64,000 nucleotides of DNA from Perna viridis (taxonomy: Eukaryota). The notes under the pieces are model-generated. The model saw only the letters and a list, made by a program, of their open reading frames with translations. It had not been told where the DNA came from and ran no database searches. Below are positions 1 to 64,000 of the stretch, in pieces. The first letter of the stretch is position 1. Every line of letters begins with the position of its first letter. Location of the stretch: positions 35,798,704 to 35,862,703 of the forward strand of contig CM074521.1 of the NCBI GenBank assembly GCA_037379345.1, in the 5' to 3' direction. The position numbers were made by a program, and so were the translations under genes.

Positions 1-427
1 GATATTCCATTGTATAGGATATATTTTCTCCATATCCATACACTACATGTATGGTTGTATTGAGTGTAATTCAGCAATACGCTGAAGGCCATTCCCATTA
101 ATGTTGTTGGAGACCTATTGGGTGGTTGGGATAGGAGAAACATGATCATAAAATGAATGAAAATCTGGTAAAGTGATGGAAAAAAAACAGATAAATCACT
201 ACTATTATTACATGTATAAAGTTTCTGATCCAAATAACTTAACACAATTTTTTCACCATTAAAAATAAAACCAGCATGTTTTCAATTTTTCTTCATCTAA
301 ACAACAATTCTTTTAAATAAATCCTTGTCCAAGAACAACATTTGTAAAACTCAGCTTAGCATTATTCCTTTTTCATGCATATATTCTATACCACAATCAG
401 ACCTTAGTACATGTATTTATATTCCAG

Positions 428-3412
428 AGAAGAATTTGGCGACCTCAGATGATAATGGAGACTTGGATCCAAACAACAATGCTGGGAAAGAAAAGTTTAA
501 AGGTACATTTTACAAAGACCATGTTACCCTTTGTTATCATTTTGGATGTCAGGATCAAGCACCATAATAGGTCTGTCAAAGTCAATCTTACCTTTGATAT
601 CAAGTTTCAAACCGTAAATAGTGTTATGCATTTTTATTAGGGCCCTGGCACAAAGTGCGGACAACCCTACAGTAATCAGTCTGTCCGTCCGTCTGTAACA
701 AAATAGTTTTTCACACTTTTTTTAAATGCTTGCAGATATTGAGCTGATTTTTAGCTCACCTGGCCCAAAGGTCAAGTCACCTATTACTACAAATATCTCT
801 ATAACTGTAAGAGATATTGGAAAAAAAATGTGACCTTCCTTGTTCGGCTTGATAAGCTCTTCGAAAGTCTTCATTGGGTCCAAGTTGTCAAGTGACTCTT
901 TATGAGAGTTATTGCCCTTGAACGGTATAATTTGCTGGTTTTTGCTGTTTTTGGCTTCTATCTTAAAAACCCATAATGATAGAAAGAAACTTTCAATTGT
1001 TGAAATAAACCTCATGACCAGCCCTACAAAACATCTAACAGAGTCAAAGTTGTGAATTGACTTTTTATAGGAGTTATTGCCCTTGAAAGGCATTTTTTGC
1101 TGTTTTTGGCCTCTATCTTTAAAACCGTAAATGATAGAAAAAAACTTTCAGTTGTTGAAATGATCCTCAAAACCAACCCTATAAAACATCTAACAGAGTC
1201 AAAGTTGTGAAATGACTTTTTATAGGAGTTTTTGCCCTAGAAAGGCGTTTTTTGCTGTTTTTTGCCTCTATCTTTTAAACCGATAACAATATAAAGAAAT
1301 TTTCTCTTAGTGATACAATCCTCTTGACTAGTTCTACAAACCATCTAACAGAGTCAAAGTTGTGAAAATACACTTTACTGGAGTTATTTCCCTTGAAAGG
1401 CGTTTTTTGCTGTTTTTGGCCTCTTTCTTATAAACCTTTTACGATAGAAAAAAACTTTCAGTTGTTGAAACGATCCTCTTGACTAGTTCTACAAACCATC
1501 TAACAGAGTCAAAGTTGTGAATTTATTCTTTACTGGAGTTATTTCCCTTGATAGGTGTTTTTTTGCTGTTTTTAGCTTCTGTCTTAAGATGCATTTAAGA
1601 TAGAAAAAAAACTTTCAGTTGTAGAAATGACCCTAATGACTAGCCCTACAAAACATGTAACAGAGTCGAAGTCGTCAAATGACTCCCAATATGATTTATT
1701 GCCTTTGGAATGCTATTTTTGCTGTTTTTGGCTTCTATTTTAAAAATTGTAAATAATAAGAAGAAACTTTCAGTTGTTGAAATATTCCTTATGACCAGCC
1801 CTACAAAATATTCAACCGAGATGAAGTCGTCAAATGTCTTGTTATTGCCCTTTAATTGCCAAAAAGACCAGGTGAGCGATTCAGGCTCTTTAGAGCCTCT
1901 AGTTTTGTATGTGAGTCTACCCTGAGTTACGGATCAAGTTTACAGGAATGATGTATGGAAGGTCCTTTACTTAGATTGCCGAAATTTTTCCGATCCGCTA
2001 AAAAACATGGCCGCCAGCGCAGATGATAGTTTATCCAGGTGAGCGATACATGCTCAGCCCCTCAGCCTCTGGTCATTCAATCGAGTAACTTACCACAGAG
2101 ATGATATATAGTATTTAGATAGATCTCGAAATAGACACTCATGAGTACTTTCAACAAAACTCTATACTATGACTTTGGATTGCCCCATTGGTGCCTCTTT
2201 TCTTATTTCAACCGTCTAATTTTCATACTTCAAGCAAATAGTCTCAGGGTATCATTAATTTCAGTTAAAGGGAAAAATTTCAAGTATACTAAACAGTATT
2301 TTTCGGTCTAAATGAGTTAAAATTTAGTATGACTTCTCACCCTCACACATGTTTGAGAATTCCCTGCTGTAATGATTTTTTTTTACATTAAATCACTTTA
2401 ACGAGTATAATTCTTTAAGGCCAGAAAAAAGTATTTGTGTTTCTGGTTTCATGGCCCCCAAAAAGTGTCACTAGAAAGGCATTAGTTTTTTTTATTTTGA
2501 TTTTTTACTTAAGAGTTAATGGAAACTTAATGGTGCTTAGCGGTGCTTAAGCAAAAATGGCAATAAAAAGTCTAGGGTCTGCATGAAAAACTAGGGTAGG
2601 AAGGGAAACCAGAAACACACATATTTTTTAATTTGGCCTAACCTTTTTTGGATAAAATAGATCGTTAGCTTTTTATATACATTTTGTTTTCAGGTACATG
2701 TACAAAAGTGCAAGATATTACTTCAAGTAAATCAAGAGATTCAATTACTTCAAAACAGCCGGAAGAATTGGATAGATCTAGTAAATTATGGAAGACTTCT
2801 AGTGTGAAAAGGCTTATTGATCTACACATCGAAAATGAACATAAGTTTAATAAACAAGGCTGCAAAAAAAAGGTAATATGGCAAGAAATAACAGATCAAA
2901 TAAATATCATGGGAAATAACTTTAATTATCAGCAGGTGGAACAGAAATGGAAAAATCTTACAAAATCGTTTAGAGCAACTGTAGACCACAACAATAAGAG
3001 TGGAAATGACAAAAAAGAATGCCCATTTTTCAAGGAGCTTGAGGAAGCATATGGTTACAAAGCCAATGTTAAACCAGTTTTTACTCTAGGCTCTATCACC
3101 AAAGATAATGATTTTGGCAGTGATAACGAATCAGTTGCTGAGAGTGATAGTCTAGGTAATTCTGAGACTAGTGACAGTCCACCGACAAAACGAAAAACAG
3201 ATTGTTTGTCAATTTCAGAGGATACACCACAAAAGCAAGCAAAAAAGAAAACAAGTCATGTTTTTACCTTGATGGAAACCATGAGAGAAGATTACAAAAA
3301 AGAGCAGGAGGAACTACTGTCTGAACTCAAAAAACAACATTGCGATAAAATGGAAAAAGAAGACAAAAAACTTGAACTTATGTCTCAGATGGTTGCTTTA
3401 ATGAAAAAATAA
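428..3412 (+). CDS. Harbinger-associated Myb/SANT-like (trihelix/MADF-type) DNA-binding protein, 3' exons; 5' end not located and probably upstream of the window
   Basis: Exon 2694-3412 follows tttcag and encodes W...LI...W.EI...QVEQKWKNL.KSFR...CPFFKELE (Myb/SANT-like) plus a C-terminal coiled-coil-like stretch. Candidate upstream exon 428-502 (ttccag...AAG|gtacat) is phase 1/phase 1 and joins in frame. The gene is convergent with a Harbinger transposase. Confidence 0.85.
751..1903 (+). mobile_element. Helentron-type non-autonomous element (HINE-like) carrying about 6 tandem ~155 bp monomers
   Basis: Subterminal IR gctcacctgg (754-763) / ccaggtgagc (1868-1877), 3' hairpin aggctct-tt-agagcct (1883-1898), insertion in a T run. 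Monomer anchor catctaacagagtc recurs near 1031, 1186, 1341, 1496, 1653. Flanked by pieces of related elements (about 636-750 and 1904-2072). Confidence 0.75.
2419..2638. mobile_element. MITE with TAA target-site duplication (Tourist/Harbinger-type)
   Basis: taa|GGCCA...gtatttgtgtttctggtttc at left and gaaaccagaaacacacatat...TGGCC|taa at right: about 30 bp imperfect TIR and a 3 bp TAA TSD. Confidence 0.75.
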
Positions 3413-4630
3413 GATTCCTTTTGTAATTGTTTTCAGGTTTTTGTATGACAGCAAAGTTTTTGTGATCATTATGTTATGGTGATGTCGTTGTATGTGGACA
3501 TTTTGTTTCTGTGCGATAACATGGGGAAATATTGATCAATTGTTATAAAATTTTGATATGATGTTTGTAGCCAGTAAAATAAGTTAGGTATAGTACTATG
3601 GGTTTGTGACCGCTACCGTTTTAGAAAAAGGGACAAAAGGGGCCAAAACAGTTGTACTGACAAATCTGCTGTAAAATATTCATTCAAGTTTGAAAATTCT
3701 TTTTTTTTATTGAATTCTTCATTAAACTCTGTCAACTAAATGTGTCTATTGATTTGATATATGTTGCACTGTTACTTTGCTATTGGAGGGGATGAGCAAA
3801 GATGTACCACACCCCAAAAATCAACTTTTTTATTTTACGTTAGATTTTCAAATTTTTAGAAAATTGTCAATCCACTAAAGGCTGCATGCATATGTGTCTA
3901 GAGCAATTGACTATCCATGATATTGGGCCTCAAACATACAGGGTTCAACATGTTCCTGTTGTATCGACATTCTGCACTCAGCGAAGCTTTTTGGCATTGG
4001 GTATTATGAGCTTAGGTGCTTTCATTTATTATTTTTATTTCATTCATTTTAAATGTTGGAATACATTTTGAAATAAAATTTTTATTGATTTTCATGATTC
4101 GATTTGTGAGATTTGTCAAAAATGGAAGTCTTTTCATCTCCAGCTATTAATAATCCCAGCAAACAAACTTGGAATTTATCTGTCTAACACTTACTAAGAA
4201 TAAACAACATAAATATACATGTATGCTGCTGTATAATTTTTAAGCAGAGCCAGACATACATATATGTATTTCTTCACCAGTGACAGTTTACTTTTCAGAA
4301 AGTTTGATGAACACCTCCATTTAATTATTATAGACAATAAAGAGATGTGGAAAATGGGTATGCGACACAACCAACACAAACAAACAGGACTTAAAATCAC
4401 AATGAAAAACAGCCAGCAGTCTTCAACATGACCAGAGGTCAATGCGCACAGTCTTGCATTGGCCCAAGACTTGAAATACAATTCACAAGATCCAATACCA
4501 ATCCCTATATTATCAATGAAAGACCAAACAATGAACACAGGTCATGAAGATGACAAGGTCAAACAAAAACTTTGACAAAGATTTCTGGCTTAGGAGAGGC
4601 ACATATGTGGTGGGGTTAAACTAGTTTTTT

Positions 4631-5806
4631 TTATCCACCTATTATTATTACAATAGACTGTCGCTTTTGTTCTGCAGAGGGTTGCCTTGGTAGAAAATCA
4701 TGGAAGTCATTGACTTCTTCATTGTCTCTCAGTCCTTCTTCAAGGTATTCACCAAAGTCATCTTCATTCAATAAACAAAGCTCGTGTAAAACGCAACAGC
4801 TTAGTATGAATTTTACAATTTGAGGAATATCCAACATGTCAACATATTTTAAACGACGAAACCTCCCTTTTAAGGCACCAAAAGCTTGTTCAATAGGCAT
4901 GCGAGTAGACGAATGAATGAAATTGTATCTTTTCTGCTCAACACTGAGATTTCCAAAGTCTTTATAAGGTGTCATCAACCAGTTACTCAACCCATAAGCT
5001 GAATCCCCGATCAAATGTGTATTTCCAGGAAACATTTCTTCCTTATTATTTGAAACTTTGTCAAACAACGGTGAATTTTTTAAAACCCTAGAATCATGTA
5101 CTGACCCGGGCCATCCGCAAAACACGTCATGGAAATGTAAATTTCTGTCACATACAGCTTGCAAAACAACAGAGGGAAATTTTTTTCTGTTGTAATATTG
5201 TTCTGCATCTACAGAGGGTGTCCTAATTGGGATATGAGACCCATCAATGGCACCCAAGATACCTGGAAACCCCTTTGCTGCGAAAAAAGCCTCAGTTATT
5301 CTCTGTACATGCATCCCTGTTGGCCACTTGATTAAACTGGGCAACATAAAACTACATATTATAGATGAAGTGCGGCGTACTACAAAATGTACGGTTGCTT
5401 CACATACACCAAAATTATCTGCTATATCTCTAAGTGTTTGCTGAGAACAGGCATACCTTATATATATTAATAATTGTTTCTCAACAGATATTCTCATGTA
5501 ACCACCCTTATTTCCCACAGTTAACTTCTCTGACAGGTGTTGAATCAATTTGTCAAAAGTTGACCGATTCATTCTAAATCTGTTTCTAAAATCATCAGGG
5601 GTGTAAGCAGGTACTACACTTTCAACAAAGTTTTCCACTCTTGGAATTTTCCTGCGCTCATGGATGCATGCCAGAAATGCATCAAACATACCTCTTTTCT
5701 TAATATGTTGACTTATTTTAACATAGCTATTTTTCTCGAGCTCTTCGTCACCCTCAGATAACAATTGTATCAATAAATTGATTTGAAACTGTTGACAGTC
5801 AGCCAT
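4631..5806 (-). CDS. PIF/Harbinger DDE transposase (HARBI1-like), intronless and uninterrupted, about 391 aa from ATG 5806
   Basis: Motifs FR.RFRM.R..F, helix-turn-helix-like LRDIADNFGV, and catalytic GAIDGSHI / IGDSAYG / PIEQAFG, plus WPGSVHDSRV. Start context aaacATGG. Confidence 0.93.
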   Translation of the reverse strand: MADCQQFQINLLIQLLSEGDEELEKNSYVKISQHIKKRGMFDAFLACIHERRKIPRVENFVESVVPAYTPDDFRNRFRMNRSTFDKLIQHLSEKLTVGNKGGYMRISVEKQLLIYIRYACSQQTLRDIADNFGVCEATVHFVVRRTSSIICSFMLPSLIKWPTGMHVQRITEAFFAAKGFPGILGAIDGSHIPIRTPSVDAEQYYNRKKFPSVVLQAVCDRNLHFHDVFCGWPGSVHDSRVLKNSPLFDKVSNNKEEMFPGNTHLIGDSAYGLSNWLMTPYKDFGNLSVEQKRYNFIHSSTRMPIEQAFGALKGRFRRLKYVDMLDIPQIVKFILSCCVLHELCLLNEDDFGEYLEEGLRDNEEVNDFHDFLPRQPSAEQKRQSIVIIIGG

Positions 5807-6903
5807 GTTTATCAAACTTAAAAAGAAAACCTACTTGTTTATTTAAAATTAGAAAACCATAAGTTGGTTTTGAACCAGTTCCAAACCAGTTTTCAAAACC
5901 GAGAACCAAAACCGAAACCAGTTTTCTAGCGATAAATTCGCCCATACATTTATACATTTCACTGCATCTTTCCTTAGGGTGTACCTACATGGATGTGTTG
6001 AACTTTGCTATGTCATGTTAAGGATTGACCATTTCGCTTAATGTAGGTTTGTTGCTCTAAATATGGATTTTTTAAGATAATGAGTTTTTAGTTTAACAAA
6101 AGCTAAAAGTGTGGTATCTGTCAGTTACATTGAATAAGGTTATTTCTGTACTGAAATTCTCAAGTCCCATTACTCTGAAAGGAAGCTGAAAAGTTGTTAT
6201 AGATATTAACATGAAGTTACAAGTATTATAACTTTTTTCTTACATTATTGTGTAAAAAATCAAAGTAATAAAGTTGGTGCCATTTTCCTGATATTTTGAA
6301 TCTTTCGGAAAAAGAACGCAAAGGAACTTCTTGCAATCAATAATTTAATTCAAGCAGCTATTTTCCTGTGCATTTCTTCTGTACTGGCTCTTCAGAGACA
6401 ATTGTAGAGGAATTCAGAGAAATTCATTAGCATTTACTTAAGTTATATGTATATAGTTCAATTCTATGAAATGCTTGCTTTTGGTCCTAATGGTTGAGGG
6501 CATATCTCCCAAAATCAATATCAACCTTCCTTTTTGGATTTGAAACTGTATAATTTAATGCAAACAAATAGTTTGGCTTTATCTTAACTCATATTAATGG
6601 ATTAAATGATTTAATTGCAATTCATTTTACACATTATCCATAATGTAACCATTTGACTAGTGGAATTTCAACCTCTGACATCAAATATGATGCATATTTA
6701 TTTCTGGTTTATCTCCCATTAATAAGCCAAAATATATTTATATTTAACCATATAAAATATTTTTAATCTATAACTTTCTTATTTAGTTTCCTGTTTTTTG
6801 GGTTTTTGGTTTTTTTTTTTTTTTTGGTTTTGTTTTGTTTTTGTTTTTGGTTCACTTCTATTAAATTAATTTTGATGTTCTAATACATTATAGATGTTAA
6901 TTG

Positions 6904-6907
<4 letters not shown>

Positions 6908-6976
<69 letters not shown>
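6908..6976. repeat. (TC)n microsatellite
   Basis: Perfect dinucleotide run. Confidence 0.98.
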
Positions 6977-6978
<2 letters not shown>

Positions 6979-7390
6979 ATTTTATTTTCATTCTCAAAAC
7001 TACTAATTCCTCCCACAATATTCTCCCATCCTATAACCAAATTTGATCTGGTAATAACATTTCATATGATATAAACATGTAGTGTCAGCTTCACTATGTT
7101 GTAACGGCTATAAAATTACTTATCTTTAATCTAATAGATAGTAAATAAACAAAAACTACTGGTGTTCAGGGCCATAAATCTATGCACCTGTGTTTATAAT
7201 TGCATGATACTATGGGAAAGTTAATCTGGTTTGTGATATTAATTTGACTTAATAATACTGATAACTCTCTAAAACTTGCAAAACTAATACATAACAATAC
7301 TAGATAATAGCAATAAATAAATAGACAAACTTCTTCACATATGAATGAATGACGATCATATATTTTATCAAAATACTAAGCTTAATAATT

Positions 7391-7582
7391 CTCATATAAA
7401 ACCAAGTACAATATAAAGCATATACACCTACCAATCTATGGGACTATGTTATAATAGTCTACGGGTACATGTATAACATACAGGGTCATATAAAACCAAG
7501 TACACTATAAAGCATATAAACATACCAATCTATGGGACTATGTTATAATAATCTACAGGTACATGTATAACATACAGGGTCA
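7391..7582. repeat. Tandem duplication, 2 x ~95 bp
   Basis: The unit tcatataaaaccaagtaca...acatacaggg is repeated with few mismatches. Confidence 0.9.
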
Positions 7583-8065
7583 GTACATATCTCCTGAAAT
7601 TAAGAAACAAAACATAGATACCCGGATCAAAGCGATAAACCCATCATATAATATTCTTAATTCAATACCAGACTGTAACAACTGAAAGAACAAAACCACT
7701 TTGCGGAGTAAATAAAATAAAATATTTTAACGACCCGGCGTGAAAATTAGGAATATTGACAGTCATCATTTAGAAACATTTGTCATATTTATGTATTGAT
7801 TAAAATCCTAATTCATGTAAAGAAGCATGAAATCTTCTATATTTATAACTAGTCTCTGCCACGGGGCGTTAGAACGGCGAATTTTTTCTATACTACCCCC
7901 TATTAAGCTTAAGTCGAAGTAAAGTAAAAAGGTCCGTTTCAGAAATGGTATAACTAATTACCCAGAAAATCTTCCACACCTTTTGTAATGGGTTTCTCTC
8001 CCCTATACTATAATACCCCTGTTTTTCTCGAGCGACGAACGTGTTTTATTCGAATAATAACAGTA

Positions 8066-11000
8066 ATGTTCTGTGGAAGCGAAGAATCCGACAATGACAG
8101 ATTACAAGATGCTGCCCTGCTTGTTGATGACGTCGGTCTCGAGGATTTTGACCTTGACATTCCTCCAACAACGGGTAATGAGTACTTACGGAGAGTTAGG
8201 TGTGTTTGTTTTAAAATTACTGAAGCCGTGAAGGGGGCATTTAAGAAAGCATAAATCTTAACAATTTTATTCATTACTAGATCTAGCGAGCGAAGCTTGC
8301 ACTGAATTCTATAGGGATTATGCTAAAATGGAGTGAGCATTTCCTATATCAAATACGAATACAAATATTTATTCGTTCAAACGCATTTACATTAAATGGT
8401 TCTGACACAATACACAAATCAAACATACAAAAAATGACAGTTCTAATAATAACCATAATGAAAATCTGGAGCGTAGCAACCACTGTGAGCTTAACTGTAC
8501 TTGTACCGTTTGTGCGAGATTAAGAATAGTCAAAGACATAAAACCCTTTAGGCTTAAAGGGTTTGCAAGTGCAATATTTTTATTTATATTTCAGTAGCAT
8601 GCGAAATCAGTATTTTTTAATTGAAAAATTGCCTTGTTGAATAATGAGGGAGTATTTTTTTTTTCAATGATTGAGTGAAGAAAAGTTTTTTTATTTTATA
8701 TTGTTTGTTTTTTTTCAAAAAACATCCCAGAGATACTCGTAGGTACATCAATGTTTTTCCCGAACTTTTTAAGAACATAGCATATTCACGTCTTTTAAGT
8801 AAAAAAAACAGAACGACTCGAATTCTATCAGATAAGAAGTTATTTTTACTGAAACATAATCCTAACCTATATATTTTTGTTTGATTGATTTAAGGAATTG
8901 TTAATTTTCTCAATAAGGACAGACACTTTTTGTTACTTTTGGGTCATCACATTTTTTTTGCGTTAGTATATTGGGGAACCTTAAGGGAAATTAAGAAAGT
9001 TCACTATAAATTCATTACACTGATACTTGATAACCTTTTGTCTATGCAAGACACTACTCTTGATCTATTGAAGCTTCAGAAATTGTAAAAATGCTTGCAA
9101 GACAAAAGATTTAAAAGATGTCAATGTTATTTAATCAGAATTACTCTGATTTGAAGCACCCTGTGCAGGTCCGGATGTCAAAAGAATAGGCCTGCAGCAG
9201 CGCTAAGCTTGTTGTAAAAGGCGACTAAATAGTGCTCAGAAACCTAGCCGGGGGCTAGGCGCTCTGCCTACAGAGCAACTGGGATGTATGCCCCAGGTGG
9301 TGGAATGGGGTACCGCTGGCGTGTTACATGCTGGGGTTGTCAGGCTGTAATACAGAAAACCTGACTGCAACAGGGCTGCTCTGGCTTCCAAAATTCTGTC
9401 GCCAGAAAAATCGCCAGCTGCCATTTTCTGTCATCAGTTTTCAGAAAGTAGAGCCAAAGGGTGCCAAAAAAAATTATACTTTTTAAAAAAAAGAGACAAT
9501 ATAAGTCCACTGATGAATTATCTTTGTCAATTCATCAGAATAACCTCTCCATTCATGACATACATGTACCCAAGATTCACTCTTGATGCATGTATAAAGT
9601 AGGTTTTTTGCTCCAATCTGTCACTTTCATATGTATAAAATGAAGAAGTACTATTCCAGAAACAGATATTTTACTTCTATCAAAGACTTTATATTACTAT
9701 TCTCATATAGTCAATGATTTTAAAACATGTTCACCTTTGTCCTTTATGGGCTAATTTATTTAATACAATATAATTTATTTTTTTTTATTTTTAACAAACT
9801 TGATTCTTTTTCTCAAGTGATAAAATTTCTATCGAACTACATTTTGTACCATGGACCATTAACTGTGTCCCTGTTTAAGGTTCAGCTAAAGTCAATATCT
9901 AGGACATTCCTTACTGAAATGTTTTCATTTATAGTTTTGATAATACATTAAATTTAGCACAGAAACATTGATTAATGCATTTTTATACATAGATGACACA
10001 CAAGCACATGTCAAACTTAGCAACACATGTTTTATAAGGTCTGTATAACATTAACAACAAAAATGTAAACAACATATTTTAGAATAAATTTACAGCTGTC
10101 AAAAGCATGATTTGACATCTGGAATTCAGATAGTTCTGTTCCTAAATGAATAATGCAGTACAAGCTAGCAATAATTTGTGACAAACTGCTAAATCTGAAC
10201 GAAAACTTTAATATTTCATGTTTATTGGTGTTGGTATTTAGTTATGTAACAGGGCGGGTTTAGACAATATGCTTATCCGTACCCCCTGTGTACTAGAATG
10301 GTCTAGAATTGCTTTTTTTTATATCTGTATATATCTGTCAGAACAAATAGAAAGAAAACCTGTAAAGTACTCTATACGAACCTTCAAACGAAACAACAGA
10401 CGACAGACCTTATATCAACAGTTAACGACGACAGTGTGTACCATAATGTTGCAGCATTCTAGACTAGTTCATTCCACTGATATCTGAGCTTTTTAAATGG
10501 CAATAAGACTCTAGACTTTCTAAGTTTTCATATTTAATATACCAGAACATCAACATTTGTAAACATCAGTATAAATATTTCAAATTCAACAATGTAAAAA
10601 GTTTGTGTAAATGTTTCAAAAATAGAAGTAACTTATGCAATAGCACTTTTCAAAAACAATATGGCTTTTAAATAAACGGCACTGGCAAGGTAAATAAAGA
10701 GGACGGACTAAAAATTAACCCAAAAGAGAATGCACAGTTATGACGGACCTAAATTAGCGAAGTAAGCTTTATATTTTACTTTTTACTTCATTTTAAAGTC
10801 AGAATTTAGTTTGAATTTTAGCAAAGTTTAAAATCAAACTACTTAAGTTTTCAAACCAACATTTTGATGGAGTTTCCCCTGATATGTATCAGGTTTCCAA
10901 AAGTTAGTAAGAAAATAGAAGGATTTATACAAATTCTATGATCTATGAAACATACTTCTTAAGCAAATTCCAAGAAAATGTGTAAATTACACATTTAGAC

Positions 11001-14000
11001 TATATGTAAATCTTATATCAAACTTGTTTTGGTAAAGAAGTAAAATTGGCTCTTCAAAATTTTAGTCTAAAAAGACAATCATTTAAAATGAACAATACCT
11101 ATAAGTAATTGTTAAATAAGACTATCAAATCTGCTAAACAGTATTGAAAAATATATCTGCCAAACAAGAGTAAAATTCACTTTACCTGGTCATGTGTATT
11201 AAGGGAAGATAATAATGAAAAATTAGCCAAAACTGTCACACCTGTATCATGGTATAAAATATCTCATTTCATCTACATTTAAAGAAATTGCAATTTTTTC
11301 AAGAAAATTAATGCTAGCTTGCACTTCATTATACATTCAGGAACAAAACTATATGAATTTCAGACTTCAAATCTTGTTTTTTGACAGTTGTAGTATGTTG
11401 TTTACAATGTTGTTGTTAATGTTTTATAGAAATTATAAAACATGTGTTCGTAAGTTTGACTTGTGCTTGTGTGTCATATACATATAAAGATGCATTTAGC
11501 AATGTTTCAGTTGTTAATTTAATGTATTATTAAAACTATGAATGAAAACATTACATAAAGGTATGTCCTAGATAATGACTTTAGCAGAACCTTAATTATC
11601 TTGATATCTGAATAGCATTTCTTTAATTAGATTTTGGGAATCCCCATTCTATTTGTTTACCAATTTTCCTGCCAAAAAAGTCAAATGGCAAAAGTGTAAA
11701 CAAATGTTATCCATTTTCTTTTACCAATTCTTTCATTTCAAAGTATTTAGACACTTCCTGATGGGATAATCATTGTTAATTGGATTTAATTTATTCTGTT
11801 ATGAGGTAAGTCTGTTTCTGAATGTATTACATGGTTAAACAGGGCTGTGAAACTAGTGTGTAGCCAAGTGCACATGGCCTTAATTGTGTTCATCTTTGAC
11901 CAGATGATGAGAGTTTTGATTGGCTCAATAATATATTTACATTTGATTGACACCTCCCATGAGGATATTTTCAGTCATGGTCGCCTGGTTTAATTACCTT
12001 TAATTGACTTCAGTCGTAAATTGGTCATAGTCAATTAACTCTGACCAGATGTCAACACAAAATTAGAGAGAATATCCGTTGCTGATAAACTTCCTGTCAA
12101 TTTTAATATACAAAACCTAGGCGCCAACGAAATCGCCAACTGGCTATTTTTGTCGCCAGATAAAATAAAAAATTGCAAATTGCAACATTGGCGAAGCCCA
12201 CCACGACCCCTGCCGCAAACCATAGTGGTGCACCATGTTGGGAAAGATGCCATGTTCCTCGCACGTTAAAGAATCCTGCTATGGTATTCGATAGGAGTAG
12301 GAACCTTTGCACTCTGCCACTGGAGGCTAAATTGCTCAGCCTTACCCATCCCTCCCTTTTTCTAGTGGCAATCCAAATTTGTCAACCCAATTATCCTTGT
12401 GTCCCATCCCTTTTTTTCATTTCATCATCATTTCATGTTCATTTTATCATCCATTTCATGTTCATTGTCTGAATATAGCTGAAATATTGCTGCTCGGACA
12501 TTAAACACCAACAATCAATCAATCTGATTTGAAGCATCTTGATAGAACCCTGCAATCCATGCCAAACCCCAAACTGTTCTTCTGTTACTTTTACAAATAT
12601 TTGGAATGTCCTGTGCTGTCTCCCACCAGGGACTTTATATCACAGGAACTCACAGGGTTTCATAATTTTTTTTACAATGCAGGTACCTTCGGTTTTGTTG
12701 GAGGTACTGTTCATCATTTTGTTTCATAAAAATGTATGACATTTTAGAATTCTGGAGGTACCTTTCAGTAGTTTAGAAGGGTAAAAGTACCTGGTACTGC
12801 CTCTTAATGAAAGGCCTGGGAACTGGGCACTCCTAACAAAGTCTATACATGTATAATGTACAAAAATAAATGTGCCTCCCCAGCCTTTATACTTAAAGCC
12901 TATAAGGTTTATATTTGACTGGGGGAAAGAGATATTCATGATTTTAATAACAAATTGATTATGATGACGTTATGATGATAAGGAGGGGTGTGTTCTGAAA
13001 ACACTAAAGTAGGATAAAAATATCAAAATTTACCTGTAAAAATCAGTTATTATTTATTAGTTATCAGCAATTGGGAAAGTTAATGAAATTAGTCGATTTA
13101 GTTAAGTATTTCTAACTCATTATACAATAAAAATTATATCATTATAAAGAGGTGTCTTTAATCTTTTAATATTAGTAAATTCAAAGGGATAAACAAACAG
13201 AAAGACACAATAATTAAAGCTTACTGAAGTATAGTTTTTGAATTGAAACTTTTGATATTTCAGGGTTGTCAGCAAGAGGAGTCACCAGATGAATTTCACT
13301 GTTTCACTTCAATTAAATCACCCCATAAAATTTTGTAATAGAACTTTAACAGAAAAAATCTTATTTCACCTCTTCAAATCTTAAAGTGGTTGAAATCTCT
13401 GATGTTTCTTTCTCAATACATAAGTTCATTCATTCAGTCATCATTTTATTGTTATAAATTTCAAAGCATATTTATAAAAAAAAAAAGCCATTGCCACTCA
13501 GCATTTTTCTCTTTTATTAATTGTATACTAATAGATGTAATAGTTTTGTTTCCACTCAATCATCCTGTATGAACCTTCAAAAAAATGAAAATTTTTTTGC
13601 TTATTTGTCTAAAAAGACCTAATTTTGAACTGAAAAACATTTACATTCCTCTTATTTCAAATAAATAAAAGATATATGTTGCCATTCTCCAATTCTTTAT
13701 CTTTAATTTGGTACACCACTCATTAAAATACTTCCATTGGTTTATACAAACGCTCTGAGCATAGTTACCCGATTTTCAACTGATAAATTTGAGAAAATTG
13801 GTTAATAAACAAAGGCAGTGTTCTATAGGTGTAATACCACTGTTTTGGAAACCAGTCACCTGCACATACAAGAAAGTAGTTTGTAATGACACGAAGTAGT
13901 CCCAATATTGCACCCTATCATTCTCCTTGTTTAGTAGAGGTATACAAACTTGATGTCATCTGAAAGCTAAATGAATCAGCAATACTCTTCATTTTCTTTA

Positions 14001-17000
14001 TTCAGTGTAGGGTAAAACAATTCTGAACAAAAGTATAGGCCCCTTCATATGGCTAAATTTCAGAATGAAAGTACTGCTAGTGATTTCTGCACCTGTCTGC
14101 TTTCACTTTACTGTTCTTTCTTAGAAGGTACATAAAGTATGTTGGTACATTTATGAGAGTTAAGGTAAGGGTGACCATCATAATGATACCCCTCTAGCAC
14201 CATCTGTACTGATGTAAAAACAAATTTGAGCCTTATAATAAGTTGAATTTAACATAGAAAGTAATGGAGACCAGAAATATTGGTATGACACCTACCGGTG
14301 TATATATTATTACAAGTGACTTCTCCCTGTAGCATACACTCCCTGTAGCATACACTCCCTGTAGCATACACTCCCTGTAGCATACACTCTCTGCTACTGC
14401 TATTAACTGATGAAAAAATTCTGGCAACATATAAATGGCATGGAGGCTAACTTGTTGAAAAGGGAACCTACCGGTAATACTTTATGCTTTGGACTTAGGA
14501 CTTTGCTCACACTTAAGGCCATTGCCTTCCTCATAATAGTTGGTGATATAAATACAAATACTGTGAAAGTACATTGATTCGTAAATACTAACTTTCATGG
14601 ATCAGAAAAGAAACTCAGTTTCGTGGATTTTTGAATTGATGGTTTTGAAGTTTCCAGTATACAAACCAATGGGAATTAACTATTCATCGTGTGATTTGAC
14701 CTACTCACGAAAACCACAACATTTCATACGCCACAAACAATATTACTTAATTAAACATCAAATTCTAAACTAAACAGTCTTTGCCATCAAAATTTCTAAC
14801 AAGAAACCCCTACTCTTAATCTGAAAAGAATTTAATATAGGATACACTGTCTTGGAAGCAAAATTTTTGCTAGCCCGCCACTACTACTTTAACCAGGATT
14901 CGCTGGTAGGCTGGTCCCAGTTTTGAAGACTGCATTAACACACAGTGAAATGAGTAATGCATACTAAAAAAAGCACAGGCAAGCACCATAATGTACAGTT
15001 TAAGCAACAGATATCTTAAAAAGGTAAACATCTGTCATGCTTCACATGCACAAAATATAAAATACAAATTAAAAGCATATACATAAAAATGTATAGTCAG
15101 TCCTAGGTCCTTCATTTTTGAACTATGAGTGTTGAGTTGGCAATCTATGGTCAAATCTGGAAGTTAGACTTTCTCATCTCAAGTAATTTGCTAAGATTAG
15201 ATTAAGGCTGATTTTTCTTTTAACAGTTTAACTTGTTTTAGAACCAGTGAAAAGTGCTTGAAATTTGGCAGGGTTTGCTTTCATCTGGTTGTGGGAATGT
15301 TTCAGATGCAAACTTTCTTTTTTTCCCATCTTAATGCAAGTATCTGCCAAAGTATTGTCATCTGCAATTATTGTAGAGTGAACTTTACAATATAAAAAAA
15401 TATCATTTAAGAAAATATGAAAAAGAGTAATCAAGGGAATCAAGATTGAATCGGATATAAAAATAATATTATCAAATGATAAAGACTAGACAGACTAGAC
15501 CAGACTAGACAGACTAGAAGAGACTAGACAGACTAGAATAGACTAGACAGACTAGAACAGACTAGACAGACTAGAAAAACTAGACAGACTAGAATAGACT
15601 AGACAAACTAGAACAGACTAGACAGACTAGAAAGACTAGACAGACTAGAATAGACTAGACAGACTAGAACAGACTAGACAGACTAGAAAGACTAGACAGA
15701 CTAGAAGAGACTAGACAGACTAGAAGAGACTAGACCAGACTTGAAGAGACTAGACAGACAAGAAGAGACTAGACAGACTAGACAGATTAGAATAGACTAG
15801 ACAGACTAGAATAGACTAGACAGACTAGAATAGACTAGACAGACTAGAATAGACTAGACAGACTAGAACAGACTAGACAGACTAGAACAGACTAGACAGA
15901 CTAGAATAGACTAGACAGACTAGAATAGACTAGACAGACTAGAACAGACTAGAATAGACTAGACAGACTAGAATAGACTAGACAGACTAGAATAGACTAG
16001 ACAGACTAGAACAGACTAGACAGACTAGAATAGACTAGACAGACTAGAACAGACTAGACAGACTAGAATAGACTAGACAGACTAGAAAGACTAGACCAGA
16101 CTAGACAGACTAGAAGAGACTAGACAGACTAGACAGACTAGAAAGACTAGAGGAGACACACTTAAAAAAAACATGAAGTAACTAAAATAACAGGTACAAA
16201 GAAACAAAAGTAAATGAGCAACCAGGACTCCACTAAAAACATTGAGCATGCACTGGTAGGGTAAGCATCCTCTACTTTTCTACAAATATCTGCTGAATTG
16301 CTCATAATATGTCAAGAATGGGTCCAAGATTGATCCTAGAGGTACACAAAAAAAAAAGAATTAATGGTATATTTACAGTACATTCTTTTGTAGGAAAGAA
16401 GCGAATAGCTGTCCTAAAATTGTAGTAGCAAACATAGATACCAGTACATTTACCAGTAAACAAACAGTTCATGTTCGACATGTAAGTTAGCTTTATTATC
16501 TGTTATAATAAATAACAAACAGTTCATGTTCGACATGTAAGTTAGCTTTATTACCTGTCATCAAACAGGTCATGTTAGACATGTAAGTTAGCTTTATTAT
16601 CTGTCATAATAAATAACAAAGTCCCCATTTAAGATTGTAAACTTTGTGCAAAATTTGGGCAAGTCAGCAAATGCTAACCTAGAACTTCATATTTTATGAA
16701 TATCTGGAAAATTCCCTTTTCTTTTATGAATTTCTTGATCTACCATTGAAGACTGCATTGCACCTTTTGACATGTTTGTCCTTTTCAATTTACCATCATT
16801 TATTTATTATAACAAACAGTTCATGTTTGACATGTAAGTTAGCTTTATTACCTGTCATCAAACAGTTCATGTTAGACATGTAAGTTAGCTTTATTGCCTG
16901 TCATAATAAATAACAAACAGATCATGTTCTAAATGTAAGTTAGCTTTATTACCTGTCATAATAAATAACAAACAGTTCATGTTCGACATGTAAGTTAGCT

Positions 17001-20000
17001 TTATTACCTGTCATAATAAATAACAAACAGTTCATGTTCGACATGTAAGTTAGCTTTATTACCTGTCATCAAACAGTTCATGTTAGACATGTAAGTTAGC
17101 TTTATTACCTGTTATAATAAATAAATGATGGTAAATTGAAAAGGACAAACATGTCATAAGATGCAATGCAGTCTTCAATAGTAGATCAAGAAATTTATAA
17201 AAGAAACGGGTACTTTCCAGAAATTCATAAAATATGAAGTTCTAGGTTAGCATTTGTTGACTTGCCCAAATTTTGCACAAAGTTTACAATCTTAAATTTT
17301 AAGATCTGAATCTTTTCAACAAATAGGGATATTTTATCCATAGTCTCTTAACAGGTTGTTGTTGTGTGAAAGTGGTCACTAAGACAAAGTTGGCTGTACA
17401 TATACACAGCCAAATGTGCCACATATGATAATCATATGGTGCTCTATTCATACGATAATCATATGGTAATCATATGACAATCATATGATATTTAACTAAT
17501 GATAGTCATATGATTCTCATATGTTAATTTTGGCTTGAAAGCATATGAGAATCATGTGTTTGTGAAAAAATATGATTATCATTTGATAATCGTGCGATTA
17601 TCATATGTAAACTAAAACATGATTTTCATATGGTGCTCGATTTATATGATAATCATATGTTGCAAACCATATGATTCTCAAGTGTGGCACATTTGCCTGT
17701 GTATATCTAGTACTGTTTAAGTCCGGAATTCCATTCAATGTATTAACATCATTTTGATGCAGGAATCAAGAGGGTGTCATCCAGCACCTAGAGGATTTGC
17801 TCCAAGTTTAGAATGGCAGAGAAAACAGATAGCAGACTTTTCTGAGGTTAAACAGGTACATTGTCTTAAATTAGGGGCGGATACAGGATCTCAGGTCAGT
17901 GGGGGGTGTAAATAGAACTAAAGAAAATTTTGTGGGTGAAATTTGTGAAAAATCAAGATTTTATGCAAAAAAAATTTTTTCTCCTATTTTATAGGGCGGT
18001 GGGAGGGTTGTATGCGTGGCACACCCATTCCTTGGATCCGTGCCTGTAAATTAGGCCTCATTATCAATACTATGGATATCACTTGTTGTAATGAGTTTTG
18101 TCCATAGTTTTTTTATACCCCCTCACATGAAGTGGCAAGATAGTATGTTACACAGTAAATGTATTCAATTTCACAATTGTCCATTTTTTGGCAGATTCTG
18201 TCGATGGCATATATTTTCGGGTATCAGTTTTCACTTTAGTGTTAAAAAATCAATTTTGTGGGTACTTTTTTTCGTGTTTTCTGTCCACCGATAAAATAGC
18301 GAAAAGTAAGTACACAGCAAAATTAAATACACAAAGTTGCATGTCAGTCTGTCTATTCCCCAATGGTTTTCAGATGATGACTTGTGAACAGATCAATGAT
18401 TTTTTTTAAAGACTTTGCACATTTGGTTAGTACCATAAATACTGGTTAAGTTGAAACTTTCAGCAAAGTCCGAAATGTATTTTTTGAGTTCGGCCATTTT
18501 AAGCATTTTGTCATCCCCCTTTTTTCACCATTGCATGACGGTGTATCACATTAAGTTCCATGAAGCTCTAAAATTTACATCAAATCACCTCACAGAATAT
18601 CAGAAATTGCAACCATAGTTTTTTTTTACAATTATTTTGAGTAAAAACTGTGCCTGTTACCAGAATGTATACAAGTGAATTGTTTGCTCTGATTAGCAAT
18701 AATTAATGTTAAAAGTGTGTAATAAAGCAAAAAAATGACCTTTGTTTAAGAAATGCTTTGCTAGAAAAAAGAATAAGAAATAAAACTTCAGTCCTCACAT
18801 GGATATGTTTCATCTTTATTTAAAAAAATTAAAGATATGGTAATAGATATACTTCCCATAAGTCATAAACAAAACAGATTTCTAGAAACATTATTTTAAA
18901 GGTAGTAGTATGGTCGTTTTAGTCACAAGAGGAGATGTACTGGTAGTAAGAAACAATTGGACCAGACACAGATGGCATCTCATTCCTGTACAAAATTATA
19001 GAAAACAAGAATGTGTTTATGTGTAACAAAGTTTTTATTTGTGATTAAACATGAACATAAGAATTCACTGATGTATTTTTACAGAATTATGCCAGACAAA
19101 AGGCACTGAGAAAGAAAAACAAAACATCTGCAGAAAAAGTGGTATGATATAAATAGATCAATAAATAATTTATCAGGGTTTTCCTAGGCCAGATAAAGCT
19201 TCCCCAAATTGATTTAATCAGATGTATTTATCAGTAGATAAATCTTCTTCAAATTGATGTAATCAGATGTGTTAATCGGGGCATTCCAAGGGCAGATAGG
19301 AGTTCCCTAAATTGAGGTAATCAGATGTATTTATCAGGAAATAAGGCTTCTTCAAATTGATGTAATCACATATATTTATCAGGGTTTTCCTAGATAAGGC
19401 TTCCCAAATTATTGTAATCAGATGTATTTATCAGTAGATATGGCTTTCTCAAATTGATGAAATCAGATGTATTTATCAAGGTTTTCCTAGGCAGAAAAGA
19501 CTTCCCCAAATTGATGAAATTATCTGTAGGTAAGCATTTCCCAAATTGATGTAATCAGATGTGTTTATCAGGGAATTCCAAGGGCAGATAAGAGTTTCCT
19601 AAATTGATGTAATAGATGTATTTAACAAGGTTTTCCTGGACAGATAAGGCTTCCCAAAATTAATGTAATCAGATGTATTTATCAGGGTTTTCCCAGGGCA
19701 GATAAGGCTATCCAAAGTTGTATTTTTTTCATTCTTTGGAAGACAAAAGAAAGGTGTCAGCATTCAGACTTTTTTATCACTGATTTAAAATCTGAATTTG
19801 ATGGAGCAGTATTAAAAAACTATGATACATTTATCTATATTTTTAGTGGAGGATTTGCTTTTTGGGGCCTAAAAAAGGGAGAATTCTAATAAATCTTATG
19901 CTTGGATTACTACTTTTTACATATGGAATGCCATGAGAAGAAAATGAAGGGGAACAATTTTTGTAGGATGCAAGTAGGTCTCACTTTCCACTTTCAGGTC

Positions 20001-23000
20001 AAATGACCACCCCTCTAAGTAGAACCAAAAACATACTGAAACTAGAACTATGCATTGCAAGTGCACAATCTGTATGTACTTGTATGTTGATCAGAAGTAA
20101 TCAAAAATAAAGCTGAGAATGTGTACTTCAATATCATGTTTGTATTTTACTGCAAAAGTGTACTGATATTGTTTGTATGTGTGAGTAATTTGCCTTCATG
20201 CCGTCTGTTAGCAGAAAAGGAAAATAATGTGGGTTTACAGTATCATATATTCCAGCCAATTTTTAACTACAATCATTAAACCATTAGTACAGTGATCATC
20301 GAAGCCTTATTATGCTAGCTTTGTAATGGTATACACCTTTAAGACTTCAATTTTGCTGGGAATTCACACTGAAAGTTTGAACATTACTTTTTTAACTTTG
20401 TAACATGTGAAGTAATGGAAACATTAGAAGTGGTTAGAAGACCTATTACATGTATATTGTAGCAGTGACTTCCCCTGACAGGTTGTAGTGTTGTACTTCT
20501 TTATCTAAGTTGGTAGAGGGCAGATTTACAGTGCCAGGGATACATGTATATGTTTGATTCACGACTAGTACTGTTGTGATTTTTGTCAAGTGCAGCATGC
20601 TCTACTGTTACAGTATGTTTAGTGTAAAATAACCCCTTCCCAAATTGGTGTTGTAATACCAAAAGAATTGAAATCCGTATAGTAATATACTTGTGAACAC
20701 CCCATCTTAAGGGTTGAATCTGCTGTTCCCATTCACCAGCACGGAAGATCATACTCATGTTTTAAAAATTTAAATTATAAAAAGGAAAATAATTGGTAAA
20801 TGTCAAACTGTTTGTCTGTCTGTCAGTTTGTATGTTTGCTCACATTTCTTGTAGGTTTTTTTTCCTGTATATATTATAAGAATCACACTGTTAGTCTTTC
20901 TGTTGGTCTATTCCTCCATTCTTTTGTTCATACATGCATTTCTTTAAGTGCAGATTATAAACCGTGTAAAGGATTTTGATGAAATTTTATAAGAATGCTT
21001 GGTATCATAATGTAGAGGTGCATGAAGGAATACAATTATTGTTCGTAGACTCCAAAGGGAGATAGTCCAACTTAAGGGATTTACATGTTGAAGAGTATTC
21101 AAGGGAACCAAGATTCTAACAGAAATCAAAGGAATGTAATCCAAGGACAAAAACCAGACATTGAAAATGGACACAAGAAACAAAAGTCAATGAGCAACTC
21201 TGTCTCCACTAAAAAATGTAAACAAAACTTCTCCCTAACTGCTTAAGACATTTTGTTGAAATTTTATAAGAATATTTGGTATCATAATGTAGATGTGCAT
21301 GAAGTAATATAACAATTGTATAAGGTCTTTAAAGGCAGATAATCTAATTTAAGGGTATGGTCTCACTAACCACTTCCAGGTCAAATGGCCACCCCCTCTT
21401 ATGTAGTACCAAATACACACTGAACCTAGACCTATGCATTATAAGTGCATTATTTGTGTGTATTCTGATTAAAAGTAGTCAAAATAAAGCTGAGAATGTG
21501 TACTCTAAAATCATATATGTAATTTACTACAAAAGTGTATGAATATTGTTTACATGTGTGAGTAATTTGCCTCCATGCTGTCTGTTAGCAGAAAAGGTAA
21601 AAATATTGATTTTCAATATTTTTTATTCAAGCAAATTTTGTGAAGAATTTCTACGGACATCGTACCATTAGACTTGTGATTTTGAAAGTCTTATTTTCCA
21701 AGCTTTGTGATGGTATGCAACTTTAAGTTGACATTTGTCCTGGGAAATCACAGTGAAACATTGAAAATTATTTGTTCAACATGTAAAGTAATGAAAACGT
21801 TAGAAGTGGTCAGTGAGACCTATAACATTTAGCATTAAAGTTGAAATTTTCTTTCATCTTGCTGACCAGGTATTGTCTTTCTTTTTGCAATGTGCATAAT
21901 TTTGGAGTTTACAAGCCTTTGTCCACATAAGCAGTGCTCAGCTATAGATTAGTTACTTTCAATAAATAGCATAAGATATGTTATTTTCACTTCATCATTT
22001 TTTCTGCTTTCCTTGTCCCAGCATTAGCATATTGGTAGATAGCGAAGAATATCAATGATAACCTATGAAATAAAATCTTCTTTTTGGAGAAGGAGATCAG
22101 ATAGGAGTTTTTTTTTCTTTTTGTTTTTTTTGGCTTCAATAAATTTGCCACATCATGTATTGTTGAAGGTCTTATAAACATTCTAAGTAAAGTATTTCTT
22201 TACATAAGAACAAATATTATAGTAAAAAGTAGTAAGGCATTTTTTGAATTTATCTTTGCAGCCATCAGCTAATGATGTGGAAGGATGGTGTCGCCTCTGT
22301 TTTGGTCGATTGGAACCACCAGGTTCTATACCACATGAGATAAAGGAAGATGAATCAGACAACGGCTCAGAACAACAGGGAACATTACCTTTATTGGGGA
22401 TTATGATGGCCATGGACCAGGTACTGTATAGAGATTAACTAGGGACATTATTTGTACTGGGGATTATGATGGCCATGGATCAGGTATTGTATAGAGATTA
22501 ACTAGGGACATTATTTATACTGAGATAATGATGGCCATGGATCAGGTATTGTATAGAGATTAACTAGGGACATTATTTGTACTGGGGATTATGATGGCCA
22601 TGGATCAGGTACTGTATAGAGATTAACTAGGGACATTATTTGTACTGGGGATTATGATGGCCATGGACCAGGTACTGTATAGAGATTAACTAGGGACATT
22701 ATTTGTACTGGGGATTATGATGGCCATGAAAATTAAGTACCATATGGCAGGTTACATTTTTGCATTTTGGCAGTATAAAATTTGGCATTTTTCATGCAAA
22801 AAGATATATTAACATTTTGGCATTTCTTATGTTGGCAGATGCTTAGTGGTGCACAAAGTAGCCAAGGCTACTTCTTTGGTAATGAATAAATGCATGTACA
22901 TGATGGATGTCCGTCTGATAGGTACACAGGTTTACAAGAGTCATATGAACTTAGTCGTATACTGTTCAGTTCTTATTATAAAAGGTAAAGAAAGGTAATC

Positions 23001-24897
23001 ATTTTTATTAACAACTCCTAAGATAGAGATAGAGCTGTGATTGTCCCTGCTTTATCAAACCAGTTTATGAGGAGAACACTATGTTGTACAATGTGTTATA
23101 AATTCAAAGTAATTCGACATTGTTATTATGAAGTTACAATATTGTTTGTTATAATGATGTTATAATATTGTTTTATATTTTAGCATGCTGTAGTTAAAGT
23201 ATTAGAATATCACATAAACTGGTTTGAAGCAACAGGATTTACAGACCGACAGGTAATAACAGTACTTATTTTTGTGAGCAGTTTTTTTCATGATTGATGG
23301 TTTTCAAACATTTTCAATAGTATTTAAGTTTGGGTTTTGATACTTCATGAATATTTAAAGGTACTTAATTTTATGAATAATTACTGACTGAAAATAAACA
23401 CACCACGAAAGTACAAATACAGTACCTAAGACCTACACTCTGCAAAATATATGAAGCAACCAATAAAAGATTTTTTTTGTACTATTGATGTCCTTTGAGG
23501 TGAAATATACATTATTTTGCAATATTAACCCAAGAACACTCTAGACCTTCTGTTAAAAAAAAATTTCTGAGCTTTTGCGAAGTTTTATATCAAGTTGTTG
23601 CTCTATATGTACATACACTTTTTTAAGCTTAACCAATGATATTCCTGTATTCCCAGGGTTGTTGGTTTTACTCATTACTGATATGTCTAGAGAAACCTTT
23701 GTCTCCAGAAGCTTGTGCAACTATCAGGACTTTAGCAAGATCATGCTCAAATCTTCGTGCATCTCTGGTGAGTTTTACATAGAAAAAAAACAATGAATGT
23801 TAGAGTATTTTTACTGTGGTTGACATGATTAATACCTAGTTAAAGGTTTACATCAAAGCTATCTACCTGTCTGAGCAAAAGAAAGAAAATTACATACACA
23901 TGGAAAAGGATATCAAAATATATCATAATATTTTAAATAGTTAGTGGAACAACAGTATTAGTAGGTTGTTCATTATCTTTATATACCGGTACAACCAAAT
24001 ACTTAAGCACATGTTTTAACTTTATGAATACTTTAAGGGCCACCTCAATCAGAACTCTTTTGTAATACCAGTCTCACTAATTAATGACAAGAAGTGTCAT
24101 GAAGTGCTAAGAACCATCAAGATGTCTAGAAAATGCAACAAGAAGGGGAAATAGTGACAAGAAGATTTTTAAATATATCTTTATATTCAACTTTGTCCTC
24201 TTACAGGTTACACCTGCCTTTTGTAATTTATTTGAAATAAAATTTATTAAAATATATGAATAATGATTAAAATGTACTATATGTATATATGTGTGTGTTC
24301 TGAACCGCAAGTGCACTTGTTCATTTACCTAAAACTCTGGTATTTTAATATGGTTTGTCTTCAGAACTAATTTCCCAACAAAAGTAAAAGGGACGACACT
24401 GATTGCAATGTGACATTCTCATAATGTAAACATTAAAAATACTCCAATTCTCTTTTGCTATTTCATTAGATTTTTTTAGATGTTGAAGAAATTCTTTTAA
24501 AAAATCAATGGGGACTTTTATTAGTTATTTTACATGTCACTTCCTGACAGTTAATATTTTTTGTTCTCATTATTATGCCTCCCACTAAATGTATGCGCAT
24601 GTTGCTGTCAGCACTCGCTAGTTGAGCTGTACTAGCTATTGTTCTGACTGTCAAAGCCTGTTGTTAATCAGTCTGTGGTATGTCGTGTGGTTCCAAGATA
24701 AATAGGCAGTATTAGGTTTAATGTGTTTGGCTAGACTTGGTTAGTCACTGCCGCATCATTTCTAGTGACCAAGCTATTTATATTTTCTTCTTTTGCAGGA
24801 AAGTCCAGAAGATACCAGATTAGCTCCCCTTAATTTATTTATATGTATTGTAGCCAGGTATTTTGATCAGAATGACTTAGCAGATCCTGGGACTTGA
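8066..24897 (+). CDS. GEMIN2: Gem-associated protein 2 (SMN complex, snRNP assembly), 8 coding exons, 269 aa
   Basis: Exons 8066-8199, 16394-16481, 17763-17855, 19085-19141, 22262-22420, 23184-23252, 23657-23767, 24799-24897. All GT-AG, phase-consistent, 810 nt. Motifs [67 protein letters not shown]. Confidence 0.95.
9371..12212. mobile_element. Putative non-autonomous hAT-like DNA element
   Basis: CAGGG...CCCTG ends and repeated tcgcca subterminal motifs at both ends. TIR and TSD are degenerate (ctgcaa / ccgcaa). Confidence 0.45.
9879..11591. mobile_element. Non-autonomous element with ~300 bp TIRs and TTAA TSD (Kolobok-like termini)
   Basis: ttaa|GGTTCAGCTAAAGTCA ... TGACTTTAGCAGAACC|ttaa. 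Inverted similarity runs from 9879-~10180 against ~11305-11591. Confidence 0.8.
14323..14390. repeat. 16 bp minisatellite (ctccctgtagcataca), about 4 copies
   Basis: Direct tandem copies. Confidence 0.9.
15228..15460 (-). pseudogene. Degenerate CR1/L2-type reverse transcriptase fragment
   Basis: LF.IFLNDIF...ADDNTL...[13 protein letters not shown] resembles the LINE RT YADD region and the segment after it. Confidence 0.65.
15483..16151. repeat. Compound AGACT/AGAC/AGAAT simple satellite, ~670 bp
   Basis: Continuous agactagacagactagaat-type units. Confidence 0.97.
16459..17297 (+). repeat. Array of 9 copies of the GEMIN2 exon-2 donor junction plus a ~185 bp inverted repeat pair
   Basis: GT of (c)at|gtaagttagc at 16482 (real), 16537, 16583, 16834, 16880, 16935, 16990, 17045, 17091. 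IR arms about 16627-16813 and 17110-17297. Confidence 0.92.
17405..17701. mobile_element. MITE, CAC...GTG termini, TA flanks
   Basis: TIR cacagccaaatgtgccaca / tgtggcacatttgcctgtg; internal atcatatg repeats. Confidence 0.8.
19170..19720. repeat. Degenerate ~45-55 bp minisatellite
   Basis: The unit aaattgatgtaatcagatgtatttatcag recurs about 10 times just after GEMIN2 exon 4. Confidence 0.88.
19988..21825. repeat. Diverged direct duplication of ~450 bp (19988-20450 vs 21371-21825)
   Basis: Collinear shared anchors caggtcaaatg, aaataaagctgagaatgtgtact, gtgagtaatttgcct, ttagaagtggt. Confidence 0.85.
22395..22728 (+). repeat. 63 bp tandem array of the GEMIN2 exon-5 donor junction (5 donors)
   Basis: cag|gta at GT 22421 (real), 22484, 22546, 22609, 22672. 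Confidence 0.93.
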
Positions 24898-25445
24898 TAC
24901 TTGAACAATCAGATGTTGTCTTAGTAACAACTTCATGTCAGTATACATGGACCAGCTTAGTGACAGGCATTAGAGTGAATCGTTATGGACGAGGTTGCAA
25001 TAATTCATTTAAATGTTATCTAGCTGTGATTAAACTGATTTTGGTTGGATTAAAGTCTGTCTTGTTGAATTGTATACTTTAAGTGAATTTTAGGTAGAAC
25101 TTTCATAATATTTTTCATATTTTTAAAAACTAATTTAGTGACAGACAGTTGTATGCTGTTATAGGTACAAGTGTAATTCAAGTTCAATTGTATATGTACA
25201 TTCAGTGTTCTAGTGTTTTAGAAGATGGGAAGCTCAAGTAAAAATAAAAATTTACTATCCCACAATGTCTATTATTCAAACTTCAAAAATCTTTTTGTTA
25301 ATTCATTTTTGCTGCTTACCAAAAGTATAGTGGAATATAATTAATTTTTTGTTCACCAATTTCTCTTGCTTGGCATGATTGAGAGTGGGAATCCTAGAAC
25401 ACTGATTTAGTCCCTTATAAATCTTTAAATTATGTCTGTTGAATG

Positions 25446-26165
25446 TGATAGAGTAATCAAGGGAACCAAGGTTATAGCGGTAATCAAAAAAATGTAATCC
25501 AGGGACAAAGACCCAACATGGAAAACAGACATACACAACAAAGAACATACAGTAACTAAAATCATACATACAAAGTAACTCGGACTCCACTAAAAACTGG
25601 AACCATGGACCAGGTGCACCGGTAGGGTAAGCGTTCTCTGCTTTTCTAGAAACACCTGCCGAGTTGCTCATAAAAAGTCAAGTCCGGGGTAGACAAACGA
25701 GGAAAGGAAAACTGACCCGTTGAATAAATCAGTTTTCATGGTGCAGATGGATACACCATAACGATCCACGAGTTCATGATGACGACCATAGAACTTCTGT
25801 AGTGATGACTTCAATCTTGTAGCAACATAACCCTGTTCCAGAAGCCTATTTGTTAGAGTTCTAGTACGATACAAAAAGTCTGCGTAGTTTAGGCAAGCTC
25901 TGGCATAATGTACGAGTTTTGATATGAACACTCCATATGCAGGTGCTGAAGGGATGTTGCCACAGATGAAAGGAAAGTTGACAATTCTGAATGAAAAATC
26001 ATCATGTTTGTCGTAAAGTTGAATTTCTAAGTGTAGGTCAAGATAAGAGGCCGACTTCACAGTGTCTGTAGTATCTTTTATCTCAAGTTCTTTTGGGTAG
26101 ATGTGATGTAGAAATTAGGATTGTTTAAAGATAATACGTCATCTGTATAGCAGAAACTGAGTTTG
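25446..26165 (-). mobile_element. Penelope-like retroelement fragment (RT C-terminal part plus downstream repeat)
   Basis: YTDDVLSLNN, then SASYLDL...[34 protein letters not shown]. Related pieces at 32520-32930 (+), ~16190-16310 (-), ~21090-21215 (-), ~60590-60810 (-). Confidence 0.8.
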
Positions 26166-29100
26166 ATTGTATGAAATGTTATTATGCTTGTCTTTTATTT
26201 TTCTTCTCACATTTTTTTGGTTTCTTTTTTGCTATCTGGTTTTTATTCATATTAATGTGAAGGTTGGTATCAATTTCATAGTTTTTCAACTCTCTTTAGT
26301 TTGTCGCATGACAATAAGTTTTAAATTTGTTGATTTGAGTAAAGCCTGTCGGTTATAGCTGAAATATGGTACAAGTTATCATGCAATAGAAATACTCAAA
26401 ATATCTAAGCATTCCCTCCAATAGAAGCTGAAAGGTGTAAAGGTCAAAGGAACTGACATGGTGATAGCAATACAAATGTAAAGCTCACTTTTATGAGTAT
26501 GGGTATAAAAATAACTAAATTGTAAATCGAGGTCAAAAAACTATTTATTAAATAACAAAACAAATAATATTATTAATATTGACTTCTAATGCTTAACATA
26601 TTTCTTTTGTCTTAAAAGGTAACACCTTTTAAAAAATTTCAGAGCTGTTGAAAATGGTTAGGCCTACAGAACCAACTCATTTCGACAAGGTTACAGAAAT
26701 CTGATTACTGCAAAACATGATGTCAAAATTTTTGGCACAGAATAGAAATGTTTTGAGTTCAACGGCTCCAAACCTGCATTTCCATGTTACTCAACTTCTA
26801 ATACTTTTCTTTCACAAATCTCCAAATCCATTAAAATCATAGTACATGTAGTAGAATTGCACTGAAGTAACTAACAAAAGGCTCAGTTAAAAAAGGAAAG
26901 CAATAAAGACATCCACTGCATCAAAAGTTGACATCTCTTAAGTATTAAGCATATTGTACATATTGGAAAACAGTCAACAAGTACTATACAATTCCAGTGT
27001 TATTATTTGCCTCCATCCTCATTTCATGGTAAAAATATGTGTCATTTTTTTACCAAGTACAGCACATGTTCATATGTACTGACTAGTGTTTTAATAAAAA
27101 ATGAAGAAAGAATCAAAGTCATAAATGATTAAATTTCAACAGAAACACAATAACCAAGACATGGGATAGCAACTGGGGAAAAAAATGTCTACCTCAGAGA
27201 TCATTTCTAGCAATTATTTGAATTTGTAAAGTTTTTTATCACGGGAAACAGCCTTTTAAGGCAAATAATATCACTGTAGAGAAAGATCTTCATCTGTTAC
27301 AGGCTGTCCAGCACCTTATGCAAAAATAAGGGCTAATTTTCGGACTAACAAAAATTTTAGGGCTAATTTAGTGCCAAAATTAGGAATTTTACAACATAAG
27401 AGTAACTAACACTGAGAAAATTTTGTATCTTTCTTTCATGTCTTTTGTAAATTCCTGACAGAACACCTGTTTACCTGTGACCAAGTAAACATTTATAGAC
27501 AATTAGGATGCACACTCTTCATTACAAAATCAGCAGTCATTGAAACAAAAACTGCAAGGATAATTTTCGAACCTCCTAAGACTAGTGAAGTAACATGAAA
27601 ATTTAGAAATTCACATGAAAAATGGAGGTTTTTGAGGAATTCCTTTTGAATGTCAAGTTATTTTATGAAATTTAGCCAAACTGAAAACATAGGAATTTTA
27701 AGGGAGGCAGTCTGATGTTGCATACATGTACATGTATCAGTGTTAATGGGATTTTGTAGTGTAGTATCATGCACAGCATCTTAGGAGTTATTTAGTTTAA
27801 TACATATATGAGATGGATACCATCTGAAATATTCACAAAATCAATAAAATGTAAGAAAATCTTATCACAGTTTTACAGATGATTTAAATAATACTAACAT
27901 TGTCATATAAATGATACATGTATTTTAACATAGAAAAAATCAAAACTTAAAATTTCATGTTTTGAATTGACACACACTTTCTCTATTGCATTTAAAATAC
28001 ATAAATACATGTATCTGTTGTAATTAAAGTAAGCACCTATTATGCAAACACTTTTCTAAGTCTTTATTTTCATCAATAAAATTTGTAATTTTGTAGTAAC
28101 AATTGGATGATAAACATGCAATAGGACAAACAGTTTGGGCTTTGATGGATTAAATTGTGAAAAAAAGTTAGAGAGGTATAATTTTTTTATATTGAAAATG
28201 AGAAAATATAATAAATGGGCTATTTATTCTCAATGACACTTACAAAATACATAAAAAGTCACATGAAAAAACATAGTCACTATAACTGATGACCTCCATA
28301 AGAAGAAAATAAAGAAATGTAGGGGAATGACCCTAACTATTGTTACAAAATGGCACATTAAACTTCTGTTACAAAAATTAAATCATTTAGTTGTCAGAGA
28401 TTTTTAAGTACATTTATACAAATTAAAAAAAAAAGCACTTAATGCACAATAATTATCACTGTTATGCTCAAGTCAACATAATTTAGCCAATATCTCTATT
28501 GTTACCAGGGTACAATTTCATAAAACATCTCGTATTGAGATTTTCCTCAAATCCTTCCTCAACTCAAATTTCCAATATCAGATCAATTGAAATTGAAGAT
28601 TTGAGGAAAAACACATTCTCAACTGAAGATTTGAGGAAAAACACATTCTCAACTGAAGATTTTTGTTTATGAAACCCAGTTATCTCAAAGCTATAGACAC
28701 AGGTGCTGTTGGTATCAATGCATTAAACTATTGAAAACTAATAATAGTCAACCGTATCCATGGTATTTACTCATATGACGTGTCAGTTGGTAACATATTA
28801 AATAAACTTTAGAAGGATAATAAAATTATTTGACCTACTACTGATAGCCAATGATGTCAGTGATGGACTAAAGTTACTTTCTGTCATTTTATAAACACAC
28901 CTATCTATAAATCAGCATTGTTTTTCATTTTTCCATTGTTCTTACTATGTAATATTTTCTTTCTCCGGCTACCGCTGTGATACTAATAAATATTGACATG
29001 TCACATCATATTAACTGTGACCACCTGGATAAACAGAATAATGCCAGTTTTAACATCTCGAAAGAATATCACATCTCTCCCTTCCAGGCCTAATCATGAA

Positions 29101-29824
29101 TGTGATATTTTCTCTTTCAACTTACTTCAAAACTGCTTTTATTTTGTATGTCTCAGATTGTTCTTATGCTGGACATTAACTTCAATAAAAATATATCAAG
29201 TTTTAATGAGAACAAAAAGAGTTTAAAATTCTGACTAAGCTAAGACTTCAGTATTAATTCCTGTAACTATGACAGTTAAGGTGAATAATAATTCAGAATA
29301 TTATCAGACTTGTGTTGAAATATGGTTAAAATTTATCTTGAAGTTTAAAAAAAAAGAAAGTAGGACACAATACTACTAAAACAATTAAAATATCTTAGTA
29401 AAATCATGTCTTAATTAGCCTGAATAACATATGTAACCTAATATAGCTTAGAAGTGATCACTTTATCTACATCTGTTTTATTTTATTTGAAAATTAAAAA
29501 TTAAATTTTTCTTAAAAATATTGGCTAAGGTAGCCGATTAGGCATATTCAGAAGCAGCAAATTGATTTCTAGGGGCGAGCTAGGATCAAATTCCAAATAA
29601 AAAGGTAAGGCAATGATGTATGCTTAAAAACAATCCAGGATGAACAATTAGGTAAATCCAGAACAGGCTAGAGTACAAAATAAAAAGTCAAGTCAGAAAT
29701 TATACGGAAAAAAAATCAAGGATACAAAATTTGATCCTATCCCCCTAGAAATCAAATAGCTGCTTCCTAACCTGCCTTCACATTTAGTGTTTAACAAAAC
29801 AAATGAATTAAAACAAAGCTAACA

Positions 29825-32800
29825 TCAACTGTTGTACAATAATATTTTAGGTTTTTGCTTTCGTATAGATGGTGCTCCATATTGCTCCTGTGCTCGCTTC
29901 AAGAATGAGTTGACCATTTCAACCACAACTTTGTCAAAGAAAACAGTTGCTAGCTGAGAGTGTATGGCATGTCTGAACTCAAAAGATACCTGCAAAGAAA
30001 ATTAAGATTAACAAATGAAGATGAAGTTCTCTTGTTTAAGTTTTCATGCACATCACTGAGTACATCTAAAATATATATGTACTACTGTGGATTGTACTGA
30101 ACAACTGTTTGAAGATTCATTTCAATACAATCAGTAAACAAGCACAACTTACTGACAAATACACAAGCACAACTTACTGACAAATACACAAGCACAGCTT
30201 ACTGACAAATACACAAGCACAGCTTAATGACAGAGACTGTAATTGTACTTATTTTCCCACAATACTTTTTTTTTCATGCTGTCATGCACTATCCACAAAA
30301 ATTGGTACAAGCAAAAGAGTATTTCAACCATCATTCTTTATGCAAAAACTACAATTTCCGCAAATTTAAGTACCTGCAAAAATTAGTACAAATACAGTAG
30401 GTAAAAAATAATATGTCTCACCAAGAAGTAAATACACTTTCTTACAAATGACAAATAGCTTTCCAATGAGAGAAAAACCAAATACAGGAGTCTTCAGATA
30501 TTTAAATTAAGACATTTAAATGACTAACCTTGCTGTTTTAATTCTAATGAAAGTCAAAGGTAAGTATGAGAAGGACAAAGGACTCCTTTTTAGGAATGTT
30601 GGGACACATTATGATAAGTGATAGAAAATATACTCACAGAGAAATCCAGTACACATGTATTTGGATTTTCTGATAAACCAGGACTGAACTGCCATGTTGT
30701 TAACAAATGGTTGAATAGTTTACCATCAGTGCATTCAGACTGTAAAATATTACAAATAATTGTAACAATCAGGCAGTGGATAAAACATGGTATGTAATAA
30801 CTCAATACCTTGACAAGGTAATATGACTATTTGAAACATCAGGATCAAGGAATAAAGACAAGATTTTCTGCTTCAATTTAGTAAAATGAGTTATAATTAC
30901 ATTGAAATGCATTGCAAATGAACATTTCAAGGGCACATAACTCTGTCAAAAACATCAATTTTATAACATTCTATTATAATGAGCAATTTTCCGACAGAAC
31001 TAGTGATGTAGAGATCAAAAATGCATTTCAGTGAAAACTTTATTGACAGAAAGTATATTGTTACAATGTAGATCAGTAGGTTTTCGACATGCATGTTTGA
31101 TTCTTAGAAAGAGTTGTGTGTAATTACATGCAGACATAGTCAATTGATGACATTTATGCCTCGTTAAAAAGTTTTCACTGTCACCTTGGAAATTGATAAG
31201 GTTCTAGATATTAAAAAAAATTAGTATATGCCAAATTTGGTCCAAATATGTTGATGTATATTCACTGTTGATTTATGAGAGTTAACAAGAATTTTAAGGA
31301 CGGACAGACAGAAGAATGGCACTTTGTTTTGTAATTTAATTTTATTATCATTCCCAGGTCCTCATTTTCCAGTGTATTGAATAAATCATTTTTTATGTTA
31401 CTTCTCAGTGGCTAAACTTGTACAAAAATTTTTGTAACACTGTTACTATGTTGGTGCACAAAAAAACACCATTAAATCTATCACCAACTAAAGGAAATGA
31501 AAACAAGCAGAAAATTCCTGAATACATGTGTTCAAAGTGTCATTAATCCCAAAAAACAGTAAAAATGACATTTTCATTAAAATTATCAAAAATTTGTGTA
31601 TATATAAAAAATGTTGTGCGAGGGTTTCTTCATCATTTATTGAAGACCCATGGGTGGCCTTGAGCTGCCATTTTCATCCCTGTGAGGTTGTTGTCCCTTT
31701 GACATATTCACAATATCCATTCTTGTTAAATTTGAAAAAATTGTGAAAATACCCATGCAAGTATGATGTTCCAATAACAGAAGACAAAATTTTACAAAAG
31801 AATTCTTACTCGAACCAAATTAGGTTGGGCTATGGTAACACAAGAAGTGTATCTCTCTGACAAAGGAGGGAATCCAACCTCTAATTTACATTTAAAACTT
31901 CCTGGTTTCCTGCTATAAACCTGTGATTTTTTACACCAAGGAACAAATTCAGTGTATTTCTCAACATCTGCAACAATTTCATACATCTGTTCCATTGAAT
32001 ACCTATATATAAGAAAACAATTTTTTTTATAATAAGGACTTCCTACAGTTATAATGCAATAATGAAGCAATTAATTAAGAAATAAATCGCTGAAACAGCA
32101 TTTTATCATTGTTTTACCACTGGATGGCAATTTATATTGTATTGTTTTACCCCAAGCTATAGCAAGGAATTGAAAATGACATAAATGGCCCATGGTAAAA
32201 AATGACATAAATGGCCAGCCCATGGTAAAAAATGACATAAATGGCCAGCCCATGGTAAAAAATGACATAAATGGCCAGCCCATGGTAAAAAATGATAAAA
32301 TGGCCAGCCCATGGTAAAAAATGATAAAATGGAGTTTCTGTGCTTTATTTATATTCTAATTATTAAATAGGACTAGTTTATTCATATTTTTAATAGACAC
32401 AGCCTATGAGTTGCATGACATGCTGGTCATGTGTTTATCACTTTTTTTACAATGGCTGTGGTCTAAAGAGCTTTGATGCAAGCCATACTCAAATAAAGCA
32501 TTACATATCTAACAGTTCTCAATGGTAAAGAGAAACTATTGACCAAACTTTACGACAAACATGATGTCTTTTCATTCAGAATTGTCAACTTTCCTTTCAT
32601 CTATGGCAACATCCTTTCAGCACCTGCATATGGAGTGTTCATATCACAACTCGTACGTTATGCCAGAGCTTGCCAAAACTTTTTGTATCGCACTAGAATT
32701 CTTGGTGGGTGTTTCTAGAAAAGCAGAAGACGCTTACCCTACTGGTGCACCTGGTCCATGCTCCTAGTTTTTAGTGAAGTCCCAGTTGCTCATTTGCTTT

Positions 32801-33812
32801 TGTTACTTTGTATGTATGATTTTAGTTACTCATGTTCTTTCTTGTGTATGTCTGTTTTCCATGTCTGGTCTTTGTCCCTGAATTACATTCTTTTGATTAC
32901 CGCTATAACCTTGGTTCCCTTGATTACTCTCTCAAATATATGTAGGCCAATACGCCAATATACATAGTAACACTGAGCAATGCAGAAATTTATTTTAATG
33001 ACCTGCCAAGCAGCTTTCTGATAAATGATTTCAGTTAATAGTTATAATGAACATACAGTTATATAAATGAATTTTCAAATCAGTGCTAGTATACTATACT
33101 TTCAAATCTTATGGGGAAGGCAAAATTTTATGTCTGAAAATGTAGATCTAAAATAATCTTTATTAAATAAGTAAATATAAAATGTACTGGTACATATGTA
33201 AAAGAATATAAATATTTGTAAGTGAATAACAAAAAAATTCTCATAAGTGTTTACTAAACTATTCAACCTTGGTAGAAGCTTCAAAGTCAGTTATAATAAA
33301 TATGAATTCAGACATTTAGTATTCATATCCAGACTGAAAGCCCAAAATATTACTGGCACTTGTCTTCCTTAAAATATGCTACTGTGTCATAACTTAACAA
33401 TTCATTACAATTTCTTATAAATGTTACACTGTTGATACATATATGTAAGTCAGGGATATCATCTGATAATTACTATAGATGCCTACCTAGTTTTTTCCTT
33501 CTGGGGATCAAATGATTTGCTTCTGTGTAGCCCAAATATATATATATACCTCTTGGTAGCTTCTAGTTTTGTTCATCTGAATCTTTTCTTATTGAAAAAC
33601 CTGTTCTGTTCTGTAATTTTTTTAATATGTACATATAAATTTCTTAGCAAACTTGCCCTAGTAGTCTCCGCTCAGAATAATCTTTTCTCCTGTTTGTATT
33701 GGGAAAAGGACCAGGAATTTTGGGCATCTGAAAAAGAGTCCTGTTCTGGACCATACAAATATCATCATGGTTGTGAACTCTGAAGCAAGAGGAGCTGGCT
33801 AATACAATGCGT
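29825..33812 (-). CDS. COQ10: Coenzyme Q-binding protein COQ10 homolog (START-like domain); N-terminal exon unresolved
   Basis: Exons 33812-33657, 32002-31810, 30739-30638, 29989-29825, phase-consistent. [12 protein letters not shown]|[26 protein letters not shown]...[14 protein letters not shown]...[16 protein letters not shown]...[19 protein letters not shown]. Intron 33656-32003 is GC-AG. Confidence 0.93.
30136..30232. repeat. ~23 bp minisatellite, 4 copies
   Basis: acaagcacaacttactgacaaat units. Confidence 0.85.
32173..32332. repeat. 30 bp minisatellite, about 5 copies
   Basis: ccatggtaaaaaatgacataaatggccagc units; these explain the repetitive 70 aa ORF. Confidence 0.92.
32520..32930 (+). 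mobile_element. Internally deleted Penelope-like fragment
   Basis: Homologous to 25446-26165 (ctttacgacaaacatgatg...gcacctgcatatggagtgttcatatc...gcttaccctactggtgcacctggtccatg). Confidence 0.8.
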
Positions 33813-36629
33813 CTGGAAAAGAAAAAAAACTCCTTAAAATATCAAACTGAAAGGTGTAGTTTGGGATGGATGGCTGAATCTGTTAACGATGAGATCACAT
33901 ATCACATATGTCTGTTTAACAAATGGTTGAAATCCATACATGCATGAGAAATTTGGAGTCAGTTGTGTGACCTTTGCCCCCTGGACCTGCTGGGCCCCCA
34001 GACCCCCTGCTGTAATTTTGCTTACACTTCAAATTGGCCTCAGCTACGCGCCTGAACAGGCATAACTTTTCTAATACCGTATTGTTAGTATATGAATCTT
34101 ACCTCAATGGTCTGCGTGATTATTTTTTCTTCAATTTTCTCTATAATTTGAATGACAGATTCTTTACACATCTCACTCATAAAAATATAAAGAATTTAAG
34201 TTGCAAACAAAAAAATCATTCAAATGGATTATGATGTTATTTTTTGAATGACACCGTAATAGCGAGCACCACGAAGCGGTGTGAGCTCTACGGTTGTTAC
34301 ATGTATGATCTAAATTTCCCTTAAGGTTCCCCAATATACTAACGAAAAAGAAGTCCTGTCCCGGAAGTAACAAAAAGTAACTGTCCTAACAGAGAAAATT
34401 CATTGCTTCCTTAAACCAAACAAATAAAAGTACATAGGTCAAGATTAGGTTTTAGTAAAAATAAATTGATCTTTTCTGATAGTTTTCGAGTCTTTCTCTA
34501 TTTTTTTTACTAATTAAAAGAAGTGAATAGGATGTTTTTAAAGAGTTCGGGAAACACATGGATGTACGTACGTGTATCTTCGCTGTTCAACTGTAGCTGT
34601 TGTCAAGAACCTAACCCGCCTTTGAAAAATTCAATTATATTATCCAAATCAAAGCATAGCTTTTCTAAGACAGGAAAGGCAATCATTTTCTTGTTTGGAA
34701 TTTGCAGCTGTTGTCTAAATTTTGTTTACGTCACATGATATGTGTAAAATATTCCCACCATCCGTGGAGAACTGTAATATTTCCAATCTCTGTACAGATT
34801 GATCTGACAGGCCGAAACTGAAAAGGATGTTGCTAGAGATGCCCTTCAGGGATAGAATATGTAAAGTATTGTGAAGTGCTATAAAGTTATCAACCATTTT
34901 GAGAGCGAGGGAAAAAGGGTTATGGGGTTTGAATTTTGGGGGAAAAAATTCTCAAGTTATAAATATTAATTTATTGAAAAAAAAAACTCACCCACTGATT
35001 TTAGGCAGATCTTCTAATAAAAATATTGATTTGGCTTGCTGCTCAGAAATAAACTAAAATATTGCATTTGTGAAGCAAACATTTTCATTTGGGTCGACCC
35101 CAACCCCTTTGTACTGTCCTTTATCATTTTTACGATACTCACACAGATGGTACGTGTATGGTAAAGCTCACAATGCTCGCTGATTTAGGCAATGCCTACC
35201 CCATATTAATGATTAGCTAAGGCCAGGTAAACTTAAATGGTAAATTCGCATCCAACCTTCACAAAAAAATGGAGTGTGTGGGAGGATTTTACTTTTTATT
35301 TTTTACCAGATATTTCCTATCCATATTTTAGCTATTTGAAGTGTAGATATGTTCTAAATCCATAGCCAGGTCAATTTCAGAGAAAATGTTGTTTAATCAG
35401 CAAGAAATGAAAGATTTGTGTGTTAGAGTATCTGAATACTAGAACCTTATTTTAAATTCCCACCTTAATTTTGTTTATTTTTGTCAAAACGTCATAACGT
35501 CAATGCAAGATGAGTTTTAGTGTGACAAAAGTAACGTAATGATTCGCAAAAAGGTAAAAAGTTGTTCTTATAACATATTTCTCTTCATTTCTTTACCTTT
35601 CTCGACTACTTTCTCTATGAAATTGTCTAAGAAATCGACAAAGAGAATTCCCTTGTCGAGAGAACTTTCGTAAGGTTGCCATTAATCGTAGACCTTAACC
35701 TTGACCTTCTAGTTTAATTTACAATCGGAACTACTTGGACATTTCCACTACCACATTCAACCAGTAAGAGTAATTCCGATAGGCATTTATATGGATAAAA
35801 GCAAGCATTCAATAATTTATGGTGCTTGTAAACTGCAAAAGGGAAAAGGATCACTCCGATATATTCATATTGGCTTTCTTCTCCGAGAAATTAAGTAAAC
35901 GTTTTTGTATGAATCATGCAAAATTAGAATTAGAAGTTAGTCATTAAAAGTTTTTTAAAATACGAGTTATCTTCACATAAAAGAACATTTTTTTCTCAAT
36001 GTCCCAATCACAAGAAGAAAGGGTTCATGAAAACTTTTGTGAATTAATAATAAATGTATTCTAGAAATGAACATATTGAAAATAAAAACATGTGCATTTT
36101 CAATCCATAGATTGTTCTTCGGTGGACAGTAAGTTTAAAGTTCTACATAACCATACAATACATGATAAAGGAACAAGCAATGATGATGTTCTATGGCATT
36201 GTACTTACCCTAGATCAGAAATTTTTATGGTTGAAGTGTTATAAATTTGGTAAGGCATAATCTTTCGATCAGTCATTTAAGGTCTGTTCATAAATTTGTT
36301 ACAAAGCCATCTAATTGGTAGAAAACAGTGTGTGAAAATAGGTTCTAAATGCGGTATCTTCCTAGATATATACAAAGGTGTACCAAGTTTAAAATTTTCG
36401 TTAATGATCATGATCGATATATTTGATCTTGTGAAAAAACGGAGACTTGTGCAATTATGTTGATAATAATACTTTATCATATGGTAGCAACGATGTGATT
36501 GATGTAGTAGAAACTCTTGAAGAACAGAGTATGGCTTACTGATGATCATATGCAAGCATATCCTGATCAATTGCAGACGATTTCAATTGGCAGAAAAACT
36601 CATGCATGATAAAACATAATGTTTCATAT

Positions 36630-37700
36630 TACAAGGAAATAAGTTAAACTGCTGGGTGTTACCTTTGATTTCAAATTAACCTTCAAGTCTCTATAAAAAA
36701 GGCGTCTCAAACTATTCTCGCATTAGGAATAGGAGAGTTCGCCAATCTCATTAGTGATGTCATATTCACTAATTTGCATATCATTAAGTGTCAAATTGGT
36801 TGGCAAATAAACAACTAAATAAACAATTGACAATTTCATGATTAGAATCCCAATTTTCAAACTTTATAACTTTGTTATTTTATATCCAATTTTGGGTCTG
36901 TAAAATGTTTCATTTAGATAAAATAATTCATATTATGTATGTGAATTTATAAATGTTTTACTTGAAAAAAATAAATTTGTAGTGATATTTATATGTAAAC
37001 CTCTATTTTTGTATAAAATTATAATTATAATCTTATGTACATATAGTCTAATTACTGAAAATTTATTTAAAAATTCCGTGGATAAAAAGAATTTTATTTG
37101 CAATGTTGGGAGCCAAAAAAATTGTTCAATTATCTTTAAAAATGAAAAGTTATGATGCTTTAAAGCTGATACCCTATGCCACTCAATGAATTGTTTGCCA
37201 ACTAAAACCAAACCACATGTAAGTGATGACATCACGAAGAACTCTCCTATAGTTTGAGTAAACTAGGAAACCTTACAATGTATTATTCATTTATATTGTA
37301 GAATTTGAACTATTGCCCTTTCATGCCTTTAGTTTGACATTTTTGTGGTGAAGGTAACACAAAGAAATTACAGAAAATACAAGAAAGAGCGCCATTAAAG
37401 GTTCATCTACAGCGGCTCAGACAGTTCCTATGAAATTCTACCTGAAAAATTACCTTCACTAAGATTCAGAAGGATGCGTTTTATGGCATTAGAAATCTAA
37501 TAAGACAATCAACAAAAAGACTCCTACATACTTACAAGAGTTAATAACTATAAAAGACAATTCTTACTATACTCTTTAAGAAACAACAATACTGCTATTT
37601 TACCGTGAGCTAACACAACAAGTTAAGGACTACATTCAGTGAGATATGGAAAGGTTAAACCATGTAATGAGCTTCCAAATAAATTTCGGGAGGAAATGAG
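36630..37700 (+). mobile_element. Degenerate CR1/L2 LINE 3' fragment interrupted by a MITE (36729-37250)
   Basis: KLLGVTFDFKLTF, then after the insert NLNYCP...KTPTYLQELI...NELPNKFR-like remnants. Insert TIR ataggagagttc / gaactctcctat. Confidence 0.6.
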
Positions 37701-37938
37701 TTTATCATGTTCTTTGTGCATTTAGACACTGGTTTTTCGTGGGTTTCATGAAATCATTCACCGAGAATTTCAAATGGTACGAATACTCACGGGCCTTGCT
37801 AAATAGTTCAATGAATTATGTGGAAGCAAGACGCAAGAAATTTGTCGCATTTAAAATCGTTTCAGTATTATTAGATACCAAAAATTAAATCTGATAAATC
37901 TACCTTTTATCAATCGACCTCAGTGCGATGAATATAAA

Positions 37939-40900
37939 ATGGCTGCCACAACAAGAGAAGGTTTGGATTTACAAAATAGCTTTTAAATTAAATCAGTGAT
38001 GCTGATAGATTAATCGATATTATATATGACAATACCTATGAATAGTCGGATAAAAATATCGTGTAATACAAGTATATGGTTTTTGAAAAGCCCCATATTA
38101 TCAATGTTTACTGCTTGCATGTCGCTAGTTAAAAATAATGGCAACATACATGTAAATAAAAAACCGACGTCTGTTGTACCTTTATTTTTAATGAATTGCC
38201 CATAGCATGCACTTTTCTGTATAATTTAGCAAATTGTAGGTGTCACTTACCAAACATATTTAGCTAATGTAAATTATGTCTTACTCTTACTTTCACTTAC
38301 CTGCGAAACGTAGCTCTAACGATTTTATTTTGTATTTTCTTAACGTTAGAGTCTAGATCGCAAAATCAAAAAAAAAAAAAAAAGATCAAGAGCTACGATT
38401 TCGCAGCTAACTTTCACTTACGGCAATGTCAATAGACAATTTTATTTGCACAAACACATTTACTGTAAATGGTTATGGCATGAACAAAAACAGAACAATG
38501 TAATATACATTATATATAAAATTTATGACCATGGTGCGACAGTGGTATAAATCTGATCAAAACAGATTAATCTATAGTTGTAACTTTATATATTGATATA
38601 ATTTCTGTTAAAATAAATTGATCTTCAATTCCAACATTCATTCATGAATTTGATAGTTATTTTTAGTATTTCTATAGAGCTACTGTTTAATATATACGCT
38701 ATGACTCTTGGTGTGAGGTGAGGTTTTGATGAAGAAATTAAATTATAGTTGTCCAATTTCGTTCTGTATTGATTGCTTTGTCGTGTGTAGTGGGTGCACA
38801 CCAAGAAGAAATGATATTCATCCTCTATATTCCTACTATCACATGATTACAAGTACGTTTTTTCTCTCTCTGTTTTTGTACCAACCCTTTTCTATTTCTA
38901 GTGCATGTGCACTCAAACAAAATTTACTGATATAGATCTTTCTATTTTAGATTTACATAAATCAGTATATGGAGGTCTTTTAGACAGAATAAATATTTTA
39001 CAGAAAAATGACAGTTTTTCACTCATAGCTAGTGAGCCCACTAATTTTGCTTAAACTGATTGTGTAGTTTTTGTTTGATTCTTTTGATATAAAATTGAAG
39101 ATTATTAAGTTGTAAGTTAAGATGACAGATTCCTAATTTATTTAGTATATTTTTTACATCTGACATCCACAAATTGTTGTTTTTAACTTCTCTGAACATT
39201 TCATATTTTTTACATCTGACATCCACAAGTTGTGGTTTTTAACTTCTCTGAACATTTCATAGACTAGTGTATCAGGGGAGTTGAGGATATGGTTTAAAAA
39301 TTTAATCGTATTCAATTTAACTTTTAGATGAAGAGATGTTCTGTTCAGTTCTGCTAAGCATGCAATGTTTGTAGTTTTATTATTTACTCCATGGATTTCT
39401 TTTATGAATTTCAAATGTAAGTGTTCATATGGGTCAGAGTCACTGAAAGTTTTTCCAGCTCTCCAGACCTCACTTCCATGAAGAATAACAGGTATTACCA
39501 AAGTGTCAAATAACTTTTCAAGTAACTTACGAGGAACATCTATAGATATGACATTTTTTATTTTAAGCCAGGCCTTTCTTCCCTTCTCCATTAGGTTATT
39601 TTTTGATAGATTCAAATTATCATTGTAGTTAAATGTAATGCCCATGTAGCACTAAGATTTTACTGTTTCTAGCATATTTTCATCAATACTGAAGTTGTTG
39701 AGAAAACTTTTTCCATTTGAATTGAATATTATTATTTTCCATTTTTTTGTGTTTACTTCGAGTTTCCATGAAATGTAAAAATCATTATGAATGTTAAGTG
39801 CATTTTGCAGGCCTTTTTCTGTTTCTGACAGCAGAATAATATCATCTGCATACATCAGTGATGTAATTTTTAAAATACCAATTAATATTTGTTCAGTGTT
39901 CCCATTTTTAAGCTGATCAAAAATACCATTTATAAACAGATTAAAAGGGGTTAGACTGAGGACATCACCTTGTTTAACTCCACAACTGGAGGGAAAATAT
40001 TGACTTAAACAGTTTGGGAATTTCATTCGACATTTTGTGTTTTGATAATAGAATAAATGATATTAAAAGTTTTATTCGGGACTTTATGTTTTGATAATAT
40101 ATAGAAGAGGCCCTCTCCCCAAACCGTGTCAAACGCCTTTTTAAAGTCTGTAAAGGTGACAAAGACTTTCTTTTTTTTTGTGACTGGTCTTGATGGGATG
40201 CTTGTTTCAGGGAGGAATTTTTTGGCGCTTTTAGTGGAATTCTGCTATTTCAAATCTGAATTTTTCTGTTACGATTCTTTTTTTACTGTATGTTTTTTTC
40301 CAATTTTGCCAATTTCTGCTTTGTTTTTAGATCTCGTAAATTCATCCCTGTAATGTTTAAATTGGTACAATAACCACACACTAAACATTATTTCATTCAT
40401 TGTATTAATATGAGGAAGGCATTGGCCTTAATTGCGAGCAAGGTCTGAAGCAAAAGTTTCAGGTTCCCTTTTCAACAAATTAGGTTTCATCATGGATCCG
40501 AAAACGGTAAAAAATGCCGGTCATTGACAGACAAATTTTGCATATGACCGACGACAATTTTTTAATATTTGACATAAAAAAATTGTCAACCCTTATAAAT
40601 TAGTTGGCGTGGTTTTATTAGTGTATAAACATCCTGTCTACCAGTCTCCTCATTGTTTATTGGAAATTAATTGACAGGCGTGTCTCAATTTTTGCCGATG
40701 TGCAGCCACCTATGACTGTGATTTACCTGTAACTGATTAGTTGATTGCATAACTGAATTAACGGTACACATGCAGCCCCATTGCATATATGAATTAATTA
40801 AAGTAACTTGGAGAATTTTCATACATTTATTAATTAAGAAAAAAGATTAACAAGTCCACCATTTTCCCGCTGATCTTTCAGAGGTAACGAAAGCACATGG

Positions 40901-43900
40901 AACTGAAACTACGAATCAGTCGTACATGTAGTTTGTAATTATTTTAAATTTGTTGATTAAATCGTTATAACACAGAAGTCAACATACCATTTAAATCAAT
41001 ATACAAAATGTGTTAGCGATTTTCTTATATAAATAATCAACATTTTTTTTTCTTCACTCGGAAGTTTTCGGCTATTTGCCTCTGTGATGAAAAAGTCCGA
41101 GAGATACAATGTTTGGTTTACATGTTGGAACATCCACGTGTGGTCGAAACTCAAACTCGTTGACTCGCTTTGATATTTTGTAAAATACAGAGTATGTGAT
41201 GAAATGACATACTTTCCAATATTTATCTTAAAATAACTACATACAAACGTTTTTTTTTTAAAGTTTATTTTCAAGCTGAGCATGTAAAAGACAAAAATGT
41301 CCAGCATGGGCTGTCAAAATTTCAGGACCCTTAGGCTTCATGTCATTTATCTTTTTGCAAAGTTTTCTTGGAATTTTTCATTAGTTATTTAAATAATTAG
41401 TTACAAGATTAAAATGTATCTATATATCATTATATAGAGTCTGCCAAAAAAATACTTTAAACATCTTCATTATTACTGGTTTTTGAATGCAATTTGATGT
41501 AGGGATGGAGAAGGTATATTAAAAAAAATTATCCTGGAAATTTTTATTTCTTATTTTTTGTTTTTATCGTGAAAAAAATGGAAGTCTTGGATAAGTTATT
41601 ATCATGTATTTCATTCTTATCATGGGCCTTAAAATTTAAATTACCTCTTAGTCCCTCCTGATAATAATTCAACTCGATATTTTATTGGAAAAACGACATA
41701 CATTTTTAATACAGTAATCATATGGTTGCTTTCTTTTGGTCACATTAGACTGTTGTTTTAGGAGATTTTACATTTGGATATTGATACTGTATGTGACACC
41801 TAGTTAAAAGTTTTGATGCAATTTTTACTACGGAAGGAAAGTGGAGTTGTTATTATTTGCCACCAGCTGTGCTCAAGAAAATATCTGAATCCATTGTTGA
41901 AAAAAAACATGATTTCTTTTTCAGAGATAGAAGAACAAGTGCGACATTTACAAAATAAGAAAAAGAAGCTGACAGAAGAAGAGGATGTTGAAGTCAACAA
42001 AGTAGGATTAGGGGCTGAAGGTCACTATGATACAGATATTTACAGTGCTAGTGGAAAGTTTGAAGGATATGTCACATCTATTGCTCCTAATGAAGAATTG
42101 GATGTAAGTACATTGTATGTTAAATGTGTATTAGGACAATATCAAGAGTGAAAACAGTATTTCATCAATAAAATTGGGATTGAACAGAATTCAGTATAAA
42201 ATTTATTCAGTAATAGGTTTGAAAGAATGCTTTAAAGGCAGGATAAATAAATATTTATATGAATAACCAATAAAAACATTTCAATGATTAATGATACATA
42301 CTGGGAAACTATCGTCAGGAGAAACAGCTTTATTTCGGAGGTACACATACTTCAAGGCAAACGATATCACTGCTCAAGTAATAAATTGTATGTCCAGCTT
42401 GGTAGAAAAAAATAAACAAATGAAAATATTAGATTTAAAAAAAAATCATTTATATGTTACAGGATGATGATGATATTGGGGCAGGTTACCAGAAGAGAGG
42501 GTCATCGTATACAGCACCGCTCAATTTTCTAAATGACACTGCTAATGACAAGGTGAAAAACAGAGTGGATATTCAGATTTATATTCAAATTGTTTAAAAA
42601 ATTTGTAAATTTTATTATCGAGATTCAAGAATTATAATAATAAAACTTTCGATACGATATTATAAATTATACATTTTGCACGATCCCTTTATAAACTTAT
42701 AATCACATTCTGATATACTACTCATCACTTCCCCTAGTTTATATGCTTTGCTGAACAGGAAATGAAAAAAAGAAACATTATAGAATGTGATTTTAGCACT
42801 GAGTGTGGAAGAGGTGTCAAAACTGAAGTAGGAACTATACACTCTACACATGAGATTGCATTAGGCATTGAATGATAATTATTTGTTTTATTATTTTACA
42901 GGACTATGATCCTATGGCTGAGCACAGAGCTCCAAAGATTGCTGAGCGAGAGGGAGAATATCGAGCTAGAATGAGACAGAGAATTATCTCCCCTCCCAGA
43001 TACGATCCTTTTGCTGATGGTTGGTATCTTTCTTTTGTTTTCTGTTAACCTTAATAATACTACTTAAGAATTGAACTCTTTCAAACAATAACTGTAGGGA
43101 TATATGTACCATTAATTAAAAAAAAAATCGGGAAATTTTGAAACTGAAAAATAATATTTATATGGGTTTTGCAGAATTTTGTGGTATAATTCTCTGGAGT
43201 TAAAGTTTGAAATTGTTCTTCATTAAATTGTTGGGATTTGTTTTTAAATGTAATTCAGATCCAATCATATCTCAAAAATATGTTGCTAAAATGGTTTGTA
43301 ACAGTATGTTTGAACTGTGATTTTTTCACTTTATGAGATTTTTTCGTTGTGTTTAAATTTTGATGACATGTCTACCAAGAGTTTTCAGAGTAACAGCCAC
43401 AAATACTACTATTTAGACAAAAAACATTGAGGAAACAAAATTTTAACAGCCCCTGTTAGGATGAGATCTGCCTACTTCGTCACATTTTAAGCTTTGTAAA
43501 GTATTTTTCAAAATAGTTGATTTTTATGGCTTAGTAAAATGTTGATCAATGGATTCCAATTATTTGATTGGTTAAAGAAATATTATCAATGATTTGTGGT
43601 TTCCATTTGAAACATTGAAATTTACTAATGACATGTTATTGTCATGTGATTACATTCTGAATAATCTAATAGGTAAGACAGGTTTTGTTTTATTTTGATA
43701 TTTTTAAATATTTTTGGGGGATACTATGTGTACTGCATTGCATCACGCTATGATAGAAACTTTAAGTTGATCTGATTAAACAACCTTATTAGCAATTGAA
43801 GTACTTCATTTTCATACATTTCCTTTGGTCAGCCTTTGGCAACCTTGTTTTTTTACAAGTTTCTCACTTCTTATTTATAATGAAATTTTATAAGCTTTGA

Positions 43901-46900
43901 GTAGTTTTTTGGTCTTCCTTAGTAACTATGGATATAAAACTAGACTTGCTTTCATTGTTGGTGATACAGGTAACTAACTTAAGGGAAAAATTTTGTTTTT
44001 GTTTCCATTTAAACTTAAAATTCGACTTATTGATTCTTAGTATTGTTTATTTGGCAGTAAATGTAAAGAACATCTCCCTTTATGACAGTAAATGTAAAGA
44101 GCATCTCCCTGTATGGCAGTAAATGTAAAGAATATCTCCCTTAATTTCTTTCGTTACATATTCATCTGGAAAAATTACACAGCGGGAAGATTTATTACTT
44201 TTCATTTCATTTCTGGTTAAATTATGTATTTTTTGGGTAGGGGGTGTAGGTACAGAATAGAATTTTTATGAAATGTTGTGTACAAATCAGAGAATCAGTT
44301 TAAGAATGAAAAGATGAGAGATGAAGAAGAATGAATGGTTATGAGAATGCATGCACATAAGATATTTGCTTATTTATACACAAATCACAGTGGAAAAGAT
44401 TTTAATATTAGTTATCTTTCCTTTCTAGCGACCAGAGGTTCTGTGGAGAGGACTGAAACAGAAACACATCTTAAAATGAGGTGGTTTACCTCAAGTTCAA
44501 CATCAATTTTACCTTAAACCTTTATGGCTTTATCCCCAAGCACTTATCTTTAAATGTTTAAACATTTGATAGTTTGTGACTAGTGTTTAGGAATAAGAGC
44601 TATTGTACTTAAGTTTAGCAGCTTGAATGTCTAACACACAAAGTTTTCGAGTCTTTTATTTTTCTCTTTTGGCGTAATGATGAAGGTAACAAACTTCAGG
44701 TATAAAATATAATCAGTAGAAATTTTTTTATTTTTATATCTTGGAAAAATTGTGATAAGAGAATTACATGATAAACAACAAATAAGACCCCTCTGAATGT
44801 GTGTCTACATAGTGTGATAGAAAAAGATTTACTATATTAATATGAGACTAATTTTAGGATTATTGGATGCAGGTTATTGATGGTGAAATGAGAAGATACA
44901 CGGAAGCGTACGTATGAATAATGGTCAAATGGTAAAAATAGGCACAACTAATGCTGGAATGGTGACTAGATGCTTCATTTTAGCAACTGTCAGATATGGA
45001 CATATGAAAGTACTATCTATTTTGGATACTGTAATTAATGGGTATGAACTGAGGTAGTGATGCAAAAATAACTTATTATTGACCTGTTTGGACATCCCTA
45101 TGATCTCACTGGTGTTTGTGTGATCATTCCAGCATTAGAACAGTTCACAACTTTCCACAACATCATTGGAGTAATCAAGTGTTTTCTGTACTTTTTTTCC
45201 TTGTGAAGAGAATGTACTTTAGATTCATTTCTAAATAGGTGGTTGTGAACTGTTCAAGTTGTCATAGGATTTGTTTTGAGTAAAATGTTAAAATTTCATC
45301 TTTATTTATTGATTGAAGTCTCATTCTTGTACTTATTTTCTGTATGTCACGGCCGTGTGTCGTGACATTTTTTCTTTATATTTTCAGGCGGGAAAACACC
45401 AGACATCAATGCCAGAACATTCTCCAAGGTCATGGTCAGTCAGCAACTGGACAGAGAAAAGGTTAATATCACTAGTGAAATGTACTTAGTGTTTATACAA
45501 GCATGTTTGTTTGTTTGTTGGGGTTTAACGTCCGAGCAGCAATGTTTCAGCTATATTCAGACGATTTTATGCAAGCATAAAATATAAAAAAGCACACATC
45601 CTTTTTTACTCTAAACATTATGGGCCATATATTTATATTGTAAAGTTCAGATAATAATATGACCAGTATAAAAATTACTCGTACAGGTTTTGAAAACTTC
45701 TGATTATTGTATGGCAAATTAATGTAAACCTGCAAAAAGCTGTGGTTAAAAGATGTCTGGCATTTTACATAGAAACTAAACATTGATTCTTAAAAAGTCT
45801 AGGACATAATCCCCTATCTTATAATAAGCATAATGTTAATGTAAAAATATTTTTGTTTTGTTTTTTTGTTTGGTTGGTTTTTTTTGTGTGTATTTTTAAA
45901 AATTTTTCTTTTGTTGTGACAGTTCCTTTTATATTGGTACTGCATTTTATTTGTGTTTGTCTTTTTTTGTGTAATTTTTAATGCTATTTGGTGTATATGG
46001 GAAGTTTTTGTTTGAATTAAAATGGTTCAATTTCTGTGTATTTTTTTCAAGGGTTTACTCATTTTATATTCGATGTTATATTTCTTATTATCAGAATCAT
46101 TTGAAATTTCATCAATGAAATAAGAAAAGCTGCCAGTAATACACTTTTTAAAAAGAAAATAAAATGACTGTTTTTAGATATATTTTTAAAGAATGTATAT
46201 TCAACAACTGTTATCATTTTATTGATAAAATATTGTCTTAAAAAGAAACGAAAAGTTAAAATGTAAACAATTTAGAAATTAAATTTCAAATTTTGCACTT
46301 CCAGTACTAATAGAAATATTCTTCATAATTGATTAAATAATTTCTCACGGGGGGAGGCTTTTTTCCTGATCCCCTTAACTTGAAGTGTTTTATTTATTTC
46401 GTTGTGATTGCTGTAAGATACCATAAGGTTAAGGAGCAATGATTCTGCTAATATTTGTCTAGGTACCTTGATCTTCATGATTTGTATAATATACTGTAGA
46501 AGTTTACAACGTTTAATTAAAATGATACATTATGATTTGAAGTAGTTGTTGTGATTCTAGTCACTATAATTTAATGACATGATTTTTATTTTTATTTTTT
46601 CAGAAACTTTTGGAGAAACAGATGCAAGAAAAAGCCAAGGATGGAAGTCTAAAGCCTGTAAATGGTTCACAACCAGATGCTTCAGCACAGAAGGTTCAAG
46701 CTGCTGCTGCTGCTGCTGAGAAGAAAAAACGTAGATGGGATCTGTCTGCTGAAGATACACCTCAAACCAAAAAGGCTAAAAGTGGATGGGAAGAAGCTGT
46801 TACACCCTCTAACACTCGCTGGGACGAAACACCTGGCAGACAGAAAGGGTCTGAGACTCCTGGGGCTACACCTGGACAAAGTACAAGACAGTGGGACTCT

Positions 46901-49900
46901 ACACCAAGTCACCTGACACCTGGGGCCACCACACCTGGACGTGGAGAAAGTACACCTGGTCATCAGGCCACACCTAGTGCAAGAAGAAATAGATGGGATG
47001 AAACTCCAAGGACTGAAAGAGGTAAGTTGGTGAAATAGGTGGGATGAAACACCATCGACTGAAAGAGGTAAGTTGTCATTAACATGAAAAAGCCTTTATT
47101 AGAATTAAGAATTTTGTTTTGCAAAATAAAGAGGAAAAAGGGTTTATATTGCATTGGTAAAAATGATAATTGCTGCAATTGAAGTATTGCATTATTTTAT
47201 AAATAAATATTATGTTTACAGAAAGAGCTGTTGTTACTGTAGGTTTGTTTACTTATACATAAATATACGTGAACACTGAATCAGCTGATGTTGATATCTT
47301 TTTCCAGAAACTCCGGGTCATGGTAGTGGATGGGCAGAAACTCCAAAAACAGATAGAGGTGGTGACCTCATCCAGGATACCCCCACTCCAGGTGCCAGCA
47401 AGAGACGTTCTAGATGGGATGAAACTCCAGGTGCAACACCAAGTGGTGCAGCTTCTGGAAGTGCAACACCTAGTGGACAGACACCTGGTGGATTAACACC
47501 AAGTATGACACCAGGGGGGACAACTCCAGGTGGATCAACACCAAGTGGTTTTACCCCCGGTGGACAAACACCAGCTGGGTTTACACCTAGTGGTACTACT
47601 CCTGTTGGACCCAAGGCTATGGCCATGGCCACACCTTCTCCCAATCAGCTGATGTCAATGACACCAGAACAGTTACAGGCCTATACATGGCAGAGAGAAC
47701 TGGATGAGAGAAATAGACCAATCACTGATGATGAGCTGGATGCCATTCTTCCACCTGGTTATAAGGTAATTTACAATGGAAAACCCAATAGGATGATTAT
47801 ATATGACCAAAACGAACTGATCTTAAACACTTTGCTAGGGTTTTATTAGATGAACATATTTGTACCAAAGCAGTGTGTAGAGGTATTAGTAAAAGTTTAT
47901 GAATCTTTCAATATGACAAGAATAACAGACTCAATTCCATTGAAGTAGAAATAGATTTTTCAGAATGTTGATAAAACATTGAACCTAACAACACAGCATT
48001 CTGTAACTTCAGTAAAGTAATTGATGATCTGTATAATATGTATTCTGTCATAATATTCAGAAATTGTCTATTTGCAGGTTTTAACTCCACCAGCTGGTTA
48101 TATTCCTGTCAGAACCCCAGCCAGACGTTTGTTAGCCACACCCACACCTATAGCAGGTACTCCAACAGGTTTCCGTATACAGACACCAGACAACAAAGTC
48201 CAAGTTGTAGATATGCAGCCCAAAGGCAATCTGCCCATGATGAAACCTGATGACATGCAGTACTTTGACAAGTTATTAGTAAGTGTTTATTGTCTTCAAC
48301 CATTATTTAACTATTTGAAAAAGAGATGACTAAAATAACTGTTGATATATTTTTAGTGGCATACTTAATTGCACAGAAAAAGAAATCTAATATGATGAAC
48401 AATCCCATTCATATTAAGAATCATAAAATTTTGTTATTGAGTGAAAAAAAAAATAGAATGCTATTATCTGAAGAGCTTCCAATTATAGTTGGTGTAATCA
48501 TTTTTTCATATATGCTTTAATAAAAAATGAATGGATAATGACATGATATAGTCTTTAATACAAATCTAGCTTGCATTAAATAAGCAGTTTACCAGAAATT
48601 TTGACAGATTAAGAATACCATATAGAGAGTAATTTTCCTGGGTGAAAAATGTTGGTATTTGCCCTATGAAATGGGGTATTAAATTTTTGTGGTCTTTTGT
48701 TTTAGCATCTTCAGATTTAATGGAATTAAAATATACGTAAAAATATCTGGACTTCAATTTGGGAAGCATTTATATTCATAATTCCTCAAACTGCAAGTAT
48801 AGTGAAAATTGGGACCTCACAGAAATTTCCTGCCCTACAGTATACTGAATGACAATAAATTTGGTATGTTTGTATATATAGGTTGATGTTGATGAAGAAG
48901 CATTGAGTGCTGAGGAACAGAAAGAAAGAAAGATCATGAAGCTTCTCCTGAAGATAAAGAACGGAACTCCTCCTATGAGAAAGGTAATGGACTTCATTAT
49001 ATACATGTAGCTCATGTTAGATGTATGTAAAATTGAACTGTTTTGATGTCCCAGGCCTTCTTGTTTTAATTTTGTAACCCCTTCAAACAAAGTTTTTTTG
49101 ATATATATAGGCATTGGGCATTTATCCATATTTAGATGTGAATGAAGAAATTAAACTATTTTAGAGGACTCCAAAGAGAGATAATCTATCATAAAAGTTT
49201 TACATTGAACTTTGGATGCTGGGGTATTCTCAGGGGTATTCTCTTTGTGAGCTTTAGCTTGAGCCATAACAAATAACAATTTATAAGTATCTAAGAAGAA
49301 ATAATAGGAAATCCTGTTTATTTCATTGTTCTTTTTTAAGAAAATAAGTTGATGTAATTAAGAATAATGAATATTCATCCTAATTGTTCCCTGTATTCAG
49401 ATATTTTTTTATTTCAGGCTGCACTACGACAAATTACTGACAAAGCAAGAGAATTTGGAGCAGGTCCTCTTTTTAACCAAATTCTCCCCTTACTTATGTC
49501 CCCAACCCTTGAGGACCAGGAGAGACATTTGTTGGTAAAAGTCATTGACAGAATACTGTACAAACTTGATGATTTGGTACGACCGTATGTCCATAAGATT
49601 CTTGTTGTTATAGAACCTTTGTTGATTGATGAAGACTACTATGCCAGAGTGGAAGGCAGAGAAATCATCTCTAATTTAGCAAAGGTAAGGATACATGTAT
49701 ATCTTGGTGATTTGTAAATGAATCTAAGCTGTGACCTTAGAATCACAGAGGGTATGATTTCAGTCTGACAGGTTCTATATTAAAGTCGAAATATGGAAAA
49801 ACATGAGCTGCAGACAGGGCGTCCCAAGTCTACTAAGATCTAGTGATTTATCTGTGGATAAGGCCTTTTTTAATTGTTAATTTCCTCGTACAGGTTATGC

Positions 49901-52900
49901 CTGCCTAAAATAGAAATTAAATATGGAACCAGAATAATGGGATAAGGACTTACACCTTTGCAGGCCAATTAATAAATTTTGTTCAATTAAATATACAAAC
50001 GATTATGCTACACATTTGTCTTATATCTTAACTTCAAACATGGAGTTGTTAAAAATGCTCTTTAATATTTATGATAAGATTTTGCTTATCTTTTGCCCTT
50101 GTTTATAAAATGAATTTAAACAAAAATGGATTGTATACTTTCAGGCTGCTGGTTTGGCCACTATGATTTCCACAATGAGACCTGATATTGACAATATGGA
50201 TGAATATGTCCGTAACACAACTGCTCGAGCCTTTGCTGTGGTAGCCTCAGCCCTCGGTATCCCCTCCCTACTGCCTTTCTTGAAGGCTGTGTGTAAGAGT
50301 AAGAAGAGTTGGCAGGCTAGACATACTGGTATAAAGATTGTACAACAGATAGCCATATTGATGGGTTGTGCTATACTGCCTCATCTGAAGAATCTGGTGG
50401 AAATTATTGAGCATGGTAAAATTTCTAGCTAACATAAGTTGTTCATTTTCTATTTTTGTGTTATTTTGAACAGAAAAAAAAAACATTGCGGTGTGCTAGA
50501 AACACATTGCAAAGTAAAAAAAAACATAAAGAAAGTGTTGCAAGTGAAGAATTGTGAAGTCCTGAGAGATCCTTTTTTTTTTAATAAAATGCTTGGTAAG
50601 TTATCCATTTCAGATGACGAGCACATACACACATGTAAATACAGCTTTATTTACCTTCTTAAACAAGTACTTATTTTGCCATATTAACTATGTCTTTGTA
50701 AGAATCAGGCAAAATAAGAAAAAGCAGAAACCTGCATGTAAAAACTCAATTATCTGAAAATATTATTCCACTCAAAGATGATTTCACTATTTGAAAAGAC
50801 CACTCTGTGATTTCTGTATGACTGGATTTGGTGAGAAATTTTTCAATAGAATGTTAGAAAAATGAGGTTTTTGACAGAGTAATCTGCCCTTGAAATGTTC
50901 ATTTTCTGTGCATTTCAATGAAATTATAACTCAGTTTACTAAAGTGATAGGGAAAATCTATTTTTTTTCCTTGATTCTGATGGTGCAAATACTGTTAAAG
51001 TGTCATTGTTCGTGGGGTACTAATTTTCATGGTTTTCTTGGGTTTGATAAACTTTGAAATTTAGTTCCTAACAAAAAGGAAATTTCCCATGCATTTGTAT
51101 GATGTAGTTTTCAAATCCATGAAAATTCAAGAATTTATGAACTTAAGGTTTTTCACTAAAAGTGGTACCCATGAATTTAAGTTCTTTCACTGTAGTCACA
51201 TTAAACTCTCAAAATTGTGTTTTTTATATGATGTTTCACCCACTGCCTGATTCTTATAGAGCCTGACATTGTATGTATTATTGCAGGTTTAGTAGATGAA
51301 CAACAGAAGGTACGTACCATCACAGCTTTAGCTCTGGCTGCCTTGGCAGAAGCTGCTACTCCCTATGGTATTGAATCCTTTGACAGTGTACTCAAACCTT
51401 TGTGGAAGGGTATCAGACAACATAGAGGAAAGGTTAGTAATTAGATACTTGCAATTGCACATTAGTTAAATTAGAATATTGTTGAGAAAAAGACCCATGT
51501 TTCCAAAATTAAGCAATCAGTTTTATTGTTCAACCAAAAGGACTCATATTAAACTGACTGCCATTAACTGCCAAGATTTAAGGAGTGTGTGGAGCTTGTT
51601 ACTTTCATGAGTTAATTCTTCAAGGGTTTTCAGCATATATTGTTATTCTGAAATAAATTTTCATTTTTGGCAGATTTATATTCCAAATCGAATGAAGTTA
51701 AATGTCGCATTGGCGAGAGAAAGTCTAATAGTGAAACTACCAAATTTATTTCACATGTTATTCATCAAAACATCTTACACAGGGAACGATTAATAATTTA
51801 CTGCTCTATATATGAGAAAGCCACTTAAATTTCTTTCCAAGTTGTAGTTCCAATGATGGATACTAGTGATTTTGTTAGGTACTATTAACAGTATTTTGAG
51901 GGACTTGCTGCTTTCTTGGAGGTCAATAGGTTATTCTGAAAGTACTATTGTACATGGGGTATTTTCGTGGAGATTACTATTGATGTTTATTCTGAAAACC
52001 TCAAAACCACACATTCAAGAATCATACATGAAAATTAGTATCCAGGAATTAAAGTAGTTTCACAGTACCTTATTCCTTGATGGATGCTTAATTTGCTAAA
52101 TACTACATGTATATGTAGATCTGTATCAATTTTAGGTTTAAGATGCTTTCTTGAAAGCCATTGGTTACCTTATTCCCTTGATGGATGCAGAATATAGTAA
52201 TTACAAAATGTATTTATGGATCTGTATCTTTTTTTAGGGTTTAGCTGCTTTCTTGAAGGCCATTGGTTACCTTATTCCTTTGATGGATGCTGAATATGCT
52301 AATTACTACATGTATTTATAGATTTGTATCTTTTTTTTAGGGTTTAGCTGCTTTCTTGAAGGCTATTGGTTACCTTATTCCTTTGATGGATGCTGAATAT
52401 GCTAATTACTATACCAGAGAAGTCATGTTGATCCTGATCAGAGAGTTCCAGTCTCCTGATGAAGAAATGAAGAAAATTGTATTGAAGGTTGGTCATTTGA
52501 TTTCGTATGTCTGTAATCCATTTTAAAATTCTTTGGTTCTTGTCCAACTCTTTCATTCTTGTCCATTTTGTTGCTCTCTGTTAGAATATGGTGAATTTAG
52601 TGTCCAATTTTATATTCCCCTTTTTTCCTTTCACTTCTAAACAGCTAGAGAGTTCCAAAGTTTTTTTTTATATAAATAGTTAACTTTTATAAATGTGCTG
52701 TATATTTCTTCTTGTATTTTATTTTGCATGTGTACATTTATGAATATATCTTTATAGTCTCTCATAATTCTTAATAGAATAGCACTTGTTTACTGCTTTT
52801 CATACTTTTATGTCTTTTATTGTTGACTTTTAAGCATAAGTATGTTGTCTAAATTGTGGTAATGTATATGTTGTACAACTGGTGAGACTTTAATAAAATA

Positions 52901-55900
52901 TTGAATCTGAATCTAAAACACAGCATTTTGAAATTAAAATGAATCAAAATTTGTTTAGATATATGTAGCATGTAAATGATATTGTCCTTGAGGCTAATCT
53001 AGAATATCTTTATAAACAAACTACTTTAAACAAACCTCCATAGCTCATACCAAGTTAGATCATGTTTTGAATAGGCCTCACATCAAATGTACATTTGCCA
53101 AATATTTTCATGTCTTATTAAAATGTAAAGAAAATTTATAACTATATGATAGGTAGTAAAACAATGTTGTGCCACTGATGGTGTAGAGCCTCAGTACATC
53201 AAGGAAGAAATTCTACCTCCATTCTTCAAACATTTCTGGAACCAGAGAATGGCACTGGATAGAAGAAACTACAGACAACTTGTGGACACTACAGTAGAAA
53301 TAGCCAACAAGGTTGGAGCTGCAGAAATCGTAGGACGTGTCGTGGATGACCTGAAAGATGAGGCTGAACAGTATCGTAAGATGGTAATGGAGACAATTGA
53401 GAAGATTATGGCTAACCTTGGAGCTGCAGACATTGACTCGCGTCTTGAGGAACAGTTAATTGATGGTATCTTGTATGCCTTCCAGGAACAGACAACTGAG
53501 GTTTGGTTATAACATTGTATTGTCTCCTATAACTGTGTTGTCAGCACAATGGTATACCCAGTGGATCCAGTTTCATGAATCATTTCAACCTGAGAAGTTC
53601 TTCTAATCTGTCTTTTACTTATATACATATACATACATTTACAAATGAGATTGCTAGAAAAGGAAGATTTGAAGAACATCTTATGTGAAATATTGATGAA
53701 ATCTGACCCTAATCTTATGATTTTATTTTTTTAATCACATCCACTAAGTTGTTGGCATTTAAGATAAAGAAAATTATGCCATTCATGTAGTTAGTGAGAT
53801 AAGCTGCCATTAGCTTTAGAATGTTACTGCAAGATATGACTTTTTAAGGTTATGAGAAACATTTAAACATTGATCTGTTGAATTGAGATTGTGGATCATG
53901 GTAATGTTTGATCTTTTTCATTGTGATGAACAGTATAGTTTTCTTATGGTATTACTTTAAAAATCTCTATTTTTTTTATTGAATTTATTTTGCCTGTAAT
54001 TTTGTATAGTAATAGTAGTAACAAACCCAAAACTGAAAATTAAAAGAATAGTAGAAAATATGAAAGAATTGCCTGTTTAAGAAAAAATGAAAATATTTCA
54101 TGGTTATTCATATGATATTCCAAAACTGCATGCTTTTTCTTTTGCTTACAGGTTGACTTTGTACCAGTCAGCTTTTTCCGTGTTATTAATAAATTTATTC
54201 GTGAAAGATATCAAAGTGACATTTTTAACGTACAAAAAATGTGGACTAGCAGTAGAAATATTTATTTCAAGTTTAAGAATGGAGAAATAAGGAGTGTTAT
54301 AAAATATAGGTCACTGTACCAAACATCTGATGGATTTCATTTGATATTAAGACACAATGACAAACTTGATTCATAGTATTTATTCACTTGAAGAAAGATT
54401 TATTAGAAATATTATAAGAGATAACAAGATGACAAATTTTCATATTCATGAAGCAAGTCATAGCATCAAGTATACGGGACAAGCCCTATGTCAGTTATTC
54501 AGGGATGATTTTTTCTACTTTTTAGCTGAATTCCGCTATTTTAAATTCAGTTTTTTACTGTTATGATTCTTTTTTTTTTTATTGTATATTTACTTCCGAT
54601 TTTGCCAATTTCAACTTCGTTTGTGGACCTCGTAAAATCATCCCAGAGTTATTGAATGTAGTTATGTATCTGTTTCGTATAATGTAGTGATTTTTGTACA
54701 TACATTGTATTAATATGAATAAAGGTATTAACCCAATATTTTATCACTTTCTGATCAACAGGATGTGGTGATGTTGAATGGCTTTGGTACTGTGGTAAAT
54801 GCCCTGGGAAAGCGCGTAAAACCATATCTCCCGCAGATCTGTGGTACAATTTTGTGGCGTCTCAACAACAAATCAGCCAAAGTACGACAGCAGGCAGCTG
54901 ATCTTATCTCTAGAATTGCTATTGTGATGAAGACATGTCAAGAGGTAAGATAAATGTAAATAGCCTGGCTCAGTAAACTCATGGTATTGTGTTTGCCATG
55001 GTTGCCAGCAGTTGTGAGTTCATCCTTGTTGAGAAGAACTAAAGACTATAAAAAGTCACTTGCTTCTCTGCCAAGCACATGGCCTACATGATATAGAGTG
55101 ATTACTAGTAGGTATGGATAATAATCTACCTTAGTGTTAAACTACAACTAATCAATCAGTTGATTGTAAATACTTTCATGAAAAGCTTGTTTAGGTATAG
55201 ACTTGAGAACTCAATAGAAAATGTCTACTCTGTTGGTGGAAGGCAGTGTATTAGTTATTGGACAACTCTAATACTAATGCACAGATCTAGAAATTACATC
55301 TTTTCATATAAGTGTTCAAGTTTGTTTAAGTGTTGTCTTTCATGACTGTGTCCCTTTTGCTGAAACACTGTAATTATATGTAACTTTACAAATTTAAATG
55401 CTGCTTGTTATTTTTATGTTTGTAACTACTAATAAATATGACTCCAATTAGTGAATTATTATTTATTTTCAGGAAAGATTGATGGGACATTTGGGTGTGG
55501 TATTGTATGAGTACTTGGGAGAAGAATATCCAGAAGTACTGGGTAGTATCCTGGGAGCTCTCAAGTCTATTGTTAATGTTATTGGTATGACCAAAATGAC
55601 ACCTCCTATTAAAGATCTGTTGCCAAGATTGACTCCTATCCTCAAAAACAGGTAATTTATTTTAGTCCTATATACTTCTGTATTCTGTTACTAGTCCCGC
55701 TCTTAACAGAAATATATGTTCTTAATTCTTATACCCCTCCTTGGAAGGATAGGGGGTGTACTGTTTTACCCTTGTCCATATTTCCATGTTTCTGTGTGTC
55801 CGTGTTTCCGTAATCCTTTTTTCCGTCACAGTTTTCTTAAGAACTACTCATCACGGTGGCTTGAAATTTTCACAGATTCTTCCTGTAGGTATGCCATACA

Positions 55901-58900
55901 GTGGGAAACATTTTTGTTTACTGAGGACTATTTTTGACATGTTTAAAAGATTGAATTTTCTTCACATTTTTCTCAGCAGCTACTCATCACAGGGTCTTGA
56001 TATTTTATTAAATGTTATACATGTAGGTATGCCATATGGTGGTATACATTTTCAGTATAATTTGACAGCAACTTCCTGTTTACCACAGACTTTGGTTATT
56101 TTTGACATATTTTGAAAGATGAAATTTTCATATCATTTTTCTCATCAACAATTCATCACAGCATCTCGATATTTTAACACATTCTTCCTATAGTATGCCA
56201 TTTTCGTAAAAATTCCAAAACTTCCTGTTTACTTAGGACTTTGTTTATGTTCCTAATATCATATCAAAAGCGAGGGTATCACTAGTGAGCCATCGCTTAC
56301 AGATTTCTTGTTATATCAGTAAGTTCTTTCATTCAGAAAAAAATGACTGGAAACTGATCATGTGGTATCTGCAATCTAGGTAACCTATTGCGTGACAACA
56401 ATTATGGCAACTGGTCACATAGAAAGCATCTAGGCATGGGATCACAATTTAAACCACTTATCATGTTGCCACAATTTAGGCAATCTTGTATTTATTGTTT
56501 ACAAGTTTCTTTCTTGCTAAAGTAAGACGAAATACTGTAAATATATTAATGTTTACCAATTTTGCCGAATTCTGTCAAGTGAATATATTTTGGGATATAA
56601 AAAATGATAAGCCTTGTATAGTATTCAAAATCTATTTCACAGCTACTTTTTTTTCAAGCTTTTATGACGTGAAAGTGGTGAAAATTAGAAAATCACAAAA
56701 ATTGATACAGTGACTAAGTTTTGTTGTAAGTTAAAAGATTAACTGGTAATTTCTTGTGTATACTGTCCAGTTATAATGTTTGTTAAGTTATCAGGTATTA
56801 ATGATCTAAGACATTTAGAAAATGATGTTTTAGTTACTGAAATTTTACATCCTATTTATTTCTAGCATTTGGTGTATGATTGCTTACAAAAAGTGTGTCT
56901 TGCTAAAAAGTTGATTTCTATTTGCAGACATGAGAAAGTACAAGAAAACTGTATAGATCTTGTGGGGAGAATAGCAGACAGGGGAGCAGAATATGTCTCA
57001 GCTAGGGAATGGATGAGAATCTGTTTTGAGTTATTAGAACTACTCAAGGCTCACAAGAAAGCTATCAGAAGAGCCACAGTCAATACATTTGGTTACATTG
57101 CCAAGGCGATCGGGTAAATCTTTCTATTTAGAATTTGATTCAGTATTGTGAAACTTAGTGCTATTCACCTGTAAAGGAATAACAAAATTGACATAGAAAA
57201 GCATGAAAAATATTTGTTAAGTTTTTGGTTGACATAATAACCTCTTGTAGAAAGTACTTGATTATATGCACTGTTAGAGAAAAGTAATAGAATTAACAGA
57301 AAATGGTATGCATTGAAAACTGATTCAATATCTACATGTATGTATTTACCACCAAAGAATGAATATACAATACAAAAGTGAAAAATAATAATACAGTTAC
57401 TATGTATAAGAACCTCACACTTCAGAAAACAGAAACTTACTTTTACTTACTGTGAATATATAATTGTTTGTTGGGTACCAATTTTCATGGATTTCGTGGG
57501 TAAGGTATAATACGAAATTTGATTCCCAACAAAAAGAAATATTTACTTTTAATTGTATGACAGGATCCTTAAAACCACGAATTGAAGAATCCACCAACTT
57601 GTGTTTTTCCCCTTAACCAGGAAAATTGATACCAACGAATAAAGAAGCTTTCATAGTATTAAATCTTACACTGTTCTAAGATTTTTGAAAATTCTTCAGG
57701 AAAATAACATGCACACAATGTAAGTCTACTTGCCAAAAGTTAGAGGACCGTAATAAATAAGTTTTCCCACACTGAAATTGCACCTTCTCAGCTAACAGGT
57801 AAGTGGAAATGTAGAACATAGAATTCTTTATGAAATTTGATTTCTTTTTTTTTCTTTCTAGTCCCCATGATGTATTAGCAACTCTACTGAACAATCTCAA
57901 AGTACAGGAACGACAGAATCGTGTGTGTACAACTGTCGCTATCGCTATTGTAGCAGAAACTTGTTCCCCATTTACTGTTATCCCAGCTCTAATGAATGAA
58001 TATCGTGTACCTGAACTCAATGTACAAAATGGTGTGTTAAAATCGTTATCTTTTATGTTTGAATATATCGGAGAAATGGGCAAGGATTATATATATGCTG
58101 TGGCCCCATTGTTGGAAGATGCTCTTATGGATAGGTAAGAATTTTTTACAGAGATTTATCTCAGTTCTTTTTCTGACTCCATAATGACAGGTGTGTTGAA
58201 TTATAAATAAACAGCTGCACATCACATGTTGGGTTTAAAGTTTGAGAATTATAGTTAAAAACTTGAGAAAGTAATAAAAAAAAAAAAACAACTAAAAAAA
58301 GTATGTAAACAGTTTTTATTTTGTGGTATGTAACATGTCTACATCATGCTGATTGTACAACATAGAATTTTCCATATTTGCTGATAACAACAACCTTTTG
58401 TTAATAATATTTAAGTGTAACCTGTATTACACGTTAACCTTTAACCTTTGATTTAACCTGTATGACACGTTAACCTTTAACTCCTGATTCTTTTGTCTTA
58501 TTCCAGTAAAATTAGTAGCTAAATTAAATATTGAGTAAATCAGCACTATTACTATTACAGAGATTTGGTACACAGACAGACGACAATGTCTACCATACAA
58601 CATATGGCCCTAGGTGTGTTTGGTTTTGGATGTGAAGATGCCCTTGTACATTTATTGAACTATGTTTGGCCTAACATATTTGAAACATCACCTCATGTTG
58701 TTCAAGCTTTCATGGGAGCCATAGAGGGATTTAGAGTTGGTATGGGAGCTTCAAAAATACTACAGTATACTTTACAGGTAAGTGGCTATTACACTATGCT
58801 GTGGTAAGCTAGAAATGGCTGCCTAGCTGAATCTATCTTAAAAATAAAGATGTTTTTAGAAATTTTGAAAATACTTCTTATAATACATGTATATATACAC

Positions 58901-59292
58901 ACAAAAAAAACTACTAGATATCGGCTTGAAAAAGGTTTATACTCCATTTATAACAAATGATAATTTAATGTATGTTATGTTTTTATTATGTCTTACTTGA
59001 GCAAGTTTTACAGTTATTAGCAATATCAAATTAAAAATGTAAGATATAGTAAGATTTGAGTAATTCTTGATGTAAGTCAGTGATTGTTTGTTTTCTCGTC
59101 ACAATATTTAGTACTTTTATCTTTTGTTGTCAGGGTTTGTTTCATCCAGCCAGAAAGGTACGAGATGTATATTGGAAGGTCTATAATACAGTTTACATTG
59201 GCGCCCAGGACAGTATGATACCTGCCTATCCCAGAATACCCAACGATGTTAAAAACAGTTACCTGAGATATGAATTGGATTATGTCTTGTAG
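37939..59292 (+). CDS. SF3B1: Splicing factor 3B subunit 1 (U2 snRNP), 20 coding exons, 1345 aa
   Basis: Exons 37939-37960, 41925-42103, 42463-42552, 42902-43019, 45388-45461, 46604-47021, 47308-47765, 48078-48278, 48882-48983, 49418-49684, 50145-50415, 51287-51432, 52341-52487, 53153-53500, 54762-54944, 55473-55651, 56928-57113, 57862-58134, 58561-58777, 59134-59292. Total 4038 nt, all GT-AG and phase-consistent. RWDETP motifs, TP repeats, HEAT region ([27 protein letters not shown]...[10 protein letters not shown]). Exon 1 (MAATTRE) is the least certain. Confidence 0.97.
38298..38409. mobile_element. 112 bp TIR mini-element with 9 bp TSD
   Basis: actttcact|tacctgcgaaacgtagctct ... agagctacgatttcgcagcta|actttcact. 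Confidence 0.7.
38720..40350 (-). pseudogene. 5'-truncated, frameshifted non-LTR retrotransposon RT (CR1/L2-like) in SF3B1 intron 1
   Basis: [36 protein letters not shown]...[32 protein letters not shown], broken by stops and frameshifts. Confidence 0.9.
44053..44141. repeat. ~31 bp tandem repeat, 3 copies
   Basis: cagtaaatgtaaagaacatctccct units. Confidence 0.85.
45503..45563 (-). mobile_element. 3' tail fragment of the SINE-like family seen at 9159-12522
   Basis: Reverse complement matches tctgaatatagctgaaa.attgctgctcggac.ttaaac at 12468-12510. Confidence 0.8.
52066..52411 (+). repeat. ~103 bp tandem array of the SF3B1 exon-13 acceptor junction
   Basis: AG at 52134-35, 52236-37 and 52339-40 (real), each followed by ggtttagctgctttcttgaa-like exon sequence; a partial copy starts at 52066. 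Confidence 0.93.
55728..56312 (+). mobile_element. Helentron-type non-autonomous element with internal repeats
   Basis: ttatacccctc...gagggtat subterminal IR, tgtccg-like microsatellite, 3' hairpin gtgagc...gcttac, repeated ctactcatcac units. Confidence 0.65.
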
Positions 59293-61399
59293 TTGACATT
59301 GTCTGTTTACAAGGACATGTTATTGACTTGTCATGAAAAAATAAATAATGGGGACAGAATATTGGAAAATAATTTTTCCATTTCAATGTAAAATGAATCA
59401 GGTATCGAGGACATCATTGATTTGTATTTTTTTTAAGTTTTCTATGGGATTTAAGATAGTGGTTTTACAATGTACATGTATATACAAGTACCAGGTTGTT
59501 TGTGTACTTATTTCTATTGATAACTTTTTTTTTAAATACTCCAATTATGATAAAAGCAGATTTTGAATTACTGATGCATATTAATGCTTTATAGGAATAG
59601 TTTTTCCAAAAAAAAAATTGAAATACCTGATACTTAAGCACAAAAACCTTAGTGAAAACACTACTAAAAGTTCATGTCACTTATTTAATGTATTTCTCAT
59701 ATCATCTTTGAAACATTATTGCAATAGTTTTGACCTAATTAAAAAAGTTCAGATTAGGTTTACATGTTCATGTTTGAAATTTTCCTATTTTATTGTCTCT
59801 GTCCATTAACTCTCACCATTTATACATGTCCCCATCAATAATGTTGTTCGAACTCATGTTTTACCAAAACTTCTGTGTAAAGATCATGGTATACATGGTA
59901 TTTTTAAATCTGAATAGATTCAACAATATCCTGTTCATAGACCTGTTTTCTGTTTGGCACTCTGATGTCTTATGTATTTTCATCTGAAGTTGTAAACATT
60001 TAGACATCATCAATAAAAATATATAAAATAAGTTATGTCTTCACACTGTAGAGTTAGTTCTCTGTAAACTAAACAGGACCAGAGAGCAACAATTGCTCCC
60101 AAGTCATTAAAACCCACAAGTGGGGGTAGAGTGTATAGTTATAGGGTGACTGTCCTTCCTTCAGTGTTTTGCTGGATTGTACATGATAGGTACTTGAAAC
60201 AACACAAAAATATGTACCCTTTGAATATTATATTTGATGCGGTATCTGTAGAAAATACCAGTAAAAATGATCTGCGAAACTAGGGAGACCACAATGTAAA
60301 ATCCCAGTACTGTTAGGAAAGCAATAACATTATAATGAAGCCTAACATATCTTTAAAATTTTAAAGCTTACCTGTAAGATTTTTTTGGTGATGTCTGGGT
60401 CTCTTTGAGTTGAGATTTAGCTTAAAAGTCAAAAAGTTGAATCCTCAAAAGGTAAAAAGGTACATACATGTACATGTATCTCAAATGTGTTCAGAAATAT
60501 TGTGCGTAGTCCCAGAAATAGCTGCTGAAAGGTACACAATATATACCAAGCTACCTTTAAACTCTTTTCTTTAGGAAAAAGTAATCCAGGGAACCAAGGT
60601 AACAGCAGAAATCTAAAGCATATATTCCAAGAATAAAGATCTAGTTTATACAGGGGAAATAGATACATCAAAGAACATGAAATGACCAAAAAGAAACAAG
60701 TACAATGAATTGACAGTAAATGAGCAACTCCTGACTCCATTAAAAACTAGGAGCATGCAACAGTTGAGTAGGTGTCCTCTGCATTCATGGAAACACCTGC
60801 TGAGTTTCTTGTAAAATGTTGTGGGTTGATGAAAGGTGCCATGGTGTACAAATTGGTTCTCATGGTGCAGATGGATATAAGTTCATGATGAACACGTAGT
60901 GTATGTGTATAAATGTTGAGTATGTACTAAGTTTCAGTTCTGCTCTGTGAAACTTATCAAAAGATTCTGATTATACGAACTAGATGATGACAGTGGGATG
61001 GGCATAGTTCTGGCTATCCACCTACTTATACTTGGTCATTTGTTACAAACCAAAAATGGAACCTAAGTATAGGGTTAAACTAATATACACAGCGAATTTT
61101 AAAGGAAAAAAACCTTTCTTCCCAGTGACAAGTACGAATGAGCAAATAGTGATGTAGTTTACATGTATGCTCAGACACTCAAGCATCCACATTATTTTGA
61201 CAAAATAATAAAATAATTTTGCATGTGTACACAAAATTAACAAAGGTCAGAATAACTCATAGTAATTTATTTGGAGTAATTTCGAACCAAAGGAATACTG
61301 GAAAGTTTCTCTATTCTATGTTTTTCTTGACCATCTAGGTCAGAAGTTGGGAGTCAGGTTTAATTTAATCAGGTTTCTTGCAGAATTTTTAGTGCCAGT

Positions 61400-62187
61400 T
61401 AAAATTCAGATGTTGACACCAGTTCACATTGAATTCAATAAAAACATGGCTAAGTCCTATGAAACTGAAAGTTGATATCAAACAGCAACCAAAATGCTCA
61501 ATATCATGCTAGGCATACCCTCACTCTACAGGAAGTTGATACTTGATACAGCCTATGCTTCTTCAATCAATCAATCCATTACGAGCCATCATTCAATTCA
61601 ATGAAAAATAGAAAAGTCCTATGAAACTGAAAGTTGATATCGGACAGCAACCAAAATGCCTGATGTTGTGACAGGCATACCCTCACTCTTACAGAAGTTG
61701 ATATTGGATACAACCTATGCCCCTTCAATCAATCAATCCATTACAAGCCATCATTCAATTCAATGGAAAATAGCAAAGTCTTATGAAACTTAAAAGTTGA
61801 TATTGGACAGCAACCAAAATGCCTGATATCATGCTAAGCATACCCCCACTGTAAAGGAAGTTGATATTGAACACTTAGAACCTATGCCCCTTCTATATGA
61901 ACCCAAATACCAAATTTGAAATCAATTCATCCATTACAGGCCAAATTATTGAGACAAAATTTACTCCATCATTCAATATAGAGAAAATTGGCAAAGACCT
62001 ATGAAACCTAAAGTAGATATCAGATAGCAACCAAAATTGCATACAACATATTCCCAATGCAAATGAAGTTACACACCAGTTTTGAAATCAATTTATCCAT
62101 TGTGAACCAAGAAAATTGTGATAAAATTCAGACGGACAGACAAGGTGATTCCAATATACTTCTCACTCGTTGAGTGGGGGAATAATA
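61400..62187 (-). mobile_element. Helentron-type element with ~162 bp tandem monomers
   Basis: Anchor aagtcctatgaaactgaaagttgatat at about 61451, 61613, 61775 and a diverged copy near 61993; (gacg/gaca) microsatellite and hairpin near 62130-62185. Confidence 0.65.
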
Positions 62188-62814
62188 AGACAATGGCTCA
62201 AACTATCTCCTTAAGAATTCAAGATTGACAACAAGATAAGATTTAAAGTCAAAAGCCAACACAGTGAAAAGAAGTCCTTTATGATGGAAAGAATGGATTC
62301 TAGATTACCATGATATAAAACTAAAGGCACCTTTTATGGACCATCTCTGAATTCAAGTCCCTGTACTGCTGTATCCAGATTTAAAACTTGTTATGGTAAA
62401 ATAATTTATTTCACAATTTACAAATTACAACTGTAGTAACATAACAAATGCATTTTTCATTTAACTAATAAAACACATAAAATTGTGTTATAAATGGAAT
62501 ACATGTACTTTCTAATGAACATAAATTCAACACCACTTTAAGGTTTGAATAAAAATAATTTCAAATGTAACACTGTATGAATAAATAAAAAGTTGTTCCA
62601 AACTGAATAGGATACATGTAAGATATAAAATTTCTGACATCTACACTTATCAATAAACCCTGATTGACAACCCTTTAATAGTAATGGATGGTTCAAATCA
62701 GCAATGCTTATCAGCATATACTGCTATACAAAATTTCACACCAAAACTACATTATATATCTTTCTCTAAGAAGAGTATCTCTGATCTCACAGTAAAATAT
62801 CAGCAGTGATAGGT

Positions 62815-64000
62815 TTAATGTCCTGACAGATCAGTCAGCAACTTTCTAATATTATCACTCATATTACTGTTAAATATATCATAGCCAGTATCATTTAGGT
62901 GGACACCATCGTCACGGTACAATGATCTGTTGACATTTCTGATGTCGGGATGGTGTATCATGAATCCTCCAACAGACTCGAGGACAGGTCTGAGGAGTTT
63001 ATTGATATATATTCGCTCCTCCTCCCCCTCCTCGTTACTTGGAGCACCTCGCCAATTGATCCTCGACAAAATCTCATTATAAATGATTGTTGTGTTAGGA
63101 CAAGTTTTTTTGATAGTACCTAGGTCTGTTTTAACCATCCTGACAAAGTCCTTTGGCCTGACATAACCGACATCATTGGACCCGACATATAGCATTAAGA
63201 CATCAGGAGGAGGTTTACATCTTACAAGTTCATGTAGTTTAGGTAGAAGTCCATTCCATCTCATTCCCCTGGTTCCATACCATTCTATTAAAGCATCTGA
63301 GGTCCTGATGCCGAGGTTGATATCACGTTGTTGTGATACTCTCTTGTGAGCCCAGAACACTATTGATGATCCTACTATCGAAATGGATGCTGAATTTCAA
63401 ATTATAAATCTACTTTAACATACACACACAAAGGAAGGAAACCACATAACTAATAAGATAAAATCAAAATCTTTAAAGTTTCTTCATATTGAATATCTTA
63501 TTTCAAGATGAATGAATATACTTGATTTAAGAACAGACATTAATACATTTCAATTCATCTTATTTTTTTTAAATAATATACATATTAATCTATTCAGATG
63601 TATAGCAGTAATAATGTGTTAATCTCTAAGTAGAAAGTTGATTTTTATTGTCTGTTCAGTATTACATTACCCAATATGGTAAATTATATTAATTACAAAG
63701 AACATTAGAATAATATCTATAAGTAGATAAAAATGATAAGTACATGAACTAACTTCTGGCCCCTCGTTCCCTCATTCCTGGAGTCATATCAGCTGATTGT
63801 AACCATCCCTTTACTGGGGGTGTGTTTATTGATCCACGCCTGTGGTTTGACCTTTCCCTTGACATTGATCTACTCCTAGATGACCTGTAGTAATCTGACC
63901 TCTTTCTCTCATTTGACCTAGACCTTTCTCTTGGTCTCCTTGACCTTATAGGGGATTGACTTCTTGACCTACTTTGAGAAGAAGCATGGGAATAATCTGA
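62815..64000 (-). CDS. 3' end of an unnamed gene: RS-rich exon spliced to an SGNH/GDSL hydrolase exon
   Basis: Exon >64000-63754 is open (SRSRSQSPIRSRRPRERSRS...RSSRSRSMSRERS), ends phase 1 at A|gttag. Exon 63389-62815 follows ttcag, phase 1, and encodes IVGSSI (block I), RGM (II), VGSND (III), DGVHL (V). Confidence 0.82.

Follow-up and report, generated by a model that had tools for sequence, protein, structure and literature searches.

Known decoy-type introns and the mussel SF3B1 gene

SF3B1, the branch-point-binding core of the U2 snRNP, is mutated in myelodysplasia more often than any other splicing factor (PMC5029572). Intron 4 of the human gene is reported to harbor six decoy exons, E4a-E4f, among which chiefly E4e acts in retention (Parra et al. 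2018, PMC6097662; Parra et al. 2020, PMC7373989), and retention fell from ~26% to 3% when the E4e donor was blocked (PMC7373989). In the accessible parts of these two papers we found no test of SF3B1 sensing its own level through intron 4. Decoy-type retained introns are also described for OGT and ARGLU1 (in PMC6097662), and in SF3B3 a stem-loop with concealed branch sites lies before a poison exon (Li et al. 2024, PMC11162794). Ultraconserved pseudo-5' splice sites, e.g. in ENOX1, form a further class (Ding et al. 2026, PMC13100119); SF3B1 was not found in the six searchable of the seven supplements of that study. As far as we searched, the literature on decoy-driven retention in SF3B1 deals with vertebrates only, with no report from an invertebrate, and the accessible portions of PMC5959240, PMC5029572, PMC7080807, PMC8831459 and bioRxiv 2025.06.26.661736 yielded nothing on SF3B1 intron 4.

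In the window (the whole 64-kb stretch of DNA analysed), the mytilid SF3B1 gene lies on the + strand, with 20 exons, 19 introns and an open model of 1345 aa. Gene model and RNA joints define exon 4 (42902-43019, DYDPMAEHR...YDPFAD) and exon 5 (45388-45461, GKTPD...). The intron between them, intron 4 (43020-45387, 2368 nt, phase 1), splits YDPFAD/G|GKTP and is second in length to intron 1 (3964 nt). Span, length and rank agree with an initial annotation, which had proposed this intron as a decoy and retention module; its placement of human intron 4 at the same position agrees with vertebrate models, which diverge just before GKTPD. Translation reading into intron 4 meets a stop at 43046-43048. 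An Rfam search of 42900-45500 gave no match at gathering score, the one hit being at chance level (E 0.15, 23.5 vs 54 bits).

Retention of intron 4 and a probable decoy mini-exon

Our RNA evidence comes from assembled contigs of runs guessed to be RNA, unstranded and chosen for containing this stretch, and depth ratios taken from them are rough. In 17 of 20 runs (6 studies) we found 0.57-0.60 of the sequence words of 41900-47800, where exons plus intron 4 would account for 0.61 and exons alone for 0.20; X21-X23, runs that carry the same species label, contained almost none of these words and were counted neither for nor against. Intron 4 is covered end to end, by contigs spanning 42991-45416, in all three runs mapped (X1, X3, X11), and the exon 4-exon 5 joint is present beside it. 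Introns 2, 3, 5 and 6, mapped as controls, are skipped at GT..AG in the same runs, with low cover (4-6) also over introns 3 and 6 in X1. An intron of more than 1 kb is hence kept in spliced-RNA contigs while its neighbors are removed, as the module proposal had predicted. Rough estimates of the retained share are 0.16, 0.59 and 0.24-0.37.

Within intron 4 there is an internal non-coding cassette with its own acceptor and donor, a decoy or poison exon of 50 nt (44858-44907) with a stop at 44878-44880. Its acceptor (44841-44857) has a branch-like ACTAAT, the A of which (44851) is just 6 nt away from where the AG ends, and no pyrimidine tract. The donor, GTACGTAT (44908-44915), contains overlapping GT sites at 44908 and 44912 and is the sole copy in the window; the combined pattern of acceptor and donor is single-copy in the genome (723 Mb). 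Metagenomes gave 57 matches, of which 16 had no protein match and were set aside as non-SF3B1. The remaining 41 loci include duplicates and represent some five independent positive lineages; the pattern demanded a CAG acceptor and R-T-Y/F, so that TAG acceptors were missed and no vertebrate was found. GTACGTAT occurs upstream of exon 5 in 23 of the 41 loci (antisense, 0; 4 further copies in 84.5 kb downstream), including 14/14 mollusc/annelid-like and 6/7 termite-like ones. The decoy acceptor is matched within one mismatch in L070 and in 8 of 10 annelid-like loci. Eleven of 21 complete introns do not contain the donor, among them three beetle-like (166-167 nt) and three Daphnia-like introns, L056, L041, L042 and L071; two of the three Daphnia-like introns have GTATGTAT instead.

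All 8 letters of GTACGTAT are identical to the human E4e donor, which lies within the E4e morpholino target, and 15 of 18 letters of the donor region are the same when compared by eye. A premature in-frame stop was found in 12/12 orthologous mini-exons tested. Judged by these sequence comparisons, the mini-exon is likely the orthologue of human E4e (56 nt). The conservation that the initial annotation had suggested looking for is present in this one exon, the splice sites of the cassette being kept from molluscs and annelids to insects, and the donor, by eye, in human. Among the variants listed, at least 14 fall in 43020-44803 and none in 44804-45387 (P ~0.02).

Regarding use of the mini-exon, the Mytilus galloprovincialis model P0127 splices exon 4 onto it and ends in DPFADGLLEAGIHGD, vs GLLDAGY-stop in the window. 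In run X3, there is a break in the intron contig, where a 30-nt overlap runs up to 44908; the following contig begins at 45388 instead of 45387, and unexplained depth is confined to the two bins around these positions. This combination implies a 44907-45388 joint at a depth of ~45. Such a break was not seen in X1 or X11, and no exon 4-decoy joint appeared among the joints listed for the three runs. Joining of exon 4 to the cassette is taken from the Mytilus annotation only, and joining of the cassette to exon 5 is inferred from one run of three. RefSeq X2 isoforms beginning in exon 5 exist in Mytilus and many other invertebrates.

Other parts of the initial annotation fared less well. Intron 4 had been called rich in splice signals, a density that turned out to be at chance level: with a matrix built from the gene's own 19 introns, which is rough (the conserved donor at 44908 scores only -0.3), we counted 10 donors vs a shuffle mean of 7.6 (reached in 46/200 shuffles), 13 acceptors vs 14.6 (143/200), 13 pseudo-exons vs 9.6 (48/200) and 6 CTAAY motifs vs 5.0 (78/200). 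The other introns of the gene equal or exceed this density. The listed acceptors and donors are in place, except that the GT of one of the tandem donors of the mini-exon, given as 44933, starts at 44932. The cryptic exons CE1 (43923-43969, 47 nt) and CE2 (44429-44480, 52 nt) shift the frame as described, and both lead to premature stops, as does the 50-nt mini-exon (CE3). The intron is not free of transposon sequence: 43939-43982 corresponds to the last 44 nt of a dispersed repeat, with 44 genome matches at <=2 mismatches vs 0 in the control (~18 of them in one tandem array), and other copies have 200-250 nt upstream in common. CE1 (acceptor score -3.6) is ruled out as a decoy exon, its 3' part and donor deriving from this repeat; it is a chance exon outside the module. 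The CE2 acceptor agrees in 13/13 letters with the clam locus L083, at a similar distance to exon 5 (E 5.5), within a block common to two clams (E 5.6e-5); no conserved donor was found for CE2, nor a contig break at it in X1, X3 or X11. The orphan donor at 43673 exists, and no conserved match was found for it or for the donors at 44686, 44873 and 44932. What stands of the proposed module is retention and one conserved and apparently used exon, without CE1, the 43673 donor and the signal density. It consists of the mini-exon and the hairpin described below, to which CE2 adds just a tentative acceptor match in two clams.

A conserved hairpin at the productive acceptor

At 45344-45368 (+ strand), shortly before exon 5, we found a seemingly undescribed structural element of the productive acceptor that was absent from the initial annotation: a conserved stem-loop of 10 bp with a 5-nt loop, in which sequence changes keep the pairing. 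Its folding z is -4.4, with 0/200 shuffles as stable, and intron 4 is the only one of the 19 introns in the window beyond z -2.0. Only the local hairpin is stable, 45290-45420 folded as a whole giving z -0.88. It is single-copy in 723 Mb. The 3' arm carries an invariant GTGAC with a branch-like A at 45365 (-23) and adjoins the pyrimidine tract. Upstream, the motif at 45330-45336 (A at 45335, -53) is a candidate branch site, and orthologues have stronger ACTAA-type motifs directly 5' of the hairpin.

In the alignment 108/108 cells are paired and two of eight pairs are changed on both sides, just one of them within the mollusc/annelid set alone. The hairpin model hits 14/14 mollusc/annelid-like loci, ten of which are the training set and the other four near-duplicates. 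The termite hairpins are shorter and were missed by model R1; the support for them comes from alignment and from folding, with z -0.6 to -3.1. No hairpin was found in 20 of the 41 loci, and L052, L058 and L095 have the decoy donor with no such hairpin detected. The gastropod-like Logan protein P0049 reads through the hairpin, and the prosimian model P0102, which seemingly reads through the intron end, has no trace of a hairpin arm; the latter gives a weak hint that the hairpin might be specific to protostomes.

Proposed mechanism, alternatives and relation to known systems

Taken together, the retained intron, the stop-carrying mini-exon and the acceptor hairpin probably amount to the decoy-exon brake known from human SF3B1, which is predicted to go back to the bilaterian ancestor. 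We propose that the mini-exon donor binds U1, while the odd decoy acceptor, with its branch motif hard against the AG and its pyrimidine tract missing, would bind U2/SF3b and splice poorly. The decoy would thereby occupy the end sites of the intron and lead mostly to full retention, with exon 4-decoy and decoy-exon 5 products, both stopping early, as leaks. The hairpin may hide the nearer branch-like A (-23) and crowd the pyrimidine tract, and this masking would slow the true acceptor enough for the decoy to compete. In a third step, for and against which the chances are about balanced, more SF3b would mean more engagement of the decoy and less productive mRNA, a negative feedback arising from the dependence of the decoy acceptor on U2 pairing.

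A more daring model, which we regard as doubtful, treats decoy and hairpin as two halves of one RNA switch, with SF3b/U2 setting the balance: across several hundred nt, the last 15-20 nt of the decoy would pair with either the acceptor hairpin or the branch site, so that one element is opened and the other masked, in a structure-based homeostat for the branch-point reader itself that would be older than the protostome radiation. In the window no partner of the hairpin region is better than the decoy end (0/448 other intron stretches bind as well; shuffle p 0.002-0.03 in a post hoc test). The decoy end also comes out as best partner in 5/6 annelid-like loci tested (with tails of 15-20 nt, p up to 0.016, again post hoc). 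In termite-like loci the signal is borderline and the branch motif takes the place of the partner; the pairing is absent in two clams and L070, and its register varies between lineages.

Among the alternatives, the strongest leaves the anatomy as it is and exchanges the input: retention might be set by tissue, stage or stress via other RNA-binding proteins instead of by the SF3B1 level. This touches the feedback step only, is compatible with the first two, and has a chance slightly below even. Human retention is reported to depend on cell type and differentiation (PMC6097662), and our rough retained shares vary between studies from 0.16 to 0.59; on the other hand, the gene encodes the branch-site-binding protein and its two conserved elements are themselves features of branch sites, and the SF3B3 structure responds to U2 factors (PMC11162794).

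Alternatively, the mini-exon could be mainly a poison exon for nonsense-mediated decay, with retention as a by-product of slow splicing around it. The stop in all 12 orthologous exons, the annotated inclusion form in Mytilus and the SF3B3 precedent (PMC11162794) would fit, and in ordinary RNA the inclusion joints would be lost from view through decay. We consider this unlikely, however, as the full-length intron is assembled as a substantial form in 3/3 runs, the decoy donor in X3 seems joined to exon 5 with the upstream part unspliced, and human cells are reported to lose retention when this donor is blocked (PMC7373989). Rather improbable is a dominant role of the hairpin, either weakening the acceptor and so causing retention or aiding splicing by bringing an upstream branch point nearer to the AG, with the decoy secondary: the hairpin is kept with covariation, and orthologues have branch-like motifs directly 5' of it, but the decoy donor is more widely kept, also in human and in the three loci with no such hairpin detected. 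An artefact, with DNA or nascent RNA present in the runs and the motifs arising by chance, is highly improbable and largely refuted. None of the runs is recorded as RNA, and splice signals are no denser than expected by chance; yet joints span the neighboring introns, which have almost no cover, and decoy and hairpin, single-copy in 723 Mb, recur in orthologous introns.

If the donor has been kept letter for letter between human, mussel, worms and insects, the decoy-exon brake would predate the protostome-deuterostome split, which took place over 550 million years ago. The module then shrinks to a few short testable motifs, and small minigenes, in insects too, could then be used to ask how a cell keeps its SF3b level constant.

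Compared with the described systems, the decoy donor resembles the ENOX1-type sites, which are likewise short, donor-like and preserved between vertebrates and insects in a homologous intron; those sites are never spliced, whereas the SF3B1 decoy donor appears to be used. With OGT and ARGLU1 it shares retention promoted by an internal non-coding cassette, in different genes and, in the accessible text of the source, with a homeostatic input shown for OGT and not for SF3B1. The SF3B3 stem-loop likewise belongs to an SF3b subunit gene, hides branch-like adenosines in its 3' arm and is kept across distant animals. It precedes and represses a poison exon, however, while the SF3B1 hairpin lies 436 nt downstream of the decoy donor, directly before the productive coding exon 5, and has a stem of 7-14 bp vs 14-17 bp; the resemblance would thus be one of working principle only. 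Human intron 4 differs in having six decoys in ultraconserved blocks of 125-200 nt, vs one clear decoy with short conserved ends in the mussel; in the parts of the human papers accessible to us, conservation is reported only to fish, without mention of a hairpin at the acceptor. Functional tests exist for the human intron, whereas the mussel intron is known from sequence and RNA contigs. Nevertheless, both are long retained introns at the same position of the same gene, judged from the vertebrate models, with a stop-carrying exon (50 vs 56 nt) located some hundreds of nt upstream of exon 5, an acceptor similar by eye and an identical 8-letter donor.

Retention of SF3B1 intron 4

The window contains a complete SF3B1 gene (ATG 37939, stop 59292) of 20 exons and 1345 aa with no frame break, whose exon 6 is 84% identical to the Mytilus cluster and at most 72% to other bivalves, which places the gene in a mytilid mussel. 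Intron 4 extends from 43020 to 45387; the coordinates assigned to its elements in the initial annotation agreed on checking, except for a one-base slip at 44932.

For RNA data we selected the stretch 41900-47800, such that the share of its sequence words held by a run would itself be informative: 0.61 is predicted for exons plus intron 4, 0.20 for exons alone and 0.40 for exons plus intron 5. Among 20 runs holding the stretch, this share was 0.57-0.60 in 17 small runs from six studies and 0.72-0.82 in three genome-sized ones. Contigs were mapped for three of the small runs and one genome-sized run. In all three small runs they bridge introns 2, 3, 5 and 6 at GT..AG, which identifies these runs as spliced RNA. 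Intron 4 is skipped in them at contig depths of 134.5, 53.5 and 27.1, and is also spanned (42991-45416) at depths of 24.9; 76.3 and 58.8; and 8.6 and 15.6. Retention of intron 4, as the initial annotation had suggested, is thus observed in each mapped small run next to neighbours that are skipped. The retained share, 0.16-0.59, is rough, contig depth being an unreliable gauge and the runs having been selected because they contain the stretch.

Several repeats mark the same gene. The end of exon 6 and its donor are duplicated in tandem (46 nt, 46986-47075), the first donor being the one used in RNA contigs, and the exon 6 alanine run at 46700 has an in-frame 3-nt deletion allele in sequencing run X3. 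In intron 12 (52066-52448), a 102-nt unit in 3.4-3.8 tandem copies repeats the acceptor together with the first part of exon 13, so that extra AGs precede the real one. Intron 5 repeats at 45504-45565 and 46000-46330 are of very high copy number (in the genome-sized run their depths sum to as much as 3 million), and intron 1 carries degraded LINE-like reverse-transcriptase frames (39154-40249, minus strand), as judged from ORF text. Upstream, 31792-32070 (minus strand) resembles an exon of what we take to be a COQ10/START-domain gene; downstream lies a 193-aa SGNH-esterase-like ORF (62815-63396, minus strand).

A conserved, probable decoy exon

Intron 4 had been described as rich in splice signals, a view our controls do not bear out: donors, acceptors, pseudo-exons and CTAAY motifs are no more frequent than in shuffles or sister introns. 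The first proposed cryptic exon (43923-43969) was rejected as a decoy because its last 31 nt and donor form the terminus of a dispersed repeat (44 genome matches versus 0 for the control). This repeat, whose end occupies 43939-43982, is at least 200-250 nt long (copies at loci L010, L012, L018-L024 and L037-L039) and finishes with a small stem-loop and an A-rich tail; in contig C2 its end builds a 59-nt tandem array. Nearby, 44055-44142 holds 2.8 tandem copies of a 31-nt unit. For the second cryptic exon (44429-44480), the acceptor can be matched tentatively in clams; its donor is not conserved.

The third, at 44858-44907, has the donor GTACGTAT (44908-44915). A metagenome pattern search for the exon 5 acceptor returned 57 loci, 41 of them SF3B1, many being duplicates; by best protein match these comprise 3 clam-like, 1 other lophotrochozoan, 10 annelid-like and 7 termite-like loci, the remainder being other arthropods or unplaced. 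Of these 41 loci, 23 carry GTACGTAT upstream of exon 5, namely 14/14 mollusc/annelid-like and 6/7 termite-like loci plus L052, L058 and L095; antisense it occurred 0 times, downstream four times in 84.5 kb. Two Daphnia-like introns have GTATGTAT. The acceptor motif is also present in L070 and 8/10 annelid-like loci, and the exon body, 49-94 nt across orthologues, contains a stop in 12/12 tested. Three beetle-like loci (L044, L068, L084) have an intron 4 of 166-167 nt with neither decoy donor nor hairpin, an apparent loss.

As for use of this exon, an intron contig in X3 stops at 44908 and the next starts at 44879, giving a 30-nt overlap of the kind also found where the true exon 4 donor lies; the contig further downstream begins at 45388, not 45387. 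The listed pieces account for the tested bin depths except in the bins of these two contig ends (residuals 1270 and 4872), small further residuals near the first cryptic exon being repeat- or variant-related. The contig ends and the two residuals fit a 44907-45388 joint, which we infer at a depth of about 45 in this one of three runs. A Mytilus galloprovincialis model ending DPFADGLLEAGIHGD fits exon 4 joined to 44858, where the window reads GLLDAGY-stop. At the protein level, isoform models that begin at the exon 4/5 border or beyond it occur in mussels, scallops, oyster, gastropods, nemerteans, chelicerates, a hemichordate and a starfish. Within one set (P0003, P0005, P0139, P0009, P0096), scallop and Babylonia models begin with M-R immediately before exon 5, and those of Gigantopelta and Patiria have different short leaders, a hint that exon 5 is also joined to another exon or donor.

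A hairpin at the exon 5 acceptor

A 10-bp stem at 45344-45368, first indicated by a Logan protein (P0049) reading through the intron end, precedes the exon 5 acceptor. With -13.6 kcal/mol (z -4.4) it is unique among the 19 SF3B1 introns and single-copy in the genome. For orthologous hairpins, z ranges from -2.6 to -5.6 among mollusc/annelid-like loci and from -0.6 to -3.1 among termite-like ones; none was found in 20 of the 41 SF3B1 loci searched. In 14 distinct sequences, 108/108 cells are paired, with both sides changed in 2/8 pairs (1/11 without termites). The covariation score of 0.326 exceeds 500/500 shuffles, a control that ignores relatedness. GTGAC is invariant in the 3' arm, its A at -20 to -26, and another branch-like motif is located between -38 and -66. 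Among the within-species variants listed, 14 fall in the rest of intron 4 versus 0 in its last 584 nt (P about 0.02). Long-range pairing between decoy end and hairpin, significant in the window and in annelid-like loci and not in clams, is a lead only.

Relation to the human decoy system

What the data show is retention, the mini-exon and the hairpin, their conservation and the stops. By analogy with the human experiments, as far as the accessible parts of PMC6097662 and PMC7373989 describe them, the decoy would compete with cross-intron pairing. The hairpin may hide a branch site and so render the acceptor sensitive to U2, as the available portion of PMC11162794 suggests for SF3B3. Whether SF3B1 thereby feeds back on its own level, as had been proposed, we regard as evenly balanced. 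Open-licence PubMed Central and bioRxiv yielded two human papers, and neither an invertebrate report nor an acceptor hairpin; SF3B1 is not listed in section 6 and six of seven supplements of PMC13100119, and in the accessible supplement of PMC11162794 it appears only as primers.

The chief human decoy exon, E4e, is a 56-nt exon in Table S1 of PMC6097662. Its morpholino target in PMC7373989 contains the same eight letters as the mussel decoy donor, and 15 of 18 letters of the donor region agree by eye. Read in reversed chunks, the sequence in Fig. S1 of PMC6097662 would likewise give a 56-nt exon, with an acceptor similar to that of the mussel. Intron 4 of P. viridis probably belongs to the SF3B1 decoy system as a genuine and conserved case, with the hairpin as a further structural element.
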